Shown piece by piece: positions 1-64,000 of a DNA stretch of 64,000 nt. The stretch covers positions 1,798,968-1,862,967 of the forward strand of contig CAJFCJ010000009.1 in the NCBI GenBank assembly GCA_904063045.1, read 5' to 3'. The position numbers and the translations under genes were made by a program. Within the stretch, counting starts at the first letter, position 1. Every line of letters starts with the position of its first letter. Source of the DNA: Dimorphilus gyrociliatus. Lineage: Eukaryota > Animalia > Annelida. The notes below the pieces were generated by a model. It saw nothing but the letters and a program-made list of their open reading frames with translations, searched no databases and was not told the DNA's origin.

Positions 1-60
1 AAAAATATGAACGAAATTGGAAAAACGAAAAAAATATTTGAAGAGAAAATAAAATATGAA

Positions 61-3000
61 TTAATCAGCAGTGTTTTCAACACCTTTAAAAAGCGCTTCG
101 GGTAAATGCAAAGGTTCTTCCAGAGAATCGTGTAGCTCCTCGGAACTTAAAATTTTTTTAATTGGTGAAACTGTTGCACCTGTATCGATTTCTTCCTCCT
201 CCTCTTCAGTCTTTTCTCCATCGTCTATATCTTTGAATATAGTTTGAACAAGATTGTCTGACCAATGATTGGCGTCCATATTCGGCAGAATATGAGAACT
301 GGTCTCCCCGTCTTCAACATTCGTCTATTGTTGAATAAATGAAACAGCTATATAACTTAATTGTAAGGCAAAAGAAATGTTTCTAACTTTTGGCACAAAT
401 CTATAATCAATTAGAGTATCCTCGTCCGACACTAGTTGTCCTTCAGAAGACCATATAGTTTTCCTTACATCAAGTGTTGGTTCAAGCCTAAGACGAAAGG
501 AGTGGAAATTATTTATTAATAGATTAAGTAGATTATAATACTTTTGACTAGACCATAGTCCAGCACCAATATACATCGATGAATTTCTATCACTATCTGT
601 TGAGTGATCTCTATTAAATGATCTCAAATCGCTATCTGTCGATATTCTACTGCCGTCAGAAGTGGCCATAGCTTTTGCAGATGGTTTTTTGTAAGGTTTC
701 GCACCGTTCTGTAAAGAGTCGGCAACCACATCATCCAATTGTGACAAAGTATAATCCTGATTGGAATAATCAAACTTTGCAATGTCGTGTTCAATAGAAC
801 AACAACAATCTAGTTCGTTCATCTTTGCTCTCAGTAAAAATTCATTAGGTTCGATAGTTTGTAGCATTTCTCTAAAGTAATCATCTTTATTCTTGCAAAA
901 TTCATGCAAGAGATGAGTAATAATCAAGTCAACGAGAAACATTCGTAAATTCTTATTATTTTTAGATGACTGAAACATGTTTAGCATTCTCAGGAGAATA
1001 CTTTCGCATTCTATATCAGCATCATATCTATAGCTGACCACACACTAAAACAAAATAATTTATTACTTGAATACATTTATCATTGTCTATCTTCAAGTAT
1101 CTTACCAAGACAAGAGTGAATAGAGCATTGTTACTCATTCCATCAGATTCATTATCACACAAAATTGACCACATAGTCTTGACACTCTCTACAAGAATGC
1201 CCTTAGGTTCAAATGACTCACTTCGTAGAGCTTTTAATTTGATATAATGAAAAAAAAATACATTAACATTTTTACTACTCCAACAAAAACGTATTGTATT
1301 TGGTTTCTTATATTTTACCTTCAAAAGCAGTTTCAATCCTATAGCCGCATGATCTAGAAAGAGTTAGTTCCTTCATTTTGCAAATTTTTACAAAGATATT
1401 CATCCATTGTTGACTAACTTGAAAGTATCTAATTTTAGAAAATAAAAACACAACAGCATTAAATAAAAAATAATGCAACCTGTATTCTAATAATAAATCT
1501 AACTGGCTAAATTCATTACCTTTCAATAATTTCATATAAGTATTTCGCTAATTTTTCTTGTTCATGTTTATCATTGGAAGAAGAATCTGTAATTCTTTTT
1601 AATATTTGATAGCAAACGGCAGTGGCATTAGATATGTTTGTAATTAAGAAAAGAATTTCGAACGCCTATTTATAGAAGTATTAAAGTAGAAATGTTGGAA
1701 ATATAAAATTCAAAACTTACTTTTGATCGTATAGAATTATCCTGAATAGTTAAACAGTTAAATAATAAATTCTGGTGTTCAATGCACGACTTTGAATCTA
1801 TTTCAGTCAATTTCAATAAGATATTTAAACCTGAAAATTAAGGAACTTGTTAATATTTTATATAAGAAAATATTTTTTTTTCGTACCAGTTAATAGATTA
1901 TTCGGAAATTGAGATGATAATAACTTCGCGGTGCATTTTTTAATATGGTCAATTAAAAATGGTTGCTCTTTCATTTTAAGAACGCAAATAACGCATTCAT
2001 ATAGTATTGCTGTTAATTTTTTTAAAGAAAAAATAAATATCATTATTATAATATCAGTTTTCAATCTGAATGGAAATATCTAGTTGTTTTCATTTACCTA
2101 ATCCAATATTTTCCGACATATTAATTCGTTGAATTATAATAGTAATAACAGGATAAATAGCAGTACTAGCTCTATATAGAGTAAAAACACTATAGACACC
2201 TTGATTTTTCAATGAAATGTTAAAAAAAATTAATACAAACTCAGGTATATTTTCAAGCACAATGCTAAATAAAGATACTGTATCCAAAAGGAACCAAGGA
2301 GCAATCATTGTACAGTAATGAAATTCTTTCGATAGTTTACCATTGAGAATTTGTTCTACAAAAAATGTTATAGCTGGAATTATATCTTTCAATCCAGTAG
2401 AGTTTTGCTGTATTAAGCATAAAGAATTAATTATTACTATCTGACGGATTATATATAATGCTATTACTTTTGCAACAGAAATTAATAATTGAATAGCAGC
2501 ACCAACGACTTGTGGATCTTTATCCCCAAGTAAAGAAATAAACTTATGATTCAAATGAGATACCAACTCTTGATCAATTTTAAGTATGTGATGAAATGCA
2601 TAAACGGCCTTCCTCCTTAAGCCCGGACTATAATTTAAAAAATTCCTTTTTATTATTAATTTCATATAAAATAATTAAATACTAGATATAAATGGATAAC
2701 TTACCTTGGATGAGAAAGTTTATCCAATAGAATTGGAACGAATAAAGGCATAATATCCGTAGGAATTAGCTGAGTCACAGCTATTAATGCGTAATGATTC
2801 TCTGCCATATTAGTACTTTTTAAATCCTTAAAAAAAAGGAGAGTACTTTTTAATTAACTTTCATTTTCTAAATTATAATTTACCTTTTGAACAGTATTTA
2901 CTAGCATATTAATATGTCGGCTCTTAGAGTTCATAAGTATTCCGCAGACTGTATAACCTATTCTCTTCGACAGGAGAGAAGGTTTACCAACCATATTGAT

Positions 3001-3434
3001 AGCTGGTAAAATAGCATGATCCACATTAAACCCATAGAGGAAACAAATACAAGCTCGAGAGATTACTTCTCTTATGGTATGCTGTAGAAAATTAAATTGT
3101 AAATCTAGCTAAGACCTTATCGATATAGTAATAAGTTATGTTTAAGAATTTTCACTATTAGAGCACAGCCTACCTCACTCGTATCTGTTCTTATGAGCAA
3201 TTCTTTTTGTTTCTCAATTTCAGCAGTAATTATATCGCTTTCTTCCTAAAATAGCAAAAGAAATGTTACAGTTTGCATTGCGCAACGTTATGCTTTAATT
3301 AAACTTACGTAAGGCGATTGAGCTCTCTGTAGAGAAGAAACGAAATTCTGATGAAATTTAGATGTTTCTGTAGTACTAGTTCCAAAGAGGACAGAATTTA
3401 AAGATGATATCGTTCGTTCCAAAACTTCAGACAT
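61..3434 (-). CDS. AP4E1: AP-4 complex subunit epsilon (multi-exon; may continue past the left edge)
   Basis: Exon 1 reads MSEVLERTISSL, like AP4E1 MSDIVEKT. Internal exons give adaptin trunk motifs (LRRKAVYAFHH, LLGDKDPQVVGAA, GKLSKEFHYCTMIAPWF), the AP4E-typical LSQLDDVVADSLQNGAKPYK, and EALFKG near the end. Confidence 0.9.
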
Positions 3435-3697
3435 GATTCGATTAATTTCCTTCCCAATCAGTCAATTACTTGTTTAACTTGGGAAGTGACTTGAGTTAAT
3501 GAAGTACTTTCCCAAGCAGTTGCTCAACTCAACGACCAAAAGAGAATCTACTCAAAATACTCAGCTAATGTTTACCAGTTTTCCCTAAATATTTCACTGA
3601 CGCCATTTTCATCTAAAATACTAATGGAAAATGAATATATTTAATCGTAACCTATCATAGGAATCATATATTTTGAGTCTTTTTACTATTAAGGAGC

Positions 3698-5820
3698 ATG
3701 AAGATGAAATATTCAATTAGTTTATGCTTTATGCTCGTGATATTGTCTGCTTGCAGAGCTGATGAACACAATCATATAGTAAGATAAGATTTTGTTGTCA
3801 AACTATTACTAAAAGATAAAATTTTTAGTATGAAGATTCTGAAGAAATCGTATTATGGATGAATACTGTAGGACCCTATCACAATAGACAAGAAACATAT
3901 GAATACTTCTCATTACCGTTTTGCTTGGGACCCAAATCAACGATAAATCATTATCACGAAACATTGGGAGAGGCCTTACAGGGCGTAGAGCTAGAGTTTA
4001 GTGGGATAGATATAGATTTTAAAGGTATTTACAATTTTTTATCGTAAGCAGAGTGTAATTTATACTTCAGAGAAATAAACCTATTGCCTGTTGTACATTT
4101 CAACGCCCTTCTGAGTGCAAATTGTTAATATTTGTACTGTAAAAAAAGGGTTGAGTTATATTAGTTGATACTGTTGTTAGTAAATAAGTATGATTATGTC
4201 TAAGTTTTCGGTATTTCTTATAAAACAGCCAATATGGAGAAGAAAATGTACTGTGAAGTGCTGTTAAATGAAGAAAAGAATAGAATGTTTACGTACGGTG
4301 TTAAAAATCATTATTGGTACCAGATGTATTTAGACGATTTACCAATTTGGGGCATAGTTGGAGAAATTGATGAGAATGGCGATGGATATTATATATGGAC
4401 ACATAAAAAATTTGATATAGGTTACAATGGAAAACAAATCGTTGATGTTAATTTAACATCAGAGTCTAAAACTAAATTATCACCCGGTGTAAAACTAACC
4501 TTTACTTATGAAGTTACATGGCATCAGTCTGATGTCAAGTTTCGTGATCGTTTCGACAAATACTTGGATCCAAATTTTTTTCAACATAGAATACATTGGT
4601 TCTCAATTTTCAACTCATTTATGATGGTTATCTTCTTGGTTGGTTTGGTAAGCATGATTTTGATGAGAACTCTTCGAAAAGATTATGCTAGATATAGTAA
4701 GGATGATGATCTTGACGAGATGGAGAGAGATTTAGGGGATGAGTATGGTTGGAAGCAAGTTCATGGTGATGTATTTCGCCCAGCTTCCCGTTCTATGTTT
4801 TTCTCAGCAATGATCGGGTCTGGTTATCAAGTTACCGTTGTAGTCTTTTGTGTAATAATTTTTGCTATCGTTGGTGAACTATATACTGAACGAGGATCCC
4901 TACTAAGCACAGCAATATTTGTTTATGCTGCAACTGCTCCCATAAATGGTTATTTCGGTGGTTCTCTATATGCTCGTATGGGTGGAAAAGTTTGGATTCG
5001 CCAAATGGTATTCGGAGCGTTTTTGCTTCCCGCTGTAATTTGTGGAGTTGCTTTCTTTATAAACTTTATAGCTATCTATTATCATGCCTCTCGAGCAATT
5101 CCTTTTGGTACTATGGTTGCTGTCGCATGTATTTGCCTCTTTGTCATATTGCCATTAAATTTAGTTGGCACTGTTTTGGGACGAAATATGGCAGGGCAGC
5201 CTAATTATCCTTGTCGGGTAAATGCAGTTCCTCGACCTATACCTGAAAAGAAATGGTTTATGGAACCCTCTATTATTGTCCTTCTTGGAGGAATTCTACC
5301 TTTTGGATCCATCTTCATAGAAATGTACTTTATATTTACATCATTTTGGGCTTATAAGATATACTATGTTTATGGCTTCATGCTTCTAGTGTTTATTATT
5401 TTATCAATTGTTACTGTTTGCGTGACAATCGTCTGTACCTACTTCTTACTGAACGCTGAGGATTATCGTTGGCAATGGACATCATTTTTGTCAGGTGGAT
5501 CAACATCTCTATACGTATATTTCTACTCCATTTATTACTTTTTTTTCAAAACAAAGTAAGTTATTGTATTCTCATCATCAATTATGTTTTATTACTATTT
5601 TCTTTTACAGAATGTACGGCCTGTTTCAAACTTCGTTCTATTTTGGGTATATGGCTTTATTCAGTTTTGCTTTAGGGATCATGTGTGGTAAGTCGAGAGC
5701 AAATAAATTTTCAGCGTAACCAAATCTATTTCTAATTTATTATCGTATTCAGGAACTATGGGATATATTGGAACAAATATGTTTGTTAGAAAGATCTACT
5801 CGACTGTTAAAATTGATTAA
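3698..5820 (+). CDS. TM9SF3: Transmembrane 9 superfamily member 3
   Basis: Signal peptide, then ADEHNHI|[63 protein letters not shown], and C-terminal [10 protein letters not shown]. Introns are GT-AG. Confidence 0.97.
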
Positions 5821-6356
5821 ACTGCATTCCCTTTTCTCGAGCTGTGATACGAAAATAGAAAACTTTTCTTTAGCCAATTAACAATATAAAAAGAAAATTA
5901 AATGATATTTAATTATGTTCAAAACCTTCGAAGATATGCATACGTATTAAAAAGGGATAGAGGTTTCTCAAAAAATGGAAAATACTTTGAGTAAAAAATA
6001 TAAAATTTAATACAAAAAAAAAAAATAACTTAATCAGTTGATTTACAAGGAATTGAAAGTGTAAATAAAACAACATATTTTATGCCTAATAGAATATTAT
6101 TTCTCATTGAAAACTTGTTACTTGCGTTCTAAATAATTGAATTTCAACAAATCTTCATTATGCCTTTCATATTGCTCAAAAAATTCTAATTACAACTGTT
6201 TTATAAGGAAATAAAATATTCAAATTAATTGAGCTTTAACATTTTGGCTTGTATTGATGAACAATTTTTCTCTATTTACATATATAAATATATATATGTA
6301 TATATATATAAATATCATATATAGATATATATGTAATTATTCTTGTCAATAAAAAT

Positions 6357-6980
6357 CTATTCTAATTCACCGCAATTTTCAATGACAACTTTCTTTGAAG
6401 TAACACCAGATTGTGAACCAACTTGCTCAACAGCTTTAATAACGTTTATACCCTCAACAACTTCACCAAAAACAACATGTTTACCGTCCAACCAACCAGT
6501 TTTAGTCGTACAGATGAAAAATTGTGAACCATTTGTATTTGGTCCGGAATTGGCCATGGATAAAATACCACTTTTATCGTGCTTTAGCTTAAAATTCTCG
6601 TCATCGAACTTTGTTCCATAAATCTAAACAAAATTTAACCATATATTTCATTATATGAAATAGTTGACAATAAATGTGCATACTCACCGATTTTCCTCCA
6701 GTGCCATTGTGGTTGGTAAAGTCGCCACCCTGGCACATAAATTGAGGGATTACACGATGAAAAGAGCTTCCTTTATAACCGAATCCATGTTCTCCTGTGC
6801 ATAATGCTCTAAAATTTTCAGATGTTTTAGGCACAACATCGGCACGTAACTGTTTTTAATAAGCCGGTTATATAAAAATCACGTGGTTTAAATAAAAAAC
6901 AATGCATTTACCTCCATAACGACTCGTCCAGCATTGTTACCACCAATACTGATATCGAAAAAACACTTTGGATTCGGCAT
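6357..6980 (-). CDS. Cyclophilin peptidyl-prolyl isomerase (PPIA/PPIF type), 3 exons
   Basis: [82 protein letters not shown]. Confidence 0.97.
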
Positions 6981-7219
6981 ATCTGAGAAATATCTCCGAT
7001 ATGCCGTAAATGCTGGTCTAATTAAACGATTAATTTTGAAAGTTTTACAAAGCTTTCAACCTTCAAGATTCGGTTGAAATACGCATGCGCTAGGTTTTCA
7101 CTAAATACCGGATATAAATAAACTAACTGAAGAAGAAAAGACAGTTCACAAACTAATGTTCAATTTTTTAAAAAAAGCTTTTATTGAAGTATTATTAAAT
7201 AAACTAAATATATTTTATC

Positions 7220-9114
7220 TTAGTTTAGTTTTTTTTCGTTTTTATTGCCATTTTTATAATATTCCATTGTTGCTGTAGCTCCCAATACCAACAAACAAGT
7301 TGCTGGAACACAATAATACGTATCTCTAAATACAAAAAACAAAATAAAGTTATAAGTATTAAAAGCTAAATAATGAAAAACATGCCTAAATATTTGAAAA
7401 CTTTTTTGCGCTTCTAATAGGATAAAAGGACAAATTGCGTATGTGGAAATTGACTTTGTTACAAGAAAGCTAAAGATATCGTATGATGTTCTTCTAATAA
7501 GGTTCTTCTGGAAAAAAGGTCTAATGTTTCTTCGAACTTTTCTTCCAGTTGTTGTTAACAATGCTCCGCAAGTAAACGATATATAATATCCAGGATAAAA
7601 ACCATGCCAGAAAGCGCTGACTAAATAGACTGAAATAGTTTTGAAGCGTGTTTGTACCCTTTCGTAAACGGTGAAACGAAGCCATTGAATAGTTTTAACA
7701 TTCCAGCTGTCTAGTAGTACTTTAAAATTTAGTGCTGTCTATTAGATAGCAAAGGGTGAAAAGTTGTTTAAAAAAATTTAACAGTCCTACTTCAAACTTT
7801 AAAATAGGCATATTATCAATACCACTCCAATCTTCTTGACCATTATTATTATAACCTACAAATCCTAGACCGGCAGCAATATTTGCAGTTTCAGCTAAAG
7901 AGAGAAAGAGACATGGAAAGATATAGAAATTTACAATGATATTGAAAGTCTACTCTTGTTCATATATTACCTAATTTCCATCCAACATAGTATTTCATTC
8001 TATTAGAGGTTGTAAACAAATACAACATTGACCATTTTTGTAGGAAAGACAACTCAGAAAATGTTTCTCCAACAACTAAAGAAGAGCTTTGATATGGTGA
8101 TAGTATGTGATAGAAAACAACAACAGATAATGAAGAAACTATTTTCTTAAATAAGACTTTCTGTGTTTTTTTTAAAGATAAAATATTCCATTATTTTAAA
8201 GAATATAATGATAAAAAAGAACGAAACATTAGGATTAGGTTCGGGTATTAATTCCTTTCCTTCGCTGTCGAACAAATCTTTACCAGTTATAAAATTTTCA
8301 TATTCATTAAAGAAGACAAAAGGACCGCAAAGTATTGAATGAAAAGAGAAAATATAGCTTGTTAACTGAAATATTGATGGTAATTCCCTATATAACACAC
8401 TTTGCATTAGCATCATGAATATAATTCTGTAATATTGCACAGAAGAAGAAAAATCCTCACCGAATAGTTGTTATCTTATTATTCTTTTGATTTAACTTTC
8501 TCTTACCATCAGATAAACCATAGCTTAAACTTGTTAGTTTTTGAACGCAAATCATTAACGGGCTAGAAAATTGTCATTAACAAATCATTCTATTTAGTAT
8601 AAATAAGGCAGTACTAAAGAATTTAAGTTTTCTTTACCCAGATATATCCATACAGTAGTTCCCATAATTAAATTTTTGCCTATATACGTGACAAAGGGAT
8701 AGATGCCCCATACACCATATAAATACTAATTTCTCTGAAATTCCCTCCCTTGTATACTTCATGATACCATAACTTACTAGCATCTGTAAAACAAGATGAG
8801 AAATTTGCTTCCCAAAACAATAGTATAAAAGTCCAGCACCCATTACGATCTGCAAAGTATGTCTTTTCCTGTAGCTAGATTTTTTTGGATGTAAAAGCTT
8901 TCGATAGAAGATTGCTACCCCAACGGCACATATTTGACAAGCAACGTAATTCATCTTAAGCAGAGTAACAATTACATAATCATACCATATCTATAGTAAT
9001 ATGGAAGTTTTAACTTACTTTATCAATGCCCAATCCCAGTGAATCGGCTACTGGTTGTAATAAATTACTACCGTCATAAGTCTTTAATGAAAGAAGAGAA
9101 TCAATTGAGTCCAT
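7220..9114 (-). CDS. MBOAT1/2-type lysophospholipid acyltransferase, copy 1
   Basis: MDSIDSLLSLKTYDGSNLLQPVADSLGLGIDK|MNYVACQ; MBOAT motifs DSWNVKTIQWLRFTVYER and VSAFWHGFYPGYY; C-terminal KKLN dilysine signal. Confidence 0.9.
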
Positions 9115-9550
9115 ATTATATATATAAATTTATATCTAGTTATTTTAATGCTTTATTGTTATTATTTAAATTATTTCTTTCCGCCAATTCAAAACTTATT
9201 TTGAATTGTAGAGACGCAACTAGACAACTTAGAAGGAAAATAAGGAGAACAAAGAAAAAAAAGGAAAAAAAGAGAGAATAGGAGGAGCTGAACACATTAT
9301 ATTGCCTTTTGTTGAAACTCATTTGAACGTTTTCAACAGTATTGAAATAGTGTATTAGTAAAGCAATATTTACAATATTTATATAGGCTTTCCCTGTAAA
9401 TTTATATTCTAAATGAATTTTTGCAAGCAATCAGAATAGTTAGGTATTATTTTATTTTTTATTAATTAAAGCAAGCCAGCTTATAAGCATAGCCAGCTAA
9501 TTTTATAGAAGGGAGTAATCGTCATAGAGATCTCATAATAAGGATTAATC

Positions 9551-11444
9551 ATGGAAGACTCTTTCAATTCGTTTACAACTGTTTTTAAAATAGAGAGTTA
9601 CGATGGATCCACTCTACTTCAACCAATCGCCCAACTTATAGAATTTGGCCTTGATAAGGTATTAGATATTGATTTATTACTTTTCAGACTTATTCTAAAA
9701 GATCTTGCCTTTCTTGAACAGGTCAATTTTTTTGCATGCCAATTATTGAGTATTGTCATAGCTTATCTTTTTCGTATATTCTGTCATCCAAAGCAATTTA
9801 GTATAAGAAACCGTCACATAGTTCAGCTCTTTGTCGGTGTTTCTTTATTATACTTTTGTTTTGGCAAACAAATCTCTCATGTATGGTTGCAACTTATAAT
9901 TAGTTATGGATTATTGAGATATATAAAAACTGGATTATCGGAAAAAATTGTTTTAGTATGGTGTATGGGACATTTATCATTTTGTCATTACCTTCGGGCT
10001 CATTATACAGATGGAAACTATAATATTGATATTTCTGCGTAAGTAACCCATATTTAATGATTTATTTTATATTAAACTTTTTGCTTAGGCCACTTATGAT
10101 ATGCGTCCAAAGACTAACAAGTTTAGCTATGAATATTAGCGATGGTAAACGAAATGACCAAGGGAATGACGTTAAAAAGTTATCTCATAAGAAAGATATT
10201 ATAATCAAGTAGGCCTATTAAATTATTAAAATATTATTTAATAAGATAAATATTACTCTTTTAGAGAAGTACCAACATTTCTAGAAGTTGCCAGTTACGT
10301 ATTCTCTTTCCATACTCTTTTATCCGGTCCTCTAATATTCTATAAAGATTACGACAATTTCATCACTGGAAGGAATCTATGCGACAAAAATGGATCTAAA
10401 CTTAAACCCGAACCTAATCCAAATGTAAAGATACAATGTTTATTTAATAAGACAAAAGATATTTATATAAATTGTTTAAAAATATCTTTAGAAAATCATC
10501 ATAAAAAAGATATTAACTTCTCTAGTGATTGTCATATTATTCATTACCTTCTCACCTTTTCAAAATGCTAATTACGTATCGGACTCTAACTTCTACAATC
10601 AGTATTTATTTAAAAAATGGTTTATGTTATATTTATTTCATTGGTCAAATTTAATGAAATATGAATTAACCTGGAAGTTGGGTAAATGATTTTCTTTATT
10701 ATTAAATATTAAAATATTCACTAATAGTGATTTTCTTCTTTAAAAAGCCGAATCGGCTAACGTAGCCGCTGGTTTAGGATTTCAAGGGTATAAGGAAAAT
10801 GGTGAAGAAGATTGGAATGGTGCTGACAATTTATCTTTCTGGGAGTTTGAGGTAGTAATTAATATTTATAGAATTTAATTAATACTGTATTAATTATTAT
10901 AATTTTAGATTTCTAGCTCCATTAACAGATGCGTTGCTACCTGGAATATAACAACAAACGTTTGGCTAAAGTATGTTGTTTATGAGAGAGTTCCTTTCTT
11001 TCAGAAATGGGCAGTGTTTGGCTTTAGTGCAATATGGCATGGATTTCAAGTTGGCTATTACGTTTGCGCCATTAGTTGCATGATTTTACGTTCAATTGAA
11101 CGTAGAATTAGGAAAAATTTCATTCCTTTAATGGAAAAATTTCCCGGGTCATTACAGATTTTCTTTCGTATCATTGGTCTTGTTGCTTTTAAATTAGGTT
11201 GTGCTTTTTGTGGAATGCCATTCCAATTTTTAGATATGGAGTTATATTTAAAAACAATGAAGTATGTACAATTAATGATCCCTTTATTTTACGTACTAAA
11301 TTAAAATATAATATCTCTTCCCTTTTCTGCAGGAGTATCTATTATTCTCCAATATTTATGACAATCTTTGGAGTATTATTAATCTGCTTGTTGAAATATC
11401 TGAATAAAGAAACATCGCTTCAAAGAAGTAAAAAGAACAAATAA
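9551..11444 (+). CDS. MBOAT1/2-type lysophospholipid acyltransferase, copy 2 (diverged)
   Basis: YDGSTLLQPIAQLIEFGLDK|VNFFACQ parallels copy 1; motifs TWNITTNVWLKYVVYER and FSAIWHGFQVGYY; ends SKKNK. Confidence 0.88.
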
Positions 11445-11752
11445 GAACTGGTTTTTTTTGGAGTTTTTTTATATTTTTAATTAATTTTTGAATAGCTAAA
11501 GTTTTCTTGTGTTTTATATCAAAAATATTTTAATTATTGCTTTTGCTTTTGTTTAAAAAAAGTAAATAATAGTAATAGAAAATGGCAAAATAGTACTTGA
11601 CGTAAAAGCTTACCAGTTTATAAACCATAGCAAAAAAATTGATCAAGTAAGCATAAACAGGTCTGGGCAGACTCTATGATTCGTTGAGTAATCTGCGGAT
11701 AAAGTATAAATATAATCGCTTAAAACAAGTACAAAGTGTCATTCGGTTAAAG

Positions 11753-13037
11753 ATGAGCAAGCGCAAAGCACCAACAAATGACAATCCAAACAAAGATATC
11801 ATTGATTTTTTGATGGGTAAATAAATATGAATGAAATTATTATTTGCTGTAAAAGAATGATTAATTAAAATCTAAAATCCATAGAATTAGGTGAATACGA
11901 AAAAAATGTCTCTAGGATGATGCATAAATATAAAGCTTATAGAAAAGCTGCATCGAGTATAGCAAAACATCCAACAAGGTTATCATCCGGAAAAGAAGCT
12001 CAAACTTTGGTTGGTGAAAAGAAAAATTAATATGAATATTCATAATTTTGATTATAAAATACAGGAAAATGTTGGTAAAAAAATTGGTAAGAAAGTTGAC
12101 GAATTCCTAGCGACTGGACAACTGCAAAAATTAGAAAAGATTAGAAAAGATGATACATCACAATCAATTAACGCATTGGCAAGTGTTACTGGTATTGGTC
12201 CTGCTGCCGCCCAAAAATTTTTTAAAGACGGAATAACATCAATTGAAGAATTAAGAAAAAATACAGATAAATTAAATAAACAACAGAAAATAGGATTAAA
12301 GTAATAACAAAATATATACTGCAATGTTTTATTAGATTTCTCTTATATACTTTTGGCTATTTTTACCATTGTAGATATTATGAAGATTTTAAGAAACGAA
12401 TCCCTAGAAAAGAGATGATCGAATTACAAGATATTTCATTTAAAGTAATACATAAAATTGATAAAGAGTATGAAGCACGTGTTTGCGGTAGCTTTAGAAG
12501 GGGTGCAAGCTCTAGTGGAGATATTGATATCTTACTTACACATCCAGAATTTACTTCGACATCTGGTAAGAAATCTCATCTTTTGAAAGCCGTTGTTACT
12601 CAATTGGAAAAAGCAAAATTTATAACAGACACCTTATCAATGGGAGATAGTAAATTTATGGTAATTAAGACTATGAATATTAATCATATGATAGATTGTA
12701 TAAAAAATACATATATGTTTATTTTCTCTGATAGGGCGTTTGCAGAATCCAAGATAAAAAGGATGAAACTGGTGAAGACTACCCCTTCAGACGAATAGAT
12801 ATTCGTCTAATTCCTCATGACCAATATTATTGCGCACTATTATATTTTACTGGAAGTGATGTGTTCAATACAAATATGAGATTACATGCAATTGAAAATG
12901 GTTTTACATTAAACGAGTATTGCATCAGACCAATGGGATCAACGAATGTCCCTGGAGAAGCTTTACCTGTAAGATCTGAAGAGGATATCTTTGATTACTT
13001 AGATATGAAATATACAAAACCAGAAGATAGAATATAA
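11753..13037 (+). CDS. POLB: DNA polymerase beta
   Basis: MSKRKAP start, [11 protein letters not shown] lyase region, [11 protein letters not shown] Hh[20 protein letters not shown] catalytic motif, [24 protein letters not shown]. Confidence 0.96.
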
Positions 13038-13132
13038 TTTAAAAATGGACAATTTTCAATATTCTTTTATATAATATACTCATCTTATTCATTATAATTG
13101 TACATACTGTATATTAATTGAATTCTTTTATT

Positions 13133-14994
13133 CTAATAATCAATTAAACAATAATTTAATATTGTACCATATATTTTATGTAGACATATATAAGAGTTTT
13201 CATCATTATTCATAAGAATTGTATCATTTGTAAGTATCTTTTCGTGTATGATACATTTCTTTTTATTTTTCCAATAAACTATATTTTGACAATTAATTCT
13301 AATAGTACAATATTGAATACATACTTTAATACTATTAACAGCTGTTTCTAAGATTTTTGACGATAATTTAAACTTGTTGCAGTTTTCATGAATATATAAC
13401 GTTATATTATTCATCATTGGCGAAGAGAAAGAAGTAGGAGGAGTAGGAGGAGGAGAGGGCTTAGAAATTATAGTAGGCTTTGTAGAGGTAAAGGAAAAAG
13501 GAGAGGAAGGGAGAGATGAGATAGCAGGAGTTGATGAAATTGTTAATAGACTACTAGTATTTAATGAAGAAGTAGAGGTTACTGGTAACTGATAACTAAT
13601 GAAACTTTCAAATCCGTATGCTTCTATTTCATATACTATGAGACGTCTCTTAGTACTAATTTCCAATTTTAAACGCCTTAACATTCTATCACATTTCAAA
13701 TACATCCATTGTTTATCATAAGTACGTCTCGATTGGACTAATCCGCATTCGTTAAAAGTATCATTCAGCTGACTCTTCAACGTTAAAACAACGTTAGCTA
13801 GTTAAAGAGATAAAATATGTAATTAGTTCTTTTTAATAGAGATTTGAAATTTCAATTTCAAATACTTTTTTTTGTACATTTCTTTTGTTTAAACACATAA
13901 TTTCCATTTTCATTTAACTTCATAGCTTTAGTATTAAATTTATAACATTCTCCTTTTAATTTATCAAACATAATGGAACTGTTGGAAAATGTTATAAAGA
14001 ATATGATGTTATACAAATAGTAGTATTATACAACTTGTTACTTGCTGTATTTTCATACAAACCTACAAGATGATAAAAGTAGACAGCTTAATTGACAGTC
14101 CCGTTTGGATGTTGAATTGATTTTTGTATGATTGTATTTATCTATATCCATGACAATAGATTTATTTTTAGCTTGCCAATTGCACCCTAATCGAACAAAT
14201 AGCAATTCTATCTTATAGTAAGAAGCGTTATCTTATTGTAAATTTTATACAAACCTGTAGGTCTAACTAATCCTCTTATAAAGTTTATATAAAATTCTGT
14301 TGGAAAGGTTATGATAAGAGTATCCCTATAACCGAGTGAATAACCCGGTTCATTGAAATATCCATCAGTTAATTGAAAAATCTTCAAACTTTTAGAATTG
14401 ATAACATCTGCCCGAAAAGCTAAATTTCTTGTTCCATTAAACACTTGAAATTGAACGATATCGTATGAAGAAAATCGTAAAATTCTCCCTAAGGTGTCAT
14501 TACTAACTTGAATAAAGTTTTGCGTATAAGCCCAAAATGGTCTCTTAACAGATTTCAGGATTGATATATTACGATCTGAAGGAATATTATCAAAATAGAA
14601 TAAAACTGCTGTGACGTAAGATTTCTTTAACTCTTTTAGTAAATTTCTACAGTTTTCGTTGAAGAACGTATTATCCATTATTCTTAATATACTTATACGT
14701 TTCTCAACATGAATTTTTCTAATTTCTGTTGTTGTTGAACAATTTGTTGAATTAATTGTTTTAAAATCAACATCAGCCGTTATCTTTTCAAAAATATAGA
14801 AATATAAAACAACCATTTTAATAAGGATTTCTATTACTCACTCCATTAAGTTTGTCAAAGTTACTATCCAGAGTTAGAGCGCTAAAAGTTATATTCTCTG
14901 GTAATAAATGAAGATATATTATCTTTGTTCTTATATCAGCCAATAAAGAATAGGTATTGATAGTAAATATAATTACTTTCAAATAGAATTTCAT
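13133..14994 (-). CDS. Secreted PA-like / PAN-apple / mucin-stalk protein, paralogue D
   Basis: Spliced model: MKFYLKVIIFTINTYSLLADIRTKIIYLH..NG| then NC..VEKRISIL..C..VTAVLFYFDN..RPFWAY; PAN CQLSCLLLSSC..GECYKF; LIVYEIEAYG; S/T/P stalk; PAN CIQYCTIRINC..KKCIIH. Confidence 0.65.
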
Positions 14995-15544
14995 ATCCTA
15001 TCGTAAGTTGTTTGTTAGATATTACAAGTGTTGAATTGTGATGAAACTGACAACTTGTTTTCTATCAATATTCAACGTTATTGGAAAAAGAAATCTCATC
15101 TTAATATTATATGCATGTTTGTTTACTTGATTGGTTTAATTATTAGTGTAAAGAAATATGCATTAGAGTTTATTTCTGAGGAAATTAAGTCGACCATTAG
15201 TATCTTAAAATAAGTTTTCTTATTAAATTATATATGACGATAGTAGAACTGATATTACAATAGAAATTATATCAATGATATTAATGAATATAGGTTTAAA
15301 AATCTAAAAAAGATTACTTTAAAAAAAGACTCTGATTAGAAAGACGAATACTGTATCTCTAATGAGCATGTATTGTTTTTAAATTAACATAAAACACGCT
15401 GTGTTTTTTGTCCAAATCTCCCTTTTTTCCCATTAATAATCTACATTTTCAATGAATATATTAATGTTTACATTATACAGTATATCTATACATTAGTATA
15501 TATATAACACATATAGAATATGTGCAAATTTTGCAGTGTAAACT

Positions 15545-17199
15545 TTAACATCTTGGTGATAGCTTTAAAATGTTCTGTTTTATGATACTAATTGTCCTTT
15601 CGTATTCGTTTCCTTCAGTTAATATATCATCTGAGTAAATTGAAATGTAATCAATGAAATTGTTATTGTGAATTTTACAAAGAGATTTTGAAAGGTCATA
15701 TACGAGTGCCTTACAGGTTAATGATTGAGTACATTTATTACAACACATTATTAAAGTTATTTCGTTATGTTCTTCATTAACCATCTCTAAGTTTAGGGTT
15801 TTATTCTTTAATGATATTAGTTTATCTTGTTTTCTATTCAAAAAAACTGTAGTAGGTTTTTCCGACGATGAAATTGCCTTTACTGGTAGAATTGTAGACT
15901 CTATTTCACTTGGAAGATTAGTTGTTAGAGAAAAAAACTCAACTTTACTTATATTCAAAACTCTGGACAATATTAAAGTTATACTATCCGCACTAAATTC
16001 AGTAAATATATAAATCCAGCGAGCTTTATAAATGTCTGTAGAATATTTTATCTTGTTTCCATTTGATGCTTTTAAATAAAAACCAATAGATTCTGTTTAA
16101 AAGCAATAAAATATAAAATGATAATATAAATTCTATGATATAAGCGTTAATATTACGTTTTTTTATAATGCAATCTCCTTTCTTTATTCTTATAGACATC
16201 TGTACAGGTGTTTCCGTAAAGTAACATTTACGATGTTGAATTCGAAATGATCTGATTAATTTTCGCTTTTAGTATTCATTATCATAAAAGAATCAAAATA
16301 TTAAAACAAACTTGCAAGCCTCCTCCATAAGTGTACACATATATTTACAAGAAATTATATTCTTTTCAAGAAATCTGTTATTGCTCATAGTTGAACTAGT
16401 TGTATACGAACATACCTCTTAAAAGATGAATTAAACTTCTATTAATAATATGAAATTGTTTGTATCCTTACTATTTGACGGAACTCGAAACCTTATTATA
16501 TTTATAACCGAATTTATATGTTGTTGTCTATCTATGAAATCTATTTTATAGTGACTGAATGGTATTTCAGCAGTCATCAATGATCGTAATTCTTTAAATA
16601 GTAAATTAGAATACTGCGAAAATTGGATAACATGCGGTCTAGTTTCAAATAGATTAGATGTTTTTTCAATAGAAATATACATCCAAGGAATGTTTGGCAT
16701 TGAATGTAGATTGTTAATATCTGAAACAGAACAAATAAACAAACAAGATAAAAATTTTCTATCTTTAATAAAGATAATTTAATTACCAAGATTATCATAA
16801 AATACAAGTAGAATAGCTTTAATTCCTCCTTTTATATATTTTTCAACTGTTTCCTTACATTTTATAGTTAGGAAACTGATTTCAGATACTTCAAAGATTA
16901 ATACTTTATCTTTCACTATGTCATCATTATTAAAATTCTTCAAATTGCAATTATTATCCATAATTCTATCATAAATTGTTTCTCCAATAACCTAAAATAA
17001 ACAAACAAACAAATAGCGTATACAAAAAAAACTTGATAAAGCTCACTCCATTCATTGTGTTGACTTTTGAATACGAAGATAAACCTTGATACTTGTAATT
17101 GTCCAACATAAAATGTACATATAACTTATTAACTGTACAAAGTATATGAGGATACTTTACAGTTAATAGTAGATAAGTGAAAATATGAACTCCATTCAT
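15545..17199 (-). CDS. Secreted PA-like / PAN-apple protein, paralogue C
   Basis: MNGVHIFTYLLLTVKYPHILCTVNKLYVH..NG| then NC..VKDKVLIF..C..GGIKAILLVFYDN|..IPWMYIS; PAN SCKYMCTLMEEAC..RKCYF; terminal PAN CCNKCTQSLTCKALVYDLSKSLCKIH. Confidence 0.65.
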
Positions 17200-17376
17200 C
17201 TTTATTATATCTACTAACTCTTTTAAAGTTACTTTAGTTATGTTGAATGATATACTGTATAACAATCAAATATCAAGAAAATCCTATTTATGTCAGTGAT
17301 AAATAACGAACAATAAGAGACAAAAAAGTATATAATTTTTTATTTTTATAGATTTATAATTGTATTTGTTATCGAT

Positions 17377-19154
17377 CTAGCAAAGTAATTTTGGCTTCAT
17401 AAGCTTTTTTTTATAGAATAAAATATATGGTGTATTGTTTTCGTTAAATGTCTGTGAATCATTTTCATCGAACATTGAAGTTTTATGATAATTATCCATA
17501 ATGAATAATTCACAATTAAACTTCCTCTCGTAGAACAGTACTAATTCACATTTTAAATTGTTTAGACAGCTTCTAGTACACTGTGTTATGGTTTGTGAAG
17601 AATTGTCTACTTGTATATGAAATCTACTCATCGACACCGTCTGATTTATAAATGGTATAAATTGAATAATTTTCCTCTGAGGTGTTGATAATGTAGGTTG
17701 AACCATAACTGTAGGAGTTGGAGACGTCGTAGAAGTATACTTATTTCGTAGTTCGTAGTGAAATAACTCAATTTCGTAATAGATTAATGGGGTTAATTCA
17801 AATGGTGTTGATATTTTTATAACTTCACCCGTCATTTCACACAGCGAGTAAACCCATTCCAATTTATTCGACGATCTCACTGGTATTGGCCTACATGTTT
17901 GAACAGTTTCCTGAGAAGAATGAGTCCAAGAGGATAGAATAATTTCTGTATTATCTATAACATACTTGTATAAATATATATAATCTTAAATACTTAAAGG
18001 CCCTATTTTGGCAATTACCTCTAGTTTCGCATATTTTATGCCCGAAAATAGCATCAATATTATAAATTAAAGATTTCAAAGAACGTATATGCAGATGGCA
18101 TTTTCGTTTAGAAAAGTAATAATTGTAAGATCTATATAAACATATATACAGTATACAGTATATACTAATACATAGAAAAGAGCAATCTTCAAAATGAAAT
18201 TTCACTTACAAACACTGTTTTTCAAGTATGCACTCCTCTTCGCAACGAGTCATCGATAAATGAGCTAGTAAAAAATAATATGAGCTCATATTTTCATGAT
18301 AATCTTTAGTAGAAAAGCTGCAAACTAATAAAACAAATTCAAGATTATAAACAATACAATAAAAGATTTATTACTTTGCGGTTTTATTAATAATTTCATA
18401 AAGTTTATCTTCATAGTTCTTTTCAAATTAATTTCAATTGATTGACCATTCGCTATTAAACAAGCTTTTATAATATTTCCATCTGATAAGCACTGTGTAG
18501 TTTTATAATCCACTTCAAATGAAGCCATCTTTGCTAAATTTTTTGATTTGTTACTTGTGAAAAATATGGAATCTTTCTTTGAAAATTTGATCATTTCTTC
18601 ATTAAGGTTTAGTAAATGATCGAGTTCCCATATCATAAAGTTTATCTGAACAATAGGAATCTTAAGTGTGAACCTATCTTTCAAATCAGCCATGATTTCT
18701 TGGGATTTATAAGAAAAATAATACAATCATTTTGATGATATAAACTATTAATGTTCAAGTTACAACTTACCTTTTTCTGTAGACAAAACGATGATAGCTT
18801 TAATTCTATCATCTATCTTTATTGATCTACAGGTAATCTTTTCGATTGTGTCTATGGTAATAACAAGAATCCTATCCTCTCCTTCAAGAAAATGTTCAGT
18901 ATTCATTGAACAAGGATTCTTTATTAAGTAAGATCTACCAGAAACCTCAAAAAAAATGAAACGATTATTCTACTGTTGTACCTATTTATGTATTATTATT
19001 CATTCATTACCCCAAGTAGCTCTTCCTTCCATAACGCCATTGATGCTTTTACACTTAAATCTCTAGATATTGCATGAACGTATACGTCGTAGTTTTCATC
19101 AGATAAAGCCAACTTAAATAGATGAAAAATTGTCAAATATTGTCTGAAAATCAT
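17377..19154 (-). CDS. Secreted PA-like / PAN-apple / mucin-stalk protein, paralogue B
   Basis: MIFRQYLTIFHLFKLALSDENYDVYVH; NPC..RILVITI..C..IKAIIVL|..IPIVQI; PAN CEEECILEKQC..RKCHLH; WVYSLCEMTGEVIKIS..LIYYEIELF; T/P stalk; PAN CTRSCLNNLKC..NCELF. Confidence 0.65.
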
Positions 19155-19308
19155 TGTTCTCCAATAAGATAAACTTAATAAGGAGAACTTTTAAATAGGC
19201 TCCATACTTTTATATGAAAAAGATCAATTAATCGAATAAAAAGGATAGATTTAGTGTCTCTTTTTGACAAAAAAAAGTTTTGAAGAAAAAGAGTAAATAA
19301 CATAGAAA

Positions 19309-21014
19309 TTAGCATTTATTATAAAATTCCGTATTACCTCTAACAAGACAAATGTTAAGTTCATATACTTCTCGAACATTGAGTAGTTCAATTCCTTGAT
19401 TGCTCACAGAATAGACTGAACATTGTCGTGTACTTGTGTTATAGCATACATATTTGCATAGGATTTTATTTTGACATTCATTTATACATTGTTTAAGATC
19501 AATGTTAAATATAAGATCTTCTGAAAATGCTTTTTGTTGGCCAGTATATCGACTAAAACTCGTAAAAAGTATTGGCGCAACTGTAGTCAATTCAGATGTC
19601 GTAGGAGGTTGAACGGTAGTTGCTAATGAATAAGGCGCAGACAAATCATTGAAAATAATCACTACACGATCATTCGATCTCATATTGTTGTTTTTGAATT
19701 CATTAATGGAGTATGTTCGTATCGTGGAAACTCTTAGATATCTTCGTAGATTATTCAAAATCGTTAACTTTGATAAATTAAAATTAACAAATGAGTAAAT
19801 ATATTTATCACTCGTAGATGAAATTATCCCTTTTCTTAAATCATTAGTATAATGAGAGAAGCAGAATATATCTATTGAATATATTGAATATGATTAGATA
19901 CTTATAGTAAATTAGTGAAAATATATATTTTATTCAATACCTGGATCTTTTGGTGTTTTTCTAAACTCTCCAAGACTATAAATTCCAGGAGATGATATTA
20001 CTAAATAGCAGGTCGGGGCTAATTTAATACATCTTTGAAAATGAAAAAAAAAACAGCACTAATAATAATTGAAAAGAGTTATATTACGTTGATACTATAC
20101 ATGCAATCATCCAGTGCAATGCATTCCTTTTGACATGTTTTTTTGTTGTATGCATACTGCTTTTCCACATAAATTCCTTCGCAAGCTTCATTGATTGGTG
20201 TAAAAATTACATCTAAAACAATAATTGTCTTCTATACCTCGTCAGGTTTAACAAGGAGAAAGTTGTTTTTTAATTAACTTACCAAAAAAATCTATATTTA
20301 ATTGCATAACATCAATAGAAAGAGGTGTACCCGTGGATGATTTAAGGCTCTGTTGCTCTTCAAGCGCAAAAGTTAAATCTATTTGCATATTCTTTTTAAA
20401 ACGTAACATTTGATTTGTTGATATAATCATTTGACTTTCATTTAGAGAATTTATATTATTTAGATTTGGTGGTTGTTCAAAATATGCCCATGGAATTCCA
20501 TTAGTTACCATACTATTTAAACTTGAATTATCTATATTAACAATGGAATAATAGAATGTAAATATGATATTAAAATAAAGATTTTACCGAAATTCTTTGC
20601 TATTATAACAATAGCTAAGACGCTTTCATTTACATATTTCTTTATACGACTTTTGCAGATGGTATCAAAATAGGAAGTATCTTCAAATTGAATAAAAGTA
20701 ATTCTATTATAATCTCTTCCAGTACAATTTTTATAGCTTAATTCGCAAGAATTAATTAAATTTGGATTAATAGGTCCTCTTATCTGAAAATGTAGGGATT
20801 AATTAAAGTGGTATTAAGATAAGAATTTATTGATAACAACTTGAGCAATATCCTTCAACATATCGATATTTGCATAACCTGCAATTCCATTACTCTTATA
20901 ATCATCTGTCATAATATCTTCGAAGATGTGAAGGAACACATTGCTATTTAGACATAGTACAGTTTGTATCAATATCAATGAAAAATATAGAATCTTAAGT
21001 AGAAAGATCATCAT
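19309..21014 (-). CDS. Secreted PA-like / PAN-apple / mucin-stalk protein, paralogue A
   Basis: MMIFLLKILYFSLILIQTVLCLNSNVFLH; NSC..RITFIQF..C..VLAIVII|..GIPWAY; PAN CQKECIALDDC; TTVQPPTTSELTT stalk; PAN CINECQNKILC..RQCSVY. Confidence 0.65.
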
Positions 21015-21149
21015 CGGTGAAAGACTTGTTTGTAAAGATTTTCGAGGAATAATCTTCTTATTTATATGCTGTTCAAAATATTTTTCAGCAATTGAACGTA
21101 TCGGAGAATTGATGAATTATATTCTTTCTATTCAATAGATCAGAGATAT

Positions 21150-21570
21150 ATTATGAATTATTAATGCTTGTAATTCCTTATTACATTCGTTTTTTTATTA
21201 TATTAAACAAGCTTATACAATTGTCCTTCGAGCATAAGTGACATGATAAATAATCGAATATTTCTCTTATGAAATACGTGATAGAATATTACCATTCTAA
21301 TTTCCAATGTTACAATTTGTGTTATTATTCATATTATGTTAAGAATGAAATTAAAGAGAAGCATTTTGTCTTTTAGGATATAAGGGATTGTAACGAATTC
21401 AAAATTTGATTGAATTGTAATAAAAACAAGAAAATATTTGTTTATACTCATGTAAACTTTTCAATTTTCTTAATATTGGTAGTTCCTTGCAAACAAGTGA
21501 AAACAATTGCAAATCAACATATTCAATAATCCTATCAAATTTATTTTTTATCATTTGTATGTCAATGAAA
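21150..21570 (-). pseudogene. Possible decayed remnant of a further PAN-family paralogue next to the retroelement
   Basis: Stop-interrupted frames include YLSCHLCSKDNCISLFN, which is PAN-like Cys spacing. No intact model could be built. Confidence 0.15.
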
Positions 21571-21579
21571 ATCATGTAT

Positions 21580-24303
21580 GACAAACTCTACAGCTCTTAT
21601 TCTTATTACACGACAATACAAAGAAGATGTTTCAGATAATTTACTTTTAATCATCCTCCTTGAAATGGTGATATGAATGTATGAATGCATGATCCATCGA
21701 CAATCTGCGCGCTGTGCCCTGTTGTCCATAATTCGCAATTCACGAATCCTTAAATTTGCGATCCACAAATTGTGGACCGCACATCCCAGAAAACATTCAA
21801 TCACATTGCTCATGTACAAGCCGACAACACGTGATCATAGTGGAGATGAGTAGTGTCAGCGCCCGAGCAAAATTTCATGAGCAGCGTTTAAGGAAGTGTA
21901 AAAGAACAGTGTGGGAGAAGGAAAAGAAAATGTCATTAGATAGCATTAAGGAGATTGAATTGGCTTTGAAAAATGGGTACGAACCGGCAGCAGAACGACC
22001 ACAAGACAGCGAGGTGAACATGGAAATAGTGGGGGCTGAAGTCACTCCAGGAAGGAAAACAGGGGTTAGCAAGTTGCTGAGCGACTGTGACAATGAATTT
22101 CAACCAGAACTGGTGAGCCCAAGCTCAAATGTAGAGTGGAATATATTCGATGATGGAAGGGCGAGAAAACTAGTAGGAGGCATTGAAACAAGAGAGGTCA
22201 GTGAATCTGACACTGACGACGATGGAACTCAATCTAGGAGAACTCGTGGGATTAGAATAAAAAAAAAGGCGATGGCCAACACCCCAGTGAAAGATATAAA
22301 CTGGACTTCTGATGACGTAGAGAAAGATAATGAATTACAAAAGAATTGGACTCCTGTTGGCGCAGCAGATGCATTGAACACCAGAAATACTCATCAGTGG
22401 TATGGTGTCGGTGGTCAAACAACCAAGAAGACAAATGATGAACTTGTGTTAGTTTACGATAGAATGAGAAGGTTGTTGAATGATGAGGAAAACACCCCTA
22501 CGGGGGAACAGATAGGACGAGACGAAGCAATAGTTTCAAGCTCACAAGAAACAGACAGGGAATGGATGAACGTACAACGTGAAGAGATTATGGTTGAATG
22601 TGAAGCGATTCTACAGAGACATGTAGTGAGTTTCGAGCAAAGTCAACATGAGATGGAGATGAGGATCATGGATTCTCTAAGACGTGAAATAAAACTGGCC
22701 ATAGGAGGGGTAATAAAGAAAGGTGAAATGGAGGCATTTCTGGCAAAGGTGGGTGGAGATGTGCGAGACATTAGCACCGGATTGAGAGAATTCGAGCATA
22801 AGAGTCTGAAAGAATATGGAAGAGCACTCACAGAGGCTAAACAAGAGATCGCTGATCGGATAGAGAGGAGGCGAGATGAAAAGACGGAGAAGTCAGTGGC
22901 TACCAAAGCTCCTTCCCCAGCATTGTTGGGGGGAGAGTGCGATACAGGTCATACCAGTTGCCCTTCTAACCTGGAAAACCCTCGTAAAGAACAGGCAAAA
23001 GAGCCACCTGGCGCGTTTGAAAGTCGGTTATCATCAACTCGACCGATCTTTCATGGAGATGCCACCTATTTCGAGGTATTTATGATGAGACATGAACGAT
23101 TGGTAGACAAATACGATATTGATGACTGGGACAAGCTCGATCTATTGCTTGCTCAGTTGGGCCCGGACATCAGGCGTGAATTAGAAGAATACCAAAAAAG
23201 GGAACCTCTTGGATGTTATAAAAGTGCACTTCGGTATCTCCAACGTAAATATGGGGAAATACAGCATGACGCAACCAGAGCATTGACAAGACTCCAAAAG
23301 ATTGGGCTTGTAAAGGAGAGTGACTATGAAAGCCAGGAAAGACTGGCGCGCTTGCTGAGAAAAATTCAGTCTGAGTTCGAAACAGACAATAAAGATGGCC
23401 ACCAACAACAATTAGAAGTTATCGGACTCGTGGCAGCCAAGTTCTGTATGGATGACTGCCTACGTAGGGAATGGACAAATAAAACTTTTGAGAACGGTAA
23501 CAAGATTAGCCTGAACAACATGGCAGAGTTCATTGAAGACTATGCAAAGGTTGTCAGACTTATAACAAAGTTCACATCACGTGCTGAAACGAGAAGACCA
23601 CAACATGAGCACAGCAGAGGGATCAACTATAATGCATCTTGTTTCAAATGCGGAAAGCATCATACTCTGCAATCATGCGCGGAATTCAAAAGACTGAGAA
23701 GGCCGGAAAAATTGCAAGTGGTGAGGAACTTAGGCCTATGTGAAAATTGCTTACAAAGTCACACTCACCAAGCCAACAAATGTGTACGATCACCCTGCGA
23801 GACCTGCAATACCAAAAGACATCCCTGGCTACATAAATGTACCACAAAACGCCCTCCTATTAAGACAGTAACGTTTGAACCTTTAGAGTCACTGAGTACA
23901 GATCTAACAGTGATGGTAATTGAAGTAAATGGAAGAAGCCTAGTGACGATGCTGGACACTAGTGTGGATATCACACTCATAAGGAAGGGAGTTATAGAGC
24001 AGATAAAGGCCAAGAAAATAGGAGTTAGCACTGTAATGCTGGCGATGATGGGAAGACGAGAAGCATATACCGCGCCAAGGTATGAGATTGAGGTATTTGG
24101 AAAGAAGATAGTGGCAATGGAATATCCGGAGATAGCAATCGTGAGCCAGAACAAATTGTTGTCAGACGAACTAAATAGACGGTCATACACGGAGGACGTT
24201 GAAATCCCCCAGCTAACCGAGCACCCAGTAGATTTGCTAATGGGAAACGATACGTATAAGTTATGTGGATTGAAGGCGGTCTTAGAAGAGAGTAGGAGAT
24301 GAT
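21580..24303 (+). mobile_element. Truncated Bel/Pao LTR retrotransposon (gag and protease only)
   Basis: GC-richer than the flanks. The long ORF has a DUF1759-like gag core (RPIFHGD..F..LLAQLG..A..L..KYG), three Bel/Pao-type Cys/His knuckles and a protease-like LDTS. No RT, RNase H, integrase or paired LTRs. Boundaries are approximate. Confidence 0.88.
21846..24302 (+). CDS. Bel/Pao Gag-protease ORF (818 aa from the first ATG)
   Basis: Uninterrupted ORF with CFKCGKHHTLQSC, CENCLQSHTHQANKC, CETCNTKRHPWLH and TMLDTSVDITLI. The stop coincides with the return to AT-rich DNA. Confidence 0.88.
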   Translation: MSSVSARAKFHEQRLRKCKRTVWEKEKKMSLDSIKEIELALKNGYEPAAERPQDSEVNMEIVGAEVTPGRKTGVSKLLSDCDNEFQPELVSPSSNVEWNIFDDGRARKLVGGIETREVSESDTDDDGTQSRRTRGIRIKKKAMANTPVKDINWTSDDVEKDNELQKNWTPVGAADALNTRNTHQWYGVGGQTTKKTNDELVLVYDRMRRLLNDEENTPTGEQIGRDEAIVSSSQETDREWMNVQREEIMVECEAILQRHVVSFEQSQHEMEMRIMDSLRREIKLAIGGVIKKGEMEAFLAKVGGDVRDISTGLREFEHKSLKEYGRALTEAKQEIADRIERRRDEKTEKSVATKAPSPALLGGECDTGHTSCPSNLENPRKEQAKEPPGAFESRLSSTRPIFHGDATYFEVFMMRHERLVDKYDIDDWDKLDLLLAQLGPDIRRELEEYQKREPLGCYKSALRYLQRKYGEIQHDATRALTRLQKIGLVKESDYESQERLARLLRKIQSEFETDNKDGHQQQLEVIGLVAAKFCMDDCLRREWTNKTFENGNKISLNNMAEFIEDYAKVVRLITKFTSRAETRRPQHEHSRGINYNASCFKCGKHHTLQSCAEFKRLRRPEKLQVVRNLGLCENCLQSHTHQANKCVRSPCETCNTKRHPWLHKCTTKRPPIKTVTFEPLESLSTDLTVMVIEVNGRSLVTMLDTSVDITLIRKGVIEQIKAKKIGVSTVMLAMMGRREAYTAPRYEIEVFGKKIVAMEYPEIAIVSQNKLLSDELNRRSYTEDVEIPQLTEHPVDLLMGNDTYKLCGLKAVLEESRR

Positions 24304-24645
24304 ATGTATTTTTAAACGCCTTACGAATATCAGTAGTTTGATATACGAACTAATCCTGATGGAAATTATACAGTATATGAATTCTAAATTACCAAGATAT
24401 CTATTTAGACAAGGAACATAATTGAATGAATCATCATTAAACCATGACACCTTTGTGGTAAAAACAAAGGGTAAAAAGTGCATTTTGCAAAGTTAGGATA
24501 GATAAATCATATACTGTATATCATTTATTCTATTGATGATAGATGGCGTTTGTAGAGATACATGAATTTTTTCAAAATGTTCCTTAATTTTTGTCGTTTA
24601 ACAATTTACAATATATTAATAATATAATATATAAGCTTAACACTT

Positions 24646-26536
24646 TCAACAGTTGTTTATTGGTCTATATTTACTTTTTAATAAGCAGATCTTTGATGAA
24701 TTTGACAATTTATCTACATTATAATTAATTGAAGACATATCAATCTGAAAATACATAGTACATTCTAAGAGAGAAAAGTTTAAGCATATAATTCTACACT
24801 TATCTTCCAAACGACCCAATTTAGTACAATCTCTTAAATTGGTAGAATTAGTCTTGGATGAAAACGGTTCTGCTTTTGGCACGCAGGATATCTGTCGAAA
24901 AGCGAATATAAAATCATCATTACCACCCGACGTTGTTGTTTCACTATGTGTAGAGGTTTCAATGATTTTCATAGTGGTTGTTGGAATATTGGTTGTAGTA
25001 CCATCTTTCATTGTTGATGCAACTTTTGAGGTGATCTCCGGTAAAATTGTTGATGGTGTAAGAGCTTGCTTAGCTGCGTTCATTGCTGGTTTGATTGGCT
25101 CTTTAGGATTGTCCATTAATCGAAGATTTATAATAGCATTGTCATAATATATATCATTTTCCCCACTTTGAATATCTCCATTATGGTTTTCAATATGATA
25201 AATATGTAAGAAAGGTATAGTCATAGTTCTATTCAAATGGTTATGAATTGAGATGTTGTTTGTTGTAAAATTGGTTAAAAGTATTATTTTTATATCATTA
25301 TAAAGTAGATATTCATAACTTTTCCCATTATTAATATCAACAAAAAGCTTAATTGCTGAAAGAATTTTTATCGATTTAATGATAAAACGATTTTTACTAT
25401 TTAATACAAAAGAAAGAAAAATGCGCTTACCACTCCAAGCATGAGTTAATTTTTCATATAGCATCCTAGTCGCCGTAGACGTTACAGTAACAAATAAATT
25501 ACTGTTTCCATAGAATTTATACAGTGAACATTCCTCAAATTGAAAAGAGATAAAACTATTTGGAAGGAGAAAAGAATTAGAGGATGTAGAATGGAAACAT
25601 ATTTTAATTAATACCCGCAATTATTCACTGTAGAACAAGATCTCTGGCATTCGTATACTGAATCAACAAGATACATTGATATAAACTTTCCAGAAAGAAG
25701 GTTTCTCTCTTCAAAATAATCATCTTGAAAGAAATTAAAAATTGTTCGATTATTTAAATTGAAATGTAAATATATTTAAAGTTAACTTCGCCTTTTAACT
25801 TTCAATATTAACATATGAACAGAGTATTTATGAAAAAGTTCTCTCTTCCTTAATTCTTTGTCCGCAATTAGATCTTGGTGAAAGATATCGTTATAATCTT
25901 CAATTACATGTAATTTCCCAACTAAAGAGAATATTATCCAAGTATTCTGAAAATAACTTTGATGTTCTTGCGATATTAAATAAGCCCAGGGAATACCTCC
26001 GGTATTTACAGTTTCTAGATTGCTAATTGCTAATACAATAATAACATCATGTAGTAGAATACATACTGTATAGTATACAGTTTAGTATAAGGATTTATTA
26101 TATTTACTTAAAGAGTCATGAAATAGGAATATAATTGCATCAATATCTCTTATACTTCTATAATTTAGAATGTTCATTTTACAATTGCTGTCAAATTGAC
26201 TGGCCTGAAATATTTTTAATATAATAACATTATTGTTATTATTATAATTAGTAGGATCAAGTAAACACGAATGTTCGTTTGATGCTATAAATTCCGTAAC
26301 GCCTTTTACCTGTTATATGTTTTCTTTTTATTTAAATATATCAATAGTATTAACAATATATTACCTACTTTTAATAACTTTTCAACCATATGTTTATTAG
26401 TTGTTAAAACTTCACCATTTTGCGATAAAAACGGTGAGTTATTAGAAACAAGATGAAGATAAATAGTCTCATTTAAAATTGTAGATACAACTGCAAAATA
26501 TGAATAGAAATAGATAATATTAAATATAATAACCAT
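24646..26536 (-). CDS. Secreted PA-like / PAN-apple / mucin-stalk protein, paralogue E
   Basis: MVIIFNIIYFYSYFAVVSTILNETIYLH; HSC..NVIILKI..NC..IDAIIFLFHD|..GGIPWAY; PAN ECQRSCSTVNNC..EECSLY; long Thr stalk; PAN DCTKLGRLEDKC..ECTMY. Confidence 0.65.
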
Positions 26537-26899
26537 ATTTTTAAATAGTCGGTGTTTTTTTTCTATTCCACCAGATATTGTTAAACTAGCAAATAACGAA
26601 AGTTTATATCATATATATATATGTTGTCTCTATCTGTGTCACTTTTTATTATACTTTATATTAATAATAAATAACATCAATTGAAAAGTCAATATCGACT
26701 AGTTTAATTAGCAATTTTTTATATTAATTATTAATAATTCAATTAAACTTCTTTATTAACTTTAATAATTGTTTTATGTAAGATTTAAACACTTTCTATC
26801 TCTTTTTTCACTTTGATTACGTTAATTTTATTTAAATGTAATAAAAACAAAAAAAATCTATAAGTTTCTTATGTTTTTCTTAATTAAAAGCTAATAACT

Positions 26900-28272
26900 A
26901 TGCAATCTTTTAGATATCATAACTATGATAAACATTTTCAAGTTGATAATGACGATCTATTCTTCAATTTTAATAACGAAATAGGGGTTAGACTTTCATT
27001 TTATAGTTTTATTTACTAAATATATACAGATACTTAATATCGCTCTCGTAAATATTCAAACTATGTAGTGCAACAATCATAAAACGAAATTGTTACGTAA
27101 ACAAACTCCATGTTTCTATTGGAAAATAAAGAATAATGAATCTTCTAAGTGTAATTTAAAAATGAATAATTTATTCATAATTATAGTTAATATTTTAATT
27201 AGATGAGAAGAGGCAAACTGCTGAGAAAGACGTTTGTTGTGAAAAATTTGATAGTGTTTCAAACGTCTACGATCAACTTTTACAAACGACAATCGAGTTG
27301 GAGAAAAACTACAGAAATAATAAACGACTCTTTGATACTTTAAAGAGAGATAGAGAAGAATTTAATAATACTATTCAAAGTAGCTTTCAATCAACCTTAA
27401 AGCAATTATTACAAGTTAGAGAGACTTTGGAAAAGCTAACATCACAGATGGAAAAACTTGATGAAAATAGCAAATTGAATAATGAATGTTCTCTTCTACT
27501 GGACAAAAATCTTATTGAAATCTTTCAAAATATCATTAACGAGTATGGAGAGAAAGCTGGAAGTAACAAGAGAAATCTAGAAGAAGATGGTAATTCATTA
27601 AAGAACAAGATAACAATGAAGAGCGAAATAAATGATCTTTCGAATATATCAACAAAGGAACGAATTTGTACTCATGATAAAAAAGATGAAGAGTCAAAAA
27701 TCATTGACTATCATTTCACAGAATTTCCAAAAATAGATTTTCAGGGAAATTTATCATACTTAGAAAAGTTTGCTACACCCTTTAAAGAGTCTAATGAACT
27801 GTTTAAAGAAAAAAAAGGACTTATTAATCACTTAACAAAGTTATCTCAATCAATTATTGACTTTTTCAACAATTACGTTGGAAAGCCGTACATACGAACA
27901 AACTTTCCTAAAATGATCTATATGTTGCCAATTACTCAATATACTGGAAATCTAAGAAATATATGGAATATACCAAAGAAAGATTCATCTGATTATCAAG
28001 AGAGAAATTCTAATACAATTGAACCAATAGATTGTATTAAAAGTGCATCGAAAGATAAGAATATAGATAATAATTCGCAATCATCGCAATCATATTTTGA
28101 GTTACCTCAAATTACATCTAACCCAGATCCATCCGATGGAAGAGACAATGAATATTTTGATGATCGAATGTCTAAAAGTTCAGAAAATTCTGAAACAGTT
28201 GATTTAATACAAATTAATACATTTTATAACGAAGATATCAGTATAAGTTTATATTTAGAAGATTCAATGTAA
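26900..28272 (+). CDS. Hypothetical coiled-coil protein (start exon uncertain)
   Basis: 324-codon open terminal exon with heptad-rich LKQLLQVRETLEKLTSQMEKLDE. Upstream exons are inferred from GT/AG sites. No family recognised. Confidence 0.5.
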
Positions 28273-28780
28273 AGTAAAAAGTAGATAAAAACTTAAGGTC
28301 AAGTTCGTAGAAGAAGAAGAAGAAGAAGAAAAAGTTCCTTTTATATTTAACCAGAAAAAATTGATTCTCCTATTGGTGACAAGCACTCAAATATTTATTG
28401 ATAGATACATCATTAATATTGAGGAATCTCTATTGCATTTTTATAATTCTAATGATCGTAATGAATCTTATTTTTTGTATGTGAAAGTTGTTTTATTTTC
28501 TCAAATACAAGTATTACCAGAGTGGGGGAGAAAGTTTGGCAATTTTTGGGTTGTTTACCCTAACCCTAACTCTACGGTTAATCAAGTTCTTTTCATTTTA
28601 TTTCCCCTAACACTCAGTCCATAGCTTAACCAAAACCCTAAAGTGTTCACTTTTTTTGTTTATCATTCTATACAGTGAATATTTAAAATGTAATTAAATC
28701 TCTCATAAGTCTTTATGAGTCATAAATTTATTCAAATTAGCTTATTAGAATTTTAATAGAATTGCTGTATATCTTTAAAG

Positions 28781-31446
28781 ATGGCTACTTTGGAAAAAGA
28801 AGTACCTGATTTAGGTCGAATAGCGGAAGAGGCTAGATCGGTTTTAGCAATGCAACCTAAGAAAAGTATTTTAAAAGTTCGAGATCGGCCATTAGAGGCG
28901 CAATCTAAACTAGATATTCTTGTAAAGAGAGAGGAAAAATCTCAAATACAAATTATCAATGATAATAAAGAACAAACTATTGTACAAGAACAGCAAAAGA
29001 TACAAAACGAACTACAAAATGATCTTAAAAAAGCGTCTAAACTCAGCGTTGTCAATGATAAATCATCACAAAATGATAGGCGCGATTCAAAAGATAGTAC
29101 GGCCGAAGTTTTAGAATCTTTAAGAGATATTAATAAGGAGTTTGTTTCCGAAAGAAAGAGAAAGAGACGCCAATTGGTACGAACTTTGCAAGTCTTATAT
29201 CATATATTCAATTTTTTACTCTTGGTGTTGACTTGTATTAATTTAGGATTAACTTCAATTGCTTTATTCATAGAAATAAAATCGATGTATACTATTTTAA
29301 GGATAAATACCATTTATCCAAAAGAGCCGAGAACTTCTCTTCTTGAATGGACAGGATATTTCCAATTTTTTGCATGTTTAATAGATGTTTGTATATCTGC
29401 AATAGGATTTAAAGGAACTAAAAAGACGGTTATAGCCCATATAAGCGTCCTATGTCTTTTCTTCTTTAATCAACCTATTATCATTGTTATGTTTATTCTA
29501 TATAAAGATTTAGCTGATAACTATTTAAAATTGCATATGCTTAATATGATTAAATATAATTATCGACAAGACGATGAAACTCAAATTGTAACTTATAATG
29601 AAACGTCTAAGTTTGGCATCAATAATTATGCGAAACAATGGAATTATTTACAATCAAAGGTTAGTTCATTTTTCTTTAATGAAAAAGTATGAAATTAGAT
29701 GCTTTCTTTTACAGTATAAATGCTGCGGTGTACTTCATCCTAACGATTATTGGAATAGGACAAATTACAATTTCTTTTTCGTATTTAATCAAACTTTTAT
29801 GGTATAAAGATATTACTTTAAGAAATCCTTTAAAATACTGACATATTTCATTCAATTATTTCAATTCTTATACAGAAAAGAGGTAAAATTCCGGCATCTT
29901 GCTGTAAAAAATCCCATAATCCCAATAATCTGCTAAATTATTTGGAAGATAAAGACGCTAAAAATTGTCTAAATAATACATTGTTTGTTTACGAAAGAGG
30001 TTGCTTTAAAATTATGCAAATTAGATTACAAACTTATTCGGATATAGTTAAATCATTTACAATTTCAACAATTCTTCTCAAGGTAAATAACTTTCAGTTT
30101 AACTTCTACTTATTAATATTTAAATATATTCATATATATTCAAATAGATTATGCTGATTATTACTGCAGTTTACTATCTAAGAAAGTTAAGGAGGCCTAT
30201 AAAACGGAGAAAATTAATATATGATACTAATTCGAGTGATTTGAATACAGCGGAAGTTGAAGAAGAGGAAGACGAAGATGACATGCAAGATATGTCAAAA
30301 ACAGGATCCAAAAATGATTTATCATCTTTAATGGAAAACATAGCGGCATCTGGAGCTGATGGTAATATTCTACCGTTTTTATTACCATTTTTAACACAGT
30401 ATCAAATGATGAATCCTGCTTGGCAAAGGAAGATAAGAAATTTGCAAAAAATTACTGCGCTAAACGCTCAAATGCAACTAGAAAAGTTACAAGAAGAGGA
30501 AGCAGCTAGAAAAAGGAAGGAAAAAACGAAAGAGATCAAGGAGCAGGTTCAGGAAGGAGGAAATGTTTTATTAGAAGATGAAAATATGAATGACAAACAA
30601 AAGAACAAACCTCCAAAGTCTGTTACAAATAAAGGAAAATTGAAAAAAGAAACTAAAACAAAATCCACAGAAGAAACGAAAGGTGTTGCTAAATCTGGAA
30701 TAAGCCCGAAGAATGACAAGTCAAAAGCAAAAGTAGAAAGTGATAAATTGGCTGTTGAAGATGTTAAAATTGATATACAGGAATCTAAAGAAAAGGTAGA
30801 ATTTGAAAAAAAAGACGACACGGAATCAAATTTAATTGCTAAAGACAAGTTAAAAACATCTGAAAGGAAGAAGGAAGACGATAAAAATATTGAAGATAAA
30901 ATTGAAAAGAAGAAAAGTGACGCCTCCATAGGTTCTATGGCAAAAAGGAGATCCGAAAGATATCTGGATAGATTAACTAAGCAAAAAAGTAGTCAAAGGT
31001 TACCGTTCGATCTAACGGATAGAGAAAGACGGTCCCTTTTTCCTAAATACTCGAGAAGAACTTTAGATTTATATAAAGAAGATTCTAGGAAAGTGGAAAC
31101 AATTGATCAGATTATAAACGAGGCAACGACTACAATAAAAAATGACCAGGATAGAATAAAAAATCTTAGTACTCTGGGAAAATTGGGCGTCAAGAAGCAA
31201 GAAAGCACATTTACATGGAGAACGTCCAGCAGAGCCGATCTTTTCCAAATGAAAACAGATAATCCAATGAAAAAAAGATCTTTCTTTAAAGATCAAAGTG
31301 AACAGTTACTAGCGGATAGAGACTTTGAAAAGAAAAGACAAGAGAGCGAAGCTCATCTCCAAGAGCTATTAGAGAGAATGAAGAAAACTGCTTCAAACTT
31401 TAGGTTGCAAAGAAGATTTTCAAAAGATCAGGATACACCTAAATGA
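28781..31446 (+). CDS. Tetraspanin with long N- and C-terminal cytoplasmic extensions
   Basis: Four hydrophobic segments; large loop with WNYLQSK|YKCCG, IPASCC and GC; about 135 aa before TM1 and about 420 aa of charged tail after TM4. Confidence 0.85.
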
Positions 31447-31596
31447 TTAATTAGAATATTTAATTACGCTATAAATATTAAATTGTTTTTTGTTGGTGTT
31501 TCTTTTATAAAGATTTACTACAAAATTTGCATATTAATTTGAATATTTAAATTTTGATTCTTTTTCTTATTTTATATTTTTAACACAAAAATATAG

Positions 31597-32124
31597 ATGA
31601 TGCTATACTTTAGATATATATTTATATATGTATTTCTTCAATTTTGGCCTATCTTCCCGAGAATTATTCAAGTTAATGAAACTACTATATTAACAGTGAC
31701 AAAGTAAAAAGCTAAAGAAAAAAGATATATAAATATTAATTTAACTTATGAATATTCATTTTTAAGCTTTAATCTTTTTAGCAATTATACGAATGAAAAT
31801 ACGTCGTATATTAATAATACAACTACAGATATAATAAATAAATTGGGTCATAATTTAACGAAAATTAATAAAACTGAAACAACAATAAATAGCGATCTTT
31901 GGCCTAATAATAAATATATTCTCAACCATCTACCACCTAGAAAGCATGTACTTATTCCATCTGGTGTTATTAAATTCAAACTTTTATTAATGACTATTTC
32001 TTTAAATACTTTTGTTATTACTATGGTATTTTCAGCCTATATTTACATAAAAAAAATAAATTGCGAAACTAGCGACGATCTGTCCAATGAGAATTGTTTG
32101 GAAGCTGGAAAGGACCATAACTAA
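31597..32124 (+). CDS. Possible small N-glycosylated single-pass membrane protein
   Basis: Hydrophobic N-terminus, several N-x-S/T sites and a TM-like LLMTISLNTFVITMVFSAYIYI followed by KK. The exons could not be joined cleanly in one frame. Confidence 0.25.
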
Positions 32125-32509
32125 CATCTTTCTTTGTTATTATTAAATTTTAGGGGAAAAAATGAATGATTGAAATACGTTTGAATTTTATTTGTTTATT
32201 TGTTTTTATTTTTTATTCATAAATATGTGAATTGTATTTTTGTTTTTCAATTCAACTGAACAGTTTCTTCTTTTGAGATAAATAAAATAAATACTGAATT
32301 CTGGACGGATATTTTAAATGTTCATATCTGTTTTCAATGAGTTTAACAATATCAACATTTAAAAAATAAATGGCTCGGTAAAGGATTACTTTAAAGATTA
32401 AACATCTATGAATAATCAATCGTTGGTAGAAGAGACAAGAAGAGAAAGAGAGAAAGACAGAAAGATAGAACACCGAAGAATAGTAGTAATAATTAAAATA
32501 TTCAAACTT

Positions 32510-35500
32510 TCATTGAATAGAACATATTCGACTCTCTCGTACTTGTTGCTTTGGAGGGATTTTTTCAAGTTGTACCTTTAATTCATCAAGTTTTTGTTCT
32601 AAGCTTCCAATCTGCTGTCGATACATTTCTTCCATTTCGGCTGTTTTTTTCTCAGAATCACTGCGAATATCAGCGACAGCTTTGGCTGCATCATCTACAA
32701 CTTTGCGCAAATGCTGATCCGTCTCCTCTTTGTCCTTTTTTAATTTTTCTACCTGTGAAGCTATGGCATCTATTTCAATACTGGCTTTTGGCGTAGCATC
32801 TCCTTCGCTCTGCGAACTACTTAAACAAGATTAATTAATAGGTCACATGTAAAAATAAAATTCTTATATAAAAACAAACCTCTTTGCTTTCGATTTACTT
32901 TTATGTCTTATTTTCGTTGTTGACGAAGGACCAGCCTTCGATTTAGTAGGAATTAAATTTTGAGCATTTGAAGAATTTCTCTTATAAATTGGAGGTCTTT
33001 GAGATTTGCTAAAAACAAACATTTAAAAAGATAAATAAATGTTGATATAGTGATAAACCAAACCTATCATCTCCACTAGTATCCTTAGGCTCTAAACTTT
33101 CGTACTTATTATTCATCCGTTCATCTATGGAATTTCCGTTTGTTCGTTTGTCAACATTAGCAAGAAAATTATTTCGATCTTCTTCATTCGTTGAAAGGTC
33201 TACTTCCTTTTGCAGCCATGTTGGAAGCTATTAGATTGAAATTAATAGAAAAATGTATCAAGTCCTTATCCTTTATATAGTATTTAAACAGAAAACTTAC
33301 TGGTCCACTATTATCCATTTCGCTAGAAGAGAGCTCATCTCCTCCGTCCCTACTCGAAGCCGACATTCTAGTCGGTCTTGATATGTTTACACCTGAATCA
33401 TCGGTAAAGGATGTAGTACTTTTTTCTCGTAGAAAGTTTCTCCGTCTCTTCTTTTTTCTTGTTGACGGGGGAGGGGGTGCTGTTGTTTCCACTTGAAGGA
33501 ACAACTTGTTTTCGTTGCATATTAAATTCGATAGAGTTACAGTCTCCCCATCCGGACTGTGTGCTCCGGATGAATCAAGATATAAAACTGGAGTTGGTTT
33601 TAGCACTAGATCGTCCCGCGATTGAGAATCGTGTCTTTCTCTAGCGGATACAGACGTTGATCTTTTCAAAGCTGCTTGTGTGGTACTCGGATCAGAATTT
33701 AACTGAGTATCAGATTCAATAGGTTCTTTTTCAGGTAGAACTGGTTGGCTAGCAGATCTATACATTTAGATAAAAGAAAAACTCATAAACAATATTATCC
33801 AATGAGCGATTTAATTTACTTTACCTTGTCAATTGAGAAACTAAAGGATAGGAAACTGGATCTGGATCGTGTCTATATTTCCTCCCCCACCTAACAATCT
33901 CATTTTTATGAGTAACAGCAACAGAATAGCTTGGACCACACTTGACTATTGTAGCAGGTGAACTTTCAAAGAATTTAATTAAAACGCACTCTTTTTGAGA
34001 TTTCGTGTCTCCCATTCCTAATTGTCCGACGGAGTTCTTTCCAAACGTGATTATTCTACCACCTTCTAATAAAACAGCTGTATGCGTGTCTCCCATAGAA
34101 ATGCTCTTAATACAATGCCTAGCTAAAGATCTAACACACACAAACGTAGAAGTTCCATCAATATCGGTTTTAGCGAATATATTTTTCATAGCCATTAAAA
34201 ATCCTTGACGTTCGTTTAAAGCTAATTTATTATGTAAATTTGAGCCACATGCGTAAACTGAACCTAAATCTGTTACAATCATAGTTCCATCACGTCCACA
34301 ATTTGCAGATTTAACGGAAATATTTTCAGAAAATTTTACAACTTCTGGGGAAAAAATTGTCTTTTCGTGACCCAGACCTGTTCTTCCATTATCTCCACAA
34401 CCCCAAGAATAAAGTTTTCCTTCTCGTTCAACAGCAACGACATGTCTTGGACCACAAGCAACGTGTAAAATATCAACTGACAATAGCTCCTCAACTAAAC
34501 GTGGTTTAGAAATGCTTGCCATATCTTTATGTCCCAAGCAACCGAATGAACCATCCCCGCAAGTCATTATAAGACCATTATCACTTCCAAAAACTGAGAA
34601 CGAGCTCCCAGCGCACAAACGTACAATTGATTTATTTTTAAGACCATCGACTGTTTGCGGTCGAAATTTTTTCTGAGTATCTCCATGACCAAGTTGTCCG
34701 TATTCATTACAACCCCAACTATAAACGCAATGTTCAACGGTCACAACAATAATATGATCTCTTCCAACAGCCATCTAAGGAAAGCAGTTATAAATTATTA
34801 TTAACGTACTCTAAGAACAACAATTTGGGAACAAACATCTTTTATTTTCACTTTGGAGGGTAGAGGAACTGGTACAAGAGAAACGTCTATAGCATCCATT
34901 TTAAAGAAGTATAGTACAGATCTGAAATTAATTAATTAATTTTCTAAAACATTAAACAAATGAACAAACTAATAAAACAATATTTAAACAACGCATTAGA
35001 TATTTGACAATATTTTTACAATTTATATTATATAAAATGATAAATTCAAGTGAAAATGTATTGATATATTAAGTGACATGCAGTGCTCTTACAACACGAA
35101 AATAAATCTTACCTGTGCACTGCCGAATCCAAAAACGAAAGGCTAAGAATTTCATATATTATAATCTAATAAAATTTTTCAATTTACACTTTAAATCAAG
35201 TGGAAAAAAAAGCAAAAAAAGTAACTTAACTTTAAAAAGCTACATTATAATTCGTACCTGTTTGATCTTAATCTGGATTCTTGCGTTAAGCCTTCTTCCG
35301 AAACGGTTTGGCGAAATTTTGATAATAGCTATCATAATATATTTATTTAATTAGTATAAATTATAATAGATTTTGTCTTTTTTGTTTACTTCTGGTACTC
35401 TTTTCTTATGTAATTCTAAAGCAGTTGGCCGAAACTCTGGCTCTTTTTGTAGCATATCACTTATTAATGTTTTAAATTCATTGGAGTAGCTTCCTTTCAC

Positions 35501-37861
35501 AGGTTCGAACTTTCCCTTTAATAGTATTATATATTCAATATATACAGTACATACTAAAAAAACATTAATCAATAGCATACCTTCATAATTTTATTAACTA
35601 ACGCAGGTAGATTCGAGCCTTCAAAAGTTCTTTGTAAACAAGCCATTTCATATAGAATACAACCAAGGGCCCATATATCTGATTTTTCATTATAGGGTTT
35701 TCCCTCGCACTACAAAAGACAAACAATCATATATCATTAATCACTGGTTAATAGTTCTTATTAATATATAGTCAAAAAAAAAACAAACCATCTCTGGACT
35801 TATATAATAAGGTGTACCGAGGACAGTATTCGCAGCTTTATGAGTTGTCATCACTTTACTTATTCCAAAATCTCCTATTTTACAGTGTCCTTCTTTGGTT
35901 AAGAATATATTTTGAGTTTTTAAATCCCTGTCCGGAAAGTAAATAAATAAATGTGTATCGTGTGAAAATTATATGATAAGTTATTATACGTTTAATATTG
36001 ATTTATTGAATGAAAAATTATTACACCTAATTAACCCTACACGTCTACAGGAGTAAGAATTTCTAATGTTTCTCTACATTAGTGACAATTAGCAAGACTT
36101 TGATCTTAATCCTTTATACAGATGTATTTAATAGTACTTTGAAAGTATTATTGACTATGTCTCTCTCTCTCTCTCTCTCTAAACATTTTCCTCTCAACAT
36201 CTTAGGTAGACTTGAGATATATTAATGTTTTCATTTTAAGTATTTTACCTATGTAATGTTTTGCTCTTGTGTATATACATAATAGCAGATACAATTTCCT
36301 TAAACATGCCTAAGATCTTTTTCTCTTCTAAGGGATTATCCTGTTTGGCCAAGAATTGAGCAAGATTCCTATTGTGAGAAACAAACAAATAGATTGTTTT
36401 ATTAAATATATACTGTATATACAGTATATTAAAATAATAGTTACCCTCCATCGGCATATTCCATTTCAATAATAACTTTACCATCCTCCTCGAAACTATC
36501 ATAATAACTTATTATATGGGGATGATCTAGCTTAGCTAATACTTTAGCCTAGAACATTCAGATAAAAATAGATATATACATCAATATTCATTAAATAATG
36601 CTTTTTATATTCATAAACTTTACTTCGTTAAGGGCAAGTTGACGTTCTTGAGCATTCAAGTCTAATAAATTTATCTCTTTTAATATAACTAAAGAGTCGT
36701 CATCTTTCTTTCGATACAATATAGCTGCTCCATAGGCACCTGAAATAGCATATAGAAATTATAAACTGTAGTAGTTCCCATAAAGACTTTGTTATTCCAT
36801 TAATTACGTTAAATATTTAAGAGAAGTTAAAATAGAGCTTTTAAAAGACAATTTTAATGATTTATAGTTGATATAATAGAAATTATTATAAGATTTCCCA
36901 CCTTTTCCAACAGTACGAATTTTTTCAAAACCTGCCATTGGTTGAGATTTCCATGTCTTTAAACTACTACTTTTAAAATATAGATCACATACGGTTCTGT
37001 ATAGATAAAAAATGTAAAATAAAAGTTCTATATAATATTAAACACTAGTTAACAACCCTAGTGAAAATATCTCGTAACTTACACAGGCCTAGAACTATCA
37101 GTACTTCGAACAATAATATCTGATCCAGAAATATCTTTGGAAATTCCAACTGATATCTATAATAAATTAGAATGAAATAATCAAATATTATTAACAATAA
37201 TTAGTTTACAAACCCCTAAAAGACGCCTTAATTCTAATTTTAAGTCTTCTAAATTTGTTTTAGCATTGTTACAACCCAGTAAATCAAATCGTGCTCTTCC
37301 ATTATCATCGTCAATAAAATTGGATGTTAAATTCAAAAAAAACTCTTTCAGCGTATCATCGTTTGTGAGATTATCAAAATTAAGTATCTATAATCAGCAG
37401 AAAACCTTTAAACATTTAAATGATATTATTTCAATAATAAGTACTTTTTCATCAATTCCTGACAAACAGATCACCCCTGTTGAAGGATTTACGTAAGGTA
37501 CTATAGCGAAACTTTCAACTTTTCTCTTTGTTGCTAGGTGATGTATTGCATCTATTTAATGATAATATAAGAAATTTTACATATATAGAGAGTTTGTGTA
37601 TACATATACAATTTGATTAAATAGTAATAACTACTTACCAGAAATACCTCCAAGGTTTAACTCATACTTATATACAATAGAATTAACTGAAGAATGGACC
37701 ACAGACGATAACGTGGAGGCATTTTTTACTTTACTGCAGACTATTAATAATCTTGAAACTTTCCTGGCACTTCTCTTCGGGTTAATCTCCTCTTGATAAT
37801 TGTCATCATCTCTAAATTGATTTATATAATTGTTATCTTCTCTGTCAGAGTGATTGCTCAT
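32510..37861 (-). CDS. NEK8/NEK9-type kinase: DUF4347-like N-terminus, kinase, RCC1 repeats, coiled coil, CaaX
   Basis: GKG|AYG, LH|RDLKTQNIFL, KIGDFGISK, GTPYYISPEM|CEGKPYNEKSDIWALG; RCC1 repeats (WGCNEYGQLGHG, FGKNSVGQLGMG); in-frame upstream exons; ends SRICSIQ*. Confidence 0.9.
36159..36180. repeat. (CT)n microsatellite in a NEK intron
   Basis: Direct reading. Confidence 0.9.
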
Positions 37862-38709
37862 TTCTAATTTAATAAACTTTTCGATTTCAACAATTTCTTC
37901 TAAATTCAATATTTCGCCAAGCAACGGACGGGATTAATTTCTTATTTTTCTCATTCAAGTATTTATAAGTTGTGTTTACAACGCCATTTTAGATTCCAAG
38001 ACTAATAAAGTATGGTTAGTGTTGCTTAGCCGTATTAAATTGAACGATCGAATTCATTAATAGTGGCCATGTTAAATGATATATTAATTTCCTGTTCAAG
38101 TCAATATATTGTTTGTTAATTGTGTATCAGGAACGACAATCCACACTCTGTTTGTTCAATAATCAGTTATTTTTTTTAAATTTTATGAATGAAATCTGAC
38201 AAGCTCCTTTAAAATATCAATAGTGTATGCAGAAGAAAAATATACCACCTGAACAGGTAAATGACCAGGTACCGGACTAATTCAAGCCTGCTCACGCGGG
38301 AAATAAGAACATTTCGATCATAAATTTACATTTACACTTTAATATCTGTGTAATTTTTGAAAAATGTCTAAAGGTTAATTTCTCCATACATTTCTTATTT
38401 AGTTTTTTCAACTCTATAGCTATTATGTTAAATTAAATCTTCTCTACGTATTAAAAGTAAATTGATGAAGTTGCCTTAATTTAACCATTAATAGAAAAAT
38501 TGATCCACTCATTTTTTTCTAACCCCAAGAAATAATCATTTGGAAAGGACGCTTAAAATATGCCACTATCTTGTAGCTTTATTGAATATGGTGAAAATCA
38601 CTTTACCAGTTTGTTTTTTTCTGAAACGGTAAAACACTATTTATTTATCCTATTATCGCCTAAATCATACTTCTACTAGTCCTTGTATTATGTAAAAAAA
38701 CATACTAAA

Positions 38710-39680
38710 ATGAGTAACGAAACAGACGATGAATTCGAAGACGCTTTAGAATATCAAGAAAAAGAAAAACTTAAGAATTCTGAACAAAATAATTCAGATA
38801 AAGAAGTGTCGGATACTGAAGAACCAACAAATAAAAATGAAACAAAGAATTTGGAAGACTCCGATGAGGAGGCGAAAGCTGAGAAAGAGGAATCAGAAGA
38901 AGAAATACTTGAAAAAAAACGACTTCAGGAAGAGAGCCTTCTCAGTGAAGAAGAATTAGAAGAAAAATTTAAATCCGCATGTGATTTAAAATTAGAAGGA
39001 AACACACACTTTAAAACTTCCAACTGGGAAGAAGCAATATTCTCTTATACTAGAGCATTAGAAATTTGTCCCTTAAGATATACTTCCGAAAGGTCTAAAT
39101 GTTTTTCCAATAGGGCAGCTTGCTATATTAAACAGGTTAGTTCATTAATAATTTAAACTGTTTCATTGCACTTTACCATATATCTCAATATAAAAGGAGG
39201 ATAATGAAAAGGCTCTCATAGACTGTTCGAAAGCTCTAACATTAGATGAAAATTACGTCAGAGCAAGGCTAAGAAGGGCAAATATTTATCAGAATACTGA
39301 CAAATTAGACGACGCATTAGAAGATTATCAAAAAGTTTTAAAACTCACTCCAAATGATCCAGAGGCAAGGGAAGCTTGTATGGTAATTAGACTATCGATA
39401 TTTGTGAAATTATAAAATTAACAAATAATATTTAAACACAGAGACTTCCGGAACAAATTAGGGTGAGAAATGAGAAAATGAAAGAAGAAATGATGGGTAA
39501 AATTTGAAAAGTTTTCTTTAATTAAATACTTAAAATGTTTATCTTTTCACAACAGGTAAACTTAAAGATTTAGGAAATTTATTCCTTAAGCCATTTGGAT
39601 TATCTACAAACAATTTCAAAATGCAACAAGATCCATCAACAGGATCATATTCAGTGAACTTCGTTAATAATAAACAATAA
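38710..39680 (+). CDS. TTC1: Tetratricopeptide repeat protein 1
   Basis: Acidic N-terminus, [10 protein letters not shown] TPRs, [25 protein letters not shown]|[36 protein letters not shown]. Confidence 0.95.
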
Positions 39681-39940
39681 ATAATTGCTTGCTTTTCTCT
39701 ATTTGTATTATTCATGAATTGTATTATCAAGAAGAAAAGAAGTGTTCAAACCTATAAAATTCTGACTAAATCTTTCCATGAATAGCTTTGCAATGCTAGA
39801 ATACCAATTGTAGTATATATATATATTATAGTATAAAAGCAGATGGCGCTAAACAATGGACTTAGATCGATAAATATAATAGAGTATATTTCGTTGAAAC
39901 ATTATTCCAACGGCCGTTGAGAGCGACAAATTAAAAAAAG

Positions 39941-40710
39941 ATGACATCAATGAAGATCTTAATTATTAGTTTACATCTGTTAGTTTTCTACGTAAATGTG
40001 ATTAATGCAAAAGATAATCCTAGTGATGGTCTATCATTCAAAGCACCAAAGTTGGATGATGAAGAGTCTCATAGTAATTTTCTACCGCGTAATCAACTAA
40101 TGAGATGCGACGCTTGTAAAATTATTATGTTTAGAGTGAGTAATAGCGAGAATAGAATTTATTTGATTCGATTCTTCGTACTTTCATATTGCTAATATAC
40201 TTCCTTTATCTATATTTAGCTTGACGGGGAATTTACCAAATCAAATAAGAAACTTAAAAAGGCTAATTTCAAACTTCCAGAATCTGAATTAATAGAAATT
40301 TTTGAACAAACTTGTCATCCAGGAGCCTATCAAGAGTAAGAAAAGTCTTATATTAGTTTTAGTAATACCAATGAGTAGGGCTTTTAATTTGTTAGGCCAC
40401 TATTATACAGTTAACACATTTCCCAAATCTACACAGCTATGGTGTTAAGCCTGTTGATGGCGTAAACAGGCTATCCGGTCCCGGTACAGGACTAGAAGAG
40501 TATCCAGCTCTTACACAATCTGGAGGTAAATGGCCAACAAGAATAGCAGATCTTTGTGGCCAAATTTTAGAAGAGTTAGATGAACTAGAAATTTATGAAG
40601 AATGGATAAGAAGTGGGAAATCCTTAGAAAAATTTAAAACCAATATGTGTTCAGGAAGCGGCATTAAAAATCAATGCCAATCTATGCCAAAGCAACATGA
40701 AGATTTATAA
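39941..40710 (+). CDS. MZB1: MZB1/pERp1 homologue (saposin-like ER chaperone)
   Basis: Signal peptide, APKLDDEE, MRCDAC, YGVKPVDGVNRLSGPG, GGKWPTR, C-terminal HEDL. Confidence 0.88.
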
Positions 40711-40993
40711 CGAAATTTTATAGTTTTGCGTGTTTCTTTTCGGAAAAAATTTCTAATGTATTAATATGTTATTTGCAAATACATAAAGTCATAAAAATAT
40801 ATATTTATATAGTGCAATATATAAATATATATATATTTATGTTTATATGAAGCGCGACTAGGTCTCGTAGAATAATTATAAAAAAAAATAATTTGGCAAA
40901 AAAAAAATATCCAATTTTGTTTTTAAAAGTAAAAAAAGAAAAAAAAGTTTCTTTCTCTCTTAAGTTTTTTCTTTATCTATAAACTCTAGCTCC

Positions 40994-42056
40994 TTAATGT
41001 CCGTGTGCTTTGGCGACTTGATGATAAGCGTTTCTTAGTAGTGCATAGGGGAAACAACTCTCTAACAGGTCCATTGTCAGGAAAGGCGATTCTTGGACAA
41101 TCTTTTTTTTAGAAAGAGTTACATTTTTTATTATCGTTTTATTTATTTTTATTATTATTTTGAATTTATTTTTTACCTGGTCCAAAAGCAAATATATGGA
41201 TTCTCTGTTTCGGATTACATCTCTATCAGTTTCTTGCCCTAGGCGAAGCAAACTGGCTGAAGCAAGCTGAAAAATACATATTATGTTAGAACTTTTACAT
41301 TATTAACAAAAAAAATAATAATTACGGCTAAAAATTCCTTTAATCTATCACCAATTTCATTCTGTTTTCCTTGAACCGTTAAAAGTGAAGAAGCTAAGGC
41401 ATTAACAGCTTTGGCAATGCAATGAGCATTGTTCATGTGACCTTCGAAGGCTGGATTGAATCGAGAACTCTCGAGTCTAGCCCATTTAGGTAGGCTAACA
41501 GCAATAAAAACCAATAATAAACAGGCAACAGAGAAATCATCATCTTGAACGCTAGCGGCTGGATTTTCAGGGGCCTGATTTTGTCGTTGATTACGCAACA
41601 TTGTACATAGTGCAGGGTCAATATCGCATTGTATTCCTGCTGCACTAGCCATTTCGTTTACAATCTGTAAGGAATATAATTATGAAAGTATAATTAAGAA
41701 AGTAAAATTATTTCTTATCTATGTGAAACGAAAAAATGGCAGATTTATAAATAATAATAAAAAACAAAAGGCTTTTATGTCAGTCAATCAAAACTGTAAC
41801 TAATCATCAATTTTAGTAATAAAATTTTATGGATATGTGAATATTATTAATATTCTTAACTATACAAAGAAATCATTCATCTAGGATACAAGATAAAACT
41901 AGTATATTCTCTAAACATTCAGTGCATTTTTCTTTATAAATAAAATAAAATAATCGCCATTTCCCGAGAAGAAAGCGAAAGTAATAAATATGCTTTCTTT
42001 TGTTATTTATCTTTTGTTATTTAACTGTCATTGTAAACTACATAAACATACATCTA

Positions 42057-42123
<67 letters not shown>

Positions 42124-45100
42124 TATATGTTTTTGTAACATTTAGCATTTATAAATATAGTATGTCTAGAAAGACAGCGAAATATAAAAGGCACACTCAA
42201 GCTTGTATGCAAAAAAACTATTATTTTAAAACAGTATTATATATACACGCGTAAGAATACACGTATGTCTTATAAAACACAACACTCCTTTTTTTTAAAT
42301 AAATAGCATATTTAGCGAAATAAAAAAAGAAAATAAATACAGTAAAAAAATAAAAAACTAAGAAATTGAAATATTTAGATTTTGGAAAACAAAATTGAAA
42401 TGAAATAACTAAATATTTTCTATCCATTTAAAATGTTAAACATACACAACGCTTTTAAAGTTTTACGTGCAAAAGAATATACCTGTCCTCTTATAGAAGC
42501 GAGCTGTCAATTATAATTTATAAGTTTTTAAATAGCGGCTACTTTTTTATCAGCAATAAAGCAAAGAGTAACGATGTTTGGCTTTATAATTTAATATAAT
42601 AAATATCTTCCTGAATTTTTTTTTTAATTGAAGATTATTGTTTCTAACTGATTAGTTGCTTTTTTAGCTTACCATTGTATCTCCGGTATGTGGCATATGT
42701 TTATGAAAATCTCTTATTGAACTCAATAAGAACGGTATTCTTTGATCCAGAACCTGTTTTATATATTCAATTTTTATTTATAAAATATTTATACATTTAT
42801 TAAAATCATACATCTTGTAAAGCCTCTTGTGCTAATGATCTGAAGGAAAGTAGTTCTCCTATTATTGACACTCTCTTCAATAGGTTATCAGAATCTGTTT
42901 TTGCCATAGGGCAATTCATGTAAAAAGATATTGGAATCTATTATGCTATAAATACTTTGCAACTTTTTTACGGTTCCCTTAACCAATTCTGAATCATCGT
43001 AATTGGTCCTTAAAGCGTTTAAATAAATTTTGTTCTGAATGACCAGAGCTTTCAACTCTTCCACCTAGTCGAAATCCAGAAGTAAAAATAAAGGAATTAT
43101 TCAATAAACAACTTTGTATAAAAACCTGTTTAGAAATGTGCCACACAATCTTCTCACCCATCAATTTCATACCATAAGGACCTATCAGCTCAGCCAACGC
43201 CCTTAATTCGACTAAATCTGCATATTCCTCAGCTTGGAAATGAGTTTCCGAATCAAGCGTCAAAAATGCCTTATGGTTCGGCGAATAGATTACTTTATCT
43301 TCGCTAACTTTTAGCATTAGCACTTCAAGATACCACTGAGAATAGTTGAATGCAATCGTAGGATTACCATGGAAAGTATCACGTTGCTGAGTTTGTTGCG
43401 GTAGGACGCTATTGAATATTCTTGACATGTCAATATGAATATAATTCTCTATGCTTTGTAAAACATTCATCACTGCATAGACCCCAGCTAAGAGTTCGCT
43501 TGGTTTAGCTATTTCGCTCGTTTGTGGATTATACATCATCATACCAACGAGAAGTCTACGAAGAAATATAAATATATAATAAATATTACTGAAATGTATA
43601 ATTGAGAAAAAGAGCTGTTACTTGTTAAATCTGTCTTCTAGATGGTTTAGAAAAAATTCTCTTGGTACGAAGCCATGATTCCAAACTGTTATAATATTTG
43701 TATAGTTAAATGCATAACATAATTCTGTTAAAGCCATGTGCAATTTATCCATTCTGGTAAATTCTTCTCTTTGTTTTCTAACACTTTCATGACCTGGTTT
43801 CTTTTCTTCTTGAAGAATTCGATCCTTATCTTTTTTTGATTTTTTGGCATTCAAGTTCACAATTTGAATAGCACAATGTTTTGGCAACAGTTGATCCGTT
43901 AAATGACACTGTTCTTCACATATTGCTGTTATTACTTGATTTACTTCTTCGCTCATTTCCTTTAAGAACCAATGAGTATACTGTACACTTGTTGATCCAA
44001 TACTTTGTCTCTCCTCTGGGCAAAGCCTATGGGTCGCATTCAAAAAATGAGCGCACACTTGAGGAAATGCAATACTGTAACGGTGCTGAGCTGGAAATTC
44101 CATACATTCTTTAAATTGCATTTCCAATTTATGCATGTAGAAGCAGTATAGAGACAAATCAGAAGTCTCATTTAACAGATCATCCAGAGTATCGACCAAC
44201 CGAGTATGGAAAGCAATAGTATTCAAATGACGGGCCAAAGTTTGATGTTGTGATAATTTTAAGCGAGCTTGAGGAGATGCCATATAAGCTTGCATTCTAC
44301 ACCAGTCCATGCGCACTGCTCGTAACTCTCCAATATTTATAGACTGATCCTCAACTGTTTATTAAGTATAGATTAGATTACAAAATTATGAAAAAAAAAT
44401 TCAATATTCTAACCTTGTTTTACACTTAAGCCTTTAAAAGTCATAACAAAAGATGAAAGAATCTCGCTCTCCTCTTCACCTTCAATGTTAACCATTAAGC
44501 TTTCTAAAGCATTTACGTCTCCACCAGATAGAAACTGCACATAGTATCTTTGAATTACTTGAGAATACTTTTTAGCCAGCGATCTTAGCTCTTCCACAAG
44601 GAAGATAAGTTCAGGTATTTGACGATCCTTTAAGTCTTCTTCTAGAATTTTATTCTTGGATTTCGTTGGTATATTATCTGAATGACGCATAAGCCATCGA
44701 ATTTCATCTCTCGCATTCGATAGAGCAGAGAATAGAATTAAAGCTTTCGGTCCCAAAAGACCAGGTTGATCGGTTAAAACAAGAGATAATTCTTTTAATG
44801 CCGTACGTAAATACTTTCTTTTATCTCGATGATTTTGTAACCTTTATAATTTAACGCTTTGATATTTTATCTATCAATAAAGAAAACTAATACTTACGCT
44901 TGTTTATAAGCGTGATCGCGAGAATTTTTAACTATACCAACGAGTGCACCTAAACCTTTCATACTCTCAAAATGAGCTATAGAGAATTGGTGTGTAGGTA
45001 CAACCTCATCTCTACACAAAGCCATTACAAAAGAATTAGATAATGCAGTTTGCCATAAATGGTTAATTTTTGGATCTTCCAAAAGAGAATTACATATGGT

Positions 45101-46532
45101 GACCGACACTGAAAAAAAATTATTGAAATTAATGGCAAACGTTCAAAATTACATGTACTAAATACAGATCTAAATAATAACTTACTAATTATCCATCTCT
45201 CCATACTTTCAACAGATAGATATTCGCATGGACACTGAAATCATTTAATAAATGATTAAATATATCCACAACAAACAAATTATATCTTTTCATACATACT
45301 GTATCAGTGTGGTAGCAGCTCAGAAGCTTATTGGAATCGTACAACAAGCTTAGATATTGCTGTGTCCTCCATTGAGCAGCAACATTTGCTCTTCGGGGAT
45401 AGACGTCGCTCAAAGAATTTATGGCAGTTCTCAAACTCTAAACGAACAAATAATAGAAATCACTCTATGATGTTATTTAGAAAATGTAGATCAAATTCAA
45501 CTACAAACATTCTTATGAGGCATAAAATCTTCTGTTAGCTTCTTTAAAGGATTTTCAATTTCCATGAAATAATTAGCAACCTTTTTATAATACTCCTCAC
45601 TAAAATAGAACGAATTACTATAAATTTTAAGGATTTAAGTAATAATTATGAATATACAAACTCTTTATTCTTATCCAAATAAAATACGTAATTAAACATT
45701 CCCAAAACAACCTTTCTATCGTCAATTTTTGATAGTATGATAGTAATAGCACAATGTAAAGCTATTAACTCAAGGTAGCTCTTTGTTAAATCATAATTTA
45801 GAACCTAAATAGTTTGAAAAAAAATGTTATTAATAAGATAAAAAATTGTTTTATTTAAATAGAAATTAATTAATACTTACTATACTAAAGGATAGTTGAC
45901 AAACGTCCACTGTCGTTAAAGTATCATTGATGGCATTCTTCAAGTCGAAAATGTCGACGAAAGTATAATAATACAAATTGAGAGCATTCATAATTGAATT
46001 TTTATGCGGATTTAGAATTTGAAGAATCTGTAATGTTCCCTGTAAAGTAATTTATTAAAAAATTAATTATTTAGATAAAAAAAAGAGAAGACTTTCGAAT
46101 GGTTGTTAAAAGCTATTATTATTTTGACTATTCTTGTAAAATATGCCTAAAATCAACGATATATGACTTTAGATTTGCAATGCGAAATCACAATTCATGA
46201 TTATTCATTTATCAGGATCCAAAACTGTATTTGATAACCAACGGAATAACTTTATACTTACTGAACCCGAATGTGCATCAACGGGAAACTTTTTTCCTCC
46301 TAAAAGCTGTACAGCTTTCTCATATTGTTTTTCGCTTAGGAAGCCGGGTTTACTGTTCAAACTAAGCATCTGTAATTAAAGTGATTAAAGCCTAAGTCCG
46401 AAAGCAGGAAGAACAAGGTAATTAAACCTTTTTTATGTTATAGATTCTCGTCAGCATGCCCTTCGCCCTGTCTGTGAGGACGGCCAATTTTTCGGCTATC
46501 TTCTGTTGGTATACCATCGGTACACTAGTCAT
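40994..46532 (-). CDS. NCKAP1: Nck-associated protein 1 (Hem-2/Nap1, WAVE complex)
   Basis: [80 protein letters not shown]. Confidence 0.96.
42061..42120. repeat. (TA)30 microsatellite in a NCKAP1 intron
   Basis: Direct reading. Confidence 0.95.
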
Positions 46533-46645
46533 CCTGATACAAAGCAATTGAATAATTCAGAAAAAACTATACAAAATACATTTATTGGTACTGCAACGCG
46601 ATCAACACACAACGCATGCGCAGCAAAAAATTTATTCAAATCTAG

Positions 46646-47218
46646 ATGGCGCTGGCAACTTGGTTGGTAGCCTTATCGTTGGTAGTATCCTTAGAATATA
46701 GCTTTCAAACATCCTCAAACAAGACTGGTCCTTTTTGTCCTTTCTTTGGAAATAGAGCACCAAAGGCTCAGCCTTACTTAAAGAATTGTACGTGGTTTTC
46801 AGCATATTCCTGTTGTGAACAACAGGAAATCGAAGCAACCTTCATTAAAGTAAAACCGTTAAAAGGAGCTTCAAAGGAATGTCAATACTTTATTAATTAT
46901 CTTATGTGCTATATATGTTCTCCTAATCAATCTATGTTCTATTCAAATGAACGCTTAACTGTTTGTTTAGAATTTTGCAACAATTTATACAAAGCCTGTG
47001 GAGACGCAGAATTGAAAGGTACACTTATAAAATTGTGGTATAAAACAGGAGTAGATTTCTGTAAATCAAGAAGTTTTGAAGTCAGTAAAGATACTGGGAA
47101 GTGCTTCAGAGTTGAAGATCAATACAAGAACCTAATGATATTTAATACTTCACCGTCCGTGAATTTTAAATCAATTCCTTTACACCTATTGATATTAATT
47201 AAGACGTTTTTGAACTGA
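46646..47218 (+). CDS. Folate-receptor-fold (Folate_rec) protein, probably GPI-anchored; intronless
   Basis: Signal peptide; CTWFSAYSCC, C..FINYLMCYICSP, VCLEFCNNLYKAC and FC..KCF Cys pattern; hydrophobic C-terminus. Confidence 0.8.
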   Translation: MALATWLVALSLVVSLEYSFQTSSNKTGPFCPFFGNRAPKAQPYLKNCTWFSAYSCCEQQEIEATFIKVKPLKGASKECQYFINYLMCYICSPNQSMFYSNERLTVCLEFCNNLYKACGDAELKGTLIKLWYKTGVDFCKSRSFEVSKDTGKCFRVEDQYKNLMIFNTSPSVNFKSIPLHLLILIKTFLN

Positions 47219-47278
47219 TAGCAAAAGGATTTTGCAGCTGAATCCATTATATTTATACATATACAATTATAACAAAGA

Positions 47279-48217
47279 ATGAAGATAATTCTATTTGTTT
47301 CTATTGTTTGTTTAGTATCTCTTGTTTCAAGCTATGATGGCTTAAAGGTTTTAAATGACATCATTGTTTCTATGGACAGAGGTTTAAACTTTCTTAATAG
47401 TCAGATAGGATCGCTTAATTTAGATTCAATTATTGGAACTAGAATAGTTGAGGACCAATTACGTATTGCTCATGAAAATCATCCTAAGTCAGAATATTTG
47501 GTTGAAATTCTACAAAAGATAGAAAAACTTCAACGTGATGCTTCTCTTATCAGTAATAAATCAATACCTTATCTTAAGCTGCAAGAGCCAAATTATTATT
47601 GGAAGATGAAAGATATTATTGCACCTGGAAGTTGGTTAATCAATAAACGCCATGATGATTTATTACTTGTAAAAAAAACTCAATTTGTTATTGGAAGAGA
47701 AGAAATGGACGGAAGTTTTTCAGATTATTGTATATCAAATCTCTTCCGGAAAAACTCCAATTGCAGAATTTCAAAATCTTGCAATAAAGTTATGACTTCC
47801 CCTTTTTTCAATCAATATTCATTAACTCATCAAGTATTCTTTTGGCTAATTTTCGAAAGGGCTGGCTGTTTTCTGTACGATAGCAGTGTGTTTATCAATT
47901 ATTTCACCCAACATTCCTGTTCTCGAGTTTTTCTTGAAGCTAGGGAATTCGAAAAAGAAGGTTATCCGAAGGACGGGAGAGATCTCTTTATGGAACAGAC
48001 TGCAATATGTGGTCTAAGAGGTTTTCGAAGGAATTTCTGTAATGCAAATTGGCTGAAAGAAATTTTGAAATGGCAAAAATCATCTGGTTGTTGGGGAGAG
48101 TCATCTTCCAACAAAAGAGATGAGAAAGGATTAAAGGGTGGTTGTCTTGCCCATCAAACAGCTGTTGCATTGGCGGCTCTCTCGCAACATTTACGTTTTA
48201 ATCTTGTCCAATTTTAG
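47279..48217 (+). CDS. UPF0764 / C16orf89 homologue, secreted; intronless
   Basis: Signal peptide, LNLDSIIGTRIVE, SDYCI, CRISKSC..M..YSLTHQ, GRDLFMEQ..CG, WLKEILKWQ..GCWG, GCLAHQTAVA. Confidence 0.85.
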   Translation: MKIILFVSIVCLVSLVSSYDGLKVLNDIIVSMDRGLNFLNSQIGSLNLDSIIGTRIVEDQLRIAHENHPKSEYLVEILQKIEKLQRDASLISNKSIPYLKLQEPNYYWKMKDIIAPGSWLINKRHDDLLLVKKTQFVIGREEMDGSFSDYCISNLFRKNSNCRISKSCNKVMTSPFFNQYSLTHQVFFWLIFERAGCFLYDSSVFINYFTQHSCSRVFLEAREFEKEGYPKDGRDLFMEQTAICGLRGFRRNFCNANWLKEILKWQKSSGCWGESSSNKRDEKGLKGGCLAHQTAVALAALSQHLRFNLVQF

Positions 48218-48429
48218 ATATATTATTTTGCTTTCAAACTGTTGTCTTTATTTACAATACGCTTAATTTTAGTCTGTGCCTATTCAGTATGAATACAAAA
48301 ATCGTACGATTATTTTTGCAAAAGAAAGTATTAAAAATTTTGTTATTAGTGAATTGAATGATATACGAGATGGAGCGAACAAGGTGTGGTAAGAAAACAA
48401 TACATTTTGCAAATATTCAGCAAAATATA

Positions 48430-49590
48430 TTATACGGCACTCAATGATAAGTTTTGAACATCGGGAAAAAAGTCTTCCTTTTTAGCATGGTAAAAATCTA
48501 CATAATATTGATAATGTTCCGTTATCAGATGTTTATGTATACCCACTCCACTAACATACTGCCTTTTGCATTCGGGACAACGGAATTTGTCGTACTGTAG
48601 ATGAGATGATCTTATATGACGAAGTAGATCGTAATACTGTGGATAAGCATTTCGGCACAAAGGGCAATCTAGTCGAGATTTATCTTTCTGAACACCTTTT
48701 TTCGTATTGTCAACTAACCTATCACCTAAAAGCGTTCCATGTACTTTTAGAACGTGCTTCCCTTTGTCAGTCAATTCCTTGCAAATTCCGCATTTAATTA
48801 TTGCATTTCCATGTGCATCAGCTTCGCATGTCAAAAACATAGATGGTACGTGTCGATTTAGCCTATTTATATGCTCATGAACGTGTTGTTCATAACTTTC
48901 TGGTTCATCGAAAATAGTGTTACAAGACAAGCAAGTCCAGTCAGTTTTAAGTCTTTTTGTTCCCGGTAGTTCTTCAAAAGTATCTTTTCTGTGTTTTTTA
49001 ATATCAAGAGATTCACCGTCTGGTCTTAGAGTCATTCTAAGGTCTTCTCTACAAGCGTCAGCTACTCGTCTCTTGTACAGACGAACAGTTTCCTTAAAGT
49101 CTAGACTATCACAGCAGGCATTATTAGCAGCTTCTAGGTCTTGGCATAGTTCTTTTGAAAAAGAGCATATCGGTGATCTTAAGTCATGGCTCTCTAAAAC
49201 TCCTTCTTCAAAAAGGCTAAAGCAATTATTTATTGTTATCACGTATCCTAAATTTTCCTTCAGATTTATGTATACAGTTGCATTGATAAAAACGCATCTT
49301 TCTTCCGGAAGATATTTCTTGGTATATTCTTTTATAGGTTTTATAATACCTAAGTGTACTTCCAGTCTCGAAACCTCGTCAAACACTATATCTGCATTAT
49401 CAAGTGTTTCATTCGATGGAGCACAACGTTGCGACAATAGTATTGAGTTTGGTTTTAATCCCTGTCCAATTCTATAAACTATGAGTCCTTGTATCAAATC
49501 AAATCGAGAGGAAAATGTCAAAATGGCATTAATAAGTCTATTTTTTATCTCTAAGGCCAAGTTGTCAGATATACTCGCTGAAAACGCCAT
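48430..49590 (-). CDS. C2H2 zinc-finger protein with a duplicated N-terminal module; intronless
   Basis: CLSC..QHVHEH, CGIC..KHVLKVH, CPLC..RHIRSSH and CPEC..KHLITEH fingers in a 386-aa ORF. Confidence 0.85.
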   Translation of the reverse strand: MAFSASISDNLALEIKNRLINAILTFSSRFDLIQGLIVYRIGQGLKPNSILLSQRCAPSNETLDNADIVFDEVSRLEVHLGIIKPIKEYTKKYLPEERCVFINATVYINLKENLGYVITINNCFSLFEEGVLESHDLRSPICSFSKELCQDLEAANNACCDSLDFKETVRLYKRRVADACREDLRMTLRPDGESLDIKKHRKDTFEELPGTKRLKTDWTCLSCNTIFDEPESYEQHVHEHINRLNRHVPSMFLTCEADAHGNAIIKCGICKELTDKGKHVLKVHGTLLGDRLVDNTKKGVQKDKSRLDCPLCRNAYPQYYDLLRHIRSSHLQYDKFRCPECKRQYVSGVGIHKHLITEHYQYYVDFYHAKKEDFFPDVQNLSLSAV

Positions 49591-49977
49591 TTGACACGGG
49601 TGTTACTAAATCCAAGAACGAAATATACCAACCAAGATGTCAACATACAAGAAAGTGTCGAAATTTAATTCGACTTTTTTTACCATTTCACAATAAATAT
49701 TAGAAATAGTATAAAGTATATAAAGAGTTATATGATGTATATCGTATTAGCGCTGCTACTTGAAAATTTTACGGCTTAGTATCAATATAATTTAAAAAGC
49801 TTTAATGGAAACGATATAAAAAATATCCACGTAAAAATTTATCAATCATTTATTTATTAAAGTTTTTGGTTTACGCAAATTATGTAATGTCTAATAAAAC
49901 AAACTTAATAAACTGGTTCGATATTATCTAATTAATTAAAAAAAAAAACCGGAGCACATATCCGAGCTAAACCGGTT

Positions 49978-49991
49978 GTTGTCATAACGAC
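49978..49991 (-). promoter_or_regulatory. RFX X-box upstream of CFAP52
   Basis: GTCGTTATGACAAC on the minus strand fits GTHNYY-AT-RRNAAC and lies about 65 bp before the ATG of a motile-cilia gene. Confidence 0.7.
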
Positions 49992-50055
49992 CCCTATCAA
50001 CAGCAACCGAGTAAAAATAAACGAAGTCGGAATCGAGCTTTAATATTCGCTAACA

Positions 50056-52282
50056 ATGGTTGAAGAAGCTGTGAATAAACCTGTTTTAGAGTTGCAAAAT
50101 GCAATTGGCTTTGGCGGTAGGTTGAAATTAATAAAGAATATTTAAAAATATAAATAAAAAGTGTTTCAAAATAAAAATTTTCTTTAATCTCTTTCACGAG
50201 TGGTAGAAAGAAGTAAAGTTCACGTTTTATATATTTAGGCTGTCGGTTAGTCTAATATTAAACTATGAAGAAGTAATGTTAATAGCTAATTTGATGAATG
50301 TAGGAGTGAAAAGTTAATAACAACATTTGTAAACATTAATATAAAATAGAACTTTTAATCTATTTTCTGCTTTTTTTTTTAAGGGACCGTCCCAAATGGG
50401 TTGAAGGTACACCCTAACCGACAAAGTCTTATTTATCCAATTGGATGCACAGTGGTTGTTAGGGATTTAGCGACGAACAAGCAAGAATTCCTTTCCGGTC
50501 ATTCTAACACAATTTCAGCGGTCGCTGTCTCTAAAAGCGGAAAATATATAGCTTCTGGACAAATAACACATATGGGTTTTAAGGCAGATATCATCGTTTG
50601 GGATTTTGAAACTCTTTCCATGTATTGCAAACTTACACTTCATATGGTTAAAATTCAAGATTTGGCTTTTAGTACAAATGATAAGTATCTTGTTAGCTTG
50701 GGTGGAGAAGACGATTCTGGAGGCAGTGTCGTTGTTTGGAACTTAGAAACGAAAGAAGCAATATGTGGAGCTCCAGCTCAAGTGCCATCGGCTGGAGTCA
50801 CACATTGTGTTACCTGTTTTAATGAGGATGACATGAAATTTGCAACAGGAGGAAAGGACACTCTAAGAATATGGCAACTAGATTTGCCTAATCGAAAAAT
50901 CCGACCAACTGATATAAGTACTGGACAAACTAAGAGAGTAATAAGATGCTTAACCGTAAGTTTTATACTTTCTAAGTAAAATGGTGAAAATAAATTATAT
51001 TAGCTGAAAAAAAAATCCACTTCACTAGGTTGCTCATGGAGACGGGATGCTCTACTGTGGAACAACTACAGGCGACATTATGTCTGTTTTTACTACAACT
51101 TTTAAGATGCAAACTTTTGGACCTGAGAAACATCCATTTAGTTTGGGTATTTGTTCCTTGGAACAGCTACCAACTGAAGAAATATTAGTTGGTGCTGGAG
51201 ATGGAACTGTTGCCGTTGTCCAAGGACCTAATAAAAGATTTAAGAGGACGTCAAAATGTGTCAAAGTCAAAGGCGCCATCACGTCTATATCATTAAGAGG
51301 AAAAGGCCATCAATTCTTCGTTGGAACTGATAAATGCGAAATATATAAATTTAACTTTGGAGATTTTAAACCCGAACTTGTTGAAACATGCCATCATGGA
51401 CCAGTTACTGACCTAGTTTTCCCGACTAATTGCCCGGAACTCTATGTTACATCTTCAAAAGAAGATATTCGAATTTGGGATGCAAATAGCGCGAGAGAAT
51501 TAAGACGCTTCACCGTGCCAAACATGGAATGTACCAGTGTTTGTATAACAGGTGACGGCCATCTTATCGTATCGGGTTGGACAGACGGAAGAATCAGACT
51601 ATTCCTACCTGAGAGTGGAGAATGCGTCCATACTATTGGCGAGGCACACAATCTTGGCGTTACGGCTTTAGCTGTCTTTTCTGATAATAGGCATTTGGTA
51701 AGTGGTGGTAAGGAAGGAGATGTACGCCTATGGAGGATATCAAAGAGACCGTATGCTTCTAAACTCCTCCATGATCTTCACGAGCATAAAGCGGCTGTAA
51801 CTTGCGTAACCTTAAAAAAAGATGACTCGGAGTGTGTAACTAGCTCTACTGATGGAACATGTATCATATGGGATTTAAACGTGGACAAACCATTCAGAAG
51901 ACAAATGTTACGTCTTAATACCCTCTTCAACAACGTGACCTATCATCCGGAAGAGCATCAAGTTATAGCAGCAGGAACTGACAGAAAAATAAGCTACTGG
52001 GAATCCGCTGATGGTTCATTGATCAGGGAGTTGGACGCGTCAAGTACTGGAGCTATAAACGCCTTGGATGTATCATCATGCGGATCTTTTTTTGTATCTG
52101 GTAGTGAAGATAAATTGGTTAAGGTCTGGACTTATGACAGGGGAGTAACAACTCATATCGGGGTTGGTCATAGCGCCCCGGTGGCCAAGGTTAAAATCAG
52201 TCCTGGTCACAACTGTATTGTTTCAGTTGGAATGGATGGGTCAATAATTAGGTGGAAGATGCCTGGAGGTGACGAAGAATAA
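50056..52282 (+). CDS. CFAP52: Cilia- and flagella-associated protein 52 (WDR16)
   Basis: LELQNAIGFG|GTVPNGLKVHP, QEFLSGHSNTISAVAVSKSGKYIASGQITHMGFKAD, WD40 repeats, GVGHSAPVAKVKISP. Confidence 0.95.
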
Positions 52283-52606
52283 CTCTTTTATAAAAACATT
52301 TTAATTTTAATAAGAACGTATCATTACCTTTATTAATAAAGTTTGTAAGATCATATAAAATATATATGTCACTTCTTTTCGAAATTATCAAGCACTATTT
52401 ATTCATTAAAGTACTAAATAGCAATAAATGAACCGGAAAACAAAACTATAGAGAAATTGGCTATAAGAGTCACGTGAAGTTGTTGATTAAATAGAAAAAT
52501 TAGTTTATATGTTGTTTTTAGTACAAGCTTTCTTTGTTACAAGATAGGTTAAATATACCGATATAATCTAATGCTAATTTAAGAACATGATTAAAGAAAT
52601 ATCATA

Positions 52607-53156
52607 CTACTTAAAAGGTACGATAACCATAGGAGGATGGCCTCGATAGCTCTCCAAATCAATTTTCTTCTTTTTAACGACTTTCCTTGCTTTTTTCTTT
52701 TTTTCTTCCTGCTTTTTTTTTAACGTAGAGCTTAATTCTGCGACATTCTTTGTAATTTTCTTACAAGAGCACGATTCGTGCTCGTCCATGAATATAACAG
52801 TCCGCTTCCAGACTTTTTCCAGTTTCCATACACGAAATGATTTTAATTTTATGCCATTTTCTTTGCAATTTTCACAATTCCCCGAGCATCTTGATACGTT
52901 GAAACACGATGGAAAAATTCCAGATTCATCGGCATTTTCTAAGCAGACTTTTTTAGTTTTTAACAAACAAGTACTGTTACTTGTTTCTAGTAACGAAAAG
53001 AAAATAACGAACAGTAATTGACACGGCCGAGTTGACTTCGTTAACATTGTTAAATTATCGGTTAATAAGAGTATATATATATATTTTTATTACTTGTTTC
53101 TTACCTGATTTAATTATAAAGCAGAAGAAAAGAATAGCGAGAGCAAAGCCGTTCAT
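52607..53156 (-). CDS. PDGF/VEGF-like cystine-knot secreted ligand with a basic tail (2 exons)
   Basis: MNGFALAILFFCFIIKS joined by a phase-1 intron to ETSNSTC..FPSCFNVSRCSGNC.ENC..EHESCSC and a Lys-rich tail. Confidence 0.72.
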
Positions 53157-54320
53157 TTCTCGATAAATGCCTTAGCCGATTGCCTCTCGTAGGCTCTCTG
53201 ATGGTGGCGAAAAGCCGTTTGACGTTATTGAGCGTTTTTAGAATTTTTCCTGCTAGGCCTAACTATACCATTTTTCAATTTAACAAAAAAGGCAAACCAA
53301 GATAATAGCATATACTGTATATATATATATATATATATACATTTATGCTCTTATGGTTAAATTTAAATTTGCCACTTTCTACCTTTCTACCCTATTTTAT
53401 ATATACAAAAGTAATGGCTTACATTGTTTAATTAATCACAGGAAAAAACACTGGATAATTCTTATAAGCGCCATCTATGGGATTCGAAGAAGAGAGCCTT
53501 TGCGTGGAACGTTCGATTTTAGCCCTTTTTATCTTGCGGTAACACGAAACTACATGAAATTAAACGATAAAAAAGGATTTAGCTTATATAAACTTTTAAG
53601 ACTTTATTTGAAAATTCTAAGAAGAGAATGAATACTGAAAGAAATGAATTAAACTCGTGAGATAGGGGAATATTACGTTATTAAATAAACGATCCTTTTT
53701 GTTAATACAAGGATAATCTGCTTAAAATTGATGTTAATTTGAAACTTAATAGAGCAAGTTCCTTTAAATAAGTCTTCTATTACTAAGAAAAAATGTAATT
53801 GGTCTATTCTCCCTTACCCCTTTAGAGAATGTTTGATAAACATAAAGATTTACATAGGATAGTACGTTTATCTAGCAATTAACAACTTGATAAGAGGAAG
53901 TTGAAGTTTTGCTGAAGAGAGCGACTCATTTGCCTGGATAGGAGAAAAACAGTTTCTTTTGTCTTAATACTATAAAGTTTAAATGATCTCATTGAAAGCT
54001 AAAAACTCTCCTTCAGGGCTCCTTTACGTCATTATAAACAAAAATAGCATTTTTCTTTAAAGAAATCTCGTGCAAAAAGCGCTAGTGATCATGCATAGTT
54101 TATACAGAGATGATAAACGAAGCAGATTTCTTCAGCAAGACAACTTATACCGTGGAGATCGTTAAGGATTTGTATATTAAGCTAAGGATAATCAATCAGT
54201 TCAGAAGAAACAAATATTTTTAAATATTCTGGTTTCAAGGTTGTCCCATTGTATCGAAAGAATAGAGACATTTATCTTTTTCTGAATATCCTTTAAGTAA
54301 TGATAGATGCATTTAGCAGC

Positions 54321-54335
54321 AAACTAGGTGGCGTC
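54321..54335 (+). promoter_or_regulatory. CTCF-like motif
   Basis: AAACTAGGTGGCGTC resembles the CTCF core CCACTAGRKGGCRC. Confidence 0.4.
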
Positions 54336-54518
54336 AGTTCCTAAAAACACAAAACTACGCTAGAGAATAGGGCACTGCTGGTAATTAGTGGCATTAGCAG
54401 GTGTTACCTTTGCTAATATTACAAAATTTCGTAGAATCATATACAGGTATGAAATTGATTAATTTACCCGACTTTCCACTTACTTTTCCACTTGAATGAT
54501 CTAGTAAAATAAGGTCAC

Positions 54519-54534
54519 AAACTAGGGGGCGCTA
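54519..54534 (+). promoter_or_regulatory. CTCF-like motif
   Basis: AAACTAGGGGGCGCTA is close to the CTCF consensus and lies about 175 bp upstream of the BK-beta-like ATG. Confidence 0.55.
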
Positions 54535-54708
54535 TAAAAAAGAACGTTACTTTGTGCCATAAGCCACAGCAATTGCAGTTTGTAACAACTTGTCGAAATA
54601 ACAAGAAATCCAAAACTCTTAAATATATATAGATATATAGATATAGAAATATATATATATATATGTATATATATATGTAGAGCTGACAATGTGAAGATTT
54701 AGTTGAAA

Positions 54709-57269
54709 ATGTCTAACAAAGTAAGAAAATGTGGCGTTAGACATTTTTGCCTCGGAGCGTTTCTCGTTTTCATCGGATCTGTATTATTATGTGCTCTGGG
54801 ATTTACGGTCATACTTCCATATGAAGCAACGAGATTATGGCCGGAAGTTACCTGTTACGTCTTAAATTCCTCTTACGATAGGACTACATGCTCTTGTAAT
54901 AGAGAGGTAAGAACCTGATTTATTTTCTCATTTTCCTTATTTGCTTTCATTATAAAATAACTAAAAATAACCTTTCAAGTCTCTTTTCTTTCTGTAAAAA
55001 GCATCTTAAAAACAATTGGTTAGCTTAAGTGGACGTTAAAAACAATTAAAATTTGGGAATTTCATTAACTTGAAACATCTTCAAAGAATTTTGTCAATAA
55101 TCAATTAATCTTGTTTTCTTTCGCCAATGTCTTAAATTTATTAGAAGTGTTTTGTATTCTTAACTTGAAAAGGAAAGTAAAAGAATGAATGAAAATGTAA
55201 TCATAACTAGTAAGATTGTTATATTATAAATGAATATTCAAATACTTATAATTAATTATGAATATTATTAAATGACGTTCACAACAATTTATCCAATTCT
55301 GTTACTTTCTATAATGCATTTTAGCTTACTAAGCTATAACAATCATAAGTTTCTATTATAGTATAATACAGAAAGGATTATTAATGAGCTAGATTGTGTA
55401 TAGCTTCCATGTTTAGGTTTTTGTATATGCTTTATTCCTTTCTAAAGCTAAAACTTTAATTGAAAACTATTAGCTACAAGGCTTTCTAATACGAAAGACA
55501 CTATCTCCTTCTAGAGCTTGAGTGATCTAAGCTAGGTTTAAGCTTTCTTCTAATCTTTCATCCTTCACCTTAAATGTATAACGCAAAACAGGCTCTATTT
55601 TAGGGAACAAAAAAAAGAGAATAGAACATGGAGCTTCTTTTTTTGTGATGACTAAAAATGATTAATTGATTAATAATTTGATCTTTACAAACCTATTATC
55701 TGGTAAATAGCGATAGGTCCTTATGATTTATTTAATGTTCTAAATAAATAAACATTAAAGTGAATATAAACAATACAAAAATAAATGACAAGTAAATAAT
55801 ATTCGTTAATATTACATAACGTATAAATATAAGCTATTTTTATACATTAAATATATACTTTATAATGCATATAGAATATTGTATATAATATCTATAATGT
55901 TTATATTGCACTGTAACAGTAAATATATGAAATAAGGTTAGAATTTTTCTACCGAACTAGCATATATCACGGCTCTCTGGATGCGTATTATGTTTCTATT
56001 GTAATCAAGTACATCCTAAAATCATATTCCATTTATTTACGGATGTTTAAGTTATTGATTTATGTATTAAAAGACAACGAAAACCTAAATATTTTTCATG
56101 ATAGTACTTTATCAAATTATACAGTTTTATGTCAATTTATCTTCCCCTCTTTTTGTTTTTTATTACAGTTAAAGATGCTGAATAAGTGCATTAATCTTTT
56201 CCTCCAACTAGCTTTTATAGGAAATAAAATACTCAGCTCCAGTTAAGCACACAAACTTTGTCATGTTCAGTTTGCAATCTATAAATACTTTCATTCTCTC
56301 TATATATACATATATATGTACAGTATATACAGTATATTAAATTAATGGTTATATAATATTTATAATACTACTTTATTCTTATTTATCTTTATTTCCATAC
56401 AGATTCCTTTATCATGCTCCAATAAATATCCATGCTTAAAAATCCAAGTTTCCTATTCTCTTCATCAGCTAATAATGATCAACAGTACGTCCGTCAATAG
56501 TTCTCAAGAATATAAGGGCAATGAAAATAGAGTTCGAAATGCTTTTCTCTTCCGCTCCTGGCAAGAATCCTTCTATAATAAGGTTCCTTTGTTTACATTA
56601 TTATAGAAATCTTTTGCAACTACTTTATTTCAAAATATTAAAGACTGTTTTTTTTTAATTGTAAGCAAAACAATACAACAAATAAATAAAGCACAAAAAG
56701 CTGAGGTGCCTGCAAAAATCCCCAGTGGTATTTTATCTGCAAGAGAGATAGTCGTTACTCTTCCAGAGTTGTTGTAACGATACGGTTTGGTGTAGATAAT
56801 GTTTAGGAACAAAAAAGCAATTTTAGTGGTATGTTTTCAGGCTAGGAAACATCTTGAATGAAATCATATTTTCGCATGAGAGAAATGCTTTTAAAGATAA
56901 TTTTTACAGTTGAGTAATTCGTAGCAAACAATATCTTTAAAATTTTACTCGGAAAATATTTTCATCAGCAACAGTCTTTCATCGTTCAAAGGGAAAGAGA
57001 TAAAACTTTGATTAATTAGTCATTGAATGAAATTTATTCATTATACAGTGCAGTATAAATGAATGCGCCGATGAAGAATGGAATAATAAAGTAACAGAAA
57101 AGTTTGCCGCTACATACGGTATTGTTAAATCAACATTTCAATGCTTCTTTAATCCTGAACAACCCAATTCCGTAATTATTGAGGTTTGTGTTAGAAATAT
57201 TTTTTTGCTTCCAAATCACCTCTGTAGAAATATTATATCTAATATATATGTATATACTGTATATATACA

Positions 57270-57318
<49 letters not shown>

Positions 57319-57728
57319 ATATATACTACATATCCTACGGTTATATTGCTTATATTTAATTTCCTGTTTCCAAGCTTATATTTCTTATATTCAATCAACT
57401 TTCTGCCCTCTAGAAAGTCGACAAATCCGTCATGATGCACTCATTAATTTGGCCCCTTATTTGTCTATTGATCGGTCTTCTAATTTGGTTTGGATTGTGC
57501 TTGGGTTGTTGGCGGATAGAATTCGAACAATATCATACCCAGCAACGACATTATAATCTACACGACAGGTTTGTCAATTTCTACACAAAAGAACGTCTAT
57601 ATCCTAAATTTTCCTTTTTTGATAAATGTCTTCGTTCTGTTAACAACTCCTTCCCTCACTCAATATATTGTGTTTATTTATTCTATTTACTATTCTACAG
57701 ACGAATGGAATCTCAACTGTTTTTCTAG
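54709..57728 (+). CDS. BK channel beta-subunit-like (KCNMB/CaKB fold) two-TM protein, 5 exons
   Basis: TM1 LGAFLVFIGSVLLCALGFTVILPY..WPEVTCYVLNS; exon 2 SCSNKYPCLKIQVSY; exon 3 CSINEC..FQCFFNP; TM2 MMHSLIWPLICLLIGLLI. Confidence 0.8.
57271..57315. repeat. (TA)n microsatellite in an intron
   Basis: Direct reading. Confidence 0.95.
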
Positions 57729-59189
57729 AATACCAACACTCGCAAACTTATCTGCTCAAAATTCTACAACTAACGAACATTTATAAGTTAGATGAATTAT
57801 TTTCTAAATTTTATCTATTTCTATTCCATTTTACAAACATATCTCACAAATCAACCGACTGAATGTACAGAAAATGATGTAGTTTTTATAATATATGTAC
57901 ATAAAATAGATTGTACAATAGATTCTATATTCTCTCTATATATACAATCATATTTATTATAAAGGACTATCTTGCTTTTATTTCATAAAAAGAATAAAGA
58001 CATCTTCCAAAATTTAATTTAGATCATTTCGATTCTACTTCAAAACTAAATCTTATCTTGAGAAGAGGGAAAATCCTCTACTTGACAATGTTCGCTTCTC
58101 TGCTTTAGGTAATTTTGGACCTATTATCAAATTATATTAATCAAATATGATAAATAATTGAACAAGAAGGATTCACGAAATGAACAGATTAAATTTCGTA
58201 TTAAATTAACATAAAAAGGAGAATTTAATAATTAGGCTGAAACCTTAGTAGAAAATTTAATACTACTTAAAATAACACAAATATTCGAAAAGAGACGCTG
58301 TTTTTTTTCCTCTCCTTGTTCCAAATGTCACATAAACTGTACTATATATCTTCCAGTAATTATAACAACTTGTGTCCTTCATCCCTGTTCTAGAAGAAAC
58401 GCTTCGTCACTCGAGAGTGTTCTTATCGTCAAAATGTTTCTCTTCCTTTCCTTTACAAATTTTGCATCTCTCTTTTTCCTCAAGTAATCAATCTCTGTTA
58501 CCCTATACGCATCATCCTAAAACTACAATTTGCTCTAACGGCTTTACTTACAAGGTGATCCAAAATTGGTGGAATGTCAACAAAATTGCCTCTAAAAGTT
58601 ATCGAGTAATCATGTATTTTAGCAGCATTTAAATGTTACCAAATGTCATGCGAGAAGCTATTATCTTCACAAATTAAAATTTCCTCTTTCCATATAATAT
58701 ATTGAAGAAATAGTATTAGACATCTATTACTCATTTTATTATTATTATCATATACACCGAGAGAGATAATCTGCAAATTTAAGGAAAGGGGGAATGAAAA
58801 CTCCTCTCTCGAAAGACAATAACGACTCTCATTCTATTTAAGAAATAATGTTACATTTATATATAATATTAGATTTGTTATTAATAGTTGTATTCCAATA
58901 AATGATATAGAAATAAGTACATTTTGGTTGTCAGCTATATTCTTGATTCATTTCCCATTCAAATGATTTATATATATTGACACGAACTCCTGGGATAATT
59001 TTTTCTGGGGAAACTGACCTAGATTTTAACCAAATTGTAAAGGAATAATGTCCAAATCGATTTTCCAATCAAATTTGTTATAGCTAATTTTACCCTGGAA
59101 GCTAGATAACTAAAATGACTTGATTGAAATAAACTGCAAAATGCGAATTCTATCTGTAGAAAAAAAGCGGGGGGGAGGGGGTAAAAGGC

Positions 59190-59192
<3 letters not shown>

Positions 59193-59223
<31 letters not shown>
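59193..59223. repeat. (GA)n microsatellite next to a G-rich tract
   Basis: Direct reading; preceded by GCGGGGGGGGAGGGGG. Confidence 0.9.
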
Positions 59224-59231
<8 letters not shown>

Positions 59232-60072
59232 AGAGCGAGAACTTTTTAATCTCTTTCTGATTAGTGTTGCTCAGTTTGACAGTTACTATGAATAAAAGTT
59301 AGAGCAATAAAGGGTTTGGAAGTACTTCTTCAATAATTATAAAGTCAATTTCATTCTTATTAAATGTATTATATTAGGTAAAGAAAAACCTGAATGAATA
59401 GCCGAGAAAATCATCAATTCAATTATTCTTAAATAACAAATGTCGCATAATTTTTTTTGTATATAACTTAAGAAGACAGTAACAGTTATAAACAAAATGT
59501 ATTAAATATATTTTAGTTTGGTAAGTGCCTTCTCTATAAAGATCTTCAAGATTTCAATAGCGTTTTAGTCTGTATAATATTTTAAACCTAAATTAAGGTT
59601 TTATTGATTATTAAATAATCTTATAGTTTATGATTTGATAAGAAAAAATGAAAAACAATAATACTTATTAATCAGAAAGAGAGAAAAGTAATTTCTCTTC
59701 CCTATTTTTTCTTTTCTACTAATTTGAAATAAAATAAATTAGTCGACAAAACGCAAATTTTAATTTACTTATTTCTAACGTTAATATGATCAATTCTAGA
59801 TATTTTATCATATTCATCTAATTGATAAGCTACCAATATTGTAAATTATTTGATAATTAATTAAATTTGGTTCTTTTTTTTTTGTACTTTTTACTATTTT
59901 ATAAAAAGTTGATTATATATTTATATATACATTCATTTTCATTTAAACTATATATAGTATATATAATAAAATTTCTGCAAGTTTTGCTAAGAGAATATGC
60001 TTTCTTATAGCCTTTTTAGACATATAGGATTAATCTTCTCTTATCTTCTTATTCTTCTTCTGCTTCTTTTTT

Positions 60073-61587
60073 CTATAAAATACTGCATGAACAGAAGCAC
60101 TTTTTTGGGTAATCAGAGCAATAGGCTTTCATCTCATCTCCGATAACGTAGAAAGTTCCTTGATTTCCATCCCAAACGTATTTGCATTCAGTTACTCTAA
60201 TAACCCTAACAACCTGCTTCTGTCTTCGAATTAATTCTAATGGCCACGAGGTGGCGTGTTGATTAACAAATTTTCTACTGGCCTCGGTCACACCTCCTCT
60301 CGAATAATCAATCGGTGTCACTCTATCCCTCTCATCTTGAACCACTACAACACCGGCGGCTTGCTTTATAAGATTTTCGGGAACCAATGGTAGATCAATA
60401 TGATTGTCTAGATGGGTTTTCCAAGTGATCGTTAATTTAATGAAGCATTTGATTTTGCCAAATCCCCTATTTATAAATAACACTATAACCATTTTGTTAT
60501 AATGAAAAGATATTTAATATAAGATTAAAAGAAATGTTGGATAAAGAGAAAGTTCTCTTAAAATCTCAAACGATGAGAATATATCATTTACCTGCAGGTT
60601 TTACATAATATATTTCCACTACCGTTGCAAGTAAAACAAGCCTGAGAACCACTCCCATTGCAAAACCTACACGAAGTGAAATTATTGTGGGAACTGTTCA
60701 TTCTGTCTCTTCTTTCACGACCGCGTCCGTGGCAAAAATTGCATCTGATGTGAGATGATCCCCTACAATTCCAGCAAGGTTGACGACCAATTCCATTGCA
60801 CTTGAAACATAATTTTACACTTTCCGTCCTGGGCACACGAACTGACCTTTCTAATTGGCTGAAGGCGCTAGGTACATGAACAGGTACTTCCCATGGATTT
60901 GGGGGAGCTTGGTTCGGTGGACACCAGTCAACATGATCACCAGTATACGGTTCACTATCCCACGAAGTCGCTCTTATCTCAGTCCACGATTGCAAAGAAT
61001 AATGAGTAATGGATTTTCCTACTAAATCAGTTATAACTAGCTCTCTAGCTGGACGAACTGACCAACAACATTTTGTGCTTATCAATTCCAAAAGCGCTTC
61101 ACGAGCTTCTTCTTCCGTAGCTGGTCTTTGTTGATCAACAGGAATTGGTGGAATGTGCGGTCCAGCGGGTGGAGTGTATGGAGGAGGCTCAACTGGTTCT
61201 ATCCATAAAAACATAAAGTAAAACATGTCCATAAAAAGATATCTATAGAAGAATTTTTTAGTAGCTATTACTTTTTTTTGCTACTTAAAAATTTACTGTC
61301 AAGCTCTTTTCTTACCATTGCGAAGTTCTCCATAACCTTCGTAATTTTCCATCAAATGAACAGGTGGTGCTGATGGTTCTGTTGGATTCTGAGCATCAGC
61401 TGTACTTGGTGCTCCATGAATCTCGCTGTAACTTGGTGGAGGTCTATGCAAATCAAAATGTTCCTTTAGTATTTATCAAATTTATCACTTATCAATAAAT
61501 AGGGGGAGGTGAATGTGTTTTAATTAAAAAGTTTCTATGAAGCAAAACTAACGGTAATTCGTCGAATAAACTCTTCTGCTCAGACAT
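60073..61587 (-). CDS. SSUH2: SSUH2 homologue
   Basis: EEEAREALLELISTKCCWSVRPA, YSLQSWTEIR, NPWEVPV, VPRTESVKLCFKCNGIG, CxxCxGxG repeats, CFIKLTITWK, ends CFCSCSIL* (CaaX). Confidence 0.93.
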
Positions 61588-62834
61588 TTTATTCCTATAT
61601 TCACTATTAAATATAAAATATCTTAAGTCTGTCTGATATTTTATCAAAAATCAGCTCTTTATGACTCAATTATTTACTATATTTATTAGGAATATTTTGC
61701 AATAGTTAAACTGGTAGGTTAACAACGACATCTGCGGGCTATTTTCCAGATAAGATAAATCCAAAAAAATCCTCTAGAAATCCTCTTGATGGAATCCTTT
61801 TAAACGAATTTTCTCTTTTACCCTAAACTGCTTAAAATCTTATATCTTTATTCAATTGTTTTATTCTTTTTCGTTTCAAAATTTGAAGCGACGCTAACCA
61901 ATCTAAAGCCTTTGCAAGCTAGTAATCATCACTCACCACCATAGTATAGTATTAGGGATAATTGAAATAATTGACAGAGAGGGGGAAAGAATATATTATA
62001 TAATACAAGCAAATATTTTATTGCAACTGTAGAGCTGTAGAGTTTATATGAAAAGAGATAGTAGAGAAAGATTCCTTTCCCTATTTCTTCCTCAAAGATA
62101 ATCATTTAAAAAAGCAAGGACCAAAACCCAATTTCATAGATAAAATAGAGAAGATATTTCCCTTATTTATTTGGAAAAAAAAAGATTGATTTCCGTCTTG
62201 TAACCATAATCTTTCAATTAAAATTTACTATGTGAAAGATAACAGAAACATTTTTATTTGAATAGTACCAGTGAACTCATTTCAAGGAAATCCCTTATAT
62301 AGCTATCTATATTTATAATAAAATAGAAATCTTCGATATCCGAAGATCGTGACTTTAGGTAAATGGACGTTATTTTGTAAAATGTTTTCTTTTCTTTTTT
62401 GACGTATTTCATTTTACTGGACGCAGCATTAACAGTAAAAAAACGCATTGATAATCAAGGAGTATTTGAAATATATTAATAAAATATATCTAACAAATAT
62501 CTAATTTTTTTAAAATTAATTAGGCTAACGAGTTAATGCTGATAAGTATTGTTTGTTTATAATCGTTGAACAAGAATTTTCTTTTCAAGTTTCAATTTCT
62601 ACTCAAGAGTTGGATAGCTATATATTTTTTATAGCAAAGAAATACCTTGATATGAGTCGACTAGACATTTGGTACTACTTATGTACCTATATATACATTG
62701 GAGTATACTGTGTACCTACATATATATATTAGTATATATATATACTGTATATATGTATTCACAGTAGTAATAAATTCACGCTGTTTTGCAATTATTGCAC
62801 AGTTCCTATCCGCGGAAGACTTTCAGTTGTAGAT

Positions 62835-64000
62835 TTAATAAGGCGATGCAACTTCTATAGAGGATATTCCCTGCCTTATATCTGCTTCTTCATCTTCATC
62901 ATCAGCATCATCTGAATCCTCCACCCTCCGACGTATTCTTAACTCAGGTTGTATAGAAAATTTAAATGAAGGATTTCTAGCAGTTCTAGGTAGACGAAGT
63001 TCTACTGGTAGTACTTCTTTCAACACAGTTAAATGAGTAACTAAAGAGGCAAGAGTCGCCCATTCTTTGTCAGGACCTTTTTGAAACCTATACCTTCCGC
63101 ACGGAGTCTTCTCGATTAGGTAATGTTTTAAAATAAAACGAGGTTCTCCTGGAGAGGCACTATAGTTTGGCACCTGCAATTTTAGTTAATTAATATAAAT
63201 GGATGGTAGTTTAAAGGTAATAAATGAGATATACTTTTAAGGACAGAGCAAAGCAACCAATTTCAGACGTACTTTCCCTGATGACAAATGAGCCAAATTC
63301 TTGCTGTGATAAAAATTCAAGAATTGATTCTCTTGGAACACCGGAATAGAACCATGGATATTGTGTAAAGTCTTCATCAATGGAAGCCTTGGAATTTTGA
63401 GTAACGCCATTATCCGATAATCTCCTATTAGAATGAAAAAAAAGGACTCAAAAGTGAAATTTAGAATCACAAACATTAGAAAATAATTTCATAGACATTA
63501 ACCTTCCTTCCTCGTCAGATTCTGGAGCAAAAAATTCAAATTCTGTTGAACTAGTCTCAATAGTTGATGGTCTGTTTTCTCTGGGCGGAAGTGGGGGAGG
63601 TGTAATTGAAGTTGATCGTCGAGGGGATGAGGGTCGTTTAATAAGCTCTATATCATTCAAATCCTTATGATCTCCCGATCCGTTCCTAATTCTATCAGAA
63701 CCAGATTTCTCTAGTGAGCTACTTCCAGTCGAGGGAGCATCGGGAAGTGGTCTATTTCGAATAGACCTAGAAGTTGACGATGAGCTTTCTTGTTCGGATG
63801 TCATACTATTTTCTACTATAGAAAGAATAGATTGTCGTCGCTCTTCTTCCCTATTTGTGAAGAAAACAAATATGTAACAAGTTACAGATACTTTTATAAA
63901 CAATAATTACCTTTGCTGTTGTTCAAGCATTGATCTCTCATAATTTTCAAAATGAGCATCGATTGTGTCTTTTAAGCAGGTTACAGGACTTCTATTGGCT
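62835..64000 (-). CDS. SH2-domain adaptor protein (5' part outside the window), possibly EGFR-adaptor-like
   Basis: PWFYSGVPRESILEFLSQQEFGSFVIRESTSEIGCFALSV|..KHYLIE..WATLASLVTHLTVLKEVLPVELRLP, with an upstream Pro-rich PPPLPPR. Confidence 0.8.

Follow-up and report, generated by a model that had tools for sequence, protein, structure and literature searches.

PA-domain proteins include the secreted, PA-only PRADC1 as well as the PA-TM-RING ligases, and PAN/apple modules are found in the plasminogen and HGF N domains, factor XI apple domains, apicomplexan MIC4 and nematode PAN proteins. F-type lectins and galactose-binding-like domains (FBP32, PDB 3CQO; Pfam F5_F8_type_C_2) and mucin-like secreted glycoproteins are the other described systems closest to the locus considered here, and our literature search turned up nothing on a PA-plus-PAN architecture as such, nor on the gene family itself. 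The locus lies in a 64,000-nucleotide stretch of the Dimorphilus gyrociliatus genome (hereafter the window), in which an initial annotation had proposed a tandem array of five genes, A-E, encoding secreted proteins with a PA-like module lacking a protease, followed by two PAN/apple modules. Our main reading, to which we give a probability of roughly 0.6, is that the family consists of secreted, probably glycosylated extracellular binding proteins whose known occurrence is limited to Dimorphilus and one related organism and which evolve very fast.

The five-gene observation was confirmed, genes A-E being co-oriented on the minus strand of window positions 13133-26536 with 451-527 codons each. 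Models were built with GT-AG introns of 45-85 nt, every model length being divisible by 3, and the shared plan previously claimed was borne out, with intron phases 0-1-1-2-1 common to A-E; gene D is without the second intron, its exon 14255-14783 holding the entire N-terminal module. Public annotation contains A complete and D and E in part, with B and C absent: the public protein DgyrCDS7695 (P0002, 461 aa) equals our gene A model with every junction identical, and the partial models DgyrCDS7694 (P0060) and DgyrCDS7696 (P0001) agree with gene D at the exon 2/3 and 3/4 junctions and with gene E at the exon 5/6 junction respectively. For this reference annelid genome, B and C are additions to the annotation, and the truncated public models of D and E are corrected. 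The gene B product was absent from a scan of 1.8 billion proteins. The acceptor of gene B exon 5 is uncertain (18131 or 18164). Searches and fold predictions were run exon by exon, with whole-protein checks on the annotators' P0002, P0060 and P0001. The retroelement-like ORF between genes E and A gave no Pfam match; the 22-24 kb bin in its region has 44% GC vs about 25-31% in the surrounding bins, and in the related organism only ~650 bp lie between E' and the next gene at this place.

Table 1. Positions of the array genes, their PAN modules and the adjoining features in the window.
Feature	Position	Strand	Remarks
DNA polymerase beta-type gene, last exons	12415..13037	+	Pfam DNA_pol_B_palm and thumb; synteny anchor adjoining gene D
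Gene D	13133..14994	-	527 codons
Gene D exons	14842-14994, 14255-14783, 14063-14186, 13866-13978, 13133-13797	-	
Gene C	15545..17199	-	451 codons; no public annotation
Gene C exons	17047-17199, 16787-16991, 16472-16720, 16312-16417, 16157-16251, 15545-16092	-	
Gene B	17377..19154	-	482 codons; no public annotation
Gene B exons	19011-19154, 18771-18945, 18375-18698, 18210-18324, 18019-18131, 17377-17954	-	
Gene A	19309..21014	-	461 codons
Gene A exons	20841-21014, 20588-20783, 20283-20531, 20101-20212, 19941-20032, 19309-19871	-	
Gene A terminal PAN	about 19312-19533	-	PAN_1
Retroelement-like 848-codon ORF	21756..24302	+	between genes E and A; outside the family
Gene E	24646..26536	-	518 codons
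Gene E exons (stop included)	26369-26536, 26108-26309, 25787-26029, 25615-25723, 25431-25555, 24646-25355	-	
Gene E terminal PAN core	24748-24837	-	one core Cys replaced

In a leave-one-out HMM analysis 13 of the 15 left-out exon copies ranked directly behind the four training copies (E 1e-16 to 4e-3), ahead of the ~1,800 remaining six-frame segments in the window, and the values for gene C were 2.6e-7, 5.7e-7 and 1.8e-7. Across the whole genome the exon-2 profile matched only the five array genes and a sixth paralog, F (contig C12, E 7e-6), whilst the family profiles found exons in the contigs of the related organism (Logan WGS; runs SRR23372216/228/229/231) at E values of 1e-10 to 1e-12. Because of these leave-one-out ranks, the genome-wide profile search and the matches in the related organism's contigs, genes A-E are, as judged from their sequences, paralogs whose resemblance is more than chance. 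Genome searches with single sequences recovered none of the paralogs; L002, which came from those searches, is a PHD-finger gene and was taken as a chance match. PDB sequence searches with A1, A2 and D exon 2 gave chance matches only, and the ESM Atlas feature search, which returned DUF4249 at 0.89 with low recognition and no named cluster, was uninformative. Family relatives were not found beyond D. gyrociliatus and the related organism, the scan of 1.8 billion proteins included.

The related organism carries a syntenic array adjoining the same Pol beta gene, which there flanks D', with TM9SF further along, and B, C, D and E all have intact counterparts. Array orthologs are 24-41% identical vs 74-83% for Pol beta and 96% for TM9SF; for B and its ortholog B' (L024/L022) identity is 41% over exon 3 and 28-30% over the last exon. 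Together with the failure to find relatives elsewhere, this agrees with the earlier suggestion of a lineage-restricted, very divergent family, and a small nameless family is defined, with no relatives detected outside two related worms. In the related organism's C' a single exon reaches from the IPW motif through to the terminal PAN and carries no internal PAN; a lone PAN remnant (L024:8594-8893) also lies in its array. Estimated dN is 0.52-0.75 for array exons, 0.28-0.39 for F, 0.10-0.14 for Pol beta and 0.03 for TM9SF, and changes are fewer at the first two codon positions than at the third; the corresponding dN/dS of 0.24-0.62 is unreliable since dS is saturated (1-2 even for TM9SF). Copy turnover and the low ortholog identity point to weak constraint or to diversifying selection on putative binding surfaces, and the array shows clearly how fast proteins can evolve, and copies turn over, within a conserved syntenic frame. 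The same data bear on the possibility that some copies, chiefly B and C, are pseudogenes in decay, which would make the array a relic and not a working family. Such decay could account for the lack of a public gene model or protein for B and C, the partial annotation of D and E, the extreme divergence between copies and the lone PAN remnant, but all five models stay open over 451-527 codons in five or six exons of 25-31% G+C DNA, where about one in 12 random codons would be a stop (a base-composition estimate) and the chance of a 200-codon open frame is near 1e-7. GT-AG sites and intron phases are kept, Cys positions are conserved, the counterparts of B-E are intact and the first two codon positions differ less than the third, and we regard decay as very improbable.

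Turning to the proteins, the hydrophobic N-termini (maximum 10-residue hydropathy of 1.55-2.67 within the first 25 residues) are consistent with the signal peptides previously proposed, on the basis of hydropathy only, and the lack of a hydrophobic tail fits with secretion of all five products. The final residue of A-E is the last PAN Cys (in D, four more residues follow), there is no membrane anchor, and the proteins carry 13-18 Cys, NxS/T sites and S/T/P-rich stretches. The terminal PAN/apple module is supported by Pfam PAN_1 and by PDB matches to apple/PAN proteins. PAN_1 scored 22.0 (A, searched as an exon), 24.5 (B), 23.4 (D) and 27.0 bits (F) with a cut-off of 21.4, gene C scoring 20.5 bits, below the cut-off, with PAN_2 matching as well; the whole gene A protein gave 18.8 bits, and for the terminal PAN of gene E there was no Pfam match. 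Against PDB the terminal PAN profile (A5) found MIC4, the HGF N domain and microneme antigen L2 (E 0.018-0.1), apple/PAN being the only coherent family among its matches. For the second, internal PAN/apple the earlier proposal fared less well, with Pfam matches in D and E and none in A. The internal module of D, contiguous in P0060, matched PAN_1 at 19.5 bits (E 8.9e-4, 11-73 of 76 profile positions) and also PAN_4 and PAN_3, and exon 4 of gene E matched PAN_4 at E 0.012. The corresponding region of A, although contiguous in P0002, gave no Pfam match but does contain a C-x3-C-x5-C-x8-C pattern. We regard the internal module as probably a PAN/apple, encoded by two exons between phase-1 introns. 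A beta-rich stretch precedes it; behind it come a beta segment that is short and conserved (W.Y..C...I.I...EIE.Y), the T/S/P-rich linker and finally the terminal PAN. The linker, noted before as a spacer, reaches 75% S/T/P in a 40-residue stretch of D and is weak in gene C. An additional beta-rich unit, missed in the initial annotation, appears to lie in that spacer and the last part of exon 3.

The N-terminal module comprises ~110 residues with two conserved Cys and a predicted order of strand-helix-strand-helix-strand. The reported motifs are all present at the places described: ahead of the module VFLH/VYVH/LYVH/IYLH/IYLH at residues 24-26 ([VIL][YF][LV]H), then the exon-2 starts IRG/VSG/VIG/ITA/VKG, the Cys pair, the strand xA[IV]hhh and the variants of IPWAY. 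The PA-like identity given to the module is without statistical support from Pfam, profile-profile comparison or AlphaFold. Pfam PA gave no match at E up to 10 for all exons and P0002, P0060 and P0059, and a six-frame PF02225 scan of the whole genome located eight true PA domains, none of them in the window. Comparison by hhalign of a nine-sequence exon-2 profile with seven PA domains of the same genome aligned 58 columns (P 0.013) at a probability of 3.4%, and despite this low probability the alignment falls in the register initially proposed. Two AlphaFold runs gave poor models (pLDDT 41 and 52), A12, the one usable alignment for folding, supplying just three rows for the exon-2 part, and the ESM Atlas's own model of P0002 has a pLDDT of 0.36. 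No PA protein was among the Foldseek matches listed, nor among the best 50 chains in VIA-align (48,161 representatives compared), and in these fold searches the N-terminal half resembled generic STAS/Rossmann-like alpha/beta folds at noise level only. The MAFFT alignments A3, A4, A6, A8-A10 and A13, of exon fragments with D's single-exon module or P0002, were rejected, with exon-3 or last-exon pieces misplaced onto the exon-2 region. Internal repeats were likewise rejected, hhalign giving P 0.41 for exon 2 against the exon-3 block and P 0.49 for the exon-3 block against the last exon.

The module, which takes in exon 2 and the IPWAY portion of exon 3, might be explained as a PA domain that has diverged strongly, lacks a protease or RING partner and precedes two PAN modules. 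Its elements follow the PA order (Cys, strand, Cys plus helix, xA-strand, IP-strand), hhalign sets the family block on this genome's true PA domains in exactly the expected register, the 13-14 residues from the second Cys to the A-strand equal the spacing in those domains, and the AlphaFold strand and helix order would be compatible with PA. Yet the Pfam PA and PF02225 searches are blank for the window, the hhalign probability is low, the two Cys are 29-31 residues apart where PA domains of this genome have 22-24, RG and GA motifs are absent and neither structural search placed a PA protein among the matches listed or the best 50 chains. We consider descent from PA doubtful on this balance. 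Should the N-terminal module have a new fold, its structure would be worth determining.

A different lead comes from gene G, which adjoins paralog F and contains an F-type-lectin-like domain. The exon 3 end and the start of the last exon in the family resemble two halves of a repeat in G: with family-only HMMs of the two beta segments G exons were the best non-family matches (E 0.002 and 0.0044 in 2,319 segments), with a further match to a G exon at E 0.06 in the same 2,319 segments, and a last-exon profile iterated from A5 matched G' at E 1e-12. The N1 block, IPW motif, beta segments and PAN give weak matches along G in the same order. The 298-codon exon of G itself matched the F-type lectin FBP32 at E 0.063 in the hallmark register and Pfam F5_F8_type_C_2 at E 0.015, and the combined profile A14 reached FBP32 alone in PDB (E 2.2); the family's own sequences matched no lectin or discoidin family in Pfam or PDB. 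The E values of 0.002-0.06 behind a lectin-like assignment come from small searches and short motifs. Behind the internal PAN, the family has a segment that aligns to the final two strands of G's domain and ends EIE.Y(G), and a phase-1 intron of G sits exactly where the family has its internal PAN, which suggests that the PAN was inserted by exon shuffling.

Alternatively, the module preceding the internal PAN, together with the segment behind it, may represent lineage-specific folds unrelated to PA or lectin-like domains, the likeness to gene G reflecting the shared local ancestry of an orphan domain. The lack of a significant match to known families in Pfam, PDB sequences, a 5.8-billion word search, the ESM Atlas or fold searches would be expected of such folds, as would the poor Atlas model of P0002. 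That account sits uneasily with the recognisable F-type-lectin hallmarks in G's adjoining exon, with the alignment of the family segment to the last strands of G's lectin-like domain and with the combined profile reaching no PDB sequence other than FBP32, and we take it to be unlikely. We tentatively put forward, as possible but short of probable, a PAN/apple shuffled into a phase-1 intron within a galactose-binding-like sandwich to give a domain-within-domain binder, joined to an N-terminal alpha/beta module with no detectable relatives that is either a new fold or an extreme PA derivative, in a dinophilid-only family whose rapid diversification (24-41% identity vs 96% for TM9SF) may serve mate, gamete or microbe recognition. 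Our main reading likewise takes the beta stretch on one side of the internal PAN and the segment on the other to be putative halves of one galactose-binding-like (F-type-lectin-like) unit, which in gene G would be unsplit by PAN, and the internal PAN would have entered the phase-1 intron of that unit by exon shuffling. If so, this would be an instance of module insertion into an intron lying within another domain.

For the main reading of secreted extracellular binding proteins, the products would act outside the cell, where the PAN modules, and perhaps the lectin-like unit, may bind glycans or proteins. A mucin-like, O-glycosylated stalk would carry the binding modules; mucus, surface matrix or an egg capsule are possible settings. 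The functional assignment is drawn from domain types. Fast-evolving, lineage-specific secreted families are common, and the wider impact is moderate.

Like known PA proteins, the family has an extracellular setting and two Cys compatible with a disulfide, and its Cys, strand, helix, A-rich strand and IP-strand come in a similar order, but it is without profile or fold support, has a longer Cys spacing, is missing RG and GA, and has no protease, transmembrane or RING part. The link to F-type lectins and galactose-binding-like domains runs through the PWW.vDL-like and LCEVEV.G-like hallmarks of gene G, whilst the family unit is shorter, is interrupted by a PAN and has no direct Pfam or PDB match. 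As in mucin-like secreted glycoproteins, a T/S/P-rich linker of ~40-100 residues lies between folded modules and NxS/T sites are many, although the linker is short and single rather than a long tandem-repeat mucin domain. Unlike the PAN/apple proteins named at the outset, the family has no kringle, protease, ZP or lectin-kinase context, one of its PANs appears nested between the halves of another unit, a core Cys is missing from gene E, and the family's sequences are far more divergent than is usual between close species. With those proteins it has in common the C-x3-C-x5-C-x(8-11)-C core of the terminal module, which is at or near the Pfam threshold in A, B, C, D and F, and an extracellular, Cys-rich nature with a presumed binding role.

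The five tandem minus-strand genes, A–E, were modelled from stop-to-stop frames joined by frame-consistent GT-AG introns, in an AT-rich setting with short introns (window G+C 25–31% save one 44% block; median intron of the published D. gyrociliatus genome 66 bp, PMC7854359). All five frames were open from ATG to stop, with introns of 45–85 nt in phases 0-1-1-2-1, which agrees with the five co-oriented genes of shared plan described in the initial annotation, and every motif listed there was present in its place in A–E. Gene D is without the second intron, so its entire N-terminal module is contained in a single exon (14255–14783).

The public annotation, in which AUGUSTUS, Exonerate and PASA transcripts were combined via EvidenceModeler (PMC7854359), includes a protein identical to our model of A, its five split or joined codons among them (DgyrCDS7695, hereafter P0002). 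D and E are shortened there: DgyrCDS7694 (P0060, 222 aa) starts at an internal Met of D, reads through the exon-4 donor and shares exon junctions 2/3 and 3/4 with our model, whilst DgyrCDS7696 (P0001, 247 aa) shares junction 5/6 of E. B and C are absent, since CDS numbers 7694, 7695 and 7696 run consecutively and no B or C product turned up when 1.84 billion representatives were scanned with HMMER. Whole-protein checks were made on the annotators' proteins, and searches and folds of the A–E models exon by exon.

Coordinates of the genes and other elements discussed (window positions unless a contig is named)
Feature	Position	Strand	Codons	Remarks
Gene A		minus	461	GT-AG model
Gene B	15545-19154 (with C)	minus	482	GT-AG model
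Gene C	15545-19154 (with B)	minus	451	GT-AG model
Gene D	13133-14994	minus	527	GT-AG model
Gene E	24646-26536	minus	518	GT-AG model
Retroelement-like ORF	21756-24302	+	848	44% G+C block between E and A
Three long ORFs	27298-28272, 28781-29692, 30151-31446	+		just past gene E
TM9SF/EMP70 gene	4234-5559	+		
Array members and remnant, related organism	L024:3319-7427, L024:8594-8893, L022:6573-7322			extra X', Y' and lone PAN remnant; C' copy
Genes flanking F'	L018:900-6900, 10745-12025			
Gene G	about L040:2088-5816 = G000:C12 about 1040600-1044300	+		beyond sulfotransferase gene adjoining F

The divergence within the array is as extreme as had been proposed, with only about 16–30% identity exon by exon among A–E, cognate exons being collinear. 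In leave-one-out HMM searches 13 of 15 left-out exon copies ranked directly below the four training copies (E 1e-16 to 4e-3) and outranked every other six-frame segment in the window; B exon 2 was marginal and the exon-3 equivalent of D failed. Searched against the whole genome in six frames, the profile of exon 2, which carries the two-Cys N-terminal block, returned A–E and a single gene on contig C12 (F, E 7e-6).

The terminal PAN/apple module is well founded: A, B, D and F reached the Pfam PAN_1 threshold, C fell just short of it, and the only coherent PDB matches of the last-exon profile (A5) were apple/PAN proteins. In E, which has lost one core Cys, this module was not recognised by Pfam. 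The proposed internal PAN/apple is probable, with Pfam matches in D and E. A phase-2 intron interrupts this module, so that a single exon offers Pfam too little sequence; in the contiguous P0060 it matched PAN_1 (E 8.9e-4, 63/76 profile positions), PAN_4 and PAN_3, and exon 4 of E matched PAN_4 (E 0.012). It went undetected by Pfam in P0002, where the Cys pattern is nonetheless the same.

The N-terminal module had been read as PA-like (protease-associated domain, PF02225), a reading that gained no statistical support. Pfam found PA in neither the exons of A–E and F nor P0002 and P0060, and a six-frame search of the genome with PF02225 gave eight PA domains, none in the window. Seven of these, aligned by hhalign with a 9-sequence exon-2 profile, gave 58 columns in exactly the proposed register, but with P 0.013 and a probability of 3.4%, and the Cys-Cys spacing is 29–31 residues in the family versus 22–24 in true PA domains. 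AlphaFold models of the single-exon D module (pLDDT 41 alone, 52 with ten rows) ran strand-helix-strand-helix-strand over residues 30–87, with strands only thereafter; for P0002, the model in the ESM Atlas is at pLDDT 0.36. We consider it unlikely that the module is a PA domain.

Scanning with A5 returned, beside two public proteins, three Logan ORFs (P0009, P0030 and P0031) on whole-genome contigs of a related organism (runs SRR23372216/228/229/231), the remaining matches being generic PAN proteins. One such contig holds a co-oriented array adjoining the Pol beta gene that also borders the array here; cyclophilin and TM9SF follow farther out, as they do in the window. Along that contig the genes run E', X', Y', a lone PAN remnant, B', C', D', Pol beta, versus E, retroelement, A, B, C, D, Pol beta in the window. 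The internal PAN is missing from C', where a single 250-codon exon extends from the IPW motif to the terminal PAN. Both the number of copies and their architecture thus change between the two organisms. When the N-terminal module (D + D' profile; P0002 residues 25–210) was used in word searches, nothing was found beyond these two, in line with the suggested lineage specificity. The retroelement-like ORF, unmatched in Pfam, looks like an insertion specific to this genome, only about 650 bp lying at its position in the related organism. For the three long ORFs past E Pfam gave no convincing family, with a weak BLOC1_2 match for the first only.

Array orthologues share 24–41% identity, F and its orthologue F' 55–60%, Pol beta 74–83% and TM9SF 96%, with dN of 0.52–0.75 for array exons, 0.28–0.39 for F, 0.10–0.14 for Pol beta and 0.03 for TM9SF. 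The dN/dS ratios (0.24–0.62) are unreliable as dS is saturated. The genes are under some constraint, since codon positions 1 and 2 differ less between the organisms than position 3 and neither organism has a frame that is closed. At 96% protein identity despite a dS of about 2, the TM9SF/EMP70 gene gives a handy measure of how far the two genomes have diverged.

Hydrophobic N-termini, 13–18 Cys, NxS/T sites, S/T/P-rich linkers (the spacer foreseen initially), two PAN modules and the lack of a membrane anchor in A–E point to putative secreted glycoproteins binding glycans or proteins, and rapid change with copy turnover would fit a recognition, surface or mucus role. On its flanks F' has a sulfotransferase and trefoil-containing glycoside hydrolase 31 genes; on adjacency alone, this neighbourhood could be related to glycan or mucus biology.

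A candidate older relative of the family may be G, near F. The iterated last-exon profile matched an exon 3.4 kb past F' (E 1e-12), whose counterpart gene in the D. gyrociliatus genome is G; the last exon of G is PAN-like. With HMMs built from family sequences alone, G exons were the top non-family matches among 2,319 segments, both for the segment after the internal PAN (E 0.002) and for the end of exon 3 (E 0.0044 and 0.06), with weaker matches to the two-Cys block and IPW motif upstream in family order. A phase-1 intron of G parts the two halves at the point where the internal PAN of the family sits between two phase-1 introns, which suggests that a galactose-binding-like unit may have received this PAN as an inserted 1-1 module; the links are each weak, yet agree, and we put this reading at slightly under even odds (about 0.45). 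Among known proteins, the 298-codon exon of G resembles the F-type lectin FBP32 (E 0.063, hallmark motifs in register) and Pfam F5_F8_type_C_2 (E 0.015), and the combined profile of family segment and G drew FBP32 alone from the PDB (E 2.2).
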